A stretch of 64,000 nt of DNA from Bacteroidales bacterium (lineage in GTDB: Bacteria; Bacteroidota; Bacteroidia; Bacteroidales; B18-G4). Positions 1 to 64,000 of the stretch are shown here, one piece after another. The stretch is from positions 41,809 through 105,808 of the forward strand of contig JAVVEM010000004.1 in the NCBI GenBank assembly GCA_032250805.1, in the 5' to 3' direction. The notes beneath the pieces were generated by a model. It searched no databases. It was not told the origin of the DNA and saw only the letters and a program-made list of their open reading frames with translations. The position numbers and the translations under genes are program-made. The stretch's first letter is position 1; each line of letters opens with the position of its first letter.

Positions 1-929
1 GAGGTACAGGAAAAACACCCATGGTGGAATATCTTATCAGACTGTTGCAAGATGATTTTAAGATTGCCACGCTGAGCAGAGGATATAAAAGGAGCACAAG
101 GGGTTTTGTGCTGGCTGACAAAACATCCACATTTGAAGAAATTGGTGATGAACCCCTGCAATACAAAAACAAATTCAGCAATATAGAGGTTGCTGTTGAC
201 GAAAGAAGAAGGTCAGGAATAAGAAAACTTATGGAACGCTTTGATGATCTCGATGTGGTATTGCTCGACGATGCTTTCCAGCACCGTTATGTGAAGCCGG
301 GATTATCCATACTACTTACCGATTTTCATAAACTATACGTTAATGATTACCCACTTCCCGCAGGAACACTGAGGGAGTTCAGGTCGGCTGCAAAAAGGGC
401 TGACATCATCATAATTACCAAAACACCGTCAGTGCTGTCGCCGATCACCCGGCGCCGTCTCACGGGGCTCTTCAAACTTAAGAAACATCAAAAAATACTC
501 TTTTCGTATATTAAATACGGAAAGGCCGAGCCCGTGTGTGAGAAATTCAGGGACTTGCTCAAAGACAAGTATAATACTATTTTATTGTTTTCGGGTATTG
601 CTAATTCATATCCCCTTCAGGAACATTTGCAATCGAGGTGCCATGAGCTTCATGTGATGGATTTTATGGATCACCACAAATATTCTATCCAGGACCTCGA
701 AAAGATCAAGGTCAATTTCAATAATATGTTCACGCGCAATAAAGTGATCTTTACCACCGAAAAAGATGCGATGCGCCTTGATAAATCAGCCCTGAAAGAT
801 GTGATCAATGATATGCCCGTATTTTACATTCCCATCGGGATTGGCCTGCATAACGGAGATAGTATTATCTTTGACGACCAAATTCGAGAATATGTTGAAA
901 AAAATACAGGAAACAAATCAATTCCTTAA
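1..929 (+). CDS. lpxK: tetraacyldisaccharide 4'-kinase LpxK, 5' end cut by window edge
   Basis: ORF 21..929 stays open back to nt 3. Nt 3-20 read GTGKTP (kinase P-loop) directly before MVEYL. LSRGYKR and VVLLDDAFQH motifs are typical of LpxK. Confidence 0.85.
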   Translation, partial: GTGKTPMVEYLIRLLQDDFKIATLSRGYKRSTRGFVLADKTSTFEEIGDEPLQYKNKFSNIEVAVDERRRSGIRKLMERFDDLDVVLLDDAFQHRYVKPGLSILLTDFHKLYVNDYPLPAGTLREFRSAAKRADIIIITKTPSVLSPITRRRLTGLFKLKKHQKILFSYIKYGKAEPVCEKFRDLLKDKYNTILLFSGIANSYPLQEHLQSRCHELHVMDFMDHHKYSIQDLEKIKVNFNNMFTRNKVIFTTEKDAMRLDKSALKDVINDMPVFYIPIGIGLHNGDSIIFDDQIREYVEKNTGNKSIP

Positions 930-1713
930 AGAGAAAACAGAAGGATTTACCCCGGATTTTGGAATTATTCTTGGCACAGGCCTGGGTGGCCTGGTGAATG
1001 AGATCGACAGCCATTACATTATTGAATACACTGAAATTCCGAATTTCCCGGTGTCGACCGTAAAAGGGCACCATGGAAAACTTATTTTTGGCACCCTCAG
1101 CGGAAAAAATGTCGTTGCCCTGCAGGGAAGGTTTCATTATTATGAAGGATACAGCATGCAGGAAGTTACTTTTCCGATCCGTATTATTAAGGCCCTGGGA
1201 ATAAAGCACCTTATACTTTCAAATGCCAGCGGTGGCCTTAACCCTGGTTTTGCCGTGGGCGATATTATGATCATTGAAGATCACATCAACCTGATGGGAA
1301 CCAACCCACTGATAGGCCCAAATGACGACAGGCTCGGCCCCAGATTTCCGGATATGAGTGAACCCTATGATCACCGCTTGCGCCAAAAGGCAGAAAGTAT
1401 CGCTTCGAAATTGCATATTTCATATCACACGGGCGTATATGCTGCTGTAACCGGACCTACCTTTGAAACGCCGGCCGAATATAAATATGTACGGCTTATT
1501 GGCAGTGATGCCGTTGGCATGTCGACGGTACCGGAAGTGATCGTTGCACGGCAGGCCGGCATACCCTGCCTGGCATTTTCAGTCATTTCAGATCTGGGCG
1601 TTGAAGGGAAGATCGTTGAAATCAGCCACGACGATGTGATCGATGCCGCCAGCATTGCTGAGCCAAAAATGACAAAGATCATAAAAGCATTTATCGAAGA
1701 AACGGACTCGTAA
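892..1713 (+). CDS. punA: purine nucleoside phosphorylase (PNP/MTAP family, PunA-type)
   Basis: ORF 808..1713. The conserved body begins at ATG 892 (MLKKIQETNQFLKEK). Motifs GIILGTGLG, HHGKLIFG, LQGRFHYYEGY, SNASGGLN and GMSTVPEV are present. It overlaps the lpxK 3' end by 38 nt. Confidence 0.88.
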   Translation: MLKKIQETNQFLKEKTEGFTPDFGIILGTGLGGLVNEIDSHYIIEYTEIPNFPVSTVKGHHGKLIFGTLSGKNVVALQGRFHYYEGYSMQEVTFPIRIIKALGIKHLILSNASGGLNPGFAVGDIMIIEDHINLMGTNPLIGPNDDRLGPRFPDMSEPYDHRLRQKAESIASKLHISYHTGVYAAVTGPTFETPAEYKYVRLIGSDAVGMSTVPEVIVARQAGIPCLAFSVISDLGVEGKIVEISHDDVIDAASIAEPKMTKIIKAFIEETDS

Positions 1714-2209
1714 CCTCTTCATCCATCGAAAGGTTCAATACCTTGATACGCCAGCGGTCGCCAATTGTTAATTTTCTGGTGTGCAAGGGAACAATGGCAT
1801 AACTGAATGCAACAAGGCTGCCACTGATGATCAGGGTATTTTTATCTACCATAACTTCATGATTGATCGCGTTATTCACAATGTCGAGAACCAGATATCC
1901 TGCTCCGGCATAACGCGTAAAACCCGACAAAAGGCCAAATCCCCACCTGGGCTTTAAAACACTTTCGATCTCGTTTAACATGATCTCCTGATCAAAATCA
2001 ACTACGATACTGCTATCGGTAATAAAATGGATGGAGCCGGCAATCTTGTCATTAAAAGGCATGGTTTTAAGGATGATCTCATCGCCAACAAAATACTTGA
2101 AGTTTTTAAATGTGCCCGGCTTTTCGACAAGCAATATTCTTTGCGCCTGAACATTGAATACCATCAGGCAGGCAACAGATATGAGGGATACTTTTAACAA
2201 GCTTTTCAT
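1691..2209 (-). CDS. hypothetical exported/membrane protein
   Basis: ORF 1691..2242. ATG at 2209 gives a signal-like N-terminus MKSLLKVSLISVACLMVFNVQAQ. No recognisable catalytic motif. Its 3' end overlaps the convergent punA 3' end by 23 nt. Confidence 0.55.
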   Translation of the reverse strand: MKSLLKVSLISVACLMVFNVQAQRILLVEKPGTFKNFKYFVGDEIILKTMPFNDKIAGSIHFITDSSIVVDFDQEIMLNEIESVLKPRWGFGLLSGFTRYAGAGYLVLDIVNNAINHEVMVDKNTLIISGSLVAFSYAIVPLHTRKLTIGDRWRIKVLNLSMDEEVTSPFLR

Positions 2210-2288
2210 TAATCGCACAATAATGATGATGAAATTACACATAAAAACAAATTTCAGAAAGCTTTTTGTTCACTAATTTCAAATACTA

Positions 2289-2296
2289 TATTTTTG
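2289..2296 (+). promoter_or_regulatory. Bacteroidota -7 promoter box (TAnnTTTG) candidate for the TlpA-like gene
   Basis: TATTTTTG followed by CAGC, 71 nt before ATG 2368. Confidence 0.45.
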
Positions 2297-2367
2297 CAGC
2301 ATAACAAAAGGTAATATTTCCGGGCATATATCGTTCGGATTATAAATCTGCTGAAGAACTTATCATC

Positions 2368-3558
2368 ATGAGAAACTTAATCATTTCGCTTGTATTGTTT
2401 ATCGCTTCCCTGCTTTCTCTTGTATCCTGCCAGCAAAGCGGGAAAAATACAACAAAAGCTGTGATCAGGGGCAATTACTTTCCTTTTGAGGAAAAGGTTT
2501 TTCTGAACGAGGTTACATCTGCTAATGTAGAAACGCTTGATTCGGCAGACATCAGCAATGGAGAGGAATTTTATTTTGAAGTTGAGGTCTCTGAGCCTAC
2601 AGTATTCAGGCTGGCGCATAAAACATTATATCCGATCATGGTCATTGCTGAAACCGGCGATACTGTAAGCATTACCCAGGCAGATGAGGAGGCCTGGCCG
2701 TATGAGGTAAAAGGGGGACCGGAATGCATGCTGCTTGTCAATTATCTCGAGCGCCTGAACCGTGATCATCATAAAGTCGACAGCTTATCGCTAATCTTTC
2801 AAAACAGCCAGAGTCACCCTGATTTTGTCAATATCAGGGAAAGACTGAATGAGGCATTCACCGAAATTTATGAAGGGCATAAGGAATATGCACGAAAGTT
2901 TGTTACAGAGCATCCCGCTTCTATTGCATCAATTATCGTTCTCAATGGGTTTTTCAGGGAGTTTGCTCTGTTCCATCAACATGATGATTTTAAATTCTAT
3001 GAGATCGTAAACGATGCCCTGGTCAAAAAAATGCCTGACAGCAAGTACACCAAAGATTTTACTGCGCAGGTAGAAAACATCAGGGCATCAAGAGATTATG
3101 AACTTGAAGCAAAGATGCGGCTTTCGCCCGGCCGACTGGTTCCTGATTTCAGCCTTCCAACAACCGATGGCAGCAAGATCGGCCCTAAGGATTTGGAAGG
3201 CAATAACCTGCTTATTTATTTCTGGGCATCGACGGATGCGCCTTCGCGCCAGGCCAACAAAATCGTTAAGAAAGCCTACGAAACTTTTAGCAGGTACGGA
3301 TTCCAGGTATTGGCAATTTCATTTGATAAGGATCCCGGGTTCTGGGAAGCAGCCATTGAACTCGACAGTTTGCCTGGCATTCATGCAACCGACCTGAAAG
3401 GTGCAGGATCGCCTGTACAGAAACTTTTCAACCTGAAAATGAGGTTGCCCGCTTACTTTCTCATCGACACAAAAGGACGTATCTTTGATCATGATCGTGA
3501 TTTTGGTAAATTGCAACAAAAGATCATTGAATTGTACAACCAAAAACAAGATTATTAA
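2368..3558 (+). CDS. TlpA/ResA-like thioredoxin-fold lipoprotein with the CxxC motif replaced
   Basis: Lipobox LVSC (Cys21). The C-terminal about 140 aa follow the TlpA pattern (PDFSLPTTDGSK..., LLIYFWAS, FQVLAISFD, PAYFLIDTKGRI). The position of WCGPC reads TDAPS (nt 3232..3246). Confidence 0.75.
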   Translation: MRNLIISLVLFIASLLSLVSCQQSGKNTTKAVIRGNYFPFEEKVFLNEVTSANVETLDSADISNGEEFYFEVEVSEPTVFRLAHKTLYPIMVIAETGDTVSITQADEEAWPYEVKGGPECMLLVNYLERLNRDHHKVDSLSLIFQNSQSHPDFVNIRERLNEAFTEIYEGHKEYARKFVTEHPASIASIIVLNGFFREFALFHQHDDFKFYEIVNDALVKKMPDSKYTKDFTAQVENIRASRDYELEAKMRLSPGRLVPDFSLPTTDGSKIGPKDLEGNNLLIYFWASTDAPSRQANKIVKKAYETFSRYGFQVLAISFDKDPGFWEAAIELDSLPGIHATDLKGAGSPVQKLFNLKMRLPAYFLIDTKGRIFDHDRDFGKLQQKIIELYNQKQDY

Positions 3559-3601
3559 GCACAATTTACTATCATTGTAAAAAATGGCAATGCAATAAGT
3601 C

Positions 3602-4387
3602 TTGGAAGACAGGAAAAAAATATACTTCGCCTCAGATTTTCATTTCGGCATTCCGGATCATCGCAGGAGCCTCAAAAGAGAAAAGCTTTTTGTTAAATGG
3701 CTTGATGAGGTTAAAGCTGATGCCGCCCATATTTTTTTAATGGGCGACATCTTCGATTTTTGGTTCGAATATAAAACAGTTGTCCCAAAAGGTTTTGTAA
3801 GATTGCTCGGCAAGCTTGCCGAGATCACTGATGCGGGGATCCCGGTAAGTCTGTTCAGGGGCAACCACGATGTATGGGCTTTTAATTATTTCGAGAAAGA
3901 GCTTAACATTAAATTATACCGCGAACCCCAAATCATTCACTTGTCAGGAAAAGAATTTTATCTGGCACATGGCGACGGGCTTGGCCCCGGCGACAAGGGG
4001 TACAAGTTCCTCAAGAAAGTTTTTGCCTGCCACCTGAACCAGTGGCTGTTTCGTTGGCTCCACCCCGATATTGGAGCACGCATGGGACTGTATTTTTCGG
4101 GAAGAAGCCGCCTGGCAAATATTGCAAAAGATGAGAAAAAAGATACTTCGAATAACATCCACGACGAGATGTTGTATCAATACAGTATTAAAGTCTTGGA
4201 AGAAAATCCCGGCATCGATTACTTTATTTTTGGCCACCGCCACCTGCCAACCAATGTAAAACTGAACGAAACAACCAAACTCATCATCCTTGGCGACTGG
4301 ATCACAAATTTTACCTATGCTGTATTTGATGGAAAAGAGCTTGTTTTAAAACAATATAACCATATCACTGATAAAGACAAGCCATGA
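3602..4387 (+). CDS. lpxH: UDP-2,3-diacylglucosamine diphosphatase (LpxH-type metallophosphoesterase)
   Basis: Motifs YFASDFHFG, GDIFDFWFEY, RGNHD, HGDG and GHRH. It must start at TTG 3602 because no in-frame ATG lies upstream of the first metal-binding motif. Confidence 0.8.
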   Translation: MEDRKKIYFASDFHFGIPDHRRSLKREKLFVKWLDEVKADAAHIFLMGDIFDFWFEYKTVVPKGFVRLLGKLAEITDAGIPVSLFRGNHDVWAFNYFEKELNIKLYREPQIIHLSGKEFYLAHGDGLGPGDKGYKFLKKVFACHLNQWLFRWLHPDIGARMGLYFSGRSRLANIAKDEKKDTSNNIHDEMLYQYSIKVLEENPGIDYFIFGHRHLPTNVKLNETTKLIILGDWITNFTYAVFDGKELVLKQYNHITDKDKP

Positions 4388-4403
4388 TCAGTGGTTATTC
4401 ATG

Positions 4404-5348
4404 TTATGGTGTCGCAGGGTTTATCTTACTCACCAGGTAAGCGTGCGTAACTGCAAGTTCAGCAGGGCTGTATTCGTCGAAATCCTTATGCACCTTTATC
4501 TCTCGCAGCTTATCCATATCACGGTCAAATATCTTATCCTCTGTTATAGGGATGTTGAGTTTTTGATAGAGTGCGGTAAAATCTTTTAATCTGTAACGGT
4601 TTTGCGGCTGGATACGATTATCAATGCACTTCCAGGTTTTCTTGCTGTATTGTAAAAAATTATAAACATTTATCTTTTTATCGAAGTGTGCAAAATGATC
4701 CGACATATCAATAAAATGACTCATCACGCCCCCGGGTTTGATCAATCTTTTAAATTCATTAAGGATGTCTTCAAGCACCTTCGCATGGATATGTTCAAAA
4801 GTATTGTTTGAACAGATGAGATCGAATTCCTTGTCGGGCAACCCGGTGTTTGCAGCATCTTTTAAGAGGGGCTTAAAGAGCATGGTCTTATTGATATCAT
4901 CCATTGTGTATTGTCCGGGATTTTCATGAATATGCAAAAGCTTTGCCCAGCGTTCATCATCAAAAGAGCCGGAATACTCAACCAGTTTGCCTGTTTTATC
5001 CCATTCCACAAGTTTGCTTATCGTATTAAGCTGCCTTTCGCGTGTCATCCATGACCTGATATCAAGAGAGGTTACCATTCCGCTTTTTGTCAGGAACATA
5101 AACACCGGAACTACCGGGTACCAGCCTGTGCCCAGTTCGAGAATCATTTTTTCCGGGCCCGGGCTCCCATACTTCCTGAAATAATGAATATGGTCCCATG
5201 CATGGCCAACCTTAAAGCCAAAGTGTTCATCTGTAAGGTCCACACCGTGGGTAACGTGTTTCTGAAACAGAAAATTCAGCTGTTCGCGCATAGGCAGGAA
5301 CGAAATACACTTCTGTACAACCGCTTTAAGTTTCCATTTTGAGACCAT
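4404..5348 (-). CDS. class I SAM-dependent methyltransferase, substrate unknown
   Basis: Motif I ILELGTGWYP, later FDLICSNNTFEHI and LIKPGGV. 314 aa, ATG start. Confidence 0.7.
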   Translation of the reverse strand: MVSKWKLKAVVQKCISFLPMREQLNFLFQKHVTHGVDLTDEHFGFKVGHAWDHIHYFRKYGSPGPEKMILELGTGWYPVVPVFMFLTKSGMVTSLDIRSWMTRERQLNTISKLVEWDKTGKLVEYSGSFDDERWAKLLHIHENPGQYTMDDINKTMLFKPLLKDAANTGLPDKEFDLICSNNTFEHIHAKVLEDILNEFKRLIKPGGVMSHFIDMSDHFAHFDKKINVYNFLQYSKKTWKCIDNRIQPQNRYRLKDFTALYQKLNIPITEDKIFDRDMDKLREIKVHKDFDEYSPAELAVTHAYLVSKINPATP

Positions 5349-5371
5349 TCGGGCTCCTCCATTATATATTT

Positions 5372-6385
5372 CTACACAAATCTTTCAATCAATTCAACCA
5401 GCCTGTGGGCATATCCTGTTTCATTATCATACCAGGCCACCACTTTAACCAGTTTGTTCTTGTCGCCAAGCACAGCGGTCAGGCCGGCATCGAAAACAGC
5501 CGAATGCGGGTTTCCGATCACATCGACCGAAACGATCGGGTCTTCGGTATATTCCAGGATGCCTTTGAGGCTGTTTTCAGAAGCTTCTTTAAACACGGCA
5601 TTGATCTCCTTCACACTGGTAGGTTTGGATAGTGTACAGGTAAGATCGGTGAGCGAGCCATCCGGAACCGGTACCCGTATACCTGCTCCGCCAAGATTGT
5701 GTTCAAGGTGAGGGAATATCTTTGTGGCCGCTTTGGCAGCCCCTGTGGTTGTAGGGACTATGGAATATGCTGCTGCACGCGCCCTGCGAAGATCCTTGTG
5801 TGGTGCATCGAGCAGGTTCTGGTCGCGGGTGTATGAGTGAACGGTGGTAATAAAGCCCTTTTCCACTCCCCACAACTTATCAAGAATCATGATCAGGGGC
5901 GCCACATTATTTGTTGTGCAGGATGAATTGGAGATGATTACATCATTCTTATTTATCAAATGATCGTTTACGCCAAGCACAATATAGGGTACGCCGTCGC
6001 TTTCACCTTTTGCCGGGGCTGAGATGATCACTTTCCTTGCTCCGGATTCTGTTACATGCCTTATCGCATCTTCTTTTTTTACGAACAGGCCTGTTGATTC
6101 TATCACCACATCGACATTCATTTGCTTCCAGGGAAGGCTGCCCGGGTTTTCTTCTTTCAGCACCCTTATTTTCCTGCCCATGATATAGAGGTGCTCATCA
6201 TCCCAGCTAACTTCACCCCTGAAAACCCCGTGTATCGAATCATATTTGAATAAATGCCCCAATGTTGCCGGACAGCTGAGATCGTTGACTGCCACCAGCT
6301 CCATTTGTTCATTGTTACACATTGCCCTGTAAGTGATCCGTCCTATCCTTCCGAAGCCATTAATGGCCACCCTGATCTTTTTCAT
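5372..6385 (-). CDS. gap: type I glyceraldehyde-3-phosphate dehydrogenase (paralogue 1)
   Basis: INGFGRIGR, SNSSCTTNNVAP (nucleophile Cys present), TTVHSYTRDQ, TTTGAAKA, IRVPVPDGS and WYDNETGYA. Confidence 0.9.
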   Translation of the reverse strand: MKKIRVAINGFGRIGRITYRAMCNNEQMELVAVNDLSCPATLGHLFKYDSIHGVFRGEVSWDDEHLYIMGRKIRVLKEENPGSLPWKQMNVDVVIESTGLFVKKEDAIRHVTESGARKVIISAPAKGESDGVPYIVLGVNDHLINKNDVIISNSSCTTNNVAPLIMILDKLWGVEKGFITTVHSYTRDQNLLDAPHKDLRRARAAAYSIVPTTTGAAKAATKIFPHLEHNLGGAGIRVPVPDGSLTDLTCTLSKPTSVKEINAVFKEASENSLKGILEYTEDPIVSVDVIGNPHSAVFDAGLTAVLGDKNKLVKVVAWYDNETGYAHRLVELIERFV

Positions 6386-6411
6386 CTCTCGTTTGTTTAA
6401 CTTAACAGCTG

Positions 6412-6419
6412 CAAAAATA
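6412..6419 (-). promoter_or_regulatory. -7 box candidate for gap paralogue 1
   Basis: The minus strand reads TATTTTTGCAGC, 26 nt before ATG 6385. Confidence 0.5.
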
Positions 6420-6462
6420 TTGAATTATGGCATGCTGTGCCCCTAAATCCGTCAGGATTTAT

Positions 6463-6470
6463 TAATTTTG
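6463..6470 (+). promoter_or_regulatory. -7 box candidate for the M20 peptidase gene
   Basis: TAATTTTG, 40 nt before ATG 6511. Confidence 0.45.
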
Positions 6471-6510
6471 GCCCTCACTTACTGAAAATCAACTAAAATT
6501 CAATTATATT

Positions 6511-7881
6511 ATGGAACATGTAAAAAAGTATATTGCAGAAAACAAGGACCGTTTTCTTGATGAGCTCTTTGCACTGATCAGAATTCCTTCTATCAGTTCG
6601 GAGTCGGCCCGAAAGGACGACATGAAAAGGGCTGCTGAGTATTGGAAAGAATCAATGCTGAAAGCTGGTGCCGATAAGGCCGAAGTGCTGCCATCAGAAG
6701 GCAATCCTGTTGTGTATGGCGAAAAGATCATTGATCCTTCAGCACCTACAGTATTGGTTTACGGGCATTATGATGTGATGCCCGTTGATCCCGTTGAACT
6801 CTGGAAAAGCGATCCTTTTGAGCCGGAGATCCGCGATGGAAAGATCTTTGCACGTGGTTCCGACGATGACAAAGGCCAGGCTTTTATGCATGCCAAAGCC
6901 TTTGAGCTGATGGTAAATACCAACACCCTTCCTTGTAATGTGAAGTTTATGGTTGAGGGAGAAGAAGAGATAGGATCACCCAGCCTTGGCAAATTCTGTG
7001 AACAAAACAAAGAAATGCTCAAAGCAGATATTATTCTTGTTTCCGACACCAGCATGATCGCTCCTGATATTCCCTCCATCACCACAGGTTTGCGTGGCCT
7101 GGCATACATGGAAGTAGAAGTTACAGGGCCGAACAAAGATCTCCACTCAGGACTTTTCGGGGGAGCTGTTGCCAACCCGATCAACATCCTGACCAAGATG
7201 ATCGCTTCACTCACTGATGATAACAACGTGATCAACATACCCGGTTTTTATGATGATGTAGAGGTGATCAGCGATGAAGAACGTGCCGAAATGGCCAAGG
7301 CACCATTTAATCTGGAAGAATATAAGAAAGCCCTTGATATTGAGGAGGTATGGGGCGAAAAAGGATATAGCACAAACGAGCGTACCGGCATTCGTCCATC
7401 ACTGGATGTGAACGGTATCTGGGGTGGTTACACCGGTGAAGGTGCCAAAACCGTGATCGCCTCCAAAGCATATGCAAAGATCTCTATGCGACTTGTTCCT
7501 CATCAGGACCACAACAAGATTGCCGAACTGTTTGAAAAACACTTTAAAGCCATCGCACCTCCCTGTGTAAAGGTAAATGTTAAGACGCTTCATGGCGGGC
7601 AGGGATACGTTTCTCCAACCGACATGGTAGCTTACAGGGCTGCCGAAAAGGCATACACAGAAGTATTTGGGAAAAAGCCCGTTCCCGTGCGCAGTGGCGG
7701 AAGCATTCCAATCATCTCCACATTCGAGCAGGTACTTGGAATAAAATCCATATTGATGGGATTTGGTCTGGAATCGGATGCGATCCATTCACCCAACGAG
7801 AATTATCCGCTGGAGCAGTTTTTTAACGGGATCGAAACCATACCATATTTCTACAAGTACTATACGGAAATGATGAAATAG
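6511..7881 (+). CDS. M20 family dipeptidase / metallohydrolase
   Basis: 456 aa. Motifs YGHYDVMPVDP, FARGSDDDKGQ and MVEGEEEIGS are typical of M20 peptidases. Confidence 0.85.
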   Translation: MEHVKKYIAENKDRFLDELFALIRIPSISSESARKDDMKRAAEYWKESMLKAGADKAEVLPSEGNPVVYGEKIIDPSAPTVLVYGHYDVMPVDPVELWKSDPFEPEIRDGKIFARGSDDDKGQAFMHAKAFELMVNTNTLPCNVKFMVEGEEEIGSPSLGKFCEQNKEMLKADIILVSDTSMIAPDIPSITTGLRGLAYMEVEVTGPNKDLHSGLFGGAVANPINILTKMIASLTDDNNVINIPGFYDDVEVISDEERAEMAKAPFNLEEYKKALDIEEVWGEKGYSTNERTGIRPSLDVNGIWGGYTGEGAKTVIASKAYAKISMRLVPHQDHNKIAELFEKHFKAIAPPCVKVNVKTLHGGQGYVSPTDMVAYRAAEKAYTEVFGKKPVPVRSGGSIPIISTFEQVLGIKSILMGFGLESDAIHSPNENYPLEQFFNGIETIPYFYKYYTEMMK

Positions 7882-7884
7882 CCA

Positions 7885-7920
7885 AAAGGGAGCACAATAA
7901 AAAGCTCCCTTTATTTTTTT
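7885..7920. terminator. bidirectional intrinsic terminator between convergent genes
   Basis: Stem AAAGGGAGC (7885..7893) / GCTCCCTTT (7904..7912), followed by a T-run to 7920 and preceded by A-rich sequence. The T-run overlaps the stop region of the minus-strand gene. Confidence 0.7.
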
Positions 7921-9650
7921 ATAAATTTTTGGATAGAGCCAGATCCGGCATGATACAGGCGAATAAAATAGATGCCTTCACTTAAGCTGCTGAGGTTGAT
8001 GGGAACAGCCGTCCGGGTGCGGCCTTTGAGCAACATTTGACCGTTCGGGCTGATCACCTCATATTTCATCTCCCCTTCCTCCGCTGAGCGTACATACAGC
8101 ATATTGCTGGCAGGAGTGGGATATATCCCGTACAGATCTTCTTTGTTAACCTCAGGGATCGCTGTTTGAACGATCGTAAAGCTCCTTTCCTCGCTGAAAG
8201 CAGAACCGGCAAATGCCTGGTCGATCGTTTGTACGCTCCAGAAATAAGTTCCTTCAGGAAGGCCGGAAATGGTCCGGCTTGTTTGCATACAGGCATTTCC
8301 GATCGCCTGAATAAACCGAAAGCCTGATTCGATATCAGCCATCGGGGTGATCAAGTCATGTTGGCCGGTATGCATGCCCAAACGAAGGTTATAATATAAG
8401 CCATCACGGGGAGTTTCGTTGTCGTAAGCTTTATCCCAGAAAAAGGTCACTGTCTGGCCTTCGATAAGTGTTTCGGGCGATGCCGGAGCATCAGGAAGGG
8501 TATTTATACTAAATGCATTTGCACCGGCTTCATTCCGGTAAAGTTTAGTGAACGGATATTCGGCAAGTGTCATCCCGCTGATCACGAAATCAAGATCCCC
8601 GTCGTTATCGTAGTCGGCCCAGGCCGCATTGCACCTGATGGCGCCTTCCATCTGAGCAGCGTTTTCCATCATAAAGAATCCCTCATCATTCCTGTAAACT
8701 TTTGCAATACTGGCACCACATGCGGCATTTTTGCCCGCCATAAGGATATCCAGGTCGCCATCATTGTCATAATCACCAAAATCGACAGTACTTGTGGCAA
8801 TGCCTTCCATGACTGTAAAATACGGAACAACAGTACCATCGCCAGGGTTCTCATACAGAAAAAACTGAGGTTCCAGGTTCAGGTCAAAGCCGCTGATGGA
8901 AATATCCAGGTCGCCATCGTTATCGAAATCAACCATATCTGCCGTGCCTGAGATCACACCGGTCATATCGAGATATGCGCGGTTAAAGGTGCCTTTGTTA
9001 TTGAGGAATACATCAGCCAAATAACCCCCTCCTGTATCTCCTGTAAGGAGGATATCGAGGTCGCCGTCGTTATCAAAATCACCCCAGCAGGTTTTTGCAT
9101 TCTGAAGAAAGCCAAAGTCATTATCTGTTTCAGTGAAAATTCCATTGGTATTTTCATACAATTCAACAATCCAGTTTCCGGCAATGAGAATATCCAGATC
9201 GCCGTCATTATCATAATCACCCCAGCGGGCCTCTCCATATCCAATGCCGGGCAGGCCGGCATCGTATTTAGTAAAAACGCCCCCGGTATTCTGATAGATC
9301 AGGCAAATATCGCCATCCTCTTCTGTTTCACCGCTGATCAGCAGATCGAGGTCACTATCATTATCGTAGTCGCCCCATGCAACAGAGCCATCCTTTATGC
9401 CGGCGATCACCGGGGAATCGGCAACAAAAACCCCTGCATCGTTACGGTAGATCTTTGTGAGGTATGATCCATCCGGTGTCAGGCCGCCAAGAACAAAGTC
9501 AAGATCGCCATCGTTATCATAATCGCCCCAGGCAAGGGCCGGGCGGCCGGCGGCATGCACCGGTATACTGACTTGTTCAAATGGTTGTGCCTGAAGGTTA
9601 AGCATTAATGACAGGCAGGCAAAGGCAAAGAGTAAAAACAGCTTTTTCAT
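7911..9650 (-). CDS. FG-GAP/VCBS repeat protein with T9SS type A C-terminal sorting domain
   Basis: Signal peptide, then at least 8 copies of the (W)GDYDNDGDLD calcium-binding repeat. The C-terminal about 80 aa (LYGIYPTPASNMLYV...GIYFIRLY...) resemble a Por/T9SS secretion tail. Confidence 0.8.
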   Translation of the reverse strand: MKKLFLLFAFACLSLMLNLQAQPFEQVSIPVHAAGRPALAWGDYDNDGDLDFVLGGLTPDGSYLTKIYRNDAGVFVADSPVIAGIKDGSVAWGDYDNDSDLDLLISGETEEDGDICLIYQNTGGVFTKYDAGLPGIGYGEARWGDYDNDGDLDILIAGNWIVELYENTNGIFTETDNDFGFLQNAKTCWGDFDNDGDLDILLTGDTGGGYLADVFLNNKGTFNRAYLDMTGVISGTADMVDFDNDGDLDISISGFDLNLEPQFFLYENPGDGTVVPYFTVMEGIATSTVDFGDYDNDGDLDILMAGKNAACGASIAKVYRNDEGFFMMENAAQMEGAIRCNAAWADYDNDGDLDFVISGMTLAEYPFTKLYRNEAGANAFSINTLPDAPASPETLIEGQTVTFFWDKAYDNETPRDGLYYNLRLGMHTGQHDLITPMADIESGFRFIQAIGNACMQTSRTISGLPEGTYFWSVQTIDQAFAGSAFSEERSFTIVQTAIPEVNKEDLYGIYPTPASNMLYVRSAEEGEMKYEVISPNGQMLLKGRTRTAVPINLSSLSEGIYFIRLYHAGSGSIQKFIKK

Positions 9651-9762
9651 CGCATGGAGATTTGATCACAGATGCGAAAGTAATAAAAATATGTACACAT
9701 ATTCATATGTATAATGCAGGGATGATGAGGACCCGAACACTATCTTCTGTTTTGCAGACAGG

Positions 9763-11820
9763 TTATTCTCCGTATAATTCGTAGAATTTTTCTTTCCCTT
9801 CGTCGAGGAATTTTACAAAAGCATCTACATTGAGGTTATAGGCCCTTGGCTTGGCAAGTATCTCACCATTATGTCCAAGCAGCACATAATATGGTTGGGC
9901 ATTGATGTTAAAGTTGTGAATCTGCAGGTCGGCATAGATCTTTCCGATGGTTTTTTTGAGTTTGCCGTCGTAACTGGAAAGCACCCAGTCTTTCTCAGGC
10001 AGAACAGTTTTATCATCAACATAAAGCGCAACAACCACATAGTCGTCCTGCAGTCGCTTTAATACTTTGGGATCCGACCATACATTGGCCTCCATTTCCC
10101 GGCAATTCACACATCCGTGACCGGTAAAATCGATGAATATTGGTTTATTCAGGCTTTTGGCACAGGCGAGTGCCTGCTCATAGTCGAAATAGCCATCGAG
10201 TCCGTGAGGCATATGCAGGAATTCATGGTATTTGGCCGTTTCGCATTTAGTAGGGCTGGCATCGCCGGGGATCACCAATTTCACGTTTTCCCTTACAATG
10301 GCATTGATGTCGAAATCGTGTGTTTGTGCCGGAGGCAGATAGCCTGATAAAAACTTCAGTGGTGCACCAAACATTCCGGGAATAAGGTACATCACAAATG
10401 AAAAGGTGATGATCACAAAAGTAAGCCTGGGTACACTAATAAACTTTACATCGCTGTCGTGAGCAAATTTTATCTTTCCGAGGAGATAGAACCCCATGAG
10501 TACAAATATCACGATCCATATGGCCAGATATACTTCCCTGTCGAGAAGTCCCCAGTGGTAGGTCTGGTCGGCAATACTAAGAAACTTCAGACCCAGAGCA
10601 AGTTCAAGAAAGCCAAGCACAACTTTCACAGAGTTAAGCCAGCCTCCGGATTTTGGCATTTTGTTAAGCCAGCTGGGGAAGAAAGCAAATATGGTAAACG
10701 GCAATGCGAATGCGAGGGAGAATCCAAGCATTCCGATAATCGGTTCCAGCCATGCTCCCGTTGCCGACTGTACAAGCACAGTACCAACCAGCGGACCTGT
10801 ACATGAAAAAGATACAAGCACCAGGGTAAAGGCCATAAAAAATGGCCCTGAAATTCCTCCCCTTTCTGCCCGTTGATCGGATTTATTGATCATCCAGCTG
10901 GGCAATGTTATCTCAAACATTCCGAAAAAGGAAGCTGCAAAGATCACAAATATCAGAAAGAACAAAATATTAGGCAGCCAGTGTGTCGACAGCCAGTTGG
11001 CAAAGTTAACACCCAAAGTGAGGGCGATCACTGTACCGATAACGGTATAAATAAAGATGATGGAAAGTCCGAAAATAATGGCCTGGAACTTCCCTTTGGC
11101 CTTGTTTTCACCATCATGCATAAAAAAGCTTACCGTCATGGGGATCATCGGGAACACACAAGGTGTAAGAATGGCCGCCAGTCCGGCTATAAAAGCAAAG
11201 AGGAAAAGTTCCAGTATCGAAGAATATTCCAATTCTTCAATTTTCATCTTATCGAGGACACTTTTATCCGGGATGACCTCTGTGGTTGGTCTGTATTCAC
11301 CCGTACTCAAGGCATCTTCAGCTGTTTCGGTTGTTGCAACGGCCCCATTGAAAGCAAAACTAAATTCAACGTCTTCGGGGGGAAGGCAGCGTTTATCGTC
11401 GCAGCACATGTAATTCAGAACCCCTTTAACGACAACAGGTTCATCGGTAAGCAATTTTATTTTTTGCCGGAAGAAAGCCTCATCCGAAAAATATTTTAAA
11501 ACCATATCGAAGTTTGGATCGAACTCTTCAACGGATTCCGACTCTGCAACTTCACCAACAAGTTCATACAGGGCGGTATCGCCTTCAAAATAAAAGGTTG
11601 TTGCCGGTGGCGCCATGGGAATATCCTGTGAGTAGAGGTGCCAGTTTTGTTCAATATCGGCTTTGAAAATAAGTAAGGCTTCATTTTCGCCTGTTTTCTC
11701 ACTCGAAAAACTCCATTTAACCGGTTCCAGAATTTGCGACGAGGCCGCAAAAGTAATTAAGATGGCAAGTGAAAATGTAATAAGAAATTTTATTCTGTGG
11801 GAGAAACTCTTAATTTCCAT
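9763..11820 (-). CDS. dsbD: DsbD-family thiol:disulfide interchange protein / protein-disulfide reductase
   Basis: N-terminal periplasmic domain, then a polytopic core with conserved Cys (LTPCVFPMIP, SFSCTGPLVG), then a C-terminal thioredoxin domain with GHGCVNCREME. Confidence 0.85.
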   Translation of the reverse strand: MEIKSFSHRIKFLITFSLAILITFAASSQILEPVKWSFSSEKTGENEALLIFKADIEQNWHLYSQDIPMAPPATTFYFEGDTALYELVGEVAESESVEEFDPNFDMVLKYFSDEAFFRQKIKLLTDEPVVVKGVLNYMCCDDKRCLPPEDVEFSFAFNGAVATTETAEDALSTGEYRPTTEVIPDKSVLDKMKIEELEYSSILELFLFAFIAGLAAILTPCVFPMIPMTVSFFMHDGENKAKGKFQAIIFGLSIIFIYTVIGTVIALTLGVNFANWLSTHWLPNILFFLIFVIFAASFFGMFEITLPSWMINKSDQRAERGGISGPFFMAFTLVLVSFSCTGPLVGTVLVQSATGAWLEPIIGMLGFSLAFALPFTIFAFFPSWLNKMPKSGGWLNSVKVVLGFLELALGLKFLSIADQTYHWGLLDREVYLAIWIVIFVLMGFYLLGKIKFAHDSDVKFISVPRLTFVIITFSFVMYLIPGMFGAPLKFLSGYLPPAQTHDFDINAIVRENVKLVIPGDASPTKCETAKYHEFLHMPHGLDGYFDYEQALACAKSLNKPIFIDFTGHGCVNCREMEANVWSDPKVLKRLQDDYVVVALYVDDKTVLPEKDWVLSSYDGKLKKTIGKIYADLQIHNFNINAQPYYVLLGHNGEILAKPRAYNLNVDAFVKFLDEGKEKFYELYGE

Positions 11821-11842
11821 AATTACTTTAAATTTAAATGTG

Positions 11843-11850
11843 CAAAAATA
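11843..11850 (-). promoter_or_regulatory. -7 box candidate for dsbD
   Basis: The minus strand reads TATTTTTGCA, 22 nt before ATG 11820. Confidence 0.5.
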
Positions 11851-11937
11851 ATATAAATATAGATAGCTAGATTACTACAGTGAGATAATTTGGGAAAGTA
11901 ATTTTTAAAAAATGTTAAATCAACAAAGATTTGGAAG

Positions 11938-13266
11938 TCATTGTAGAATGGAAATCCTGTATACCTTATTTGTTTCGGTTGATATTTTATAGCGTTCGTC
12001 GATCCGCTCACCCACAATCCAAACGATATCGCTGCCCGAACAAAGCACCCATGCATTCTCTTTTTCAATGCGCGAATATTTTTCATCAGTGAACAGGTCG
12101 CTCAGCTTTTTCCGGTGTTTCATTCCGAGCGGCATAAACTGATCGCCTTGCTCCCATCTGCGCAACCTAAGCGGAAAAACCAGTTTAGTATGATCAAGCG
12201 AAGCCGTATCCTTATCAGTTGGAATGTCGTAACCATCGGCAGGCAAAATACTTAATTCGAGCCGGAAGGGGCCGGAAAATACCCTTTCTGATTCATCAAT
12301 ATAATAATGGGCTTTATTTGTATTTCCCTCGTTTTTCGGAGTGATCAGGATCTTTTTACGGTCGATGAGCAACTGGTGGCCGGAGCTGATGAAGGTTTTC
12401 CCGGGAGAAGCATCAAGGGCGCTGATGATATTGTCGAGATCGTTTTCCTTAAAGCCATAATCCCTGATCAGTTCAAAAAGAATGGTGCGAACAGGGCGGG
12501 CAGACTTCAGTTTTGCAATATCCAGTTGGATCAGGCCATCCTTTTCAACAATAATTTCCTCCTTTATGCGATCAATTTCCCGCCTGAATATTTCTTCAAC
12601 ATCTGCCAGCCGTGAAATATTTCCGGCCATTTCCTTCTGAAAGTCAGGATTTATCTCCATAAGTGCGGGAATGACCTGATGCCTGATCTTATTGCGCATG
12701 TATTTGGTTTCAGCATTTGTATGGTCGACGCGGAAGGGAATATTTTTCTTTTTTACAAAGGATTCGATCTCCTTACGCGTGGCAAACATCAAAGGCCTGA
12801 CAATTTTGCCCTGCCTGAGCCTGATCCCGTGCAGGCCGGCTATTCCGCATCCTCTCAGCAAATTAAGAAAGAATGTTTCTGTCTGGTCATCAAGGTGATG
12901 GGCTGTTGCAATACGGTCATATCCATGTATCCGGGCCAATTCATCAAACCAGGCATAGCGCAGGTCTCTGGCTGCCATTTGTACAGAGATATTTTGTTCA
13001 CGGGCATAGGTCCCGGTATCGAACGAACGGGAGTAGAACGGCACCTGATAGTGATCAGCAGTTTGTTTTACAAATGCCTCATCAGCATCGGCCTCTTTAC
13101 CCCTGAGCTTAAAATTACAGTGGGCAATGGCAAAATCAAAGCCTGCGAGTGAACAAAGGGCGGCCAGGGCCATAGAATCCATTCCGCCACTCACAGTCAG
13201 GAGTATGCTGTCTGATACAGTGAAGAGATCATTCTCCCTGACAAAGGATTTAAACTTTTCGATCAC
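11938..13266 (-). CDS. tilS: tRNA(Ile)-lysidine synthetase
   Basis: PP-loop SGGMDS, then HHLDDQTETFFLNL. 442 aa. The start codon is GTG (reverse complement of 13264..13266). Confidence 0.88.
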   Translation of the reverse strand: MIEKFKSFVRENDLFTVSDSILLTVSGGMDSMALAALCSLAGFDFAIAHCNFKLRGKEADADEAFVKQTADHYQVPFYSRSFDTGTYAREQNISVQMAARDLRYAWFDELARIHGYDRIATAHHLDDQTETFFLNLLRGCGIAGLHGIRLRQGKIVRPLMFATRKEIESFVKKKNIPFRVDHTNAETKYMRNKIRHQVIPALMEINPDFQKEMAGNISRLADVEEIFRREIDRIKEEIIVEKDGLIQLDIAKLKSARPVRTILFELIRDYGFKENDLDNIISALDASPGKTFISSGHQLLIDRKKILITPKNEGNTNKAHYYIDESERVFSGPFRLELSILPADGYDIPTDKDTASLDHTKLVFPLRLRRWEQGDQFMPLGMKHRKKLSDLFTDEKYSRIEKENAWVLCSGSDIVWIVGERIDERYKISTETNKVYRISILQ

Positions 13267-13270
13267 AAAA

Positions 13271-13278
13271 CAAAGTTA
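13271..13278 (-). promoter_or_regulatory. -7 box-like motif abutting the tilS GTG start
   Basis: The minus strand reads TAACTTTG, only 4 nt before GTG 13266. This may be a chance match if tilS is read through from korAB. Confidence 0.3.
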
Positions 13279-13340
13279 GTGGATATGATCCATATTCGCA
13301 ATCACCGGTAAAAGATGAAATATTTTCAAGAAGGATGTGA

Positions 13341-14372
13341 TCAATCAACGATGAATGACTTCTCATTGATCAGTTCCTGCACCGACTTCATTGTAGCATT
13401 TTCTTTAGCCCGTTCAACCTGAAATTCAAGTTCTGCCTCATAGGTATTATAACATTCACACGCGCGTATCACCCCGGTAGCAATGGGATATTCGGACAGG
13501 GTCATCCTTACCAGCATATAATGCGTTGTATCGTCAGGGTTGTGGGCATCGTGAATCAGGATATCCTTTTCGGTGATGCCATTTTCTCCAATGGTAACTA
13601 CTTCCAACCTTGACCCGCGAAGCACGAGTCCTTTATTCATTTCTTTTCCGAACAACATGGGTTTACCGTGCTCAAGATGTATCTGATGGTCATCCCTGAC
13701 ATCTTTTCCGGTAATTGCTGAGTGTATCCTGTTATTGAAGATCACACAATTCTGCAGTACTTCAACAACGGATGTTCCCTTGTGTTTAGTTGCTTCGAGG
13801 AATACTTCCTTCATTCTTTTGGGCTCTGTATCAACAACACGCGCAAAGAAAGTCCCCTGTGCGCCCATAGTTAGTTCACCGGGCCGAAAAGGGTTTTCGA
13901 TCGTACCATCGGGCGAGGTTTTGGTGATGCTTCCTCGTGGTGTGGTAGGAGAATACTGGCCTTTGGTAAGTCCATATATCTTGTTGTTGAAGATCACAAC
14001 TTTCATATCGATGTTTCTTCTCACAAGATGGATAAAGTGGTTTCCGCCAATGGCCATGCTGTCACCATCGCCGGTGATATGCCAAACATCAAGTTTTGGA
14101 TTGGCTACCTTGATACCCGAGGCGATGGCCGCTCCGCGCCCATGTAAGCCATGGAAGCCGTATGTATTCATATAATAGGGGAACCTGGATGAGCAGCCGA
14201 TCCCCGAAACGAATACCACATCTTCCTTTCTGACTTTACTTTCAACCAGGCAACTTTGTATTGCCGAGAGTATGGCAAAGTCGCCACAACCGGCGCACCA
14301 TTTCACAACCTGGTCGCTTTTATAATCAGCCTTTGTAACCTCAATCTGTTCAATTGTTTTCTCTTCAGCCAT
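13341..14372 (-). CDS. korB: 2-oxoglutarate/2-oxoacid:ferredoxin oxidoreductase beta subunit
   Basis: WCAGCGDF cysteine motif, TPP-binding GDGD...GGNH and GSITKTSPDG. The gene lies 3 nt downstream of korA. Confidence 0.85.
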   Translation of the reverse strand: MAEEKTIEQIEVTKADYKSDQVVKWCAGCGDFAILSAIQSCLVESKVRKEDVVFVSGIGCSSRFPYYMNTYGFHGLHGRGAAIASGIKVANPKLDVWHITGDGDSMAIGGNHFIHLVRRNIDMKVVIFNNKIYGLTKGQYSPTTPRGSITKTSPDGTIENPFRPGELTMGAQGTFFARVVDTEPKRMKEVFLEATKHKGTSVVEVLQNCVIFNNRIHSAITGKDVRDDHQIHLEHGKPMLFGKEMNKGLVLRGSRLEVVTIGENGITEKDILIHDAHNPDDTTHYMLVRMTLSEYPIATGVIRACECYNTYEAELEFQVERAKENATMKSVQELINEKSFIVD

Positions 14373-14375
14373 TCT

Positions 14376-16223
14376 CTATCCCTCCAGAATTTTATTGAAT
14401 CTTTCCTTCAATTCTGAAATCATGAAAGGAAGACCCTGAATTTTATTGTGTTGCTGATAGTTATATCCGGGCAAAGTCATCCGCAAATAGTTGGCAAACT
14501 GGCCCAGATTAATTTCACAAACCACGATATGTTTAAATTTCTTAAATACCTCCTCGGTATTGGCCGGCAGGGGTTTGATATAATTGAATTGTGCAAGGCT
14601 GATCTTTTTACCTTCCTCCTGCATATCTTTAACGGCTGATATCAGGGCACCATATGTGCCTCCCCACCCGACAACGAGCAGATCACCATTATCTTCACCT
14701 GAAACTTCGAGTTCGGGAATATAGTTTACCACCCGCTGTACTTTTTCTTCCCTGGTTCGCACCATTTTTTCGTGGTTCATGGGGTTATGCGAAACATTTC
14801 CCGTAATATCTTCCTTTTCAAGTCCGCCAATACGATGCCGCATCCCTTCCTGTCCGGGTAAAGCCCAGAAGCGTGAAAGTTTCTTTTCATCCCGCCGGTA
14901 AGGCTGATAATCTGCATTATCGGGCACAAAGGGTGGCTTAATGTCGGGGAGTTCCTTAATATCGGGAATATTCCACAGTTCCGATCCATTTGCCAGGTAA
15001 CCGTCGGTAAGCAGGATCACGGGGGTCATATGTTCAAGTGCGATCTTGCTGGCCATATAAGCATAATGGAAGCAGTTTGCAGGTGTGCTGGCAGCGATTA
15101 CCACACATGGGCTTTCGCCATTACGGCCATAGAGGGCCTGCATCAGGTCGGCCTGTTCGGGTTTGGTAGGCAGGCCGGTAGCAGGGCCACCCCGCTGCAC
15201 ATTTACGATCACAATAGGTAATTCGGTAATTACAGCCAGGCCAATGCCTTCACTCTTAAGTGCCAGGCCGGGGCCGGATGTGGAAGTAACGGCAAAATCG
15301 CCGGCAAAGCTGGCTCCGATGGCAGAAGTAATCCCTGCGATCTCGTCTTCGGCCTGAAATGTTTTTACACCAAATTGCTTCATCTTTGAAAGCTCCTGAA
15401 GTATCTCCGAGGCCGGAGTAATAGGATATGATCCAAGAAAGAGTTCCATCCCGGCACGTTCTGCAGCCGCAACAAGCCCCCAGGCGGTAGCAATATTGCC
15501 TGTAATATTTCTGAAGCGCCCTTTACGGTTCTTGATGGGGTTGATCTGGTATGTTGTGCGGAGGGCTTCAACCGTTTCAGCATAATTATAACCTGCCCTC
15601 AGCACCCGCTTGTTGGCTTCGGCAAGCAAAGGTTTTTTGCTCCCGAACTTATTATCAATAAAATCCTCTCCGTATTTAAGGTCTTTATTAAATAACCAGT
15701 AAAGGATACCCAGGGCAAATTGATTCTTGGTCCGCTCGGCTGATTTGGGATCCACGGCAAGGTCTTTTACCGAAGTTTTACTCAACTGGGTGATTGGAGC
15801 TTTCACCACATTATAGCCCTTAAGTGTGCCATCACCAAGAGGATCCTCAATATAGCCAGCCTTTTTATAATATTTATTATCGAAGTTATCGATATCGATT
15901 ATGATGGTGGCTCCGGGCTTAACCCATTTCATATTGGCTTTCAGCGCCGCCGGGTTCAGTGCGACCAAAACATCAGCCAGGTCGCCAGGTGTATCGATCT
16001 CTTTATGGCCAATATGCAACTGGAAGCCCGAAACACCGGCTACAGTGCCCTGAGGGGCACGGATCTCTGATGGATAGTCGGGAAAGGTGGCCAGGTCATT
16101 ACCGGCAAAGGCAGATGTATCTGAAAACTGATTTCCGCTTAGTTGCATGCCATCACCCGAATCACCCGCAAATTTTACGACTACAGCATCAACTTCAATT
16201 ACTTTATTTACTTTTTTCGACAT
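14376..16223 (-). CDS. korA: 2-oxoglutarate/2-oxoacid:ferredoxin oxidoreductase alpha subunit
   Basis: ORF 14376..16253. The preferred start is ATG 16223 (MSKKVNK) because a -7 promoter box occupies 16251..16258. The fused gamma/alpha architecture (FAGDSGDGMQ..., GSYPITPASE) is typical of two-subunit KorAB. Confidence 0.85.
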   Translation of the reverse strand: MSKKVNKVIEVDAVVVKFAGDSGDGMQLSGNQFSDTSAFAGNDLATFPDYPSEIRAPQGTVAGVSGFQLHIGHKEIDTPGDLADVLVALNPAALKANMKWVKPGATIIIDIDNFDNKYYKKAGYIEDPLGDGTLKGYNVVKAPITQLSKTSVKDLAVDPKSAERTKNQFALGILYWLFNKDLKYGEDFIDNKFGSKKPLLAEANKRVLRAGYNYAETVEALRTTYQINPIKNRKGRFRNITGNIATAWGLVAAAERAGMELFLGSYPITPASEILQELSKMKQFGVKTFQAEDEIAGITSAIGASFAGDFAVTSTSGPGLALKSEGIGLAVITELPIVIVNVQRGGPATGLPTKPEQADLMQALYGRNGESPCVVIAASTPANCFHYAYMASKIALEHMTPVILLTDGYLANGSELWNIPDIKELPDIKPPFVPDNADYQPYRRDEKKLSRFWALPGQEGMRHRIGGLEKEDITGNVSHNPMNHEKMVRTREEKVQRVVNYIPELEVSGEDNGDLLVVGWGGTYGALISAVKDMQEEGKKISLAQFNYIKPLPANTEEVFKKFKHIVVCEINLGQFANYLRMTLPGYNYQQHNKIQGLPFMISELKERFNKILEG

Positions 16224-16250
16224 CGTTTCTGTTTGTTTAAAACATCCCTG

Positions 16251-16258
16251 CAAAGTTA
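16251..16258 (-). promoter_or_regulatory. -7 box candidate for korAB
   Basis: The minus strand reads ATAACTTTGCAGG, 27 nt before ATG 16223. Confidence 0.55.
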
Positions 16259-16422
16259 TAAGTTTTATACATTAACCATGAGCAAATCTTAACAAAATTT
16301 AAATATATGCAGCCTAATTGGAACATTATTAAAATAAGATCGATCATGAGCCCGCTATTTAGAAAAGAAATAAATTAATAAAAGGCTTTCCGAAAACATT
16401 CGTTCATAAAAAATATGTGTTT

Positions 16423-16430
16423 TATATTTG
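16423..16430 (+). promoter_or_regulatory. -7 box candidate for the ferredoxin gene
   Basis: TATATTTGCA, 37 nt before ATG 16468. Confidence 0.5.
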
Positions 16431-16467
16431 CATCGAATCTTTTTTAATTCATTAAAAAAACACAATT

Positions 16468-16635
16468 ATGGCTTACAAAATCACAGACGACTGCACAGCA
16501 TGCGGAACCTGCATTGACGAATGCCCTGTTGAAGCGATCTCAGAAGGTGATATCTATGTAATCGATCCGGATATTTGCACCGACTGCGGTTCTTGCGCAG
16601 ATGTATGCCCGGTAGATGCAATTATCCCGGACTAG
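16468..16635 (+). CDS. 2x[4Fe-4S] ferredoxin, 55 aa (absent from the ORF track because it is under 60 aa)
   Basis: My translation is MAYKITDDCTACGTCIDECPVEAISEGDIYVIDPDICTDCGSCADVCPVDAIIPD. It has two CxxCxxCxxxCP clusters, its own -7 box upstream and a strong terminator downstream. Confidence 0.9.
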   Translation: MAYKITDDCTACGTCIDECPVEAISEGDIYVIDPDICTDCGSCADVCPVDAIIPD

Positions 16636-16665
16636 TACCGATCTGTTCAGAATCTTATTATAAAG

Positions 16666-16690
16666 AAGTCCCGCCAGCGGGACTTTTTTT
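16666..16690 (+). terminator. intrinsic terminator after the ferredoxin gene
   Basis: Stem GTCCCG (16668..16673), loop CCAG, stem CGGGAC (16678..16683), then T7. Confidence 0.8.
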
Positions 16691-16758
16691 ATACCCTGTG
16701 AACACTTGTTGTGCCCTGAGTGTTATACAAATTATATTGAACCATTCTTAATTATTCA

Positions 16759-16766
16759 TAACTTTG
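16759..16766 (+). promoter_or_regulatory. -7 box candidate for sucAB
   Basis: ATAACTTTGCAGG, 22 nt before ATG 16789. The same 13-mer occurs at the korAB box. Confidence 0.55.
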
Positions 16767-16788
16767 CAGGTCTGCAGCATTACTGATC

Positions 16789-19647
16789 ATGGATATACAT
16801 TCCTTTATAAACAGCTCCGATCCGGATGCCATCGATAAGTTATACCAGGATTTTCTGGATGATCCGGCATCAGTTTCCGACGACTGGCGGCATTTCTTCG
16901 AGGGGTTTGAGTTTGCACGGCAAGACTATAAACCCAAATCAATCACCGATAAGGATTATCCTTCTGAATTCAAGGTTATAAACCTCATTAATGCTTACAG
17001 GCAGCGAGGGCATTTATTTACGAAGACCAATCCTGTGAGGACCCGGCGTAAATACACCCCGACACTGGATCATGAGAACTTCGGTTTAACGGAGAAGGAT
17101 ATGAATACAATTTACCAGGCCGGGAACGATATAGGCCTGGGCCCGGCCAGCCTTCGCGAGATCATTGCACATCTTCACAAAACCTATTGCAGCGCGATAG
17201 GAGCCGAGTTCATGTATATCAGGCATCCTGAGGTTGTAGACTGGCTGAAGCAACGGATGGAAAGCAGCCGGAACCAACCGTCATACAGCAAGGAACAGAA
17301 ACTACAGTTTCTGGAAATGATCAGCAAAGCTGTGCTTTATGAAAAATTTATCCATAAAAAATTCCCCGGACAAAAGCGCTTTTCGCTGGAAGGGGCTGAA
17401 TCGCTCATCCCTGCACTGGATGCCATTACACGCACCGGCGCTGAACTGGGCATAAAAGAATTTATTATCGGGATGCCGCACAGGGGCCGGTTAAATGTAC
17501 TTGCCAATTTTATGGATAAGCCTTATGAGAAACTTTTCCACGAATTTGAGGGTGAAGAGTATGAAGAAGAATATTTGCTTGGTGACGTGAAATACCACCT
17601 TGGATTTACCACACAAAAAAAAGTTGGCGACAAGCAGATCAAACTCACACTCTCGCCCAATCCATCTCACCTTGAAGCTGTTGACCCTGTTGTTCAGGGA
17701 ATATCCCGGGCCAGGATCGACCAGGATTACAAAGGCGACTATAAACGCCTCGCCCCTATTCTTATTCATGGCGATGCAAGCATTGCCGGGCAGGGAGTGG
17801 TATATGAGGTATTACAAATGTCGGAACTCAGCGGATACCGCACAGGGGGCACCATTCATGTTGTAATCAACAACCAGATCGGCTTTACAACCAATTACCT
17901 GGATGCCCGTTCGAGCACATATTGCACTGATGTGGCAAAGATAACGTTAAGCCCTGTTTTCCATGTGAACGGCGACGATGTGGAAGCACTGATTTATACC
18001 ATACAGCTTGCAATGGAGTTCCGGCAGAAATTCCACAAAGATGTATTCATCGACTTGCTATGTTATCGTAAATACGGCCATAACGAAGGTGACGAACCGC
18101 GTTTTACACAACCAATATTATACAAACTCATTGAAAAGCACCCGAACCCTCTTGAAATATACCGAAAACAGCTCATCTCTGAGGGAATAATCACCGAAGG
18201 TGAAAGCAGGAAAACCGAGAAAGAAATCAATGCCCTGCTGGAAGCAAATCTGGAGAAAACCAAAAGCATGGGAAAAGCCAGCATTGGTTCCTTTTTAAAA
18301 GATACCTGGAAAGATATCAGCAAGGCTGGTCCCACCGACTTTATTCAATCGCCCGAAACAGGCGTAAAAAAAGAAGACCTGTTCCGGATAGGTAAACATA
18401 TCTGTTCCATTCCTAAGGACGAAAAGCTTTTCACCAAGCTTGTCCGTTTGCAGGAAAACCGTTTAAAAATGCTTGAAGAAGGGGATAAACTTGATTGGGC
18501 AATGGGCGAATTGCTGGCCTACGGAACACTTCTTGATGAAGGTATTCCGGTAAGGTTTAGCGGACAGGACGTGGCCAGAGGTACTTTTTCGCACCGGCAT
18601 GCAGTGCTCAAGATCGAAGATTCGGAAAAAGAATATGTCCCCCTGAACAATATTAGAAAAGGTCAGTCCAAAATTGAAATCTTCAATTCGCCATTATCTG
18701 AATATGGTGTTTTGGGATTTGAATATGGTTACGCTCTGGCCTCACCACATACACTTACGATATGGGAAGCACAATTTGGCGACTTCGCCAATGGCGGGCA
18801 GATCATCATTGACCAGTTTCTTAGCAGTGCTGAAGATAAATGGAATGTGATGAACGACCTGGTGATTCTGCTTCCGCATGGCTACGAAGGTCAGGGTCCT
18901 GAGCACTCAAGTGGCCGCATGGAAAGATTTCTTAACCTTTGCGCTGAAGAAAATTTGCAGGTGGTCAATGCCAGTACTCCGGCAAACATGTTTCACGTGC
19001 TCAGACGGCAATTAAAGAGAAAAATCAGGAAGCCATTGATCATTTTTACTCCCAAGAGTCTTTTAAGGCACCCGGCATGCGTTTCGCCCATTAAGGATTT
19101 TGCTACCGGGAGTTTCATGGAATTGATCGACGATCATGAGGCCGAGGTGCAGAAAATCAAACGGGTGATCTTTTGCACCGGTAAACTTTATTATGAGCTT
19201 CTGGAAGAAAAAGAAAAGAAAAACCTTTTCGATACGGCCATCATCAGGTTAGAGCAATTGTTTCCGCTGCCATATAAAAAATTACAGGATACAATTAAAA
19301 AATATAAGCATGCCGGCGACTGGGTGTGGGTTCAGGAAGAACCTGTAAATATGGGGCCCTGGCCATTCCTTAAGCTGCACTTCGACGAACTGAGCCTGAG
19401 ACTTGTGGCACGGCCGGCAAGCGGCAGTCCGGCAACAGGCTCAAGCAAGTTTCATTCAATCAGGCAAAGAAAGATCATTGAAAAGGCGTTTGGCAAATGC
19501 GATTGCCCTATGGTAGATGAGGAATGCCGAATGATATGCATTGGTAACAGATGGCGATCGTTCGACATAGAAGCAGAAAAACTTGGTAAAGACAAGATCA
19601 ATGCCGGAACATTTTCGGCCCTCAACAAGGTAAAAAGATTAGATTAA
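16789..19647 (+). CDS. sucA: 2-oxoglutarate dehydrogenase E1 component
   Basis: 952 aa. Motifs NAYRQRGH, KRFSLEGAES, GMPHRGRLNVL, HGDASIAGQGVV and WEAQFGDFANGGQ. Confidence 0.92.
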   Translation: MDIHSFINSSDPDAIDKLYQDFLDDPASVSDDWRHFFEGFEFARQDYKPKSITDKDYPSEFKVINLINAYRQRGHLFTKTNPVRTRRKYTPTLDHENFGLTEKDMNTIYQAGNDIGLGPASLREIIAHLHKTYCSAIGAEFMYIRHPEVVDWLKQRMESSRNQPSYSKEQKLQFLEMISKAVLYEKFIHKKFPGQKRFSLEGAESLIPALDAITRTGAELGIKEFIIGMPHRGRLNVLANFMDKPYEKLFHEFEGEEYEEEYLLGDVKYHLGFTTQKKVGDKQIKLTLSPNPSHLEAVDPVVQGISRARIDQDYKGDYKRLAPILIHGDASIAGQGVVYEVLQMSELSGYRTGGTIHVVINNQIGFTTNYLDARSSTYCTDVAKITLSPVFHVNGDDVEALIYTIQLAMEFRQKFHKDVFIDLLCYRKYGHNEGDEPRFTQPILYKLIEKHPNPLEIYRKQLISEGIITEGESRKTEKEINALLEANLEKTKSMGKASIGSFLKDTWKDISKAGPTDFIQSPETGVKKEDLFRIGKHICSIPKDEKLFTKLVRLQENRLKMLEEGDKLDWAMGELLAYGTLLDEGIPVRFSGQDVARGTFSHRHAVLKIEDSEKEYVPLNNIRKGQSKIEIFNSPLSEYGVLGFEYGYALASPHTLTIWEAQFGDFANGGQIIIDQFLSSAEDKWNVMNDLVILLPHGYEGQGPEHSSGRMERFLNLCAEENLQVVNASTPANMFHVLRRQLKRKIRKPLIIFTPKSLLRHPACVSPIKDFATGSFMELIDDHEAEVQKIKRVIFCTGKLYYELLEEKEKKNLFDTAIIRLEQLFPLPYKKLQDTIKKYKHAGDWVWVQEEPVNMGPWPFLKLHFDELSLRLVARPASGSPATGSSKFHSIRQRKIIEKAFGKCDCPMVDEECRMICIGNRWRSFDIEAEKLGKDKINAGTFSALNKVKRLD

Positions 19648-19668
19648 CGCTCACAGATACAAAAACCT

Positions 19669-20943
19669 ATGATCATTGAAATTAAAGTTCCGAGCCCGGG
19701 CGAATCCATTACTGAGGTGCAATTGGCAAGTTGGCTGGTTGACGATGGAGAGCAGGTGGAAAAGGATGATGAAATAGCAGAAATTGATTCTGATAAAGCC
19801 ACACTTACGATAAGTGCCGAAGATACGGGAAAGATCAGCCTGAAAGCAGCCGAAGGCGATACTTTGGAGGTAGGTGCTGTTATAGCCACGATAAATACTG
19901 AAGCTCAGGGAAAAAAGAAAGAAACACCTGCCCGGGAGAAGGAAGACAAACCCGAACAGGAAGTAAAGGAAAGCGACACAAAGCCTGAAAAAAAGGAGGA
20001 AAAAGCTGAGGAAACAAAGAAAACTGAAGAAGATAGTCTGGTAAATCTGTCTCCTTTGGCAAAAAAGCTTTTGCACGAAAGTGGCAGCACGGAAAAAGAG
20101 TTTGCTGATTTTCTGCGCAAATTCAGGGCAGGGAAAAAAGATGTGGCTTTTTTTCTTGACCATAAACAGGGCCAGGCCTCACCGCTTGCCCAGGCATCAG
20201 AGCAGGGCGGCACACGCGATACTGAACGGAAAAAGATGAGCACACTGCGCATCAAGCTTTCGGAGCGATTGGTATCGGTAAAGAATGAAACCGCCATGCT
20301 CACTACTTTCAACGAAGTGAACATGAGTCCGGTCATGGAGATAAGGAATAAATATAAAGAAGCCTTTAAAGAAAAATTTGGTGTTGGCCTCGGGTTCATG
20401 TCATTCTTTACCAAAGCAGTTACCATCGGCCTGCAGCATTTCCCGAAAGTGAATACACAGATTGATGGCGAAGAAATTGTTACCTTTAAATATGCCGATG
20501 TGGGCATTGCGGTAAGCACTCCCAAAGGGCTCATGGTTCCGGTTATCCGAAATGCAGAACAGCTGGCCCTGCATGAGATCGAAATAAAAATAAAAGAACT
20601 GGCCACCAGAGCCAGAGATGGGAAACTAAGCCTGGATGAAATGAAGGGTGGCACATTCACCATCACCAACGGAGGAGTATTCGGATCTATGCTTTCGACA
20701 CCCATCATCAACCCACCGCAAAGTGCTATACTCGGTATGCATAATATTGTAGAACGTCCGGTAGCCGTGAACGGAAAAGTTGAAATACACCCTGTAATGT
20801 ATGTGGCTGTATCTTATGATCACCGGATCATTGACGGCAGCGAATCAGTCGGGTTTCTTGTTAAAGTGAAAGAAATGCTTGAGAATCCCGAAAAAATGCT
20901 GCTTGGCGGAGCCGACCCGATACAGTCATTGCTGCAGTTATAA
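19669..20943 (+). CDS. sucB: dihydrolipoyllysine-residue succinyltransferase (OGDH E2)
   Basis: Lipoyl domain (EIDSDKATL), a Lys/Glu-rich linker, and a catalytic domain ending [14 protein letters not shown]. Confidence 0.92.
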
Positions 20944-20953
20944 TATTATTGCT

Positions 20954-22534
20954 ATGCGAAAAAAAGTTGATTTTCTGGTTGTAGGTTCAGGAATAGCGGG
21001 CTTGATCTATGCCCTGAAGGTGGCTGATCATGGAAAAGTTTGCATCCTAACCAAAGCCGATGTTGAGGAAAGTGCAACAAAATACGCACAGGGAGGTATT
21101 GCAGCAGTTATGTACACCCCCGACACCTATGAAAAGCACATTATTGATACGATTTCGGCAGGCGACGGGCTTAACAACAAGAGCATCGTTGAAATTACAA
21201 TCAGAGAATCTACAGCCCGCATCAGAGAACTTATCGAATGGGGGGCACAATTCGATCTGAATGAGGAGGGCGATTATGACCTTGCCAGGGAGGGCGGACA
21301 CTCCGAAAAAAGGATATTTCATCATAAAGACAGTACCGGCCTTGAAATAGAAAGGTCATTGATCAGTAAGATAAAAGAACATCCCAACATTGAGATGCTC
21401 GAAAACCATTTTGCCATAGATCTTATTACACAGCACCATTTGGGCATTGATGTTAAGCGAAAAGATACGAATATTGCCTGTTACGGGATATATTCGATGG
21501 ATATGAAGACGGGCGAGATCATTACTTTTCTGGCCAAGAAGACCATGCTGGCTACCGGTGGAGCAGGAAATGTATACAGCAACACAACAAATCCGCATAT
21601 TGCCACAGGCGATGGCATTGCCATGGCCTATCGTGCCAAGGCGAAGGTAGAAAACATGGAGTTTATACAATTCCATCCCACCTCGCTTTACCACCCGAAA
21701 GAAAAACCTTCTTTTCTTATAACAGAAGCACTCAGGGGTTTTGGAGCCGTACTCAGGACGACCAGGGGTCAGGAGTTTATGCACAAATACGATGATCGGA
21801 AGTCGCTTGCTCCCAGGGATATTGTTGCGAGAGCAATTGATAGTGAAATGAAACTATCGGGCGATGAGCATGTCTACCTCGATGCCACCCATATCGACAA
21901 GGACGATCTCATCAATAATTTTCCGCGTATATATGCCAAATGCCTCAGCCTGGGGATCGATATCACCCACGAAATGATACCAGTCGTACCCTCGGCGCAT
22001 TACATATGCGGAGGTGTTAAGGTGGATGAATACGGACGCAGTTCATTGATCAATCTTTATGCTTCAGGCGAATGCGCCAGCACAGGTTTGCATGGAGCCA
22101 ACCGTTTGGCATCAAATTCGTTGCTTGAGTCGGCAGTATTTTCACACCGTGCCAGCCTCGATGCAATAGAGGATATCCAAAATATTGGTTTTGAAGATGA
22201 TGTTCCTGACTGGAACGCGGAAGGCACTGTTCTCAACGAGGAACTCATCCTCATTACGCAATCGCTAAAAGAGTTGCGTTCGATCATGAGCAGCTATGTG
22301 GGCATTGTTCGCTCCAACCTTCGCCTGAAGCGGGCGCTCGACAGGCTGGAGATCATAAACCGGGAAACGGAAGACCTTTACACCAAATCCATTCTGACCG
22401 TTGACATTTGCGAATTGCGTAACATGATCAATGTGGGTTACCTCATTATAAAAATGGCCATGTTAAGAAAAGAAAGCCGGGGATTGCATTATTCGCTTGA
22501 TTACCCGAAGGAGATCCTTAACGGCACACAATAA
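20954..22534 (+). CDS. nadB: L-aspartate oxidase
   Basis: ORF 20879..22534. The conserved start is ATG 20954 (MRKKVDFLVVGSGIAGL). Motifs YAQGGIAA, HPTSL and GLHGANRLASNSLLE. It begins 10 nt after the sucB stop. Confidence 0.9.
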   Translation: MRKKVDFLVVGSGIAGLIYALKVADHGKVCILTKADVEESATKYAQGGIAAVMYTPDTYEKHIIDTISAGDGLNNKSIVEITIRESTARIRELIEWGAQFDLNEEGDYDLAREGGHSEKRIFHHKDSTGLEIERSLISKIKEHPNIEMLENHFAIDLITQHHLGIDVKRKDTNIACYGIYSMDMKTGEIITFLAKKTMLATGGAGNVYSNTTNPHIATGDGIAMAYRAKAKVENMEFIQFHPTSLYHPKEKPSFLITEALRGFGAVLRTTRGQEFMHKYDDRKSLAPRDIVARAIDSEMKLSGDEHVYLDATHIDKDDLINNFPRIYAKCLSLGIDITHEMIPVVPSAHYICGGVKVDEYGRSSLINLYASGECASTGLHGANRLASNSLLESAVFSHRASLDAIEDIQNIGFEDDVPDWNAEGTVLNEELILITQSLKELRSIMSSYVGIVRSNLRLKRALDRLEIINRETEDLYTKSILTVDICELRNMINVGYLIIKMAMLRKESRGLHYSLDYPKEILNGTQ

Positions 22535-22551
22535 GAACAAAAACATTAGTT

Positions 22552-23064
22552 ATGGCACTCATTAAAACCCTCAGGGGCATAAAACCCATTATTGGCGAGG
22601 AGTGTTTCCTTGCAGATAACGCCACCATCATTGGCGAAGTAGTGATGGGCGATCATTGCAGTATATGGTTCAATGCGGTGGTCCGGGGTGATGTAACATA
22701 CATACATATCGGCAACAACGTTAATATTCAGGACGGCGTGATGGTGCATGGTACCTATAAAAAAGCGGCCGTCGAAATTGGCAATAATGTTTCGATTGCC
22801 CACCATGCCATTGTGCACGGATGCACAATACAGGACAATGTACTTATCGGCATGGGGGCCATCATTATGGATCACGCAATTATAGAGAGCAACAGCATTG
22901 TTGCAGCCGGAGCACTTGTGTCGAAAGGTACTGTGGTTGAATCAGGCAGTGTTTACGCCGGGGTGCCGGCAAAAAAGATCAAGGATATCGACAGGGCGCT
23001 GCTCGAGGGCGAGATCGAACGTATTGCCAACAGTTACAGGATGTATGCCGGCTGGTATAAATAG
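22552..23064 (+). CDS. gamma-class carbonic anhydrase-like / left-handed beta-helix (hexapeptide) protein
   Basis: 170 aa with hexapeptide repeats and the His pattern NIQDGVMVHG...IAHHAIVHGC typical of the YrdA/PaaY group. Confidence 0.8.
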   Translation: MALIKTLRGIKPIIGEECFLADNATIIGEVVMGDHCSIWFNAVVRGDVTYIHIGNNVNIQDGVMVHGTYKKAAVEIGNNVSIAHHAIVHGCTIQDNVLIGMGAIIMDHAIIESNSIVAAGALVSKGTVVESGSVYAGVPAKKIKDIDRALLEGEIERIANSYRMYAGWYK

Positions 23065-23065
23065 A

Positions 23066-23100
23066 ACAAAAAACCCCGCATTTCTGCAGGGCTTTCTTTA
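23066..23100. terminator. possible bidirectional terminator between the gamma-CA-like gene and skp
   Basis: Stem CCCCGCA (23074..23080) / TGCAGGG (23085..23091) with one mismatch. An A-run lies upstream and T-rich sequence downstream. Confidence 0.45.
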
Positions 23101-23117
23101 AATTTTTATGGTCCGGC

Positions 23118-23630
23118 CTAGAGGCCCATTTTTGCCCTTACAAGGGGGAGGATATCTTCGCCTGCTTCATAATAAAGCACGGTACCCATACTCACATCAA
23201 GAATATACGTAAATCCATTGGCACGGGCGACCTCGTCGATAGCATTCTTTGCTTTAGTAATTAAGGGATTGTAGAGCTTTTGCTGTTTTGCACCAAAGTC
23301 CTGCTCGGCCCCTTGCTGAAATTCGTTGATCCTCGTTTCCAGGTCGGCAATTTCGCGTTCTTTGGTTTGCTTAATAATATCAGACATTCCATCGATATTA
23401 TTTGTATAGTCGGCAACCTTATTCTGATATTCCAGATACATTGCCCCAATCTGTTCTTCAAGAGAACGTTGGTAGGCAATTAACTGGGCTTCGACTGAAT
23501 CCTTTTCAGGCATCAATTCGATCAGAGCCTGTGAATCGATATAACCAATTTTTAAATTGGATTGCGACCATGCAGTTGCTGCAGCGAGCATCAGGGTCAT
23601 AACCAGTGTGATTTTCAGAATGTTTTTCAT
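23118..23630 (-). CDS. skp: OmpH/Skp-family periplasmic chaperone
   Basis: 170 aa with a signal peptide and a coiled-coil-rich Skp-like sequence. It sits downstream of bamA. Confidence 0.8.
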   Translation of the reverse strand: MKNILKITLVMTLMLAAATAWSQSNLKIGYIDSQALIELMPEKDSVEAQLIAYQRSLEEQIGAMYLEYQNKVADYTNNIDGMSDIIKQTKEREIADLETRINEFQQGAEQDFGAKQQKLYNPLITKAKNAIDEVARANGFTYILDVSMGTVLYYEAGEDILPLVRAKMGL

Positions 23631-23750
23631 CTTATTTTTCTATATTATTATTGCTCAATTTGGCGCAAATGTAGGGAATAATTCTTTTCAATCGCAAATA
23701 ATCATATCATTAATACGGCAATTTGTATCAACTAAGGATATCATTTGCCA

Positions 23751-24389
23751 CTAACGATTCTTTTGCTGCTCGAGCATCTTATTGGCATTTCTGCTGTTGG
23801 CCCCCGGACTTGCCGAAGAAGATGAAGAGCTACCGCCTGCTCCCGGTCGCCTGCGGTCTTCGCGGCGTACGGTTTGCATCACCGTACCTACTTCGTCAAG
23901 CACATCATCCGACAGGTCGAACTTGGGCTGGGCAAACAAAATAGTAAGGCTGCCGGCTTTATCAAACACAAATGCATAGTTGTTTGACATTGCTATTTCT
24001 TCGATGGCATTATATACTTTTTCCTGGATAGGCTGGACCAGTTCCTGCCGTTTCTTAAAGAGGTCGCCTTCGCGGCCAAAGCGCTGTTTTTGCAATTCTT
24101 TGGCAGCTTTTTCTTTCTTTATTATTTCATTCTCGCGTTGCCTCTTCATATCTTCAGGAAGCAATACTGCTTCAGCCTGATATTGTTTATACAACTCATC
24201 AACTTCAGCAAATTTCTCTTCTATTTCTTTTTGCCACTGAATGGAAAATTCGTCGAGGATGTCGAGAGCATCCTGATATTCAGGTATATTTTCAAGAATG
24301 TAGTCAGAATCGACGTAGGCATATTTTTGTGCCTGTGTTACTGCGAATGCCGATATCAATACGGCCATTGTCAAGATCAGTTTTTTCAT
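23751..24389 (-). CDS. skp: OmpH/Skp-family periplasmic chaperone with Arg/Ser-rich C-terminal tail
   Basis: 212 aa with a signal peptide and a Skp-like core. The tail reads RREDRRRPGAGGSSSSSSASPGANSRNANK. Confidence 0.8.
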   Translation of the reverse strand: MKKLILTMAVLISAFAVTQAQKYAYVDSDYILENIPEYQDALDILDEFSIQWQKEIEEKFAEVDELYKQYQAEAVLLPEDMKRQRENEIIKKEKAAKELQKQRFGREGDLFKKRQELVQPIQEKVYNAIEEIAMSNNYAFVFDKAGSLTILFAQPKFDLSDDVLDEVGTVMQTVRREDRRRPGAGGSSSSSSASPGANSRNANKMLEQQKNR

Positions 24390-24458
24390 TTGTTTTTCCT
24401 CCGATGTTTATTTCAAGCTAACACAAAAAACCTGCCATAATTGTTTTTCATGTTCATT

Positions 24459-27140
24459 TTAATCGATTGATTGGTTAATAGAAAAGTGGAATTGTCCGCC
24501 ATTGGCTCCGGGCAGGCCGGGGACTTCATCAAATCCGTAGCCCCAGTCGAGGCCCAGCATACCAAACATGGGCAAGAATACACGCAAGCCAATTCCTGCC
24601 GAACGATACAGGTCGAAAGGATTAAACTCGGGGTGATAAAGCCATGACTTACCGGCCTCAAGAAATCCCAAAGCATAAATGGTGGCAGAAGGATTAAGTG
24701 ATAAGGGGTATCTTAATTCGAGTGTATATTTGCTATATACCGTACCGCCAATATTCCTGTCGCGGTAATAAAAAGGTGTAAGTGTTTCGTTTCCATAGCC
24801 GCGCATGCCGATAATCTCCCTGCCATCAAGGTTATTATAGCCCGACAGTCCGTCGCCACCAAGGTAAAAGCGCTCAAAAGGAGTAACACCGATATCGCTG
24901 TTGTATGCCGACAGGAAACCAAATTTGAGCCGGCCCATGAGAACCAGTTTTGGCGCTGCCTCGAGGAAATAGGTTGCCTCGAATTTCCACTTATGGTACT
25001 CGATCCACTGATATTTTTTGTTTTCCGTCATGCTTGAATAATCAGCATTGCTAAAAGCTGAATATGGCGGGGTTAATTCAAGCGAGAGCGAAAGGTTGGA
25101 ACCGGTTCTGGGATAAATATAGCTGGGAGCGGTAGAGTTTCTCCCCAGTACAATATTATAATTAAAGTTATTGTATGTTCCTGATCCGTCGCCAAAAGTA
25201 AAAATGGTGGTATACTGGTAAAGGTCATAGCGCTGCAGGTTGACGGCCTGGTAGAGGGTAAAGAAATCGTCGGGCCACTTCAGGCGCTGACCCAATCCGA
25301 ATGTAAGTCCATTGATCTTAAAATATGCCCTGTTGGGATCACTTTTTGGCAAACCGTTGGAATAAAGCGAATGGTAGTATGATACGCTAAAGGCATTGGG
25401 TTTCCGGCCTCCAAGCCAGGGTTCGGTAAAAGAAGCGCTATAGCTGATATATCCTCTTCCGTAACTTTGCACACGCACGGAAAGTTTTTGTCCGTCGCCG
25501 GAGGGTATGGGTTTCCAGGCACCTTTGGTAAAGAAGTTCCTGAGGCTGAAATTATTAAATGAAACACCCAGCGTACCAATGATGCGGCCATATCCCCATC
25601 CACCTGAGAGCTCGATCTGGTCGGCAGAAGTCTCTTCAACAGAATAGATAATATCTACGGTGCCGTCTTCCGGATTGGGGACAATATCGGGGCTGATGGT
25701 TTCAGGGTTAAAGTACCTTAACTGACCAAGTTCGCGCACGGTACGGATCACTGCCTCCCTGCTGAATAATTCGCCGGGCCGGGTTTTTATCTCACGGATC
25801 ACCACGTGGTCGTTGGTCTTGGTATTACCTTTCACCTCCACTTTACGGATGGTAGCCTGTTTGCCTTCCCTGATCCTGATCTCAAGGTCGATCGAGTCGT
25901 TTTCGATCAAAACTTCAACAGGTTCGGCATTAAAGAACAGGTAACCCTCGTTCATATATATCGAGCTAACATCAAAGCCGTTGGGGTTGAACAGCAGATT
26001 GGTGGTCAGTAATTCTTTATTGTAAATATCGCCTTTTTGAATACGCAGTACATTGTTCAAATACTCACTTGAATATTTTGTGTTCCCTACCCAGGTAATA
26101 TTCCGGAAATAATATTGATTCCCTTCATCGATCCATATATCTATATTGAGGCTGCCATCAGGATTGCGCGAGATGCTATCGCGGAGGATCTTTGCATCCC
26201 TGTAACCTACTTCATTATATTTATTGATAAGCTTTACCAGGTCGTCCTGATAGTTTTCCTCAATGAATTTTGACGATTTAAATATCCTGAAACGGAAGGT
26301 GTTGTTCGCATACGATTGAAAATCCTCGATCATTTTGGGAAACTTTAACCGGAGAGCATCCCAGACGGCATCAACAAGTAGTTGGTCGAGCCCGTAAAGA
26401 GGTCTGAAAAGCCCCTTTTCCTTTGTTTCCTTGAAAGCGGCTTTTACTTTCTGTGCAGAAAGATATTCATTGCCATGAATATTTATCGCGTATATCCTTA
26501 CCCTTTCATTCTTTTCAACATTAATCTCCAGGATCACATTATTCGGTTTGCTGGTGTCGGGGATCTGGGCAATATCAACTTCAGCATCCAGAAAGCCTTT
26601 TCCGCTGTAGTAGTCCGTAATAATATTTTGAATCCGTATAAGCAGATTATCCGTAACAACATCTCCCCTTGTAATGCGCATATCATCACGCAGGGTTTCA
26701 GCTTCCGATTTACGTACGCCTTTAAATGCAAATTTTGTAAGACGCGGGCGTTCGAGCAGGTAAATATCCAGAAAGATCATATCTCCCTGAATCCTGCTGG
26801 CTATGATCCTGATATCTTCAAAAAGCCCCTGATCCCATAATTTTTTAATGGCATTGGTAATGTCCTCACCGGGAACCTCCACCCTGCTACCTATCTTCAG
26901 GCCTGAGAGCATAATAAGCACGTTTGCATCGAGGTATTCGACACCGGATACAGTAATGCCTCCAATTTCATATTTTTTCGGGGAGGAATAATCGATCACT
27001 TCCAGATCATCACCAACACTTACCTGCCCAAAAACCGGCAGCAATATAAATAAAGCTGCAACCAGGGCAATAATCCGGAAAAACGAAGTTTTGCAGAAGA
27101 CGTTCTTCAACCCTGTTTTTTTTATAATTTTTCTTCTCAT
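24459..27140 (-). CDS. bamA: outer membrane protein assembly factor BamA
   Basis: 893 aa with multiple POTRA repeats and a C-terminal Omp85 barrel ending FHFSINQSID. It lies in the conserved position between uppS and skp. Confidence 0.9.
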   Translation of the reverse strand: MRRKIIKKTGLKNVFCKTSFFRIIALVAALFILLPVFGQVSVGDDLEVIDYSSPKKYEIGGITVSGVEYLDANVLIMLSGLKIGSRVEVPGEDITNAIKKLWDQGLFEDIRIIASRIQGDMIFLDIYLLERPRLTKFAFKGVRKSEAETLRDDMRITRGDVVTDNLLIRIQNIITDYYSGKGFLDAEVDIAQIPDTSKPNNVILEINVEKNERVRIYAINIHGNEYLSAQKVKAAFKETKEKGLFRPLYGLDQLLVDAVWDALRLKFPKMIEDFQSYANNTFRFRIFKSSKFIEENYQDDLVKLINKYNEVGYRDAKILRDSISRNPDGSLNIDIWIDEGNQYYFRNITWVGNTKYSSEYLNNVLRIQKGDIYNKELLTTNLLFNPNGFDVSSIYMNEGYLFFNAEPVEVLIENDSIDLEIRIREGKQATIRKVEVKGNTKTNDHVVIREIKTRPGELFSREAVIRTVRELGQLRYFNPETISPDIVPNPEDGTVDIIYSVEETSADQIELSGGWGYGRIIGTLGVSFNNFSLRNFFTKGAWKPIPSGDGQKLSVRVQSYGRGYISYSASFTEPWLGGRKPNAFSVSYYHSLYSNGLPKSDPNRAYFKINGLTFGLGQRLKWPDDFFTLYQAVNLQRYDLYQYTTIFTFGDGSGTYNNFNYNIVLGRNSTAPSYIYPRTGSNLSLSLELTPPYSAFSNADYSSMTENKKYQWIEYHKWKFEATYFLEAAPKLVLMGRLKFGFLSAYNSDIGVTPFERFYLGGDGLSGYNNLDGREIIGMRGYGNETLTPFYYRDRNIGGTVYSKYTLELRYPLSLNPSATIYALGFLEAGKSWLYHPEFNPFDLYRSAGIGLRVFLPMFGMLGLDWGYGFDEVPGLPGANGGQFHFSINQSID

Positions 27141-27146
27141 CCCTGC

Positions 27147-27908
27147 TTAGTCTGCTTTTAATTGTTCACTTGTTTTTCCAAACCTTCTTTCTCTTGCCTG
27201 AAAGTCGATGATGGCATGATAGAGGTCATCTTTCCTAAAATCAGGCCACAATTTACCGGTAAAATACAGCTCGGCATATGCAATCTGCCAGAGCAAAAAA
27301 TTACTGATCCTGTACTCGCCAGAAGTACGTATAAGGAGTTCGGGGTCGGGCATATTTTTTGTTTCAAGAAAAGTGGCAAAAAGGTCTGTGTTTATATCTT
27401 TTGCATCCAGTTTTCCCATTTTCAGTTCTTCAGCCATTCCTCTGACTGCCTTTAGTATCTCCCACCTTGCGCTGTATGAAAGGGCCAGCACGAGTGTCAT
27501 TCGGGTATTGCCGGCGGTTTTTATCATTGCTTTTTCAAGTTGCTTGCGCGTACTTGCAGGAAGGCTTTCCAGATCGCCAATAGCTTCGAGGCGAATATTA
27601 TTTTTTGTCAATGTTTTAACTTCCTTATTGATGGTTTGCAGGAGCAGGGTCATAAGGGCATCAGTCTCAAACTTCGGCCTGTTCCAGTTTTCTGTCGAAA
27701 AGGCATAAAGCGTCAGATATTCGATTCCCAGTTCAGCTGCTGCTTCTGTAGTTTCCCTCACCGAAGTAACACCATTCTGATGGCCAAAAGTCCGTGGTTT
27801 TCCGCGCTGCCGTGCCCAGCGTCCATTGCCATCCATGATGATGGCAACGTGCCTGGGCAGGCGCTCAGGGTCAATACGGTTTACGAGATCGATCGATTCT
27901 TTTGGCAT
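27147..27908 (-). CDS. uppS: isoprenyl transferase / undecaprenyl diphosphate synthase
   Basis: ORF 27147..27956. ATG 27908 (MPKESIDL) lies 1 nt after the upstream stop codon. Motifs HVAIIMDGNGRWA and RTSGEYRISNFLLWQ. Confidence 0.9.
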   Translation of the reverse strand: MPKESIDLVNRIDPERLPRHVAIIMDGNGRWARQRGKPRTFGHQNGVTSVRETTEAAAELGIEYLTLYAFSTENWNRPKFETDALMTLLLQTINKEVKTLTKNNIRLEAIGDLESLPASTRKQLEKAMIKTAGNTRMTLVLALSYSARWEILKAVRGMAEELKMGKLDAKDINTDLFATFLETKNMPDPELLIRTSGEYRISNFLLWQIAYAELYFTGKLWPDFRKDDLYHAIIDFQARERRFGKTSEQLKAD

Positions 27909-27909
27909 A

Positions 27910-28716
27910 TTAGTAGTCTTCTCTAAAACCGCCGTCGTTGCAACCTCTGTTGCCACCCAAGCGGAATTTATATGTAATGCTCAACCCAAAAAACGCATAC
28001 CAATCCATCGTACTTGCGTTGCCCCGGGCTATATATGGTTGATGATCCAAAGTAGGATCTGAATAATATTCTGCAGGTGTGGAAGGATTTATCGACTCCC
28101 CGTCGAGATAATAGGTTGTACTTACATCATCTATATAATCGGTAAATGTTTTCCTGAGGCCCCATTCAACGGCAATACCAAGGCGGGTATTCAGACTGTA
28201 TTTAAATCCAATTCCGAAAGGAATGGCCAATTGTGTTGTCTGGTATGGCGATCGTCCCTCGAAACCAATGTTTTGTCCTTCAGTCCCAAGATCCCTTAGC
28301 AATATACCATCAGCTTCGGGTTCGAACATAAACACGCCAAGGCCACCAAAAATATAAGGGGCGACAAAGTTTCTCGTACTCCCGGTCCAGTAATTAAAAA
28401 AATTAAATTCGACCACAGCGGAAATATCCGTTATTTGTGAATTAAAATACATTTCCCTGTTTTCCACTGCGCCTGTTTTCCTGTCATCGCCAGCCACTTC
28501 ACCCTGCATGGCCGACAATTTTATGGCCCATCTGGCGTCGAGATTATAACGTGCAACCAGGCCATACGCAGGTTTGGTCATAAGGAAGTGAAATCCGGGG
28601 TTCAAATCGCCAAGGTAATAAGACCCACCACCAAAGATTCCAATCTCTGCGGTTTTCTGTGCGTTCAGGCCGAATGTTATCATGCCCAGAAGCATGATCA
28701 ATATTATCCTTTTCAT
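27910..28716 (-). CDS. outer-membrane beta-barrel protein (DUF6089-like, conserved upstream of uppS in Bacteroidota)
   Basis: ORF 27910..28743. ATG 28716 gives the signal peptide MKRIILIMLLGMITFGLNAQ. The sequence has alternating amphipathic strands. Confidence 0.65.
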   Translation of the reverse strand: MKRIILIMLLGMITFGLNAQKTAEIGIFGGGSYYLGDLNPGFHFLMTKPAYGLVARYNLDARWAIKLSAMQGEVAGDDRKTGAVENREMYFNSQITDISAVVEFNFFNYWTGSTRNFVAPYIFGGLGVFMFEPEADGILLRDLGTEGQNIGFEGRSPYQTTQLAIPFGIGFKYSLNTRLGIAVEWGLRKTFTDYIDDVSTTYYLDGESINPSTPAEYYSDPTLDHQPYIARGNASTMDWYAFFGLSITYKFRLGGNRGCNDGGFREDY

Positions 28717-28763
28717 GTTATTCCCCAAACGCATTATTTCCAAATTTCTTATACTTTCAATAA

Positions 28764-29642
28764 TTAATTTCTCACATCAAGGCCCCATTTGAGTTTATCC
28801 CTGATGGTAGTAAAAAAATCCTTGTTTTCAATCTGAACAAGGTTGAATTTAAAATCTGCTGTTTTAAGGATCAATTCGTCACCGGAGTTAAGTATATCTG
28901 TTTTTGAGTCGATGCTTACCAGAAATTTTTTATCACGACCTTCCACACTGATCCTGATCTCGCTTTTATCCGACACAACAATTGGCCTGATGGTAAGATT
29001 GTGCGGTGCTATGGGGGTGATCACAAAATTCTCCGATCCGGGAGAAACGATCGGTCCGCCACTGCTCATCGAATATGCTGTTGAGCCTGTGGGAGTGGCA
29101 ACGATCAATCCATCGGCCCAATAAGAGTTAAGAAAAAGATTGTCGACATAAACATGGATCACCACCAGGGCGGTTGAATCCTTCCTTGTTACTGTAAGGT
29201 CGTTCAATGCATAACTGAACTCCCCAAACAAGCCTTTTTTGCTTTCGAGTTTCAGCAGGGTTCTTTGATCGCGGGTATACTGCCCTGCCATTACCTTATC
29301 TATTGCAGGGATCAGGTCATCACATGAAATACTCGATAAAAATCCCAGGCGTCCCAGGTTTATTCCCAATACCGGTATCCCTGAGTCGCGGACCAGAGAA
29401 ACAGTGTCAAGTAATGTTCCATCGCCCCCTATCGACAATACCATATCGGTATTTCCGGCAAGATCGTCATACCCCTTAAATGTATCGGTAATATCAAAAG
29501 ACTTACAAATTTCGCTGATGCCGGGATAATAGGATTCATGAACCAATAGTTCGGCATCGTATTCTTTCAGTCGCCTGATAAGCCGGATGAGGTATTCCTT
29601 ATTCTTCTCCCTGATGTCTTTTCCAAATAGCGCAAGCTTCAT
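28764..29642 (-). CDS. nadK: NAD+ kinase
   Basis: GGDGTLL motif, then ATPTGSTAYSMSSGGPIV. Confidence 0.9.
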   Translation of the reverse strand: MKLALFGKDIREKNKEYLIRLIRRLKEYDAELLVHESYYPGISEICKSFDITDTFKGYDDLAGNTDMVLSIGGDGTLLDTVSLVRDSGIPVLGINLGRLGFLSSISCDDLIPAIDKVMAGQYTRDQRTLLKLESKKGLFGEFSYALNDLTVTRKDSTALVVIHVYVDNLFLNSYWADGLIVATPTGSTAYSMSSGGPIVSPGSENFVITPIAPHNLTIRPIVVSDKSEIRISVEGRDKKFLVSIDSKTDILNSGDELILKTADFKFNLVQIENKDFFTTIRDKLKWGLDVRN

Positions 29643-29683
29643 TGCCTGATATGCTGATATTTATAAAAATCTTTGCAAGTTTA

Positions 29684-29691
29684 CAAAAATA
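29684..29691 (-). promoter_or_regulatory. -7 box candidate for nadK
   Basis: The minus strand reads TATTTTTG, 41 nt before ATG 29642. Confidence 0.45.
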
Positions 29692-29814
29692 CGGGAATTA
29701 ACGAACATGGGCTTAACAATAATTAACAAATCTCATTCAAACTGAATCAATTATGTTATTATACTCTACGACTGCATGTTAAGAAGAAGATGAAGAACAG
29801 AAAGGCACAAGCAC

Positions 29815-31269
29815 TCAGATGGGTGCGGTAAAATGAAGGTAGAATCCCTGTTTATTCATTTTGTTTATAGCATATTCGAAGCGGAATACCAGATCGTAAT
29901 ATGTAACAAAATCAAGGCCGAGGCCATAGCCGAGCAGCAAGGTATTTTCAAGCTTGTTGTTTAATCCCGGGCCGGGATAAAAGTGATCGGCAAAGCCAAG
30001 GTCGAAGAAAGCATTGATATAAAAAGCATAATGTATTCGTCCAAATTTATCCGACCGGATAAAATCAATGTCAAACTCACGTTTCGGCAAAAGTGCAAAC
30101 TTCAGGTTACTTTTGAATATCCCAAAATTATTGCCATTGACCACATAGTATTCATAGCCCCTGACAATATCCCTGCCAAAGCCTATCGCCTCAATCATGA
30201 AATAGGGTTGTTTTGCATTATTGGAAAACTTCGAATTGATGCCTGCTGCAAAATAAAAGCCTTTATTGAGCTTCATAAACTTCCTGAAGGTAGTAAGCAC
30301 ATAAAAGTTTTCGAGCCCACCATTTTCAAGCAAGCCAAACCCTTTTGCGGCCAGCTCCAGGTCGAAATAATATCCTTCAAGAGGATAGGGCCTGTAATCG
30401 CGATGATCGCTTTTAAACTGGTATGAGAGTGTAAAATACTGGAGTTTCGTTCTTTCTTCAAGCGAAAAAGACGGGTTGATCCTGATCAGTGTATCTTCAA
30501 ATGTTTTCAGATCATAACCCAGCAGCAGGGTGTGTGTGTTATAGATTTGTTTACGATAGATCAGACCAATATATGCATTGACTGATTCCATAAGGTAATC
30601 ATCATCTTTGAAGTATTGAAGTTTATCATTGATATTGATCACAGGCACTTCTCTGGTTCGGCCATAAAAAACCCCCATGCCGATCCCAAAAGTTTCATTT
30701 TTGTCAAGATATGGAAGGGTATAATCAAGCCCATATAATTCGTTATATCCGAAACGAGCGGTAAAATCAACAGATTCTTTTCTGCCTCTGAAATTGTTCC
30801 ATTTCAGTACAACTCCGTAACTCATCCTTGAGAGGTTGCGATTATCCTGCCACCAGGTATTGAAATTCCGGTCGGCAAATTCAATTATCGGCCATGGCCA
30901 GATATACCAGCGTTCGGTGAATATAAAAACGACATTTACTTTTTGCTGCTGCCCGTCTACAGAGACCACTTCGGCCTCCACAAAATTGAACAATGAAGTG
31001 TTAAGCAGGTTTTCCCTGCTTTGTTCAACCAGGGCATCCAGGTTCTGCTCCAGGAGGGTATCGTCGATGGCAAACATAAGTTCGCGCCTGATAATATGAT
31101 CTTTTGTAATCTTGTTGCCTTTGAAAATTATCTTATGAATTATTACCTCAGTATTGTTGGCATTCATCCCGGCAGTAATTGGCGGATTCAGTGCAGCGAA
31201 TGCGAGCCATGTGATTACCGGAATCAGGAATGATAATTGCCGATATTTGATCAGGAGGGGCAAGATCAA
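29815..31269 (-). CDS. Omp85/BamA-family outer membrane protein with a single POTRA-like domain
   Basis: A POTRA-like segment (IIHKIIFKGNKITKDHIIRRELMF) is followed by a barrel of about 370 aa. The apparent start is TTG at 31269, which is needed to keep the signal sequence. Confidence 0.7.
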   Translation of the reverse strand: MILPLLIKYRQLSFLIPVITWLAFAALNPPITAGMNANNTEVIIHKIIFKGNKITKDHIIRRELMFAIDDTLLEQNLDALVEQSRENLLNTSLFNFVEAEVVSVDGQQQKVNVVFIFTERWYIWPWPIIEFADRNFNTWWQDNRNLSRMSYGVVLKWNNFRGRKESVDFTARFGYNELYGLDYTLPYLDKNETFGIGMGVFYGRTREVPVININDKLQYFKDDDYLMESVNAYIGLIYRKQIYNTHTLLLGYDLKTFEDTLIRINPSFSLEERTKLQYFTLSYQFKSDHRDYRPYPLEGYYFDLELAAKGFGLLENGGLENFYVLTTFRKFMKLNKGFYFAAGINSKFSNNAKQPYFMIEAIGFGRDIVRGYEYYVVNGNNFGIFKSNLKFALLPKREFDIDFIRSDKFGRIHYAFYINAFFDLGFADHFYPGPGLNNKLENTLLLGYGLGLDFVTYYDLVFRFEYAINKMNKQGFYLHFTAPI

Positions 31270-31276
31270 AAGAATG

Positions 31277-31942
31277 TTAAACGTTAAGGTAATTCATTAG
31301 TGAATCATAGCGGTCTTTCAGATCATCAGGATCCTCTTCTTTCCCAAACGATGCTTTTATGCTGTAGTTGTAGCGGTTAAGGGTACTGATGATCCCGGAT
31401 ATGTCCTGCTTGTTGACCTTGAGTATCACCTCCATGGTGGTTGAATCAATAGCTGTGGTAATATACATGCTAAGCACCCTGGCATCATTTGATTCGATGA
31501 TCTGTGCAATTTCCGAAAGGCTATAGTCGTTCTGGCTCATCTCCAAAACGATAACTGCTCCCGGGTTTTGGATGGCAGCCATCTTCACAAGGTTACGATT
31601 AAGACTTTCAAAGCTAACCGCCCCAATATAATTGTCGTTGGAGTCAATTACCGGAAGAACGCTGATGCCAAGTTCAGTCATTTGCTTTATGACATCGTAA
31701 ATATGTTCAAAATTCCTGATTGCGGGTCTGGCGTGTGAAAGCCTTATATTTCCTATGGGAGAATCAATGTCTTCCAGATTTTCCTGCAGGTCGGCTTCCG
31801 AAACGAGCCCCAGGTAAGCTGTATTGTTAACTACAGGAAGATGTGCCACCCGGTACTCATCCATCATTGATATGGCTGTTTCAACCGTATCGCTGGTTTT
31901 TAAGGGGGAAATAATATCACTGATCAATTCTTCTGCTATCAT
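31277..31942 (-). CDS. CBS domain pair protein
   Basis: 221 aa. Two CBS-like modules (VAHLPVVNNTAYLGLVSEADL and ISVLPVIDSNDNYIGAVSFESL) plus a C-terminal small domain. Confidence 0.75.
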   Translation of the reverse strand: MIAEELISDIISPLKTSDTVETAISMMDEYRVAHLPVVNNTAYLGLVSEADLQENLEDIDSPIGNIRLSHARPAIRNFEHIYDVIKQMTELGISVLPVIDSNDNYIGAVSFESLNRNLVKMAAIQNPGAVIVLEMSQNDYSLSEIAQIIESNDARVLSMYITTAIDSTTMEVILKVNKQDISGIISTLNRYNYSIKASFGKEEDPDDLKDRYDSLMNYLNV

Positions 31943-31952
31943 TGTTTTTAAT

Positions 31953-32867
31953 TTAGTCGTTTATATCTGAAATAATCCTCAGGTATCCTTCATAGCGTTG
32001 TTTGCTGAACCTGCCGTCATTCACAGCTTCCTTTACTGCACATCCGGGTTCGTTAATGTGGGTGCAGTTGGTGTACCTGCACAGAGGCATTAATTCGCGC
32101 ATTTCAGGGTAGCGCTCAGCAAGTGTTTGTTCATCAAGCTCGTACAGTCCAAACTCTTTAATACCCGGGGTATCAATGATAAACCCGCCGAATGAGAGTT
32201 TATACATTGTAGCAAAGGTAGTGGTGTGCACTCCTTTATCGTGCATTTTGGAGATTGGTTTTGTTTTAATGTTCAGTAGGGGTTCAATATAATTAATAAG
32301 AGCCGACTTCCCCACCCCCGAATGACCTGCCAGCAGTGATATTTTGTCTTTTAAAAGCGCTTTTACCATATGCGTATTCTCACCGGTTTTTGCCGAAACG
32401 GCATAAGAGGGATATCCTGCTTTTTCATAAACTGACCGCAACTCATCCAGTTTCTCCATTTTTTTATCATCATACAGGTCGGTCTTGTTAAAAATAATTC
32501 CTGCCGGGATATGATAAGCCTCAGCAGTGATCAGAAATCGATCGATAAAACCTGTCGATGTGCGCGGTAGTGCCAGGGTTGCGATCATGAGTGCCTGATC
32601 GAGATTGGCGGCAAGAATGTGTGATTCTTTCGACAGTTTCGTTGCCTTTCTGATAATATAGTTTTTGCGTGGAAGGATGCGGGTTATCAGTCCTGTATCT
32701 TCATCCTTTTGAATAAAAAACTCAACTCTATCGCCAACTGCCAGGGGGTTCGTGGTTTTAATGCCACTTATTTTGAATTTCCCTTTCAGCCTGCAATCAG
32801 TAGTTTTACCGTCAGAACCCAATACGCTGTACCAGCTTCCTGTTGATTGAATTACTATTCCTTCCAA
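31953..32867 (-). CDS. rsgA: ribosome small subunit-dependent GTPase A
   Basis: Circularly permuted GTPase motifs NKTDL and GHSGVGKSALIN, plus the zinc knuckle CRYTNCTHINEPGC. The start codon is TTG at 32867. Confidence 0.88.
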   Translation of the reverse strand: MEGIVIQSTGSWYSVLGSDGKTTDCRLKGKFKISGIKTTNPLAVGDRVEFFIQKDEDTGLITRILPRKNYIIRKATKLSKESHILAANLDQALMIATLALPRTSTGFIDRFLITAEAYHIPAGIIFNKTDLYDDKKMEKLDELRSVYEKAGYPSYAVSAKTGENTHMVKALLKDKISLLAGHSGVGKSALINYIEPLLNIKTKPISKMHDKGVHTTTFATMYKLSFGGFIIDTPGIKEFGLYELDEQTLAERYPEMRELMPLCRYTNCTHINEPGCAVKEAVNDGRFSKQRYEGYLRIISDIND

Positions 32868-32912
32868 TTCACCTGAGTTTAGGATTTTGCAAAGGTACGT
32901 TATTATGGAAAC

Positions 32913-34025
32913 TCATGTTCGGATGGCATACATCTTTCCGGGGAGGCCGGCGATGATACCTTCAAATTCAAGTTTCAGCAGAATGGATGCAGTTTTGGAA
33001 GCGCCAAGGCCCGATATCATCACAATATCATCAACGGAAGCTTTCTCTTTGGCAAGAATGATCTGAAGCACTTTTTTTTCTTCCGGCCCACAATTTTGGA
33101 GCAATTCAAGATCATTTTTTTTCTTTTCCACAGATCCATCCCAGCCCATCGAATACCTGATATCAGCCGCCGATCTGACCAGTGCCGCGATATTTCTCCG
33201 GATCAGCAAATGACAACCATCGGAAAACTCGTCGTTCACCCTTCCGGGGACGGCAAATACATCTCTGTTATATGAATTTGCAATATTTGCAGTAATCACA
33301 GCCCCACCTTTTGTTGCCGATTCTACTACCACGACGGCATCAACCAGTCCGGCAATGATGCGGTTGCGTTTAGGAAAATTTTCTCTGTCGGGAATGGTGT
33401 CGCTCAGGAATTCTGTGATCAGCCCACCCTGTCCCAGCATTCTGCGTGCCATATTCCTGTTTTGGAAAGGATAAATGCGATCGAGCCCATGCGCCAGCAC
33501 CCCAACCGTATTCAGCCCTGCAGCCAGGGCTCTGCGATGTGCACAGCTGTCGATACCGTATGCCATTCCACTTACAATAAGAATATCATCGCCACTAAAA
33601 TCATCGATGATCTCTTCGCAAATGCGACAACCATAAGAAGTTGCATGGCGGGTACCAACAATGGCGATGGCCTTTTTCGTACGAAAATCTTCATTTCCCT
33701 TATAGTATAAAAATAAGGGGCTATCGGCACAATGCTTAAGTCTGGCCGGGTAGTCATCATCATAAAAATACAAAGGTTTAATCTTATTTTTTCGTATGAA
33801 TTCAAGTTCAGTTTCTGCCCTTTCAAGAAGCATTTTAACGTTAGGCCCATCCTTCAGGATCTTATTCATTCCGGGAATTTTAAGGATTTTGGCCCTCGAT
33901 TGTGTAAACAGGATCTCCGGCTCACCAATCCATGAAATCAATTTTTTTGAATTCATGTTGCCAATTCCGGGAATAAGCGTAATGGCTATTCGATAAAGCA
34001 GATCCTTGTCATCATAGTCTGTCAT
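32913..34025 (-). CDS. dprA: DNA-processing protein DprA (Smf)
   Basis: Motifs IVGTRHATSYG, SGMAYGIDSCAHRRAL and ATKGGAVITA. Confidence 0.88.
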   Translation of the reverse strand: MTDYDDKDLLYRIAITLIPGIGNMNSKKLISWIGEPEILFTQSRAKILKIPGMNKILKDGPNVKMLLERAETELEFIRKNKIKPLYFYDDDYPARLKHCADSPLFLYYKGNEDFRTKKAIAIVGTRHATSYGCRICEEIIDDFSGDDILIVSGMAYGIDSCAHRRALAAGLNTVGVLAHGLDRIYPFQNRNMARRMLGQGGLITEFLSDTIPDRENFPKRNRIIAGLVDAVVVVESATKGGAVITANIANSYNRDVFAVPGRVNDEFSDGCHLLIRRNIAALVRSAADIRYSMGWDGSVEKKKNDLELLQNCGPEEKKVLQIILAKEKASVDDIVMISGLGASKTASILLKLEFEGIIAGLPGKMYAIRT

Positions 34026-34218
34026 GAATTTAATTCTTTTACAGGTGTTCTTCCGGTTTCACAACAGGCGGTATAGCAAATTCGCCAGTTATGTGTATTT
34101 TTATCATCAATTATCCGGTGGTTATAGAGCCCGGGCATAAGCCGTGATATACCCACCTATCTATTAGTATCTTTTTTTTAAAAATGTCACCACTAAAAGC
34201 TTCATTTTTTTCAAAATT

Positions 34219-35304
34219 TTGAAAAAAAATAAAAATATACTTATTTGTCCACTGGATTGGGGCATCGGTCATGCCAGCAGGTGTATTCCCATTATTGAAC
34301 AGTTATTGAGGCAGAAAGCCAATGTGCTGGTTGGTGCCGGTGGCCGAACGGCTTCATTTCTTAAAAGCTGTTTTCCCGGCATTCAGATCGTTCCTGTTGA
34401 AGGATACAACATTCACTATCCTTCCGGGGGAAGCATGGCCGTTGAAATGCTACGTCAGACACCAAAACTCCTGAGGGCGATCAGGCGTGAGCATCAGCAA
34501 GTCAGTAAAATAATTGATGCACACAACATCCATGCAGTTATCTCCGACAACAGGTTTGGGATGTGGTCGCCAAAAACATACAGTATTTACATCACGCATC
34601 AGGTAAAAATAAGCGCACCCGGAATGATGGGTATAACAGAGCAATTGCTGCACCGTTTCCATAATCACTATATTCAAAAATATGATGAATGCTGGATCCC
34701 GGATCTCCCTGAGCGGCCGGGGCTTGCCGGTGACCTTTCGCATACAGCTACCGATGGAAACTGTTTTTTTATCGGTCCCCAATCCCGCTTTAACCCCGCA
34801 TTGTCATCCAAAAATGGTGAGCGCTACGATCTTATGGTAATCATCAGCGGGCCTGAACCGCAGAGGAGCATATTCGAAAAAATGGTTCTCGATCAATTGG
34901 GACGAACCAACTATAAAGCCATTGTCCTGCTAGGAAAACCTGAAGCACCTGAGCATTCAGCTTATCAAAGAAGGAATGTTTTCATTTATCCACATCTTAA
35001 TACAAAAAAGATGCAAAAGGCCATGGAATCCTCTTCACTTATTGTAAGCCGGCCGGGCTATTCGAGCATTATGGACATGGCTGTTTTGGGACTTCAGGCC
35101 GCATTTGTGCCCACACCCGGACAAACAGAACAGATATACCTCGCCAGGCTGCATCACGATCAGAAGCATTATTTCTCGACAACGCAAAAAGCATTCGATC
35201 TTGAGGAACTCATCAGATCATCAAAAAATTTTGAAGGATTAAAAATTGTGCCGGATCATAGGGTACTGCATGAAAGGGTAGCACAATTACTTGACCGGAT
35301 TTAA
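34219..35304 (+). CDS. GT-B fold glycosyltransferase (MurG/MGT-like), acceptor unknown
   Basis: N-terminal ILICPLDWGIGHASRCIPIIEQL and C-terminal SRPGYSSIMD...PTPGQTEQ resemble GT1/GT28 enzymes. The start is TTG at 34219, with no in-frame ATG upstream. Confidence 0.6.
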   Translation: MKKNKNILICPLDWGIGHASRCIPIIEQLLRQKANVLVGAGGRTASFLKSCFPGIQIVPVEGYNIHYPSGGSMAVEMLRQTPKLLRAIRREHQQVSKIIDAHNIHAVISDNRFGMWSPKTYSIYITHQVKISAPGMMGITEQLLHRFHNHYIQKYDECWIPDLPERPGLAGDLSHTATDGNCFFIGPQSRFNPALSSKNGERYDLMVIISGPEPQRSIFEKMVLDQLGRTNYKAIVLLGKPEAPEHSAYQRRNVFIYPHLNTKKMQKAMESSSLIVSRPGYSSIMDMAVLGLQAAFVPTPGQTEQIYLARLHHDQKHYFSTTQKAFDLEELIRSSKNFEGLKIVPDHRVLHERVAQLLDRI

Positions 35305-35324
35305 AGAATACACCTAAAAAAATC

Positions 35325-35332
35325 TATATTTG
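35325..35332 (+). promoter_or_regulatory. -7 box candidate for lgt
   Basis: TATATTTGCA, 20 nt before ATG 35353. Confidence 0.5.
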
Positions 35333-35352
35333 CATAATAAATTTTACCACCT

Positions 35353-36180
35353 ATGATCCTGAATTCAATTGTCTGGAGCCCAACACCCGTAATTTTCGAA
35401 GTTGATATCCCCGGCCTTGGCACACTTGCCCCCCGCTGGTATGGTTTGCTGTTTGCCCTGGGTTTTGTGTTTGGTTATATCATCATGTATAAGATATTCA
35501 GAAAGGAACGGATCGCTATCAGGGTTCTTGACCAACTGGCCACATATATGATCATTGCCACAATTATCGGAGCCAGGCTCGGGCATGTATTGTTTTATGA
35601 ACCACGCGAATATTTCAACGATCCCATACAAATACTGATGGTGTGGAAAGGCGGGCTGGCCAGCCATGGCGCAGCAATTGCCATTATCATTGCCCTGCTT
35701 ATTTTTTCAAAGCGTATCCATAAGCCGTTCATATGGGTCTTTGACCGGATATCAATTGTTGTTGCACTTGCCGGTGCCTTTATCCGTACCGGCAACCTGA
35801 TGAATTCCGAAATCTTTGGTGTAGCTACTTCCCTTCCCTGGGGATTTAAGTTTATCAATACCGACCCCAGTCTTGTTGCCAAGCATCCGACACAGATCTA
35901 CGAAGCATTGGCCTACCTTCTTATTTTCGTTTATTTGTGGGCAGTTTATCTTAAGCGCGATGGAAGACCAAGGCCTGGTTTTCTGTTTGCAATGTTCATG
36001 ATACTCGTATTCAGTGTGCGCTTCCTGATCGAATTCCTGAAAGAGCCCCAGGTAGCTTTCGAAACAGAGATGACCCTGAATATGGGTCAGCTATTAAGCA
36101 TCCCCTTTGTATTGCTCGGAGTGATCACGCTTTTCATAATTTACAGGAATAAGAATAAACCCGCCGCAAAAAAGTCATAG
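35353..36180 (+). CDS. lgt: prolipoprotein diacylglyceryl transferase
   Basis: 275 aa polytopic protein. Motifs RWYGLLFALGF, GARLGHVLFYEP, WKGGLASHG and HPTQIYEAL. Confidence 0.88.
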   Translation: MILNSIVWSPTPVIFEVDIPGLGTLAPRWYGLLFALGFVFGYIIMYKIFRKERIAIRVLDQLATYMIIATIIGARLGHVLFYEPREYFNDPIQILMVWKGGLASHGAAIAIIIALLIFSKRIHKPFIWVFDRISIVVALAGAFIRTGNLMNSEIFGVATSLPWGFKFINTDPSLVAKHPTQIYEALAYLLIFVYLWAVYLKRDGRPRPGFLFAMFMILVFSVRFLIEFLKEPQVAFETEMTLNMGQLLSIPFVLLGVITLFIIYRNKNKPAAKKS

Positions 36181-36209
36181 CACAAGCCTAAATGGATTCC
36201 TGGTTTTAT

Positions 36210-39200
36210 TTATTCCAGAATTTCCATATGTTTCATCAGAATTGCTTCAGCTTCATCAGAGAGTTCCTGTTGATCATTCATCTCCGTAACTTCCACGATC
36301 CTCCTTAGCATGGCAATATCCTGCTGCATCTCTGTACTGTAGAGTGCATCAGCAAAAGCAGGGTCGAGAGAAAGAAAATAAGTAAGTTCCTGATCGCAAA
36401 CATCAAGGAGTTTCCTGACTTCATCATTTGCCTTCTCAACCTCGCCTGCGCCGTAATAAAGCTCCACATAAGGCATCATAATGATGTCGTAATGGATTTT
36501 ATTGTGGGGGAAATAATGAAGGCACGTATCCATAATATCGACGGCCTTGTCGATTCTACTTTCATTTTTGAGGGCCTGCGCGATCCTGAGAAAGTTTTGT
36601 TTCAATATCCTGGCATGACGATAGCTTTCCCTGTCGACAATAACAGAGGGGTCGTTGAGGTTGCCCCATCGAAAATCGTTCATGACGATATCGTAGGATT
36701 TGTTTGCATTGACACCACCCAGGCCGGGGATATATTCACTGGATTTTACCGGCATGAATTTATACACGGTTCCTTCAAGGTGGCAATATTCACCAATATC
36801 AAGAACACGCTCGATTGAGTTCGGATTTGCGAAATACAGGGGTCGCTCCCAATTATTGGTGGCGAGAAAATCGAGCAGCATAAGATCATTCTTATATAGG
36901 GCATTTTGTTTGATATCCCACTCAATATATGGAACAATAAGGTGTGCCATTTCAGGGGGAACAATGCCATTTTCAACACATTTGGCCGAATCAACCATCA
37001 ACCTTAGCTTTTTTGCAGGCATATAGTTGATCTTTTCTCCCGAAGTGAGTGGCAATTTTGTTCTTTCATCCTCACTTGCAATAAAATTAATCAGTTCACT
37101 TAGCTCAACGCGTCCTTTAACTCCCCTGTCGACATACATTATATATTGGTTACGTCCTTTTTCATACTGATCAGGAGTAAGTGTTAAGGGCAGGGGTTCG
37201 GAGTCATATATCTTTCTGCCAAGTTGATGCACATACCAGTATCCTGACGAGAGCATATAATTTACCACCCTTACATCCGTACGGAATCCTTCAACTTCCT
37301 GAACATACCATAAGGGGAAAGTATCGTTATCGCCATTTGTGATTAGAACGGCATCCTCATCACATGAGGCCAGATAGTTCATCCCAAAATCGCGTGCTGT
37401 ATATTTTCCGGAACGGTCGTGATCGTCCCATCCCTGCCTGGCCATAATACCCGGTACAAGGATGAGGCAAAGCAGGGTGATGCCTCCGGCCATAATGCCA
37501 CTGCTGCCCATATATTTCTTCATCCACGAATAAATGCCCAGCACTCCCAAACCTATCCAAATGGCAAAAGCATAAAACGAACCCGTGTAGGCGTAATCGC
37601 GCTCCCTTGGCTGATATGGATACTGGTTCAGGTACAGTACAATCGCGATGCCGGTCATAAAAAATAGCAAAGTCACCACCAGGGCGTCTTTCTTAGATGC
37701 ACGGAAATGAAAATACAAACCGATCAGGCCAAGGATAAGCGGCAAAAAATAAAACTTATTCCGTGCCGGGTTCGACATGCTGTCGGGGAGGTTTTCCTGA
37801 CTGCCCAGCCTTGAATTATCAATAAAAGGGATACCACTGATCCAGTTTCCGTTCTTCGGGCCCGGCTGTGCTTCGATATTATCCTGCCGACCCACAAAAT
37901 TCCACATAAAATAGCGGAAATACATATGCCCAAGCTGATAGCGAAAAAAGAATCCGAGGTTGTCGCCAAAAGAGGGTTTTTTCAGGCTTTCGCCATTCAC
38001 ATCAATGGTAGTGGCATTATTCACGTACTGGTTGTACATGCGTTTGTGCTCAGGTTTCTGGTTGCTCCACATCCTCGGAAAAATGGTCATAAAGCGCTTA
38101 TCATAAACAGGAATGGTACCAATCCTTTTATCGGTAATAATATACCTGCCGGATTTATCATCCCTGATATACTGCGGATTGCCATCGTCATAATCAACAA
38201 TAGGTGCTGTGTAATACTGCCCATAAACTTTAGGCCAGGAGCCGTATTGCTCCCTGTTGAGATAAGCGAGCAGGGAGATGGCATCTTCGGGGCTGTTTTC
38301 ATCGATCGGTGTATTTTCATTTGATCTGATGATCAACAGAAAAAAGGAAGAATATCCAATCAGTATGAACACAAAGCTCAGAACAAGCGCGTTCAGCAAT
38401 ACCTTGTTTTTTTTGTGTGTATACCTGATTCCCAGCACAATAAGGGCGATCAGGATAATAAAATAGATGAGTGTGCCGGTGTTGAAAGGCATCCCTGCCG
38501 TATTTACAAAAAAGAGCTCAAAAGCTGTTGAAAGGCTTACCACACCCGGAATGATCACAAACATTATAATGCTGAGCAATATCATGGAAATGGCCAAAGT
38601 AAGAACTACCCCTTTTGTAGTGACCTTATATTTTTTAAAATAATACACAAAAGCTATTGCAGGAATGGCAAGCAGGTTAAGCATATGCACACCGATAGAA
38701 AGGCCGACCAGGAAAGCAATGAGCAAAATCCAGCGCAGCGAATGATTTTCATTGGCTACCTTTTCCCACCGAAGTATGGCCCAGAAGGTAATTGCCGTAA
38801 AAAACGACGACATGGCATATACTTCACCTTCAACCGCTGAGAACCAGAACGAATCGGAAAAAGTAAATGCCAGGGCGCCCACCAGGCCACTGCCCAGGAT
38901 GGCATACATATTTCCTTTTGTCAGTTCTTCATTCCCGGCAAAAAGTTTACGGGCCAGCATGGTGATGGTCCAGAACAGAAACAATACTGTGAAGCTGCTG
39001 CTCAGAGCCGACATGGCATTGATCATCATGGCCACTTTCGACGTATCGCCAAAGGCAAAGAGCGAGAAAAACCTTCCCAGAAGCTGGAACAGGGGTGCAC
39101 CCGGGGGGTGGCCTACCTGCAGTTTATATGCTGTTGCAATATACTCACCGCAATCCCACCAGCTCGCCGTAGGTTCGAGGGTAAGAAAGTATGTAATGGT

Positions 39201-39269
39201 AGCAATAAGGAATACAAGCCAGCCAAGCAGCTTATTTAATTTCGTATAATTTTCCATGGGATGCTTCAT
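36210..39269 (-). CDS. DUF2723 / GT-C-like (TMEM260-type) large polytopic membrane protein
   Basis: 1019 aa. The N-terminal half has at least 10 hydrophobic segments and starts with TASWWDCGEYIATAYKLQVGHPPGAPLF, which is typical of DUF2723. The C-terminal half is a soluble helical-repeat-like region. Confidence 0.7.
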   Translation of the reverse strand: MKHPMENYTKLNKLLGWLVFLIATITYFLTLEPTASWWDCGEYIATAYKLQVGHPPGAPLFQLLGRFFSLFAFGDTSKVAMMINAMSALSSSFTVLFLFWTITMLARKLFAGNEELTKGNMYAILGSGLVGALAFTFSDSFWFSAVEGEVYAMSSFFTAITFWAILRWEKVANENHSLRWILLIAFLVGLSIGVHMLNLLAIPAIAFVYYFKKYKVTTKGVVLTLAISMILLSIIMFVIIPGVVSLSTAFELFFVNTAGMPFNTGTLIYFIILIALIVLGIRYTHKKNKVLLNALVLSFVFILIGYSSFFLLIIRSNENTPIDENSPEDAISLLAYLNREQYGSWPKVYGQYYTAPIVDYDDGNPQYIRDDKSGRYIITDKRIGTIPVYDKRFMTIFPRMWSNQKPEHKRMYNQYVNNATTIDVNGESLKKPSFGDNLGFFFRYQLGHMYFRYFMWNFVGRQDNIEAQPGPKNGNWISGIPFIDNSRLGSQENLPDSMSNPARNKFYFLPLILGLIGLYFHFRASKKDALVVTLLFFMTGIAIVLYLNQYPYQPRERDYAYTGSFYAFAIWIGLGVLGIYSWMKKYMGSSGIMAGGITLLCLILVPGIMARQGWDDHDRSGKYTARDFGMNYLASCDEDAVLITNGDNDTFPLWYVQEVEGFRTDVRVVNYMLSSGYWYVHQLGRKIYDSEPLPLTLTPDQYEKGRNQYIMYVDRGVKGRVELSELINFIASEDERTKLPLTSGEKINYMPAKKLRLMVDSAKCVENGIVPPEMAHLIVPYIEWDIKQNALYKNDLMLLDFLATNNWERPLYFANPNSIERVLDIGEYCHLEGTVYKFMPVKSSEYIPGLGGVNANKSYDIVMNDFRWGNLNDPSVIVDRESYRHARILKQNFLRIAQALKNESRIDKAVDIMDTCLHYFPHNKIHYDIIMMPYVELYYGAGEVEKANDEVRKLLDVCDQELTYFLSLDPAFADALYSTEMQQDIAMLRRIVEVTEMNDQQELSDEAEAILMKHMEILE

Positions 39270-39435
39270 TTAGCTGTTGAAAACATCAGCGAAAATATGA
39301 ATTTTGCGCTTATGGCTCCTGCAGCAAAGGTCAAATTATGGAATTTTAACAATAAAATCTTCTCAAAATGGCTTTCAGCCGGTGCCAAATGATTGAAATT
39401 AAAGTAGAATATTTTTTTTAATATCATATTTTTTG

Positions 39436-39443
39436 TACTTTTG
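39436..39443 (+). promoter_or_regulatory. -7 box candidate for the tRNA-Gln / rimP-nusA-infB transcript
   Basis: TACTTTTGCA, 78 nt before the first tRNA nucleotide (39522). Confidence 0.5.
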
Positions 39444-39521
39444 CACCGCGTTAGCACGCCGTAACCTTAGCAAAGGCGGAAAATGAAGATTGTTCTGTCT
39501 AAGCTTTAACTTCGGTAAAGG

Positions 39522-39594
39522 TGTCCGATGGTGTAACTGGCAACACGTCTGATTTTGGTTCAGAAGAGTCCAGGTTCGAGCCCTGGTCGGACAA
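39522..39594 (+). tRNA. tRNA-Gln (anticodon UUG)
   Basis: Hand-folded cloverleaf. Acceptor TGTCCGA/TCGGACA (U1-A72), U8, D stem GTGT/ACAC with a GG loop, anticodon stem TCTGA/TCAGA, loop TTTTGGT (TTG at 39555..39557), T stem CCAGG/CCTGG with a TTCGAGC loop, discriminator A. No CCA is encoded. Confidence 0.9.
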
Positions 39595-39614
39595 CATTAG
39601 ACGGAAGGATATTT

Positions 39615-39641
39615 GAGGGGACTACAGTCCCCTCTTTTATT
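39615..39641 (+). terminator. intrinsic terminator/attenuator between tRNA-Gln and rimP
   Basis: Stem GAGGGGAC (39615..39622), loop TACA, stem GTCCCCTC (39627..39634), then TTTTATT. It ends 12 nt before the rimP ATG. Confidence 0.75.
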
Positions 39642-39652
39642 GAAAATAAAAA

Positions 39653-40114
39653 ATGATTGCAGAAAAACATATCGCCAGGCTGGCAGAAGAAGGGCTCAGG
39701 GGTTCGGATAATTTTCTGGTGGAAGCCAGGGTAAGATCCGGAAACCGCATTATGGTCTTCATCGACAGCGACAGCGAGGTGAGTGTGGATGAATGTATTG
39801 CCCTCAGCAGGCATCTCGAAACGCATCTCGACAGGGATGAAGAAGACTTTGAACTCATGGTTTCATCTGCAGGATTGGATCATGCTTTCAGGCAGATGCG
39901 GCAATACAGGAAGTACCTGAACAGGGCAATTGAAATTCAATTGCATGAAGGAGGCCGGTTTACAGCAATCCTCAAAGCCATTGGTGAAAACGACATTACA
40001 ATAAAGAGGTTAATAAAAAAACACAAGAATAAAGCTGCTGATGAAGGCCCGGAGGAAAGGATCGCCCTCAGCGACATTAAAGAAACAAAACCGGCCGTGC
40101 AATTTGGCAAATAG
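39653..40114 (+). CDS. rimP: ribosome maturation factor RimP
   Basis: 153 aa, placed directly upstream of nusA. The N-terminal domain pattern (FLVEARVRSGNRIMVFIDSD) and the SSAGLD motif are present. Confidence 0.85.
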   Translation: MIAEKHIARLAEEGLRGSDNFLVEARVRSGNRIMVFIDSDSEVSVDECIALSRHLETHLDRDEEDFELMVSSAGLDHAFRQMRQYRKYLNRAIEIQLHEGGRFTAILKAIGENDITIKRLIKKHKNKAADEGPEERIALSDIKETKPAVQFGK

Positions 40115-40134
40115 CCGGAGAAAAATCAGAAAAA

Positions 40135-41370
40135 ATGGACAATATTAATTTGGTTGAAACCTTTGCGGAATTCAAGGAATTCAAAAACATCGACAGGGAG
40201 ATGTTGATGGTGATCATTGAAGATATTTTCCGTCATATGCTGGAAAGAAAATTCGGCACAGATGAAAACTTCGACATTATTGTAAACATTGATAAAGGTG
40301 ATCTTGAGATCTGGCGTAACCGTGAGATCGTTGAAGATGCCGAACTGGAAGATGAAAATCTTCAGATCGCACTTTCGGAGGCGATCAAGATCGAGCCCGA
40401 CTTCGAGGTTGGTGAGGAAGTATCGGAAGAGATGAAGCTTAAGGATTTCGGAAGAAGAGAGATCCTCACCATCAGGCAAAACCTGATCGCCAAGATCCAG
40501 GAGTACGAAAAAGACAATGTTTACCAGAAATATAAAGAAAAAATCGGAGAGATCATTACCGGTGAGGTTTATCAGGTATGGAAAAAAGAGATTCTCGTAC
40601 TTGATGATGAATATATTGAGCTAACACTCCCAAAATCGGAGCAGATACCATCCGACTTTTATCGTAAAGGCGACACCATCCGTGCCGTCGTTTCAAGGGT
40701 CGAAATGAGAAATTCCAATCCGGCAATCATCCTTTCCCGCACGTCGCCTGTATTTTTGGAGCGACTTTTTGAATCGGAAGTGCCGGAAGTTTATGACGGG
40801 CTCATCACCATTAAGAATATTGTAAGGGTACCCGGCGAAAGGGCTAAGATCTCTGTTGAATCATACGACGATCGCATCGACCCCGTTGGTGCATGCGTTG
40901 GGATGAAGGGTTCGCGAATACATGGTATCGTGAGGGAATTGAAGAATGAGAATATTGACGTGATCAATTACACAACCAATCCCACACTCTACATCAGCAG
41001 GGCACTGAGCCCGGCCAAAATATCGTCCATTAAGATTGATGACGAAAATGCACGCGCCGAAGTATACATGAAGCCCGACCAGGTATCATTGGCCATCGGA
41101 AAGGGTGGCTATAACATCCGTTTGGCAGGCAAACTCACAGGTTACGAAATTGATGTTTACCGCGATACAGATACAGAAAGTGAGGATGTTGACCTGAACG
41201 AATTCTCCGACGAGATTGATGAATGGATCATTGAAGAACTGAAAAGTATCGGATGTGATACGGCAAAAAGCGTCCTGGAGCTTGAACCACAGGAACTTGT
41301 AAAAAGAACTGACCTGGAAGAAGAAACCATAAATGAAGTAATCAGGATACTTAGGGCCGAGTTTGAATAA
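40135..41370 (+). CDS. nusA: transcription termination/antitermination factor NusA
   Basis: S1 domain (GEIITGEVY) and KH domains (DPVGACVGMKGSRI, LAIGKGGYNIRLA). Confidence 0.92.
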   Translation: MDNINLVETFAEFKEFKNIDREMLMVIIEDIFRHMLERKFGTDENFDIIVNIDKGDLEIWRNREIVEDAELEDENLQIALSEAIKIEPDFEVGEEVSEEMKLKDFGRREILTIRQNLIAKIQEYEKDNVYQKYKEKIGEIITGEVYQVWKKEILVLDDEYIELTLPKSEQIPSDFYRKGDTIRAVVSRVEMRNSNPAIILSRTSPVFLERLFESEVPEVYDGLITIKNIVRVPGERAKISVESYDDRIDPVGACVGMKGSRIHGIVRELKNENIDVINYTTNPTLYISRALSPAKISSIKIDDENARAEVYMKPDQVSLAIGKGGYNIRLAGKLTGYEIDVYRDTDTESEDVDLNEFSDEIDEWIIEELKSIGCDTAKSVLELEPQELVKRTDLEEETINEVIRILRAEFE

Positions 41371-41427
41371 AAATATTAAATTTATCGCGGCCTTAAAGTA
41401 AAAAAAGACACAAATTGAAGCCATAAT

Positions 41428-44388
41428 ATGACGGAAACCAGTAAAGCAACAAGATTGAGTAAAGCGGCCAGGGAATTCAACGTGGGTATACATACCATTG
41501 TTGACTACCTTGGTAAAAAAGGTATTGAGGTCGAGGAAAAACCAACCACAAAACTCAGTCCTGAAGCTTATGAATTGCTATTGCAGGAATTCCAAAATGA
41601 AAAAGCAGTTAAGGAAGAATCCAAGAAAAAAGAACTCGACACCAGTCAGCACACTTCCATCAGCATTGATGATATTGAAAAGCCATCGAAGACCGATGAC
41701 TTTGATTCTGAGCCCGATATTATTATAAAAAGGACTTCTGTTGCAGAAATAGAGCCAAAAGAGCCTGCCCCAAAGGCAAAGAAAGAAGAACCCGAAGAAA
41801 AGAAGGCGGAAGAAGCAAAGAAGAAAGAAGAAGCAAAGAAGAAAGAAGAAGCAAAGAAGAAGGAAGCAGCCGCAAAGGAAGAGATAAAGGAAGAAAAAAC
41901 AGAGACTAAAGGTGAACCGTCAGAAGAAGTTAAGGAAAAAGAAGAGGAAGTAAAGAAAGACGATAGTTCTGCAATCAGGGTATATGATAAGATCGATCTG
42001 GATGCGATAAATCAGAAAATGCGTCCGGCAAAGAAATCAAAAGAAGAAAAGGCGAAAGAAGCGGAAGCGAGAAAAACGAAAGACACTCCCGGCAAAGAAG
42101 TCAAGGCCGGGGAGAAAAAACCTGAGGAGCCCGAAAAGCTTGCCGAAAAATCTCCTGCCGAAGAGGTCGAAAAAGAGGCTAAACCTTCCGAAGAGGCAAC
42201 ACAGAAAGAAGAGCAAAAAGAAGAGGCTCCCAAACCTGACAACAACTTCCTTAAAACGAAGGTTGACAAACTTAGCGGGCCAAAGATCCTTGATAAGATC
42301 GACCTGAAGGAGTTTGAAAGGAAACCAGTAGCTTCTTCCAAGGACGAAAAAGTTTCACAAAAAAAGAAAAGGAGACGTATCTCCACACCTAAGCATGTTT
42401 CTGATCCCGGAAAGAGAAAACCCGAGGATAAGACCAAAGGCCGCGGACGGAAGAAAAAAGATGCGTTTAAGCCTGAGCCCAGTGAAGAAGAAATCCAGAA
42501 ACAGATCAAAGAAACACTTGCCAGGTTAGCCCCAACAGGTAAGTCGAAAGGTGCCAAACACCGCAAGCTAAAACGTGCGGCAGCCAGTCAGCAATTTGAA
42601 GAAAACCAGCGTAAGGCAGCCGAAAAAACCCAGGTGCTGAAGCTTACGGAATTTGTAACTGTTAATGAACTGGCAAGCATGATGAATGTCAATGCAACGA
42701 AAGTGATCTCTGCATGCATGACGCTTGGATTGTTTGTCTCCATTAATCAGCGCCTCGACGCTGAAACGCTGAACCTCGTAGCCGAGGAATTTGGTTACGA
42801 TGTTGAATTTGTTAGCGTTGAAGTACAAGAAGCCATTAAGGGCACTGAAACTGTGGAAGACGACGACAGCAAACTTCAGCCAAGGTCGCCCATTGTTACC
42901 GTTATGGGCCATGTTGATCATGGAAAAACCAAGCTGCTTGATTACATCCGTAAAGCAAATGTTGTTGCCGGAGAAGCAGGTGGAATTACCCAGCATATTG
43001 GTGCATATGAAGTCATCCTCGACGACGGTAAAGGGATCACTTTTCTCGACACTCCCGGCCATGAGGCATTTACCGCCATGCGTGCGAGAGGAGCCAAGGT
43101 TACCGATGTGGCCATTATCATTATTGCCGCCGATGACGATGTGATGCCGCAAACAAAGGAAGCAATCAATCATGCACAGGCAGCAGGCGTTCCCATTGTT
43201 TTTGCCATCAACAAAATTGATAAACCCAACGCCAATACTGAAAAAATAAAGCAGCAGTTATCAGAAATGAATATCCTCGTTGAGGATTGGGGGGGCAAAT
43301 ACCAGAGCCAGGAGATTTCTGCCAAAGAAGGCGTGAATGTCAGCGAGTTGCTCGAAAAGGTACTCCTTGAGGCCGAAATGCTCGACCTTAAAGCCAACCC
43401 TGACAGGCATGCGGTTGGTACCGTCATTGAGTCGACCCTTGATAAAGGAAGGGGTTTTGTAACAAATGTGCTGGTACAGGCAGGAACATTACATATTGGC
43501 GACATGGTACTTTCAGGTTCACATTACGGGAAAGTCAAAGCCATGTACAATGAACGTAACCAGCTTGTTCACGAGGCCGGTCCTTCAGCTCCGGTGCTTA
43601 TGCTCGGATTGAACGGAGCACCTCAGGCCGGTGACAGCTTCAATGTGATGCAGGACGAAAGAGAAGTAAAGAATATCGCCAACAAACGCGAACAATTGCA
43701 GCGTGAACAAGGGCTCAGAACGCAGAAACACATCACATTGGATGAAATCGGACGACGAATTGCGATCGGAGATTTCAAAGAACTGAACGTGATCGTTAAG
43801 GGTGATGTAGACGGTTCTGTCGAAGCACTTTCTGATTCGTTGCTTAAACTATCGACCGAAGAAGTGCAGGTGAACGTGATCCTGAAAGGTGTTGGTGCAG
43901 TGACTGAAACCGATGTCATGCTGGCCTCGGCATCAAATGCCATTATCGTTGGATTCCAGGTCAGGCCACAACCAAGTGCCCGAAAACTTGCCGAACAGGA
44001 ACAAATCGACATACGCCTGTATAGTATTATTTACCAGGCAATTGAAGAGATAAAGGCTGCCATAGAAGGCATGCTCTCGCCCGATATTGAAGAAAAAATA
44101 ACATGTAATGTTGAGGTAAGGGAAGTATTCAAGATCACAAAAGTGGGTACTGTTGCAGGCTGCATGGTGCTTGATGGCAAGATCACCCGGAAAACTTCTG
44201 TCCGCCTGATCAGGGATGGTATTGTTGTTTACACCGGCATGCTCGGATCACTCAAACGTTTCAAAGACGACGTAAAAGAAGTGTCGGCAGGTTACGAATG
44301 CGGCCTTAATATTGAAAACTTCAACGACATTAAAGTTGGCGATATCATTGAGGGCTATGAAGAGGTGGAAGTTAAGCGTAAGCTTTAG
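41428..44388 (+). CDS. infB: translation initiation factor IF-2
   Basis: 986 aa. A Lys/Glu-rich N-terminal region is followed by the G domain ([26 protein letters not shown]). Confidence 0.93.
41809..41862 (+). repeat. three in-frame tandem copies of an 18-bp unit inside infB
   Basis: GAAGAAGCAAAGAAGAAA occurs at 41809..41826 and 41827..41844. A third copy at 41845..41862 has one substitution. Each unit encodes EEAKKK. Confidence 0.9.
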
Positions 44389-44496
44389 CAGCGCTTCACG
44401 GCTGCGGGCAGTACTTCATATTTTTTCTTAAAAAGACAGTAAATTTCGGGGGAGGATCCATTCTTTTCAATAAACAATCCTCGTTAGCAATCTGTT

Positions 44497-45789
44497 TTAT
44501 CCCCTGAAAAGGGTTTGCATGCGATCGGGTCCAATTGAAACAATCTCGACAGGCACAGCAGTTTTCTTTTCAATAAATCCTATATAATCAAGTAATTCCG
44601 TGGGGGCATCTTCCATGCTTTTCAGGCCTTCGATATTAATATTCCAGCCTTTCATCCTTGTCAAAACGGGTTCAATCTCCTGCAGTGTCATATCATAAGG
44701 CACCTGGGGGCTTTCCTTACCATCGACTTTGTATGCCGTACAGATGCTCAGTTCATCGAAGGGACCGAGCACATCTGTTTTCATCATAAAAAGCTTGGTT
44801 ACTCCACTGAGCATAATGGCATAATTCAGGGCAACCAGGTCGAGCCAGCCACAGCGACGCGGTCTGCCTGTTGTCGAACCAAATTCATTTCCGGCTTCAC
44901 GCATAAGCTTGCCGTTGTCATCGAGCAGTTCGGAAGGAAAAGGCCCGCTGCCAACACGGGTGCAATAGGCTTTAAACACACCAAACACCTCTCCTATAGT
45001 ATGTGGAGCCACTCCCAATCCGGCACAAACTCCGGCGCAGATTGTATTTGAAGAAGTTACATAAGGATAAGTGCCAAAATCAATATCGAGCATGCTTCCC
45101 TGGGCGCCTTCGGCCAATACCCGCTGACCATCGGCTAGTGCACGATTGATCACATATTCACTATTGACCATTTTTAGTTTAGTAAATACTTTGAGCGCCT
45201 CAAACCACGCTTCCTCATAGTCTGAAAACGAAAGCCCGTCAAATTCAAAGTCGCTGTGATTAAAGCCATAAGCACTGATAATGCGCATATGCTGCCCGCG
45301 CAAGTGGTCGTAGCGGGCCCTGAAGCCACTGCCGGCCACATCACCGCTACGGATGCCCAGCCGGGCTACCTTGTCAGTATATGCCGGACCTATGCCCTTC
45401 AGTGTAGAGCCAATCTTCAGGTCTCCTTTTGAGCGCTCGTAAACAGCATCCAATAATCGGTGCGAGGGGGTGATCAGGTGTGACTTGCGCGAAATAAGCA
45501 AGCGCTCCGATACGGGAATACCATGATCTTCAAGCATCCTGATCTCATTTTGAATGATAAACGGGTCGATGATAACACCATTGCCGACAATGTTTTTTGC
45601 TTTTTCAGAAAATATCCCCGAAGGAATGGTGTGCAGAATAAACTTTTTCCCTTCAATGATTATGGTATGGCCGGCATTGGGTCCTCCCTGAAACCGCGCA
45701 ATAATATCATAAGCGGGGGTTAAAACATCCACAATTTTTCCCTTACCTTCGTCTCCCCACTGGAGGCCAAGCAAAACATCAATTTTCAT
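44497..45789 (-). CDS. purA: adenylosuccinate synthase
   Basis: Motifs GLQWGDEGKGKIVD, GPNAGHT, GTTGRPRRCGW and IGPDR. Confidence 0.93.
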   Translation of the reverse strand: MKIDVLLGLQWGDEGKGKIVDVLTPAYDIIARFQGGPNAGHTIIIEGKKFILHTIPSGIFSEKAKNIVGNGVIIDPFIIQNEIRMLEDHGIPVSERLLISRKSHLITPSHRLLDAVYERSKGDLKIGSTLKGIGPAYTDKVARLGIRSGDVAGSGFRARYDHLRGQHMRIISAYGFNHSDFEFDGLSFSDYEEAWFEALKVFTKLKMVNSEYVINRALADGQRVLAEGAQGSMLDIDFGTYPYVTSSNTICAGVCAGLGVAPHTIGEVFGVFKAYCTRVGSGPFPSELLDDNGKLMREAGNEFGSTTGRPRRCGWLDLVALNYAIMLSGVTKLFMMKTDVLGPFDELSICTAYKVDGKESPQVPYDMTLQEIEPVLTRMKGWNINIEGLKSMEDAPTELLDYIGFIEKKTAVPVEIVSIGPDRMQTLFRG

Positions 45790-45890
45790 CTGATCTAAGT
45801 TTAATTAATAATGGCAGATGGTTTGTCCATTGTTAGTATCCACGATAAAATTAAGCATTCCCCGCGGATAATTCCATAAAAAACGGGTAT

Positions 45891-46334
45891 TTATTGTTTG
45901 ACGCGTCCGTAAAAAGTGAGCGAATGATGGGTAACCTCTACCCCGAGGGTTTTTTCAACATACTCTTTTATATCCTCAATCCGCGGATCAGAAAACTCAA
46001 TCACCTTACCATCATTGACGCTGATAAAGTGATCGTGCTTTTTAAACTTATATGACCGCTCAAACTGGGCGCAATTATTTCCAAACTGGTGCTTGGTGAC
46101 AAGGTTGCAATCAAGCAGTAATTCTATAGTATTATATAATGTAGCCCTGCTTACACGATACTTATTGTTTTTCATGCGAATGTACAGGGTCTCAATATCG
46201 AAGTGGCCCTCAGTAGCATAGATCTCCTTCAGGATAGTATATCTTTCAGGTGTTTTCCTGTGCCCGCGCTGTTCAAGATAATCGGTGAATATCTTCTTAA
46301 CTTGCTCCAACATATCCTTATTCGTGTCTTTCAT
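45891..46334 (-). CDS. fur: Fur-family transcriptional repressor
   Basis: 147 aa. A winged-helix N-terminal domain ([13 protein letters not shown]...[12 protein letters not shown]) is followed by a His-rich dimerisation domain (KKHDHFIS..., THHSLTFYG). Confidence 0.8.
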
Positions 46335-46356
46335 CGAATCAGATTTTAACGAGCTT

Positions 46357-46364
46357 CAAATTTA
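46357..46364 (-). promoter_or_regulatory. -7 box candidate for fur
   Basis: The minus strand reads TAAATTTG, 22 nt before ATG 46334. Confidence 0.45.
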
Positions 46365-46465
46365 GAAAAAATATCTATTATAATTTGGTATAAATAAAAA
46401 TAAATTTTTCAACAGGCACAAAACACTGCTTTCAGGAGGGTATCGTTGAATAATGTCAGGCGAAA

Positions 46466-48697
46466 TCAGGCTTTAATACGGTCAATCCGGCTTACTTTTT
46501 GTATTTCAGGGATCTTTTTCAAATTATCAATAAGCTGGTTCAGGATTTCCGTGTTCTCAATATAGAGCATGATAACGGCATCGGTGAGACCATTATGGGT
46601 GTCGAGATTAAAGGAGCGTATACCGAGGTCGTGTTTATCAGAAATAATTTCAGCGATCTGTTTTACCATACCTTTTTTATCCATACCCTGGATCTTAATT
46701 CCGGAGAGGAATCCGATTGATTCATCGGTTTTCCATTTGGCCTTAATGATCCTGTTGCCATGGCTCGACATGGACTGTATTGCCACCGGGCAGTTGGTAC
46801 GATGTATCAGTATCTTTCCTCTTCTGTTCATAAAACCAACTACATCATCGCCCGGTATAGGATTACAACATTTTGAGATAACATAGCGTATATCTTCTAT
46901 GTCGTCGCTCAACACGAGAGTCTCAGGCTTTTTCTTTAATTGCTGAATAATATCGGGGCTCACTGAGCTCTTGGTTTTAGACCGGCTGAATGGTTTACTA
47001 ATGAATCTGAGCCAGTTTCCTTTATCCGATAATTGTGCAAATGCCTTGACATCTTTCGGACCCCGGTCACCCTGTATAAAGTCGTAGTACATCTTATTCT
47101 GGGAAGTATATCCGAGGTACTCCATTATCCGTTGTACGATTCCTTCTGAAAAGGTGATCTTCTGCTGGCCGAGCAAATTCCTGAGCATCTCTTTCCCTTC
47201 CTCGGAATACTGCTTGTATCTTTCCTTAAGCGCAGCATTGATCCGGTGTTTTGCGCGTGCGGTTATCACAAATTTGAGCCAGTTTTCTTTGGGTACCTGC
47301 TTTTGTGAAACGATCACCTCCACCTGATCGCCACTTACAAGGACATGATTCAGGGGTACGAGGTTATGATTTACTTTGGCACCGATGGACTTGTTGCCTA
47401 CCTGTGAGTGGATGTTATATGCAAAATCCAGTACGGTAGATTTGGCTGGAAGATTTTTTAACTCCCCTTTGGGGGTATATACATATATCTCGTCGGAGAA
47501 TAGATTCAGTTTAAAATCGTCAACAAAATCGAGTGCCGAAGCATCGTGGCTCTGAAGCATTTCCCTGATCCTGTTCAACCATTCGTCGAGGCCGGTTTCC
47601 CTGTCATTGCCTTCCTTGTATTTCCAGTGTGCAGCATACCCTTTTTCAGCAATTTCGTGCATGCGTTCGGTTCTGATCTGCACTTCCACCCATTTCCCAC
47701 TGTGGCTCATCACCGTAGTATGCAAGGCCTCATAACCATTTACCTTTGGTAATGATATCCAGTCGCGAAGCCTCTGCTGATTGGGCTTATAGTAATCTGT
47801 GATCACGGAATAAACCCGCCAGCATTGTTCTTTTTCCTTATCCAGGGGTGTATCAATAATTACACGTATAGCAAAAAGATCGAAGATATCCTCAAAGGGG
47901 ATCTCTTTGCTTCTCATCTTTTCCCAGATGGAATATACCGATTTTTCACGGTCGTGGATATTGAATTTCATTCCCTTTCCGGCAAGATCTTTTTTAATGG
48001 GATAGATGAACTTGCTGATAAATCGTTTTCGTTCGGGTCTTGATTCTTTCAGTTTCCTTAGAATAGTATTATAAATTTCCGGTTCGAGAAACTTGAGCGA
48101 CAGATCTTCCAGTTCACTTTTAATGGTATGCAGTCCGAGTCTGTGTGCCAGGGGTGCAAAAAGATACAGGGTTTCCGAAGCAATCTTCAGTTGTTTATCG
48201 CGGGGCATGGCATCAAGCGTGCGCATATTATGCAGACGGTCGGCAAGTTTGATCAGGATCACCCTTACATCGACTGAAAGTGTCATGAGCATCTTACGGA
48301 AGTTCTCGGCCTGGGCTGATGATGAAGGATGTTCAAAGATCTCTTCGATCTTTGTCAGGCCATCGATGATGCGGGTAACGGTATCACCAAAACTTACCCG
48401 AATATCTTCGAGAGAGTATTCGGTATCTTCCACCACATCATGCAATAAGGCACAGATCACTGATGTTGTTCCAAGCCCCAGTTCGCCGGCTGCGATCCTG
48501 GCCACTTCCAGAGGGTGATATATATATGGCTCGCCCGATTTGCGGCGCATGTCGCGGTGGGCATCAACAGCGAGGTTAAATGCTTTTCTGACAAGTTTTT
48601 TGTTGACAGGCTTTTCCCTCTTTGCCCATACCCTGAGAAGGTTACGGTAAGAATTGAGGATTTGTATTTTTTCTATGTCGGGGTCGGGATTATACAT
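46466..48697 (-). CDS. spoT: bifunctional RelA/SpoT-homologue (p)ppGpp synthetase/hydrolase
   Basis: HD hydrolase domain (HPLEVA...LLHDVVEDT), synthetase domain (GYEALHTTV), and TGS and ACT-like C-terminal domains. 743 aa. Confidence 0.9.
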   Translation of the reverse strand: MYNPDPDIEKIQILNSYRNLLRVWAKREKPVNKKLVRKAFNLAVDAHRDMRRKSGEPYIYHPLEVARIAAGELGLGTTSVICALLHDVVEDTEYSLEDIRVSFGDTVTRIIDGLTKIEEIFEHPSSSAQAENFRKMLMTLSVDVRVILIKLADRLHNMRTLDAMPRDKQLKIASETLYLFAPLAHRLGLHTIKSELEDLSLKFLEPEIYNTILRKLKESRPERKRFISKFIYPIKKDLAGKGMKFNIHDREKSVYSIWEKMRSKEIPFEDIFDLFAIRVIIDTPLDKEKEQCWRVYSVITDYYKPNQQRLRDWISLPKVNGYEALHTTVMSHSGKWVEVQIRTERMHEIAEKGYAAHWKYKEGNDRETGLDEWLNRIREMLQSHDASALDFVDDFKLNLFSDEIYVYTPKGELKNLPAKSTVLDFAYNIHSQVGNKSIGAKVNHNLVPLNHVLVSGDQVEVIVSQKQVPKENWLKFVITARAKHRINAALKERYKQYSEEGKEMLRNLLGQQKITFSEGIVQRIMEYLGYTSQNKMYYDFIQGDRGPKDVKAFAQLSDKGNWLRFISKPFSRSKTKSSVSPDIIQQLKKKPETLVLSDDIEDIRYVISKCCNPIPGDDVVGFMNRRGKILIHRTNCPVAIQSMSSHGNRIIKAKWKTDESIGFLSGIKIQGMDKKGMVKQIAEIISDKHDLGIRSFNLDTHNGLTDAVIMLYIENTEILNQLIDNLKKIPEIQKVSRIDRIKA

Positions 48698-48716
48698 GCT
48701 TTATCAGAAGCCGGAA

Positions 48717-48724
48717 CAAAGTTA
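48717..48724 (-). promoter_or_regulatory. -7 box candidate for spoT/relA
   Basis: The minus strand reads TAACTTTG, 19 nt before ATG 48697. Confidence 0.5.
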
Positions 48725-48779
48725 CATCAAATCTGCGATTCTTTATCTCCCAGAAACCAATTAATATCGGGATTATTAT

Positions 48780-48787
48780 TAATTTTG
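48780..48787 (+). promoter_or_regulatory. -7 box candidate for the T9SS type B protein gene
   Basis: TAATTTTG, 25 nt before ATG 48813. Confidence 0.45.
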
Positions 48788-48812
48788 AATTGGCCTGAAC
48801 AAAGATATTTTG

Positions 48813-51431
48813 ATGATGCAAAAACTTTTTTTCTTCTTTTTGGCACTATTCAGTTGCGCATCAGCCCTTGCCACCCACCAACGGGCAGGCGAGATCACCT
48901 ATAAATATGTTTCGGGTCTGACTTTTGAGATCACTGTGATCACCTATACCCGGACTTCGGCACCTGCCGACCGTCCGATGCTGGAAGTAAAATGGGGCGA
49001 TGGCACCAGCAGTGAACTCCCACGCACCGAAAAAATCAACTACGGCAATGATATCAGCCGCAATGTATACGCTTATGTGCCCGAAATCGGAGCCACACAG
49101 GCACGGCATACCTATTCTTCGCCCGGGACCTATAAGATCTCTGTTGAAGATCCCAACAGAAATTTCGGTGTGATGAATATCCCTAATTCGGTAAATGTTC
49201 CCTTATATATTGAAAGCATATTAACCATTAACCCCCTCCTGGGGATGAACAATTCGCCGGTATTGCTCAATCCTCCGATCGACAACGGTTGTGCTTTTCA
49301 AATTTATAACCACAACCCCGGAGCTTATGATATTGATGGTGACAGCCTGGCATACAGCCTGATCGCCTGCCGCGGCACGGATGGCCTGGTAATTCCCGGG
49401 TATACCCTGCCTCTTGCAACAGACAGCATCACCATCAATCCTGTTACGGGCGATGTAATCTGGGCTGTTCCTCCGATGCAGGGCGAGTTTAATCTTGCCA
49501 TATTAATTGAAGAATACAGGAACGGGATAAAAATCGGCAGCATTACGCGCGATATGCAGATCAACATTATCGGTTGTGAGGGACAGCAACCCCCTGTAAT
49601 TATTTCAAAAAGCGACACCTGTGTTGAAGCCGGCGATACACTTATCATGGAAATCAAAGCATATGACCCGGATGGCGATCAGGTGGAACTGACTGGAACG
49701 GGCGGTCCTTTTGAGCTTAACCAGAGCCCCGCATGGCTTGATCCGGATCCGGCAAGCGGCAACGACACGGTTACAACCACGCTGACATGGCCAACAATTT
49801 GCAACCATGTTCAAAAACAACCATATTTTACCTATTTTAAGGCACAGGACGATGGGAGCCCGGTAAATCTTGTTGCACTCAAAACAATTACCATTACCGT
49901 TATCGGCCCCGCCCCCAAAGACCCCTTTGCCGAAGCAATCGGAAGTTCTATTCACCTCAACTGGAGAAAAAGCCCCTGCACAAAAGCAGCAAAATACGAC
50001 ATATACCGGAGGATCGGGTATTATGGTTATTTTCCGGGCTATTGTGAAACCGGGGTGCCTGCATATACCGGATACACATTGATACATACCACAAACAGTG
50101 CCAATGACACCACCTACATTGATAATGGAAATGAAAATGGACTGATCAATGGGCTGGATTATTGCTATATGATCGTGGCTGTATTTGTTGACGGAGCTGA
50201 AAGCTATGCATCGGAGGAAGTCTGTGTCAGTCTGAAAAAAGACCTCCCGATCATTACCAATGCGGGGAACGACAGTGCCGACCTCAGCCGGGGCTTTGCC
50301 CGGCTGGCCTGGTCAAAGCCCACCGAACTGGATACGATCCAGATACCCGGCCCCTATTATTATGAATTACTCAGGGCTGAAGGCCTGAGCAGTCAGGAGT
50401 TCCAGTTCATTGAAAGCTTTAACGGGCTTAACGACACCCTCTACATTGATGCTTCAGCAAATCTGAATACGATTCCCTATCCATATAACTACAGGCTTGA
50501 TTTTTTCAGCGAAAGCATGGGATATATCGGGTCAAGCCAGGATGCGAGCACCATTCTTCTGAATATTTACGAAACCGACCAACGCCTTGAATTAAGCTGG
50601 CAGCTCAATGTACCCTGGACCAATGAATACTATAACATCTACAAAAGATCACCAGGCAGTGACCAGTACCTTTTAACCGGAAGCTCTACTGTGCCTTTCT
50701 ATACTGACACGAACCTGATAAACCACGAGGAATATTGTTATTATATTGAAAGCTATGGCAGCTATGGTACAGCAGGAATTTTCCATCCCCTGCTGAATTA
50801 TTCACAACTGGCCTGCGGCAGTCCTTACGATAATATCCCTCCCTGTCGGCCGGGATTGGACGTTTACACCAATTGTGTACGTTACGAAAACAAACTGGTT
50901 TGGAATAACCCCGCCTATGCCGACACCTGCGATAAAGACATCGCGAAATACTACATTTATTACAGTCCCGGGCAATCATCGGATCTCACCCTGCTTGATT
51001 CCGTTTCACAAAATTTTAACGACAGCCTGGAATATATCCATGCAGGAGTCACTCTTGGGTGTTATGCCATTACTGCCATTGACTCGGTGGGAAATCAAAG
51101 TTTGTTCAGCAATATTGTATGCACACCAGGTTGTTCGGGTTATGAGTTGCCCAATGTATTTACACCCAATGGCGATCAGTATAACGATCTGTTCACTCCC
51201 TATCAGGAGACTCTCGGGGGAGTTGAATCGGTAGAGATGAGTATTTTCAACCGCTGGGGATTGCTTGTGTTTGAAACCACCGACCCCATGATCAATTGGG
51301 ATGGAAGGCATTATAAAACCAACAAGGAATGTGCTGATGCAACCTATTTCTACATCTGTATTGTTTACGAAAATACCCTGAACGGCCTTGTTGAAAAAAC
51401 CATTCAGGGTACGGTTACTATTCTTCGGTAA
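48813..51431 (+). CDS. large secreted protein with T9SS type B (gliding-motility-associated) C-terminal domain
   Basis: Signal peptide, then the N-terminal HQRAGEITYKY motif. The C-terminus (LPNVFTPNGDQYNDLF...INWDGR...TYFY) matches the CHU_C/type B sorting domain. ATG 48813 is preferred over TTG 48810. Confidence 0.8.
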   Translation: MMQKLFFFFLALFSCASALATHQRAGEITYKYVSGLTFEITVITYTRTSAPADRPMLEVKWGDGTSSELPRTEKINYGNDISRNVYAYVPEIGATQARHTYSSPGTYKISVEDPNRNFGVMNIPNSVNVPLYIESILTINPLLGMNNSPVLLNPPIDNGCAFQIYNHNPGAYDIDGDSLAYSLIACRGTDGLVIPGYTLPLATDSITINPVTGDVIWAVPPMQGEFNLAILIEEYRNGIKIGSITRDMQINIIGCEGQQPPVIISKSDTCVEAGDTLIMEIKAYDPDGDQVELTGTGGPFELNQSPAWLDPDPASGNDTVTTTLTWPTICNHVQKQPYFTYFKAQDDGSPVNLVALKTITITVIGPAPKDPFAEAIGSSIHLNWRKSPCTKAAKYDIYRRIGYYGYFPGYCETGVPAYTGYTLIHTTNSANDTTYIDNGNENGLINGLDYCYMIVAVFVDGAESYASEEVCVSLKKDLPIITNAGNDSADLSRGFARLAWSKPTELDTIQIPGPYYYELLRAEGLSSQEFQFIESFNGLNDTLYIDASANLNTIPYPYNYRLDFFSESMGYIGSSQDASTILLNIYETDQRLELSWQLNVPWTNEYYNIYKRSPGSDQYLLTGSSTVPFYTDTNLINHEEYCYYIESYGSYGTAGIFHPLLNYSQLACGSPYDNIPPCRPGLDVYTNCVRYENKLVWNNPAYADTCDKDIAKYYIYYSPGQSSDLTLLDSVSQNFNDSLEYIHAGVTLGCYAITAIDSVGNQSLFSNIVCTPGCSGYELPNVFTPNGDQYNDLFTPYQETLGGVESVEMSIFNRWGLLVFETTDPMINWDGRHYKTNKECADATYFYICIVYENTLNGLVEKTIQGTVTILR

Positions 51432-51478
51432 TATTTGTTTTCAGGCAACTGATATCCTGCAAAAAAATATTTTACTGA

Positions 51479-52483
51479 CTACTTATCAATGGTCTTCAGT
51501 ATGGTGATCAGGTCAACAACCCGGTTGCTGTAGCCCCATTCGTTATCATACCAGTTCAGTGTACGAACGATGCGTTTACCAAGTACCTTGGTATATTCGG
51601 GATCGTATATGGAGCTGTATGAATTTCCAACGATATCTGATGAAACTACTTTATCTTCAGAGTAGAGCAGGATATTTTCCATCCGTTTTGTTTTTGAGGC
51701 AATCCTCACTGCGGCGTGTATATCTTCAATGCTCACATCTTTTTTTAATTCAACCACAAGGTCGACCACCGATCCGTCGGGCACGGGCACTCTCGAAGCC
51801 ATCCCGTCAAGTTTCCCTTTTAATGCGGGAATAACCTGTCCGACCACTTTAGCGGCACCGGTTGTGGTAGGGATAATATTCTCGGCCGCAGCACGTCCGC
51901 GACGCCAGTCTTTGTGTGGTACATCAGCCAGGCGTTGATCATTCGTATAGGCATGTGTAGTGGTCATCAAGCCTTCCCTGATGCCGAACGAATCGTTCAG
52001 AACCTTTGCCATAGGAGCCAGACAATTCGTAGTACAACTGGCATTGGAAATGATCCTGTGCTCAGGCTTAAGGTCATCCTCATTTACACCAATCACCACA
52101 GTACAGTCGATCTCATCTTTTGAAGGCACGGTGAGCACTACTCGTTTGGCACCTGCCTGGAGGTGCAGTTCGAGGCTTTGGCGTGTACGGAAAATGCCGG
52201 TTGCTTCGACAACAACATCAATTTCAAGTTCCTTCCATGGAAGCTTATCCGGCTCACGTATGCTGAGCATCTTTACTTTCTCGTGCGGGGTGACCAAATA
52301 ATCACCATCAAGCGAAATATCCTGGCCGAAGCCCGACATAACCGTATCATATTTTAACAGATATGCCAGTACTTCATTGTCGAATAAGTCGTTAATGGCT
52401 ACTACATCGATATCTTCACGCGCATTGAGGATACGGAACACTGATCGCCCGATCCTTCCAAATCCGTTTATTGCTACTCTCAT
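51479..52483 (-). CDS. gap: type I glyceraldehyde-3-phosphate dehydrogenase (paralogue 2, canonical active site)
   Basis: INGFGRIGR, SNASCTTNCLAP (Cys150), TTTHAYTNDQ, TTTGAAKV, SRVPVPDGS and WYDNEWGYS. Its ATG overlaps the stop of the upstream paralogue (ATGA at 52480..52483). Confidence 0.9.
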   Translation of the reverse strand: MRVAINGFGRIGRSVFRILNAREDIDVVAINDLFDNEVLAYLLKYDTVMSGFGQDISLDGDYLVTPHEKVKMLSIREPDKLPWKELEIDVVVEATGIFRTRQSLELHLQAGAKRVVLTVPSKDEIDCTVVIGVNEDDLKPEHRIISNASCTTNCLAPMAKVLNDSFGIREGLMTTTHAYTNDQRLADVPHKDWRRGRAAAENIIPTTTGAAKVVGQVIPALKGKLDGMASRVPVPDGSVVDLVVELKKDVSIEDIHAAVRIASKTKRMENILLYSEDKVVSSDIVGNSYSSIYDPEYTKVLGKRIVRTLNWYDNEWGYSNRVVDLITILKTIDK

Positions 52484-53505
52484 TGCGAACCTCCTTTCTT
52501 GTCTAATTCATTATAAGCCACGATCAGGTCAACGATCCTGCTTGCAGTGGCAAGTGCAGTATGGTACCAGGTCAGCGTTTTCACCATTCTTCCCAGCGAC
52601 ATCATTGTTGCCTGTGTGTCAAAATTTACAGAGTGACGGTTGCCAATAACATCAGTTGAGACGATAGGGTCGTCGACCACCCGGACAACCATGGGGTGAT
52701 TTTCAGCATACTTACGCACAGCTTCGTTCACCTGGACCTTCGTTACGCCTGTCTTTTTCAAAACAGTGGTCAGGTCAAGGAGCGAACCATTCGGCACCGG
52801 CACATTAAGTGCTGAGCCTTCGATCCTGCCTTTGAATTCAGGCATGATATGCTGTTGTATCCATCTGGGGCTGGGTGTTTCGTTAGGGATAATGTTTTCG
52901 GCGGCTGAACGGCTTCGCCTGAAATCATGACTGGCCTTATCACGCAACGGCTGATCGGAAGTATATGAGTGTACTGTAGTGAGCATTGCATAGTCAACAC
53001 CAAAAGCTTCATCAAGTATCTTCATGATAATGGCTGTGGCATTTGTGGTTGCAGACCCTGCACATACAATTTTGTCAGCAGCTTTCATGGTGTTTTCGTT
53101 CACACCTTTAACCACGATCCTGTCGATCTCATCAGAAGGCAACATGGACAGTACAACACGTTTTGCCCCTGCTTTCAAGTGACGTTCCAGTTCGGCCCTG
53201 GATTTATACATTCCTGTACCATCAATGGCGACATCAACATCCAGACTGTCCCAGAGCACATCACCCGGCTCCAGATGCCTTCCCTGGATCATCCTGGCCC
53301 TGCCATTTGAGGAAACCAGAAAGTTTCCTTCCAGCCTGACATCGATTCCACCCTTGGTCTCTGCCTTAAGCAGATACTCAAGGATCTCGGGGCGACCCAG
53401 GTCGGCTATCGCCACGATCTCTATGCGGTTATCGTTAAGGCAAAGACGATATACGTGCCGCCCCACCTCACCGAATCCCATAATTCCAACTCGAATTCTT
53501 TTCAT
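52480..53505 (-). CDS. GAPDH-family protein lacking the catalytic cysteine (paralogue 3, probable non-canonical or pseudoenzyme)
   Basis: Intact 341-aa ORF of GAPDH length and layout (IMGFGEVGR, TTVHSYTSDQ). The active-site motif reads CAGSATTNA, with Ala152 codon GCA at 53050..53052. TGAAK is replaced by ETPSPRW, RVPV by NVPV, and WYDNEWGYS by WYHTALATAS. Confidence 0.8.
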   Translation of the reverse strand: MKRIRVGIMGFGEVGRHVYRLCLNDNRIEIVAIADLGRPEILEYLLKAETKGGIDVRLEGNFLVSSNGRARMIQGRHLEPGDVLWDSLDVDVAIDGTGMYKSRAELERHLKAGAKRVVLSMLPSDEIDRIVVKGVNENTMKAADKIVCAGSATTNATAIIMKILDEAFGVDYAMLTTVHSYTSDQPLRDKASHDFRRSRSAAENIIPNETPSPRWIQQHIMPEFKGRIEGSALNVPVPNGSLLDLTTVLKKTGVTKVQVNEAVRKYAENHPMVVRVVDDPIVSTDVIGNRHSVNFDTQATMMSLGRMVKTLTWYHTALATASRIVDLIVAYNELDKKGGSQ

Positions 53506-53605
53506 AATTATAAAAATTTTATTGTTCTACAAATCCTTAACATTCCCAGGTAAAATACGTTCAAAAAAAGTGATGAAATATTTTTCCTGATCTTGCAAGG
53601 AGGCT

Positions 53606-53613
53606 GCAAAGTT
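53606..53613 (-). promoter_or_regulatory. -7 box candidate for the tandem GAPDH-family pair
   Basis: The minus strand reads TTAACTTTGCAGC, 100 nt before ATG 53505. Confidence 0.4.
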
Positions 53614-53786
53614 AATATTTATATGGCAGATCTGGTATTAATATTGTGTTAATTTTCAACAATTAAGCATCTGAAGATATTAGATTTCCAATCAAAGAAA
53701 CCTATCTGCAGGTAGCTGAGGATATATCAAATCCGGCCATCTTTCATTTAAAAATGGAAGCATCATAGTATTATAGTTATTTGTCG

Positions 53787-53794
53787 TATTTTTG
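53787..53794 (+). promoter_or_regulatory. -7 box candidate abutting the lepA start codon
   Basis: TATTTTTGCACCAATG. Only 5 nt separate the box from ATG 53800. Confidence 0.45.
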
Positions 53795-53799
53795 CACCA

Positions 53800-55587
53800 A
53801 TGAAAAATACCCGTAATTTCTGCATCATCGCCCATATCGACCATGGTAAAAGTACACTGGCCGACAGGCTTCTTGAGATGACCGGTACCATTTCCGACCG
53901 TGACCTTCAGGAACAGGTGCTGGATAATATGGACCTGGAACGGGAAAGGGGAATCACCATTAAGAGTCATGCCATACAAATGGAATATGACTTTGAGGGA
54001 GAGCATTATTTGCTTAATCTTATCGATACTCCGGGGCATGTTGATTTTTCATACGAGGTATCGCGCAGCCTGGCGGCATGCGAAGGAGCTCTCCTGATCG
54101 TTGATGCCACTCAGGGAATACAGGCCCAAACGATCTCGAACCTTTATCTGGCCATAGAAAACGACCTGGAGATCATCCCGGTTCTGAACAAAATGGATCT
54201 CGAAGCAGCCATGCCCGAAGATGTTAAAGACCAGATCGTCGACCTGATCGGATGTAATCGTGACGACATCATCGAAGCCAGCGGCAAGACCGGTTATGGC
54301 GTTGAACGCATGCTCGAAGACATTATTCGCAAGATACCATCGCCAAGAGGCGACCCCGATGCACCTCTGCAGGCCATGATCTTCGACTCTGTATTTAATT
54401 CTTTTCGTGGCATTATTGCCTATATCAGGATTATAAACGGTACCTTAAAAAAAGGTGAGCTGGTAAAATTTGTGAATACACGTAAAGAATACAATGCCGA
54501 CGAAATTGGGGTACTTAAGCTTAAACAGGATCCCAAAAAACAGCTTTCGGCAGGCGATGTTGGATATATTATTTCCGGCATTAAGATGTCGAAGGAAGTG
54601 AAAGTGGGCGACACCATTACGCATGTCGACAGGCCTTGCGAAAAAGCTATTGCCGGATATAAAGAAGTTAAACCTATGGTATTTGCCGGCCTTTATCCTG
54701 TTGATGCCGATGAATATGAAGAACTAAGGGCTTCGCTCGAAAAGCTTCAGCTCAATGATGCATCCCTTACATTTGAGCCCGAATCATCGGCAGCTCTTGG
54801 ATTTGGCTTCAGGTGCGGATTCCTGGGATTGCTCCATATGGAGATCATACAGGAACGACTCGACAGGGAGTTTGATATGAACGTAATTACAACGGTTCCC
54901 AATGTCTCCTATAATGTCATTACCCACAAAGGCGAACGCCTAGAGGTACACAACCCTTCCGGATTGCCCGATCAGAAATATATCGACCACATCGAAGAAC
55001 CATACATTATTGCGCAGATCATTTCAAAAAATGAATTTGTAGGCTCAGTAATGAAACTCTGCATTGATAAACGTGGGATATTAAAGAACCAGGTATATCT
55101 TACCAGCAACCGCGTTGAGGTGACCTTTGAGATGCCGCTTGGCGAGATTGTCTTTGATTTCTATGATAAGCTAAAAAGCATTTCGCGGGGCTATGCATCA
55201 TTCGATTACCACCAGTCGGGATATAAACCCGCCAAACTGGTGAAACTCGATATTTTGCTGAATGGCGAATCGGTTGATGCCTTGTCAACGCTGATTCATC
55301 AGGACAATGCCTACGATTTTGGACGAAGAATGTGCGTTAAACTGAAAGAACTCATCCCCCGACAGCAATTCGATATTGCCATACAGGCAGCCATTGGCGC
55401 CAAGATCATTGCCCGCGAAACAGTTAAAGCAGTTAGAAAAGACGTCACCGCCAAATGTTATGGTGGCGATATTACCCGTAAGCGTAAACTTCTTGAAAAA
55501 CAAAAGAAAGGGAAAAAAAGAATGCGTCAGGTAGGTAATGTGGAAGTCCCGCAGCAGGCATTTTTAGCCGTTCTTAAACTGGACTGA
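53800..55587 (+). CDS. lepA: elongation factor 4 (LepA)
   Basis: Motifs [31 protein letters not shown] and the C-terminal [16 protein letters not shown]. Confidence 0.93.
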
Positions 55588-55592
55588 TCAGG

Positions 55593-55666
55593 GCTTCAGT
55601 GTTTCAGTGCCTGCCCCGAGAACCCGGTGGTTTCAGTGCCTGCCCCGAAGCCTCGGGTGTTTCAGT
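55593..55666. repeat. short tandem direct repeats in the lepA / ECF sigma intergenic region
   Basis: The 19-mer GTTTCAGTGCCTGCCCCGA occurs at 55601..55619 and 55630..55648 (29-bp period). Partial copies (G)CTTCAGTG at 55593..55601 and GTTTCAGTG at 55658..55666 flank them. Confidence 0.85.
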
Positions 55667-55672
55667 GTTTTT
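55644..55672 (+). terminator. possible lepA terminator embedded in the repeat region
   Basis: Stem CCCGA (55644..55648), loop AGCC, stem TCGGG (55653..55657), then T-rich TGTTTCAGTGTTTTT. The stem is short. Confidence 0.35.
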
Positions 55673-55674
55673 GC

Positions 55675-55733
55675 ATCCACCGAAGACTTTCATCCTTCGC
55701 TAAAGCTTCGGCTGATAAGAGGCGAAGGTGGAT
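55675..55733. other. stem-loop with mutually exclusive pairings
   Basis: ATCCACC (55675..55681) pairs with GGTGGAT (55727..55733). CCTTCGC (55694..55700) pairs with GCGAAGG (55722..55728). The two 3' arms overlap by 2 nt. Further CGAAG/CTTCG elements occur at 55681, 55695 and 55706. Confidence 0.5.
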
Positions 55734-55743
55734 AGTGTTAAAT

Positions 55744-55799
55744 GGCTAAATTAGTGAGACTATAATTTCAGGAACGGCGTGACGTGAAATTATTTAGCC
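55744..55799. other. long bulged hairpin upstream of the ECF sigma promoter candidate
   Basis: The outer stem is GGCTAA (55744..55749) / TTAGCC (55794..55799). The inner stem is ATAATTTCA (55762..55770) / TGAAATTAT (55785..55793). There is a 12-nt bulge and a 14-nt loop. Confidence 0.55.
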
Positions 55800-55832
55800 G
55801 TTGCAGCCGGTGGAATTCCTGACTCCAAAGCA

Positions 55833-55840
55833 TATTTTTG
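55833..55840 (+). promoter_or_regulatory. -7 box candidate for the ECF sigma operon
   Basis: TATTTTTGCAGC, 77 nt before ATG 55918 and 29 nt before TTG 55870. Confidence 0.45.
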
Positions 55841-55917
55841 CAGCATAGCACATAATATTTGTAACTTTATTGCTGCAAATCCGTCCTACAATAAAAAATC
55901 AGGATATTGCCGGACAA

Positions 55918-56403
55918 ATGACTACCCGCGATTATAATGATTGTGTCGACAGGAATGCTGATGGGGTGTACCGCTTCATTCTTAAGAACCTTAAGGATGA
56001 GCATGATGCACAGGATGTGGTTCAGAATGCCTTCGAAAAACTCTGGATCAACCATAACAAAGTGGCTGCTGAAAAAGCAAAGTCGTATTTATTTACTACG
56101 GCCTATCATACCATGATCGACCATATCAGAAAAGCAAAAGCTGTTGGAAGTCTTGAAGATATGCCCGAAACCGGCAGCAGTACTTTGAACGATTATACAG
56201 ATATTGGCGAAATACTGGACGAAGCACTGGAAAAACTGAACGAAATACAACGGTCGGTGCTGCTGTTGCGCGATTATGAAGGATATTCATATAAAGAGAT
56301 TGGCGACATTACCGGGCTGAACGAAGCACAGGTGAAAGTATATATTTACCGGGCCAGGACATTCTTAAAGGGATACCTGGTGAGCCCCGAACACATTCTA
56401 TAA
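55918..56403 (+). CDS. ECF-type RNA polymerase sigma-70 factor
   Basis: Region 2 (VYRFILKNLKDEHDAQDVVQNAFEKLW) and region 4 (IQRSVLLLRDYEGYSYKEIGDITGLNEAQVKVYIYRAR). The ORF track starts at TTG 55870; ATG 55918 is preferred. Confidence 0.85.
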   Translation: MTTRDYNDCVDRNADGVYRFILKNLKDEHDAQDVVQNAFEKLWINHNKVAAEKAKSYLFTTAYHTMIDHIRKAKAVGSLEDMPETGSSTLNDYTDIGEILDEALEKLNEIQRSVLLLRDYEGYSYKEIGDITGLNEAQVKVYIYRARTFLKGYLVSPEHIL

Positions 56404-56404
56404 G

Positions 56405-57433
56405 ATGACCATTAACGAACATAACTACGAAGCATACTTCCTCGACTATTACGAAGGCAATTTGCCGGAGGAAGACATAGGTGTGTTGATGGCCTTTCTG
56501 GATGAAAATCCCGGTCTGCGCGAGGAGTTTTTGGAATATGAGGGCCTGAGGATCAAGCCCGATATGAATATTTCATTCGCCGCGAAAAATGCCTTGAAAA
56601 AATCAACGGCCGGTAAAAATCACCCAACCGGAGACGAACTCCTGATCGCTTATCTCGAAGGTGATCTTGATAAAGAAGAAGCAATCAGGGTTGAAGCAGC
56701 GCTTCATGACGATGAACATGCATCAGAGAGGCTTGTGCTGCTTAAATCTATCATATTAAAACCCAGCCTTTCAATCGTTTATCCAAAAAAAGAAAAGCTG
56801 AAGAAAAAAACACCTGGCGGCTACGGCACTTTTAAAGTATATGCTTATGCTGCCGCTGCCGTACTCCTGCTGTTTATCGGTCTTTCGTCGGTTATCATGT
56901 TTTATACCACAAATATTGAAACCAGTGACAAGCCTGTCATCGCCAGAGCAGTGCCTCATACAATAACGAATATAGCGTATGAGAAAGCCAGTATCAATCC
57001 CACGATGAGGGCAGATGTTTCACCTATTTTCACCCCCGCTGAAAACGAAAGATATGTAAGCGAAAAGTTACTGCCAAAAAGTGCGATAAAAATAGAAACC
57101 ACCTATATAAACCATAATTATATCGCCCTTTACAGGCAATTGCCACCTCCATCCTATGGCCTTTTTTCTTCAGGCGAAAGCCTGGCAGAAGCTGATGCTG
57201 AATATGATAAAACCCTTGCCGGGAAGATCATATCAGGTTTCTTCAACAAAGTGAGCGCTCCCTTTAAAAGTGTTGACAGGGAAGATGAAAAAACAAAAGG
57301 CAACTTCTCGATATGGGATATTGCGGAATTTGGCGTTAAAGGTGTGAATGCCCTTGGCGACCATGAATATACGCTGGTTAAGCGTTACAATGAAAACGGG
57401 AATGTGAAAGGCTTTATGATTCTTGAAGAATAA
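56405..57433 (+). CDS. putative anti-sigma factor (single-pass membrane protein)
   Basis: Starts 1 nt after the sigma gene stop. The N-terminal cytoplasmic region carries two YxEGxL-type helices, followed by one TM segment (VYAYAAAAVLLLFIGLSSVIMFY) and a periplasmic C-terminus. There is no zf-HC2 cysteine or histidine pattern. Confidence 0.55.
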   Translation: MTINEHNYEAYFLDYYEGNLPEEDIGVLMAFLDENPGLREEFLEYEGLRIKPDMNISFAAKNALKKSTAGKNHPTGDELLIAYLEGDLDKEEAIRVEAALHDDEHASERLVLLKSIILKPSLSIVYPKKEKLKKKTPGGYGTFKVYAYAAAAVLLLFIGLSSVIMFYTTNIETSDKPVIARAVPHTITNIAYEKASINPTMRADVSPIFTPAENERYVSEKLLPKSAIKIETTYINHNYIALYRQLPPPSYGLFSSGESLAEADAEYDKTLAGKIISGFFNKVSAPFKSVDREDEKTKGNFSIWDIAEFGVKGVNALGDHEYTLVKRYNENGNVKGFMILEE

Positions 57434-57515
57434 TCAATAATAAGGCAAAGGAAGCCGTGATCTGTAACTTTTTAAACCTCCCGTCCGTCACACCAAAAAC
57501 ATTAAAACAAAAATC

Positions 57516-59087
57516 ATGAAAAAGATAAATTTAAGATTAATGGCATTGCTCCTTTCGGGAGTTGTAATTATGCTTAGCGGGTCAATCAGGGCCCAGGAAG
57601 GAATATCGAAAGAAAACAGGCAGGTTTCTGCTTTTACAGGTATTGATGTTGGAGGTGCCTTTGATGTGTATCTTAGCCAGGGCGAAGTTGCTGAAGTTGT
57701 TGTGGAAACAGAAACCGGTCACCTCGGAAATATTCGCACAATAGTAAATAACGGAAACCTGGAAATCTCATCAAAAGGGATAAAAAATTCAGATAAGCTG
57801 AATCTTTATGTCACTGCACCGGCAATAGACCGCATCGACATTCATGGGGCAGCTTCACTGGAAGGGATGACCCCACTCAGGGGTGAGCATCTGAAAATAA
57901 AAGCCAGTGGCGCTTCCAACAGCAAACTTGAATTGTACTATGATCGGCTTGATACCGATGTTTCGGGTGCTGCCAGCCTGGTGCTTACAGGCGAGTCGCC
58001 GGATTATTCCAGCAAGGTAAGTGGCGCCGGTAAGGCCTATGCGGGCGGACTGATATCGAAAGTAGCAAGGGTAACCGTCAGTGGTGCAGGTAAAGCAAGC
58101 ATAAATGCCACAGAGGAGGTAATTTCCAATACCAGCGGAGCAGGAACAGTCGATCTTGCAACAAAACCTGAAAAACTTAGCATTGTTTCGGACGAGATCA
58201 TTGGCGAAAGAGAAAACCTCAATGTTTATACTACTCCGTATGGCGATACCACCAAGGTGAGAATTGCCGGCGTAAAAATTGAAGTGATCGAAGATGACAG
58301 TACGAGGATCATCCTGGGAAACCGTAAGATCACCGTTGACGACCATGGAAATGTAAAATGGTGCAAGGTGAAAAAACGCAAATTTAACGGCCACTGGGCA
58401 GGCGTTGAACTCGGTATCAACGGTTATTTGACAAAAGATTACGACATGAATTTTAAGCCGGAAGATGAATATCTGGACCTGCGCATGGAAAAATCAATGC
58501 AGGTAAACGTGAACATTTACGAACAAAATGTTGCACTGAGCAAAAAACAAAACTGGGGCATGCTCAGCGGTATAGGGATATCGTGGAACAATTACCGTTT
58601 CAATTCACCCACTACGCTCAATCACGATTCTGCGTATCTGATCGGATATCTCGACAAAGGAATTGATGTCAGAAAATCGAAGCTGGCCATTGCCTACCTT
58701 CAGGTTCCCCTGATCATTGAATGGCAGAACCATACCGTTCGCAAGATCAATTCATTCCATGTTGGTTTCGGGCTTGTTTTCGGAGCAAGGATGTGGTCGT
58801 GGCATAAGAAATACTACAATGAGCTTAACAAGGATTATATCTTAACACAATACGATCCGGCCACAGCAAATTATGTTGATCAAGGGGCCAGGAAATCGCC
58901 GGGCGAAAACAAGACCCGTATCAACGATGATTTTCACCTTCAGCCCTTCAAGGCAGATGCAACATTCCGCATAGGATGGGGACTCGTAAATCTTTTTGCC
59001 ACATATAACCTGATGCCTATGTTCAGAAACGACAAAGGACCCGAGTTGCATCAGTTTGCAGCAGGCATTACCTTATTGGGGTGGTAA
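57516..59087 (+). CDS. fusion of a DUF2807/GIN beta-helix domain and a C-terminal outer-membrane beta-barrel
   Basis: Signal peptide, then repetitive (V/I)SGA(G/A)(K/S) rungs between about residues 35 and 215 (HGAASLEG, ASGASNSKL, VSGAASLVL, VSGAGKAYA, VSGAGKASI, TSGAGTVDL). The last roughly 230 aa form amphipathic strands and end with an aromatic residue (TLLGW). Confidence 0.65.
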   Translation: MKKINLRLMALLLSGVVIMLSGSIRAQEGISKENRQVSAFTGIDVGGAFDVYLSQGEVAEVVVETETGHLGNIRTIVNNGNLEISSKGIKNSDKLNLYVTAPAIDRIDIHGAASLEGMTPLRGEHLKIKASGASNSKLELYYDRLDTDVSGAASLVLTGESPDYSSKVSGAGKAYAGGLISKVARVTVSGAGKASINATEEVISNTSGAGTVDLATKPEKLSIVSDEIIGERENLNVYTTPYGDTTKVRIAGVKIEVIEDDSTRIILGNRKITVDDHGNVKWCKVKKRKFNGHWAGVELGINGYLTKDYDMNFKPEDEYLDLRMEKSMQVNVNIYEQNVALSKKQNWGMLSGIGISWNNYRFNSPTTLNHDSAYLIGYLDKGIDVRKSKLAIAYLQVPLIIEWQNHTVRKINSFHVGFGLVFGARMWSWHKKYYNELNKDYILTQYDPATANYVDQGARKSPGENKTRINDDFHLQPFKADATFRIGWGLVNLFATYNLMPMFRNDKGPELHQFAAGITLLGW

Positions 59088-59111
59088 GATCCATCACAAT
59101 ATCCTGAATCA

Positions 59112-59148
59112 GGGAAGCAGTCGAAAACGATTGCTTCCCCTTTTTTTT
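59112..59148 (+). terminator. intrinsic terminator after the GIN/beta-barrel gene
   Basis: Stem GGGAAGCA (59112..59119) / TGCTTCCC (59132..59139), then C and T8. Confidence 0.85.
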
Positions 59149-59249
59149 GCTGCATCAAATGATGCAATACATTATTGTTATGTGATTATGGGCATTTAAT
59201 AAAAAGAACATCACCAGCTCAGGCAGGTCAGGCATGAATCATTTTTTTG

Positions 59250-59257
59250 TATCTTTG
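59250..59257 (+). promoter_or_regulatory. -7 box candidate for yebC
   Basis: TATCTTTGCA, 40 nt before ATG 59298. Confidence 0.5.
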
Positions 59258-59297
59258 CACTCCTGAAAAATAAGAAATCAACTAAATATACCATATC

Positions 59298-60038
59298 ATG
59301 TCAGGTCATAATAAATGGTCTACCATTAAGCGTAAGAAGGGCGCCAATGACGCCAAGCGGTCGAAGATCTTTTCAAAGATCATTAAAGAGATCACCATAG
59401 CAGTTAAAGAAAGCGGCCCCGACCCGGAAGGCAATCCAAGGCTAAGACTGGCCATTGCCAATGCAAAGGGTGCCAGCATGCCTAAAGATAATATCGAAAG
59501 GGCCATTAACAAGGGGAAAGATAAAGATTCAAGCAACTTTGTTGAATATACTTTCGAAGGCTATCTCCCGCACGGGATCGCAGCCTATGTTGAATGTACT
59601 TCCGATAATCAGCAACGCACCGTAAGCAATGTGAGGGCGATCTTTAATAAGTTCAGCGGAAACCTGGGTACAAACGGATCGTTAAGTTTCCTGTTCGACC
59701 GTAAAGGGGTATTTACTATCCCCCTGGGCAACCTCGATCAGGAAGAATTTGAATTGGAGATGATCGATGCCGGAGCGGAAGACATCACTGTTGAAGACGA
59801 CTTCATTACGGTAACAACTGCCATGGAAGATTTTGGCAGCTTTATGAAAAAGCTCGAGGAACTTGGTATCGAACCCGAAAACGCAGAACTGCGCCGCCTG
59901 CCAAAGGAAACTGTGAAACTCAACTTTGATGAAGCCCGAAAGGTAATGAAAATTATCGAAACCTTCGAAGAAGACGATGACGTTCAAAATGTGTTCCACA
60001 ACATGGAACTTACGGATGAACTGATTGAATCAATGTAA
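59298..60038 (+). CDS. yebC: YebC/PmpR-family DNA-binding transcriptional regulator
   Basis: Motifs MSGHNKWSTIKRKKGANDAKRSKIF and NPRLRLAIANAK. 246 aa. Confidence 0.9.
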   Translation: MSGHNKWSTIKRKKGANDAKRSKIFSKIIKEITIAVKESGPDPEGNPRLRLAIANAKGASMPKDNIERAINKGKDKDSSNFVEYTFEGYLPHGIAAYVECTSDNQQRTVSNVRAIFNKFSGNLGTNGSLSFLFDRKGVFTIPLGNLDQEEFELEMIDAGAEDITVEDDFITVTTAMEDFGSFMKKLEELGIEPENAELRRLPKETVKLNFDEARKVMKIIETFEEDDDVQNVFHNMELTDELIESM

Positions 60039-60063
60039 TTTAAAACCAGGATACATAAGGAAG

Positions 60064-60092
60064 GCAGCTTCGGATCAGAGGCTGCTTTTTTT
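60064..60092 (+). terminator. intrinsic terminator after yebC
   Basis: Stem GCAGCTTC (60064..60071) / GAGGCTGC (60078..60085) with one G-U pair, loop GGATCA, then T7. Confidence 0.75.
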
Positions 60093-60356
60093 ATATAAGA
60101 GCCATCTCCCTATGCATACCATTAAGCAAAAGCCCCACCATCGGTTTGCAAAATAATTTAAAATCCATATAAATTATTTATACAACCGGAAAATCCATAA
60201 GCCATCGTTTTATGTCTTAGTAACTGTATTTCAGCTTTTTGAGAATTTTACAGCAAGTCTTACTCTTTGGCCTTGTCTCTTATATTGCTGTATTATAATT
60301 ACTTGTGCTTTTCTATATATGTTAAAAGCTTCATTTTTATCTTACAAAAAATATGC

Positions 60357-60364
60357 TAATTTTG
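60357..60364 (+). promoter_or_regulatory. -7 box candidate for porin-acs
   Basis: TAATTTTG, 56 nt before ATG 60421. Confidence 0.45.
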
Positions 60365-60381
60365 TTTGCCTAATAAATTAA

Positions 60382-60399
60382 TTGTTAATTATTTAACAA
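60382..60399. promoter_or_regulatory. operator-like inverted repeat TTGTTAA-N4-TTAACAA
   Basis: Perfect 7-bp arms at 60382..60388 and 60393..60399, between the -7 box candidate and the porin ATG. The context is AT-rich, so a chance match is plausible. Confidence 0.3.
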
Positions 60400-60420
60400 A
60401 TGAATTTAAGCCAATAAAAG

Positions 60421-61662
60421 ATGAAAAAAGGATTACTCTTATCTATATTTACAGCCCTATGGGCGATTATTTCGATTGCGCAGGAGGAAAGCAAGTTCGG
60501 GATCCGCTTCAGTGGCTTTGTAAAAACCGACATGTTCTGGGATTCCAGGCAAACCATTTCGGCCCGCGAAGGGCACTTTCTGCTATTCCCTGCCAACGAA
60601 GAGTTAGATAAAAACGGTGAGGACGTCAATGCCAAACCCAATTTTAACCTTTTATCGATCCAGACCAGGCTGCGGGGAACGATCACCGGACCGGATGCAC
60701 TTGGAGCCAAAACTTCGGGTGTGATAGAAGGGGCTTTCTTCGGGCATACCAACGGTGACATCAACGGATTCAGACTGCGTCATGCCTTTGTAAAACTGGA
60801 ATGGACAAAAACCAGCCTCCTAATCGGGCAATACTGGCACCCTTTCTTTATCACCTCATGTTTTCCGGGGGTAGTTTCCTTTAACACAGGATCGCCCTTC
60901 ATCCCCTTTACACGAAATCCGCAGATCAGGCTAACACAATCTCTGGGTAAGTTCAAACTATTGCTGGCCGCTTCGTCGGAACTCGATTTTATCAGCACTG
61001 GCCCAAATGGCGACAGCAGGCAATATATCCGGAACAGTGCCATACCCACAATCAGTTTCCGGGCAGAATACGCAAGCACAAACAGCGCGAAAGACAGGGA
61101 ATGCCTCATTGGCTTCGGGATCAATTACAAGACATTGCTTCCGAGGCTGGAAACGGATTCGGCATTCAAAACCAATGAAACAATCAGTACACTAAGCGAA
61201 ACAGTATATTTCAAGATGAAGTTTCCGGCGCTCACGGTCAAACTTCAGGGTGTATACGCACAGGATCCATACAACTGGCTGATGATCGGCGGTTATGCCG
61301 TTGAGGAGATCACCAATCCTGCCAGGGACTTCAGAACCTACGTGCCCATTACTACTGCTTCGGGCTGGCTCGACATCCACAGCAATGGTAAAGTATGGCA
61401 GGTGGGGCTTCTTGCCGGCTACGCCAGAAATATGGGCGCAGGAAAAGATTTCAGGGGACCGACCTATCAGCGCGGTGCCAATATTGCTTACCTCTACAGG
61501 ATCTCACCCCGCTTTATATACAATGCCGGCAAATTCAGGATCGCTCCCGAGCTCGAGTATACCGTTGCCGCCTATGGCCAGGCACAGGCCGATGGCATTG
61601 TAGAAAACACGAAAGAAATAGGCAATCTCCGATTGCTGTTGGGTGTCTATTATTTTTTCTAA
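60421..61662 (+). CDS. putative outer-membrane porin (beta-barrel), substrate unknown
   Basis: Signal peptide MKKGLLLSIFTALWAIISIAQ, alternating strand pattern, and a C-terminal ...LLLGVYYFF typical of OMP insertion signals. It lies 55 nt upstream of acs. Confidence 0.6.
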   Translation: MKKGLLLSIFTALWAIISIAQEESKFGIRFSGFVKTDMFWDSRQTISAREGHFLLFPANEELDKNGEDVNAKPNFNLLSIQTRLRGTITGPDALGAKTSGVIEGAFFGHTNGDINGFRLRHAFVKLEWTKTSLLIGQYWHPFFITSCFPGVVSFNTGSPFIPFTRNPQIRLTQSLGKFKLLLAASSELDFISTGPNGDSRQYIRNSAIPTISFRAEYASTNSAKDRECLIGFGINYKTLLPRLETDSAFKTNETISTLSETVYFKMKFPALTVKLQGVYAQDPYNWLMIGGYAVEEITNPARDFRTYVPITTASGWLDIHSNGKVWQVGLLAGYARNMGAGKDFRGPTYQRGANIAYLYRISPRFIYNAGKFRIAPELEYTVAAYGQAQADGIVENTKEIGNLRLLLGVYYFF

Positions 61663-61717
61663 AATCGCATTCATTAAACATAAATAATTTATTCAACACT
61701 TAAAACTTATAACTATT

Positions 61718-63631
61718 ATGAAAAACAAAATCACCAGCCTGATGGAATATTTTCAGAAATACCAGGAAAGCGTTAACGATCCTGAGGGCTTCTGGGGAAA
61801 TATTGCAGAAGATTATATCTGGAGAAAAAAATGGGACAAGGTCCTTGACTGGAATTTTACCGAGCCGGATATCAACTGGTTTGTCAACGGTAAGCTTAAC
61901 ATTACCGAAAACATTTTCGAACGGAATCTTCCTCATCGTAAAGATCAGACCGCATTACTCTGGGAACCCAATAACCCCGAAGACCCGGCTATCAAGATCA
62001 CTTACGGTGAGCTATTCGAAAAAGTTTGCCAGTTTGCCAATGCATTGAAAAACCAGGGTGTAAAAAAAGGCGACCGAGTTGCCCTTTACCTGCCGATGAT
62101 CCTCGAGCTTCCGATCGCCATGCTGGCCTGTGCCCGAATTGGCGCCATTCACTCCATTGTCTTTGCCGGTTTTTCGGCAAACGCACTGGCCGACCGTATC
62201 AACGATGCTACCTGCAATATGGTTATTACTTCAGATGGCGGATTCCGCGGCACAAAAAGCATACCGCTGAAATCTATCGTTGATGAAGCAGTCGAAACCT
62301 GTCCTTCGGTTGACAATGTAATCGTATACAAGCGTACAGGCGAAGATATAAATTGGGTTGAAGGCCGTGATATCTGGTGGCATGATGCCATCGAAGGCAT
62401 GGACACCACCTGCGAAGCAGAAGAAATGGATGCCGAAGACACTCTTTTCATCCTTTATACTTCAGGTTCGACAGGCAAACCAAAAGGTGTTTTACATACC
62501 ACTGCCGGATATATGATTTTCGCTGAATACACATTCAAAAATGTTTTTCAATACAATGAAGGAGATATTTACTGGTGTACTGCCGATATTGGCTGGGTAA
62601 CCGGCCACTCTTACATTGTTTACGGACCGTTACTCACAGGAGCTGTTTCCGTGATGTTTGAAGGTGTTCCGACCTGGCCTGATGCCGGACGTTTCTGGGA
62701 AGTTGTGGAAAAACACAAGGTGAATCAGTTTTATACAGCCCCAACAGCCATTCGCGCCCTCATTTCACAAGGAAGTGCGTTTGTAACCAAATACGACCGC
62801 AGCAGCTTAAAGACTCTGGGTACCGTTGGTGAGCCCATCAACGAAGAAGCCTGGCGTTGGTACCACGATACTGTTGGTGAAGGACGTTGCCCCATTGTTG
62901 ATACCTGGTGGCAAACCGAAACCGGTGGTATCATGATCACTCCACTGGCAGGGATTACCCCTACAAAACCATCATTTGCCACACTGCCACTCCCCGGTGT
63001 TCAACCCATCCTGGTAGATAATGAGGGCAATGAGCTTAAGGGCAATGGTGTTGAGGGCAACCTTTGTATTAAATTCCCCTGGCCGGGCATGATCCGTACC
63101 ACTTATGGCGACCATGAACGCTGCCGTCTCACTTATTTCTCGACCTATAAAAATCTCTATTTCACTGGCGACGGAGCCAAACGCGACGAAGAGGGATACT
63201 ACAGGATCATGGGACGTGTTGATGACGTGATCAATGTTTCGGGACACCGTATCGGTACGGCCGAGGTGGAAGATGCTATCAACCAGCACGCCAAAGTTGT
63301 TGAATCAGCTGTTGTTGGATACCCGCACGAGATCAAGGGGTCAGGCATTTATGCTTATGTGATCTGCGATGAGCTCTCGGAAGATGAAGCGCAAACCATC
63401 GAAAAAGAGATCCGTGATACCGTAACCAAGTTTATCGGACCAATTGCGAAACCCGATATGATCCAGATCGTGAGCGGCCTGCCGAAAACGCGTTCCGGAA
63501 AGATCATGCGAAGGATCCTCCGTAAGATCGGCGAAGGTGATGCCACAAACCTCGGCGACACTTCCACGCTTCTTGATCCGGGCGTAGTTGAAGAGATCAT
63601 TGCCGGAGCAAAAGTTGAAGTAAAACGATAA
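61718..63631 (+). CDS. acs: acetyl-CoA synthetase (acetate--CoA ligase)
   Basis: 637 aa. Motifs YTSGSTGKPKGV, WWQTETGG, YFTGDGAKRDEEGYYRIMGRVDDVINVSGHR and PKTRSGKIMRR. Confidence 0.93.
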   Translation: MKNKITSLMEYFQKYQESVNDPEGFWGNIAEDYIWRKKWDKVLDWNFTEPDINWFVNGKLNITENIFERNLPHRKDQTALLWEPNNPEDPAIKITYGELFEKVCQFANALKNQGVKKGDRVALYLPMILELPIAMLACARIGAIHSIVFAGFSANALADRINDATCNMVITSDGGFRGTKSIPLKSIVDEAVETCPSVDNVIVYKRTGEDINWVEGRDIWWHDAIEGMDTTCEAEEMDAEDTLFILYTSGSTGKPKGVLHTTAGYMIFAEYTFKNVFQYNEGDIYWCTADIGWVTGHSYIVYGPLLTGAVSVMFEGVPTWPDAGRFWEVVEKHKVNQFYTAPTAIRALISQGSAFVTKYDRSSLKTLGTVGEPINEEAWRWYHDTVGEGRCPIVDTWWQTETGGIMITPLAGITPTKPSFATLPLPGVQPILVDNEGNELKGNGVEGNLCIKFPWPGMIRTTYGDHERCRLTYFSTYKNLYFTGDGAKRDEEGYYRIMGRVDDVINVSGHRIGTAEVEDAINQHAKVVESAVVGYPHEIKGSGIYAYVICDELSEDEAQTIEKEIRDTVTKFIGPIAKPDMIQIVSGLPKTRSGKIMRRILRKIGEGDATNLGDTSTLLDPGVVEEIIAGAKVEVKR

Positions 63632-63644
63632 CGAATCGAAATTG

Positions 63645-63680
63645 AAGCCTCCCGGGTCGAATGGCCCGGGAGCTTTGTTT
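63645..63680 (+). terminator. intrinsic terminator after acs
   Basis: Stem CTCCCGGG (63649..63656) / CCCGGGAG (63665..63672), extendable with one bulge, followed by CTTTGTTT. Confidence 0.7.
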
Positions 63681-63697
63681 AACTAAGCATTCAAACT

Positions 63698-64000
63698 ATG
63701 GAAAACAAAAAAGTAATGAACCGCTGGCTGGTGGTTGTTGGAGCCATCCTTATCCAGCTGGCTCTCGGAGCCATTTATGCCTGGTCGGTGTTTACACCAG
63801 ATCTTACTCAGGCCGGCTGGTCGAAGATGGAAACACAGGTCGTTTTCTCTGTTGGCCTGGCCGCATTTGCCTTGTTCATGGTATTTGCCGGAAAAAGACT
63901 TACTGCCTGGGGCCCCCGTAAGCTGTCAATTATTGGTGGCCTTGTTTTGGGACTGGGTTATGCCCTGGCCGGATTATTTGGCGGAACAAGCTTTTGGGCC
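63698..64000 (+). CDS. MFS transporter, oxalate/formate antiporter (OFA)-like, 3' end cut by window edge
   Basis: My translation from ATG 63698 is MENKKVMNRWLVVVGAILIQLALGAIYAWSVFTPDL...GKRLTAWGPRKLSIIGG... It is open to the window end and resembles the N-terminus of OFA/L-lactate-type MFS proteins. It is not in the ORF track. Confidence 0.65.
   Translation, partial: MENKKVMNRWLVVVGAILIQLALGAIYAWSVFTPDLTQAGWSKMETQVVFSVGLAAFALFMVFAGKRLTAWGPRKLSIIGGLVLGLGYALAGLFGGTSFWA

Follow-up and report, generated by a model that had tools for sequence, protein, structure and literature searches.

The stretch of DNA analysed here (64,000 nucleotides of a Bacteroidales genome, hereafter the window) carries two genes of the GAPDH family in tandem on the minus strand. 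The upstream gene, psi-gap (psi; 52480..53505), encodes a 341-aa GAPDH-fold paralogue. The downstream gene, the partner gap (51479..52483), encodes a canonical type I GAPDH of 334 aa that belongs to a separate subfamily, called the partner subfamily below. According to the ORF map and domain searches, both products match the Pfam domains Gp_dh_N and Gp_dh_C (E = 7e-16 and 3e-41 for psi), and they are 41% identical across 338 residues (BLASTP, E = 6e-87). The stop codon of psi overlaps the start codon of the partner in an ATGA (52480..52483, minus strand), which suggests translational coupling: the junction reads ...GGT TCG CAA TGA, in which 52483..52481 form the ATG of the partner and 52482..52480 the TGA of psi. 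A Shine-Dalgarno (SD)-like segment, AAAGGAGG (52490..52497, minus strand), is embedded in the final codons of psi (K337-G338-G339), at a distance of 6 nt from the start codon of the partner. On the other side, the region between psi and the divergent lepA gene (53506..53799) presumably holds the promoter of a two-gene operon. No Rfam element was found in this region, a scan for sigma-70-type promoters and terminators between the two gap genes gave no signal above chance, and the Rfam, sigma-70 promoter and terminator scans around the operon returned nothing informative. A third, canonical GAPDH gene stands alone elsewhere in the window (399.1 bits against TIGR01534); the pair would thus represent a second, specialised GAPDH system.

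The partner carries the motifs INGFGRIGR, SNASCTTNCLAP (with Cys150), TTTHAYTNDQ, TTTGAAK, SRVPV and WYDNEWGYS. The motifs of psi are GFGEVGR, CAGSATTNA (with Ala152), TTVHSYTSDQ, ETPSPRW, LNVPV and WYHTALATAS. BLASTP aligned Ala152 of psi, specified by a GCA codon (53050..53052, minus strand) at the position of the catalytic Cys149, to Cys150 of the partner. An earlier note on this DNA had described the overlap, these motifs and the alanine at the nucleophile position; the overlap is exact, every quoted motif was found in the translations, and the alanine is borne out by the alignment.

Residues lost and kept in psi

The score of psi against TIGR01534 (265.4 bits) is under the curated equivalog cut-off of 367.2 bits, which the partner exceeds with 434.5 bits, and psi also lies under every other NCBIfam GAPDH and E4PDH cut-off. 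Membership in the Epd family was dropped (215 bits against a TIGR01532 cut-off of 530, no catalytic Cys), and membership in the ArsJ-associated GAPDHs was likewise rejected. Compared with type I phosphorylating GAPDH (EC 1.2.1.12; 1GD1 of Geobacillus stearothermophilus, 1HDG), psi has the same two-domain fold and shares His176, Ser148, Thr150, Thr179 and the S-loop RRxR, but it differs in the substitutions Cys149 to Ala152, Arg231 to Asn234, T208-G209 to ETPSP, Arg10 to Glu13 and Asp312 to His315.

These substitutions recur in the psi orthologues. The nucleophile position is Ala in 60/74, Ser in 14/74 and Cys in 0/74; the Arg231 position is Asn and the Arg10 position Glu, each in 72/72, with a variable residue at Gly12; and the Gly209 position holds Pro, Ile, Thr or Val, in no case Gly. 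The replacement of WYDNEWGYS by WYHTALATAS, pointed out in the earlier note, holds as a motif change and can be refined: an invariant His (that of WYHTA, 72/72) takes the place of Asp312, while the Asn313 position varies among T, S, A and N. The general base His176 is kept (psi His179, 72/72), as are the NAD-site residues Asp/Glu32 and Thr96. About 85 positions of psi are at least 97% identical across orthologues. The replacement residues E13, H17, N234, H315 and W215 are invariant, which could equally mean that a ligand-binding or catalytic pocket has been kept. The AF2 monomer model of psi (pLDDT 89.7) superimposes on solved GAPDHs with a TM score of 0.87-0.89, at 31-37% identity in the Foldseek alignments, showing that the predicted GAPDH fold is intact; it is a plain 341-aa fold with neither signal peptide nor extra domain. 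Taken residue by residue, the alignments show that the predicted protein has neither a thiol nucleophile nor the two phosphate sites, Ps and new-Pi. With Ala or Ser as nucleophile, Asn at position 231, no G209 and a score that fails TIGR01534, psi cannot, judging from its sequence, be a conventional GAPDH performing thiohemiacetal chemistry, in agreement with the earlier note.

Two readings of these losses were rejected. In psi of the window, a cysteine (Cys148) precedes the canonical position by four residues, and the protein might still be a working GAPDH with a displaced nucleophile. We regard this as very improbable: the orthologue alignment refutes Cys148 as the alternative nucleophile (Ser in 72/74), no column of the psi-family alignment has a conserved Cys, R231 and the T208-G209 phosphate site are gone as well, and psi scores under every GAPDH and E4PDH cut-off. 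The loss of several catalytic residues would also be expected of a pseudogene decaying after a recent duplication, a reading to which we assign a negligible probability. In our sample of 81 psi loci (80 fetched loci and the window), the psi ORF was intact in 80/80 fetched orthologues whose contig covers the gene, and psi has been conserved across 303 or more species-level genomes as well as in other phyla, all carriers seen being uncultured. The strong positional identity noted above also speaks against decay. Psi had a median dN/dS of 0.064 and the partner one of 0.038, with most dS values near saturation; the least saturated comparison gave 0.074 and 0.064, respectively. A dN/dS test on orthologues, proposed in the earlier note, thus yields about 0.06, far from 1, and the orthologues have no frameshift or stop decay, which refutes a unitary pseudogene. 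These ratios show that psi is, at the level of codon substitutions, under purifying selection.

Coupling to one GAPDH subfamily and origin of the pair

A gene of the partner subfamily lies directly downstream of psi in 77/77 loci with downstream sequence, the window included. The survey of synteny suggested earlier for the Cys-less copy and a canonical gap therefore finds the pairing in 77/81 loci, the other 4 being cut by contig ends, and this recurrence is far beyond chance. The junction is an ATGA overlap in 74 of the 77 loci, a -1 overlap in 2 and a +2 gap in 1. GGAG occurs within the last 24 nt of psi in 80/80 genes, and in 77 of them the spacing is fixed. In the SD-like segment, the first Gly codon is GGA in 70/70, as compared to 35% GGA elsewhere in psi genes, and such an SD-like core was found in only 4/45 long ORFs of the window. 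The flanking genes differ between psi loci, so that the conserved unit is the two-gene module; in the window they are lepA and a gene for a T9SS-type protein. Being housekeeping and variable, the flanks give no functional clue. Comparison of the loci shows a near-invariant coupling of psi to one GAPDH subfamily across phyla, in what is predicted to be an operon, and supports the view that psi is a functional gene which has been maintained in tight coupling with its catalytic partner.

The partner subfamily forms its own clade, apart from housekeeping-type GAPDH, and is marked by DTVMxxF, VPxKDEID and DVPHKDWRR; its nearest solved structure is the Thermotoga maritima GAPDH 1HDG. The catalytic, NAD and phosphate-site residues are invariant in 74/74 partner sequences. 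The partner has no obvious defect that would create a dependence on psi, which counts against models in which the two proteins form a heteromer.

Psi belongs with a wider sister family in which pairing is also found, in Fidelibacterota, Acidobacteriota and Eisenbacteria. A second GAPDH-family gene lies directly downstream in 7/7 diverse wider-family loci whose contig extends that far, Cys-retaining members among them. In this wider family (n=114), R231 is replaced by N in 106 members, G209 is retained in 0 and Cys is kept in 22. At the nucleophile position of a 122-sequence alignment, which includes psi, the partner and 14 R231-type GAPDHs, we counted S57, C35, A15, N11, I2, G1 and T1. Since at least six different residues replace Cys in the wider family, the thiol appears dispensable for the role of its members. 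They keep the full NAD fingerprint (GFGRIGR, D32, N313), and in one sub-branch a Cys appears two residues further on, in GSSSCHA. The family shows a stepwise order of loss: the phosphate sites, then the change of Cys to many residues and, last, in Bacteroidales, the NAD site. From the partner side, a metagenome scan with generic GAPDH motifs found tandem GAPDH genes in 4/80 loci among the matches listed, namely three partner-type loci and one less degenerate pair; the psi-partner pairing was present in 3/3 partner-type loci among these same matches.

In a tree, the psi-type and partner-type sequences form two separate, roughly co-phyletic clades. The pairwise distances within the two are correlated (r = 0.69), a result that shared phylogeny would produce by itself, and psi evolves 1.67 times faster than the partner. 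Pairs were fetched from four phyla (Bacteroidota, Fidelibacterota, Acidobacteriota and Eisenbacteria), and together with the parallel clades this argues that the pair is old and was inherited as a unit. The earlier note had observed a PSxDEID segment in both copies and taken it as a sign of local tandem duplication followed by divergence. The segment common to psi and the partner, VPSxDEID, is a mark of the partner subfamily across several phyla, which makes the duplication ancient and not local; two old co-phyletic clades with pairs in four phyla do not support that part of the claim.

A putative heteromeric GAPDH

The S-loop (psi residues 179-207, HSYTSDQPLRDKASHDFRRSRSAAENIIP; coding segment 52885..52971, minus strand) is the most conserved part of psi, with an entropy of 0.15-0.21, and the lowest-entropy 15-mers begin at residues 175 and 194. 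Position 187 of the loop is Lys or Arg in 60/72 Bacteroidales psi sequences. Residues 182-203 form the only long low-confidence stretch of the AF2 monomer model (pLDDT < 50). The S-loop of a canonical GAPDH subunit forms part of the lining of the NAD site in its R-axis neighbour. Strong conservation combined with low confidence in the modelled monomer fits a constraint from intersubunit contacts; the AF2 model of the partner, obtained from a 5-sequence alignment with a pLDDT of 49.6, is no valid control for this argument.

We consider it probable, on balance, that psi, a paralogue dead for GAPDH chemistry but strongly selected, forms a heteromeric GAPDH together with the partner, the probable form being a 2:2 tetramer. 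Of the three roles named in the earlier note (a non-catalytic subunit of a hetero-oligomer, a regulator, an enzyme with different chemistry), the data favour the first, and the translational coupling and the conserved S-loop hint indirectly at a physical association. In such a scheme, one bicistronic, translationally coupled mRNA would yield psi and a canonical GAPDH in roughly equal amounts; the two would associate, and the S-loop of psi would reach into the tetramer core and the NAD pocket of the partner. The heteromer would have half of the usual active sites and might differ in regulation, cooperativity or coenzyme preference, psi acting in a manner analogous to the dead-paralogue activators called prozymes. 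A stricter version is plausible, if short of probable: psi would be an obligate dead subunit of a heterotetramer with two active sites, its S-loop reshaping the coenzyme pocket or the cooperativity of the partner, and the pair would constitute a second GAPDH system of great age and wide distribution, present in uncultured Bacteroidales, Fidelibacterota/Marinimicrobia, Acidobacteriota, Eisenbacteria and others, and would amount to a half-of-the-sites GAPDH hard-wired by nature. Among the multi-GAPDH protein candidates, none was a natural fusion of psi and partner: P0127 turned out to be a chimeric call, and P0121, P0143 and P0134 are unrelated proteins with several GAPDH copies, each of which has its Cys.

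Psi might instead be an independent, neofunctionalised protein forming its own oligomer, with a pocket remodelled around His176 and the invariant Glu13, His17, Asn234, His315 and Trp215, that performs thiol-independent catalysis or senses or buffers a metabolite and is co-transcribed with the partner only through a common pathway. This reading, which we hold to be unlikely though worth serious attention, draws on the fact that the substituted pocket residues are invariant and not drifting, on the retention of His176, Ser148, Thr150, Thr179 and Arg194/195/197, and on the wider family with its NAD fingerprint, its 22/114 Cys-bearing members and its GSSSCHA sub-branch. It has to accommodate at least six non-Cys residues at the nucleophile position, including the non-catalytic Ala, Gly and Ile, and the eroded NAD signature of the Bacteroidales proteins (R10 to E; G12 and N313 variable); co-expression within a pathway, moreover, needs neither an overlap of fixed spacing nor an embedded SD kept across phyla. 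Such coupling ties the expression of psi to that of the partner and is also a poor fit for a conditional regulator. A role as a stoichiometric GAPDH regulator or moonlighting protein distinct from a constitutive structural subunit (an inhibitory decoy subunit, a scaffold for glycolytic enzymes, an RNA or surface binder) seems rather improbable, even though dead paralogues are known as regulators of their active counterparts (PMC10211241), trypanosomes have an inactive GAPDH-like protein at a non-enzymatic location (PMC4106842), and the organism possesses another, stand-alone GAPDH. Psi has no signal peptide or extra domain, and no conserved neighbouring gene hints at a different partner.

Known systems resemble the proposed heteromer in part. 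The chloroplast A2B2 GAPDH (GapA/GapB) consists of two paralogous subunits, and no other heteromeric GAPDH is well known; its PDB entries 2PKQ and 7Q53 were among the matches of our PDB search. In the plant enzyme both subunits are catalytic, and regulation runs through a C-terminal extension of GapB that contains Cys. The likeness lies in a GAPDH made of two paralogous subunits, which for psi and its partner is suggested by the genes; psi differs by its missing nucleophile and by its short tail, KKGGSQ, which is free of Cys and for the most part accounted for by the SD embedded there.

Mechanistically, the closest analogy is with the prozymes of trypanosomatids. These are dead paralogues (of AdoMetDC, deoxyhypusine synthase and PRMT1), each of which joins the live enzyme in a heteromer and activates it; for deoxyhypusine synthase this is a heterotetramer with a 3000-fold activation (PMC3663545; PMC5201418; 10.1101/776112). 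There too a selected dead paralogue is paired with an active one, and psi bears the marks of such a protein: essential residues lost, purifying selection and steady co-encoding with an active paralogue. However, the prozymes are eukaryotic, their genes are unlinked and the live paralogue is impaired alone, whereas the psi pair, known from its genes, is bacterial and operon-coupled and its partner looks fully competent. TbGAPDHL of the Trypanosoma brucei flagellum is likewise a retained GAPDH homologue predicted to be inactive, possibly with part of the cofactor site kept; it is poorly conserved, cytoskeletal and interpreted as a relic (PMC4106842), and no active copy is paired with it, while psi is highly conserved and predicted to be co-translated with an active partner.

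A full-text literature search on inactive, pseudoenzyme, heteromeric or tandem GAPDH returned no bacterial case, and a review of pseudoenzymes (PMC10211241) does not mention GAPDH. Sequence and fold searches of the PDB with psi retrieved canonical GAPDHs and engineered C149A/S mutants only. No entry in the curated families (NCBIfam), the PDB or the literature describes the psi-partner system, and the earlier suspicion that the arrangement is not a described one is upheld for these three sources. A 'pseudo-GAPDH' may have been reported in Firmicutes; the literature search gave no support for this.

Dead copies are annotated inconsistently, as 'glyceraldehyde-3-phosphate dehydrogenase', 'aldehyde dehydrogenase' or 'hypothetical protein', and one Ala-containing relative passes the TIGR01534 equivalog cut-off; as a result of such annotation, GAPDH genes are miscounted in metabolic reconstructions of these uncultured lineages. 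GAPDH is a textbook homotetramer that has for decades been the subject of debate over its negative cooperativity and half-of-the-sites behaviour. Our comparisons point to the pair as an undescribed mixed-subunit form of this glycolytic enzyme. The stepwise series of losses in the family offers material for studying the evolution of pseudoenzymes. If the heteromer is real, it would provide a clear prokaryotic case of an enzyme with a dead-paralogue prozyme, for which the cited literature describes trypanosomatids only, and a conserved, operon-coupled GAPDH with two live and two dead subunits would be a direct natural experiment on the half-of-the-sites question.

An overlapping gene pair with a conserved junction

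The window encodes two GAPDH-family ORFs in tandem on the minus strand, an upstream copy lacking the catalytic Cys, named psi (52480..53505, 341 aa), and a downstream canonical copy, its partner (51479..52483, 334 aa). All motifs quoted for both copies in the earlier note were found in the sequence, and the stop/start overlap that it described was borne out: the junction reads CAATGA, with the partner ATG at 52483..52481 and the psi TGA at 52482..52480, forming a 4-nt ATGA overlap. BLASTP aligned the two proteins end to end (41% identity, E = 6e-87) and set psi Ala152 (GCA, 53050..53052) against partner Cys150, confirming that Ala occupies the nucleophile position. Both proteins matched Pfam Gp_dh_N and Gp_dh_C. 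With TIGR01534, the curated type I GAPDH equivalog (cut-off 367.2 bits), the partner scored 434 bits, above the cut-off, and psi 265 bits, below it; psi also fell below the cut-off of all remaining GAPDH and E4PDH models.

The synteny survey covered 77 loci having downstream sequence (76 fetched and the window). The adjacency of a Cys-less copy and a canonical gap, seen by the earlier note in the window, recurred in 77/77, the same canonical GAPDH type lying directly 3′ of psi each time. Of the junctions, 74 are ATGA overlaps, two are −1 overlaps and one has a +2 gap. A Shine-Dalgarno-like sequence, AAAGGAGG (52490..52497, minus strand), lies within the last psi codons (K-G-G). GGAG was present at the end of psi in 80/80 loci, with its spacing fixed in 77, and the first Gly codon of the KGG tail was GGA in 70/70, against 35% GGA elsewhere in psi. 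These fixations indicate that conservation of the KGG tail is partly a nucleotide-level constraint for partner translation. Between psi and partner, no Rfam element was matched and the scan detected no promoter or terminator signal exceeding chance. We conclude that psi is translated together with one particular subfamily of canonical GAPDHs.

A Shine-Dalgarno core of at least 5 nt (GGAGG or AGGAG) was found at four of the 45 long ORFs of the window, with starts at 5348, 14372, 24389 and 52483 on the minus strand, all closely spaced downstream or internal cistrons; its use in this Bacteroidota genome seems confined to internal operon genes. The neighbours of the pair vary among Bacteroidales loci. 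Upstream, the divergent lepA (53800..55587, plus strand) and, downstream, the convergent gene of an 873-aa protein (48810..51431, plus strand), which we take to be a putative T9SS-sorted surface protein, keep their positions in about half of them; neither has an evident functional tie to GAPDH.

A third, stand-alone GAPDH (5372..6385, minus strand) is canonical (SNSSCTTN, TTGAAK, IRVPVP, WYDNETGY; 399 bits with TIGR01534) and 44% identical to the partner. GGAGG stands ahead of the next ORF (4404..5348, 314 aa). The organism thus possesses a housekeeping GAPDH, and the psi-partner pair is an additional, specialised GAPDH system.

Selection on psi and its altered active site

Searching 5.8 billion proteins yielded a tight family, the top 120 matches being 63-95% identical and almost all full-length. 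With each GTDB species represented by a single genome, 303 genomes encoded a relative. The best 80 of these 303 were all metagenome-assembled, with labels nearly all Bacteroidales, Bacteroidota or Lentimicrobiaceae. The psi ORF was intact in 80/80 loci whose contig spans the gene. Median dN/dS (Nei-Gojobori; majority of dS values near saturation) was 0.064 for psi and 0.038 for the partner; the closest pair, with dS of 0.17 (psi) and 0.10 (partner), gave 0.074 and 0.064, respectively. Psi is under strong selection.

The nucleophile position was Ala in 60/74 aligned orthologues, Ser in 14 and Cys in none. Using Geobacillus stearothermophilus GAPDH numbering, 72 Bacteroidales psi sequences had C149 replaced by A or S, R231 by N (72), G209 by P, I, T or V, R10 by E (72) and D312 by H (72); G12 and N313 were variable, and E314 and Y317 were lost. 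H176, S148, T150, T179, D181, R194/195/197, T96 and D/E32 were kept. In 74 partners, all compared positions were canonical and invariant. Thiol-dependent GAPDH chemistry is impossible for psi.

The AF2 monomer model of psi was confident (pLDDT 89.7, pTM 0.89) and matched solved GAPDHs with TM values of 0.87-0.89, its sole long low-confidence stretch being residues 182-203 (pLDDT < 50). Sequence and fold searches found no naturally Cys-less relative in the PDB; the closest solved relative of the partner was Thermotoga maritima GAPDH (1HDG). The S-loop is the most conserved psi segment (entropy 0.15-0.21), with Lys or Arg at position 187 in 60/72 Bacteroidales psi sequences, where the partner has Val.

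Paired relatives in other phyla

HMMER was run exhaustively over 1.84 billion cluster representatives. Of the 136 nearest clusters at 50% identity, about 21 had no Cys, with A, S, G, N, V or P in its place, and most of these also lacked R231 and TGAAK. A profile from the Cys-less clusters led to a large family with Asn at position 231 in Fidelibacterota/Marinimicrobia, Acidobacteriota, Eisenbacteria and Acidimicrobiia. All named records seen for this family and for the Bacteroidales psi clusters came from metagenome-assembled genomes. Among 114 N231-type sequences, R231 was N in 106, G209 was retained in none and E314 was G in 108; the NAD fingerprint was intact (R10 in 112, G12 in 114, N313 in 110). 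Over 122 aligned sequences, which take in psi, the partner and 14 R231-type GAPDHs, the nucleophile position was S (57), C (35), A (15), N (11), I (2), G (1) or T (1).

A neighbour-joining tree without bootstrap grouped psi-type sequences in one clade, with Cys-retaining members inside, and partners in another that is separate from GAPDHs of the housekeeping type. Branching in the psi and partner clades was roughly parallel. Psi and partner distances were correlated (r = 0.69), psi evolving 1.67 times faster. We looked up the contigs of nine diverse wider-family members. A second GAPDH-family gene lay directly downstream in all seven with downstream sequence, whether the Cys was kept or not: L082, L085, L086 and L087, L083 (Fidelibacterota; 4-nt overlap, KGGAA tail), L084 (Acidobacteriota) and L088, where the downstream gene, a putative GAPDH, is truncated by the contig end. 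P0123, on a 1.3-kb contig without downstream sequence, is outside this count. In L084 the pair adjoins a divergent PFK-family gene directly upstream (4882-5913, minus strand), the sole glycolysis-related neighbour among the loci seen.

Degeneration likely began with an ancient duplication, followed by loss of the phosphate sites and then by exchange of the thiol for many different residues, therefore through several independent losses; in Bacteroidales the NAD site was likely remodelled thereafter (R10 to E with D312 to H).

Several other proteins and loci were observed. Tandem GAPDH genes occurred at four of the 80 metagenome GAPDH loci listed in a partner-side survey (generic-motif pick), three of them partner-type. 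The fourth, L099 (1411-3505), has an upstream copy with Cys149, Arg231 and GFGRTGR, and TTTSAG for TGAAK; the locus may represent the same paired arrangement at an earlier point of degeneration, or else a separate occurrence of it. A sub-branch (P0128, P0297, P0320) carries GSSSCHA, in which Ser occupies the nucleophile position and the Cys, two residues further downstream, might be a thiol that migrated within a single lineage. P0127 (297 aa) joins a psi-type C-terminal half to a partner-type GAPDH from residue ~80 onward; this apparent fusion probably arose as an artefact of assembly or deletion, and it is a further instance of the two gene types being adjacent. The representatives search also returned unusual glycolytic fusion proteins with N-terminal hydrophobic leaders, P0121 (2089 aa; GAPDH-GAPDH-PGK-GAPDH-GAPDH) and P0143 (1455 aa; two GAPDH domains and HEAT-like repeats), with Cys retained in every GAPDH copy.

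Possible roles of psi

We lean towards psi being a dead subunit that would assemble with its partner into a heteromeric GAPDH. The overlap, spacing and Shine-Dalgarno sequence are conserved across phyla, which would favour equimolar synthesis, and the nucleophile is dispensable across the family. The S-loop of GAPDH forms the core of the tetramer and borders the NAD site belonging to the neighbouring subunit across the R axis; that of psi, its most conserved segment, is yet predicted with low confidence in the monomer model, as might be expected of a heteromer. Speculatively, Lys/Arg187 suggests an effect of psi on the coenzyme pocket of the partner. The substituted pocket residues of psi are invariant, which also fits ligand binding or a new catalytic role, and psi as an independent neofunctionalised protein is a possible, less probable reading. 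Another regulatory or moonlighting role appears unlikely.

Two readings that the earlier note had held against its own proposal have almost no probability left. A GAPDH with a relocated nucleophile would need psi Cys148 or another Cys to be kept, but the Cys148 position is Ser in 72/74 orthologues, which rules it out, and the family alignment has no conserved Cys column at any position. Decay as a pseudogene is ruled out by the uninterrupted ORFs and by a median dN/dS that is not near 1.

Close analogues exist. Chloroplast A2B2 GAPDH differs in that both its subunits are active, unlike psi; an inactive flagellar GAPDH-like protein is found in T. brucei (PMC4106842); and trypanosomatid prozymes are dead paralogues that form a heteromer with the live enzyme and activate it (PMC3663545, PMC5201418, 10.1101/776112), as psi might do with its partner. 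We found no curated NCBIfam model, no PDB entry and, in the literature searched, no paper for a bacterial operon of a dead GAPDH and a GAPDH. Databases name these proteins inconsistently ('GAPDH', 'NAD-binding domain-containing protein', 'aldehyde dehydrogenase', 'hypothetical protein'). P0277, from an Acidobacteriota metagenome-assembled genome (L084:6001-7014), carries Ala in place of the nucleophile and Thr at 231, scores above the TIGR01534 cut-off (375.6 vs 367.2) and is annotated 'type I glyceraldehyde-3-phosphate dehydrogenase', a case that signals a risk of systematic misannotation of Cys-less relatives. Psi would be a pseudoenzyme partner within a heteromeric enzyme, in a heavily studied enzyme family.
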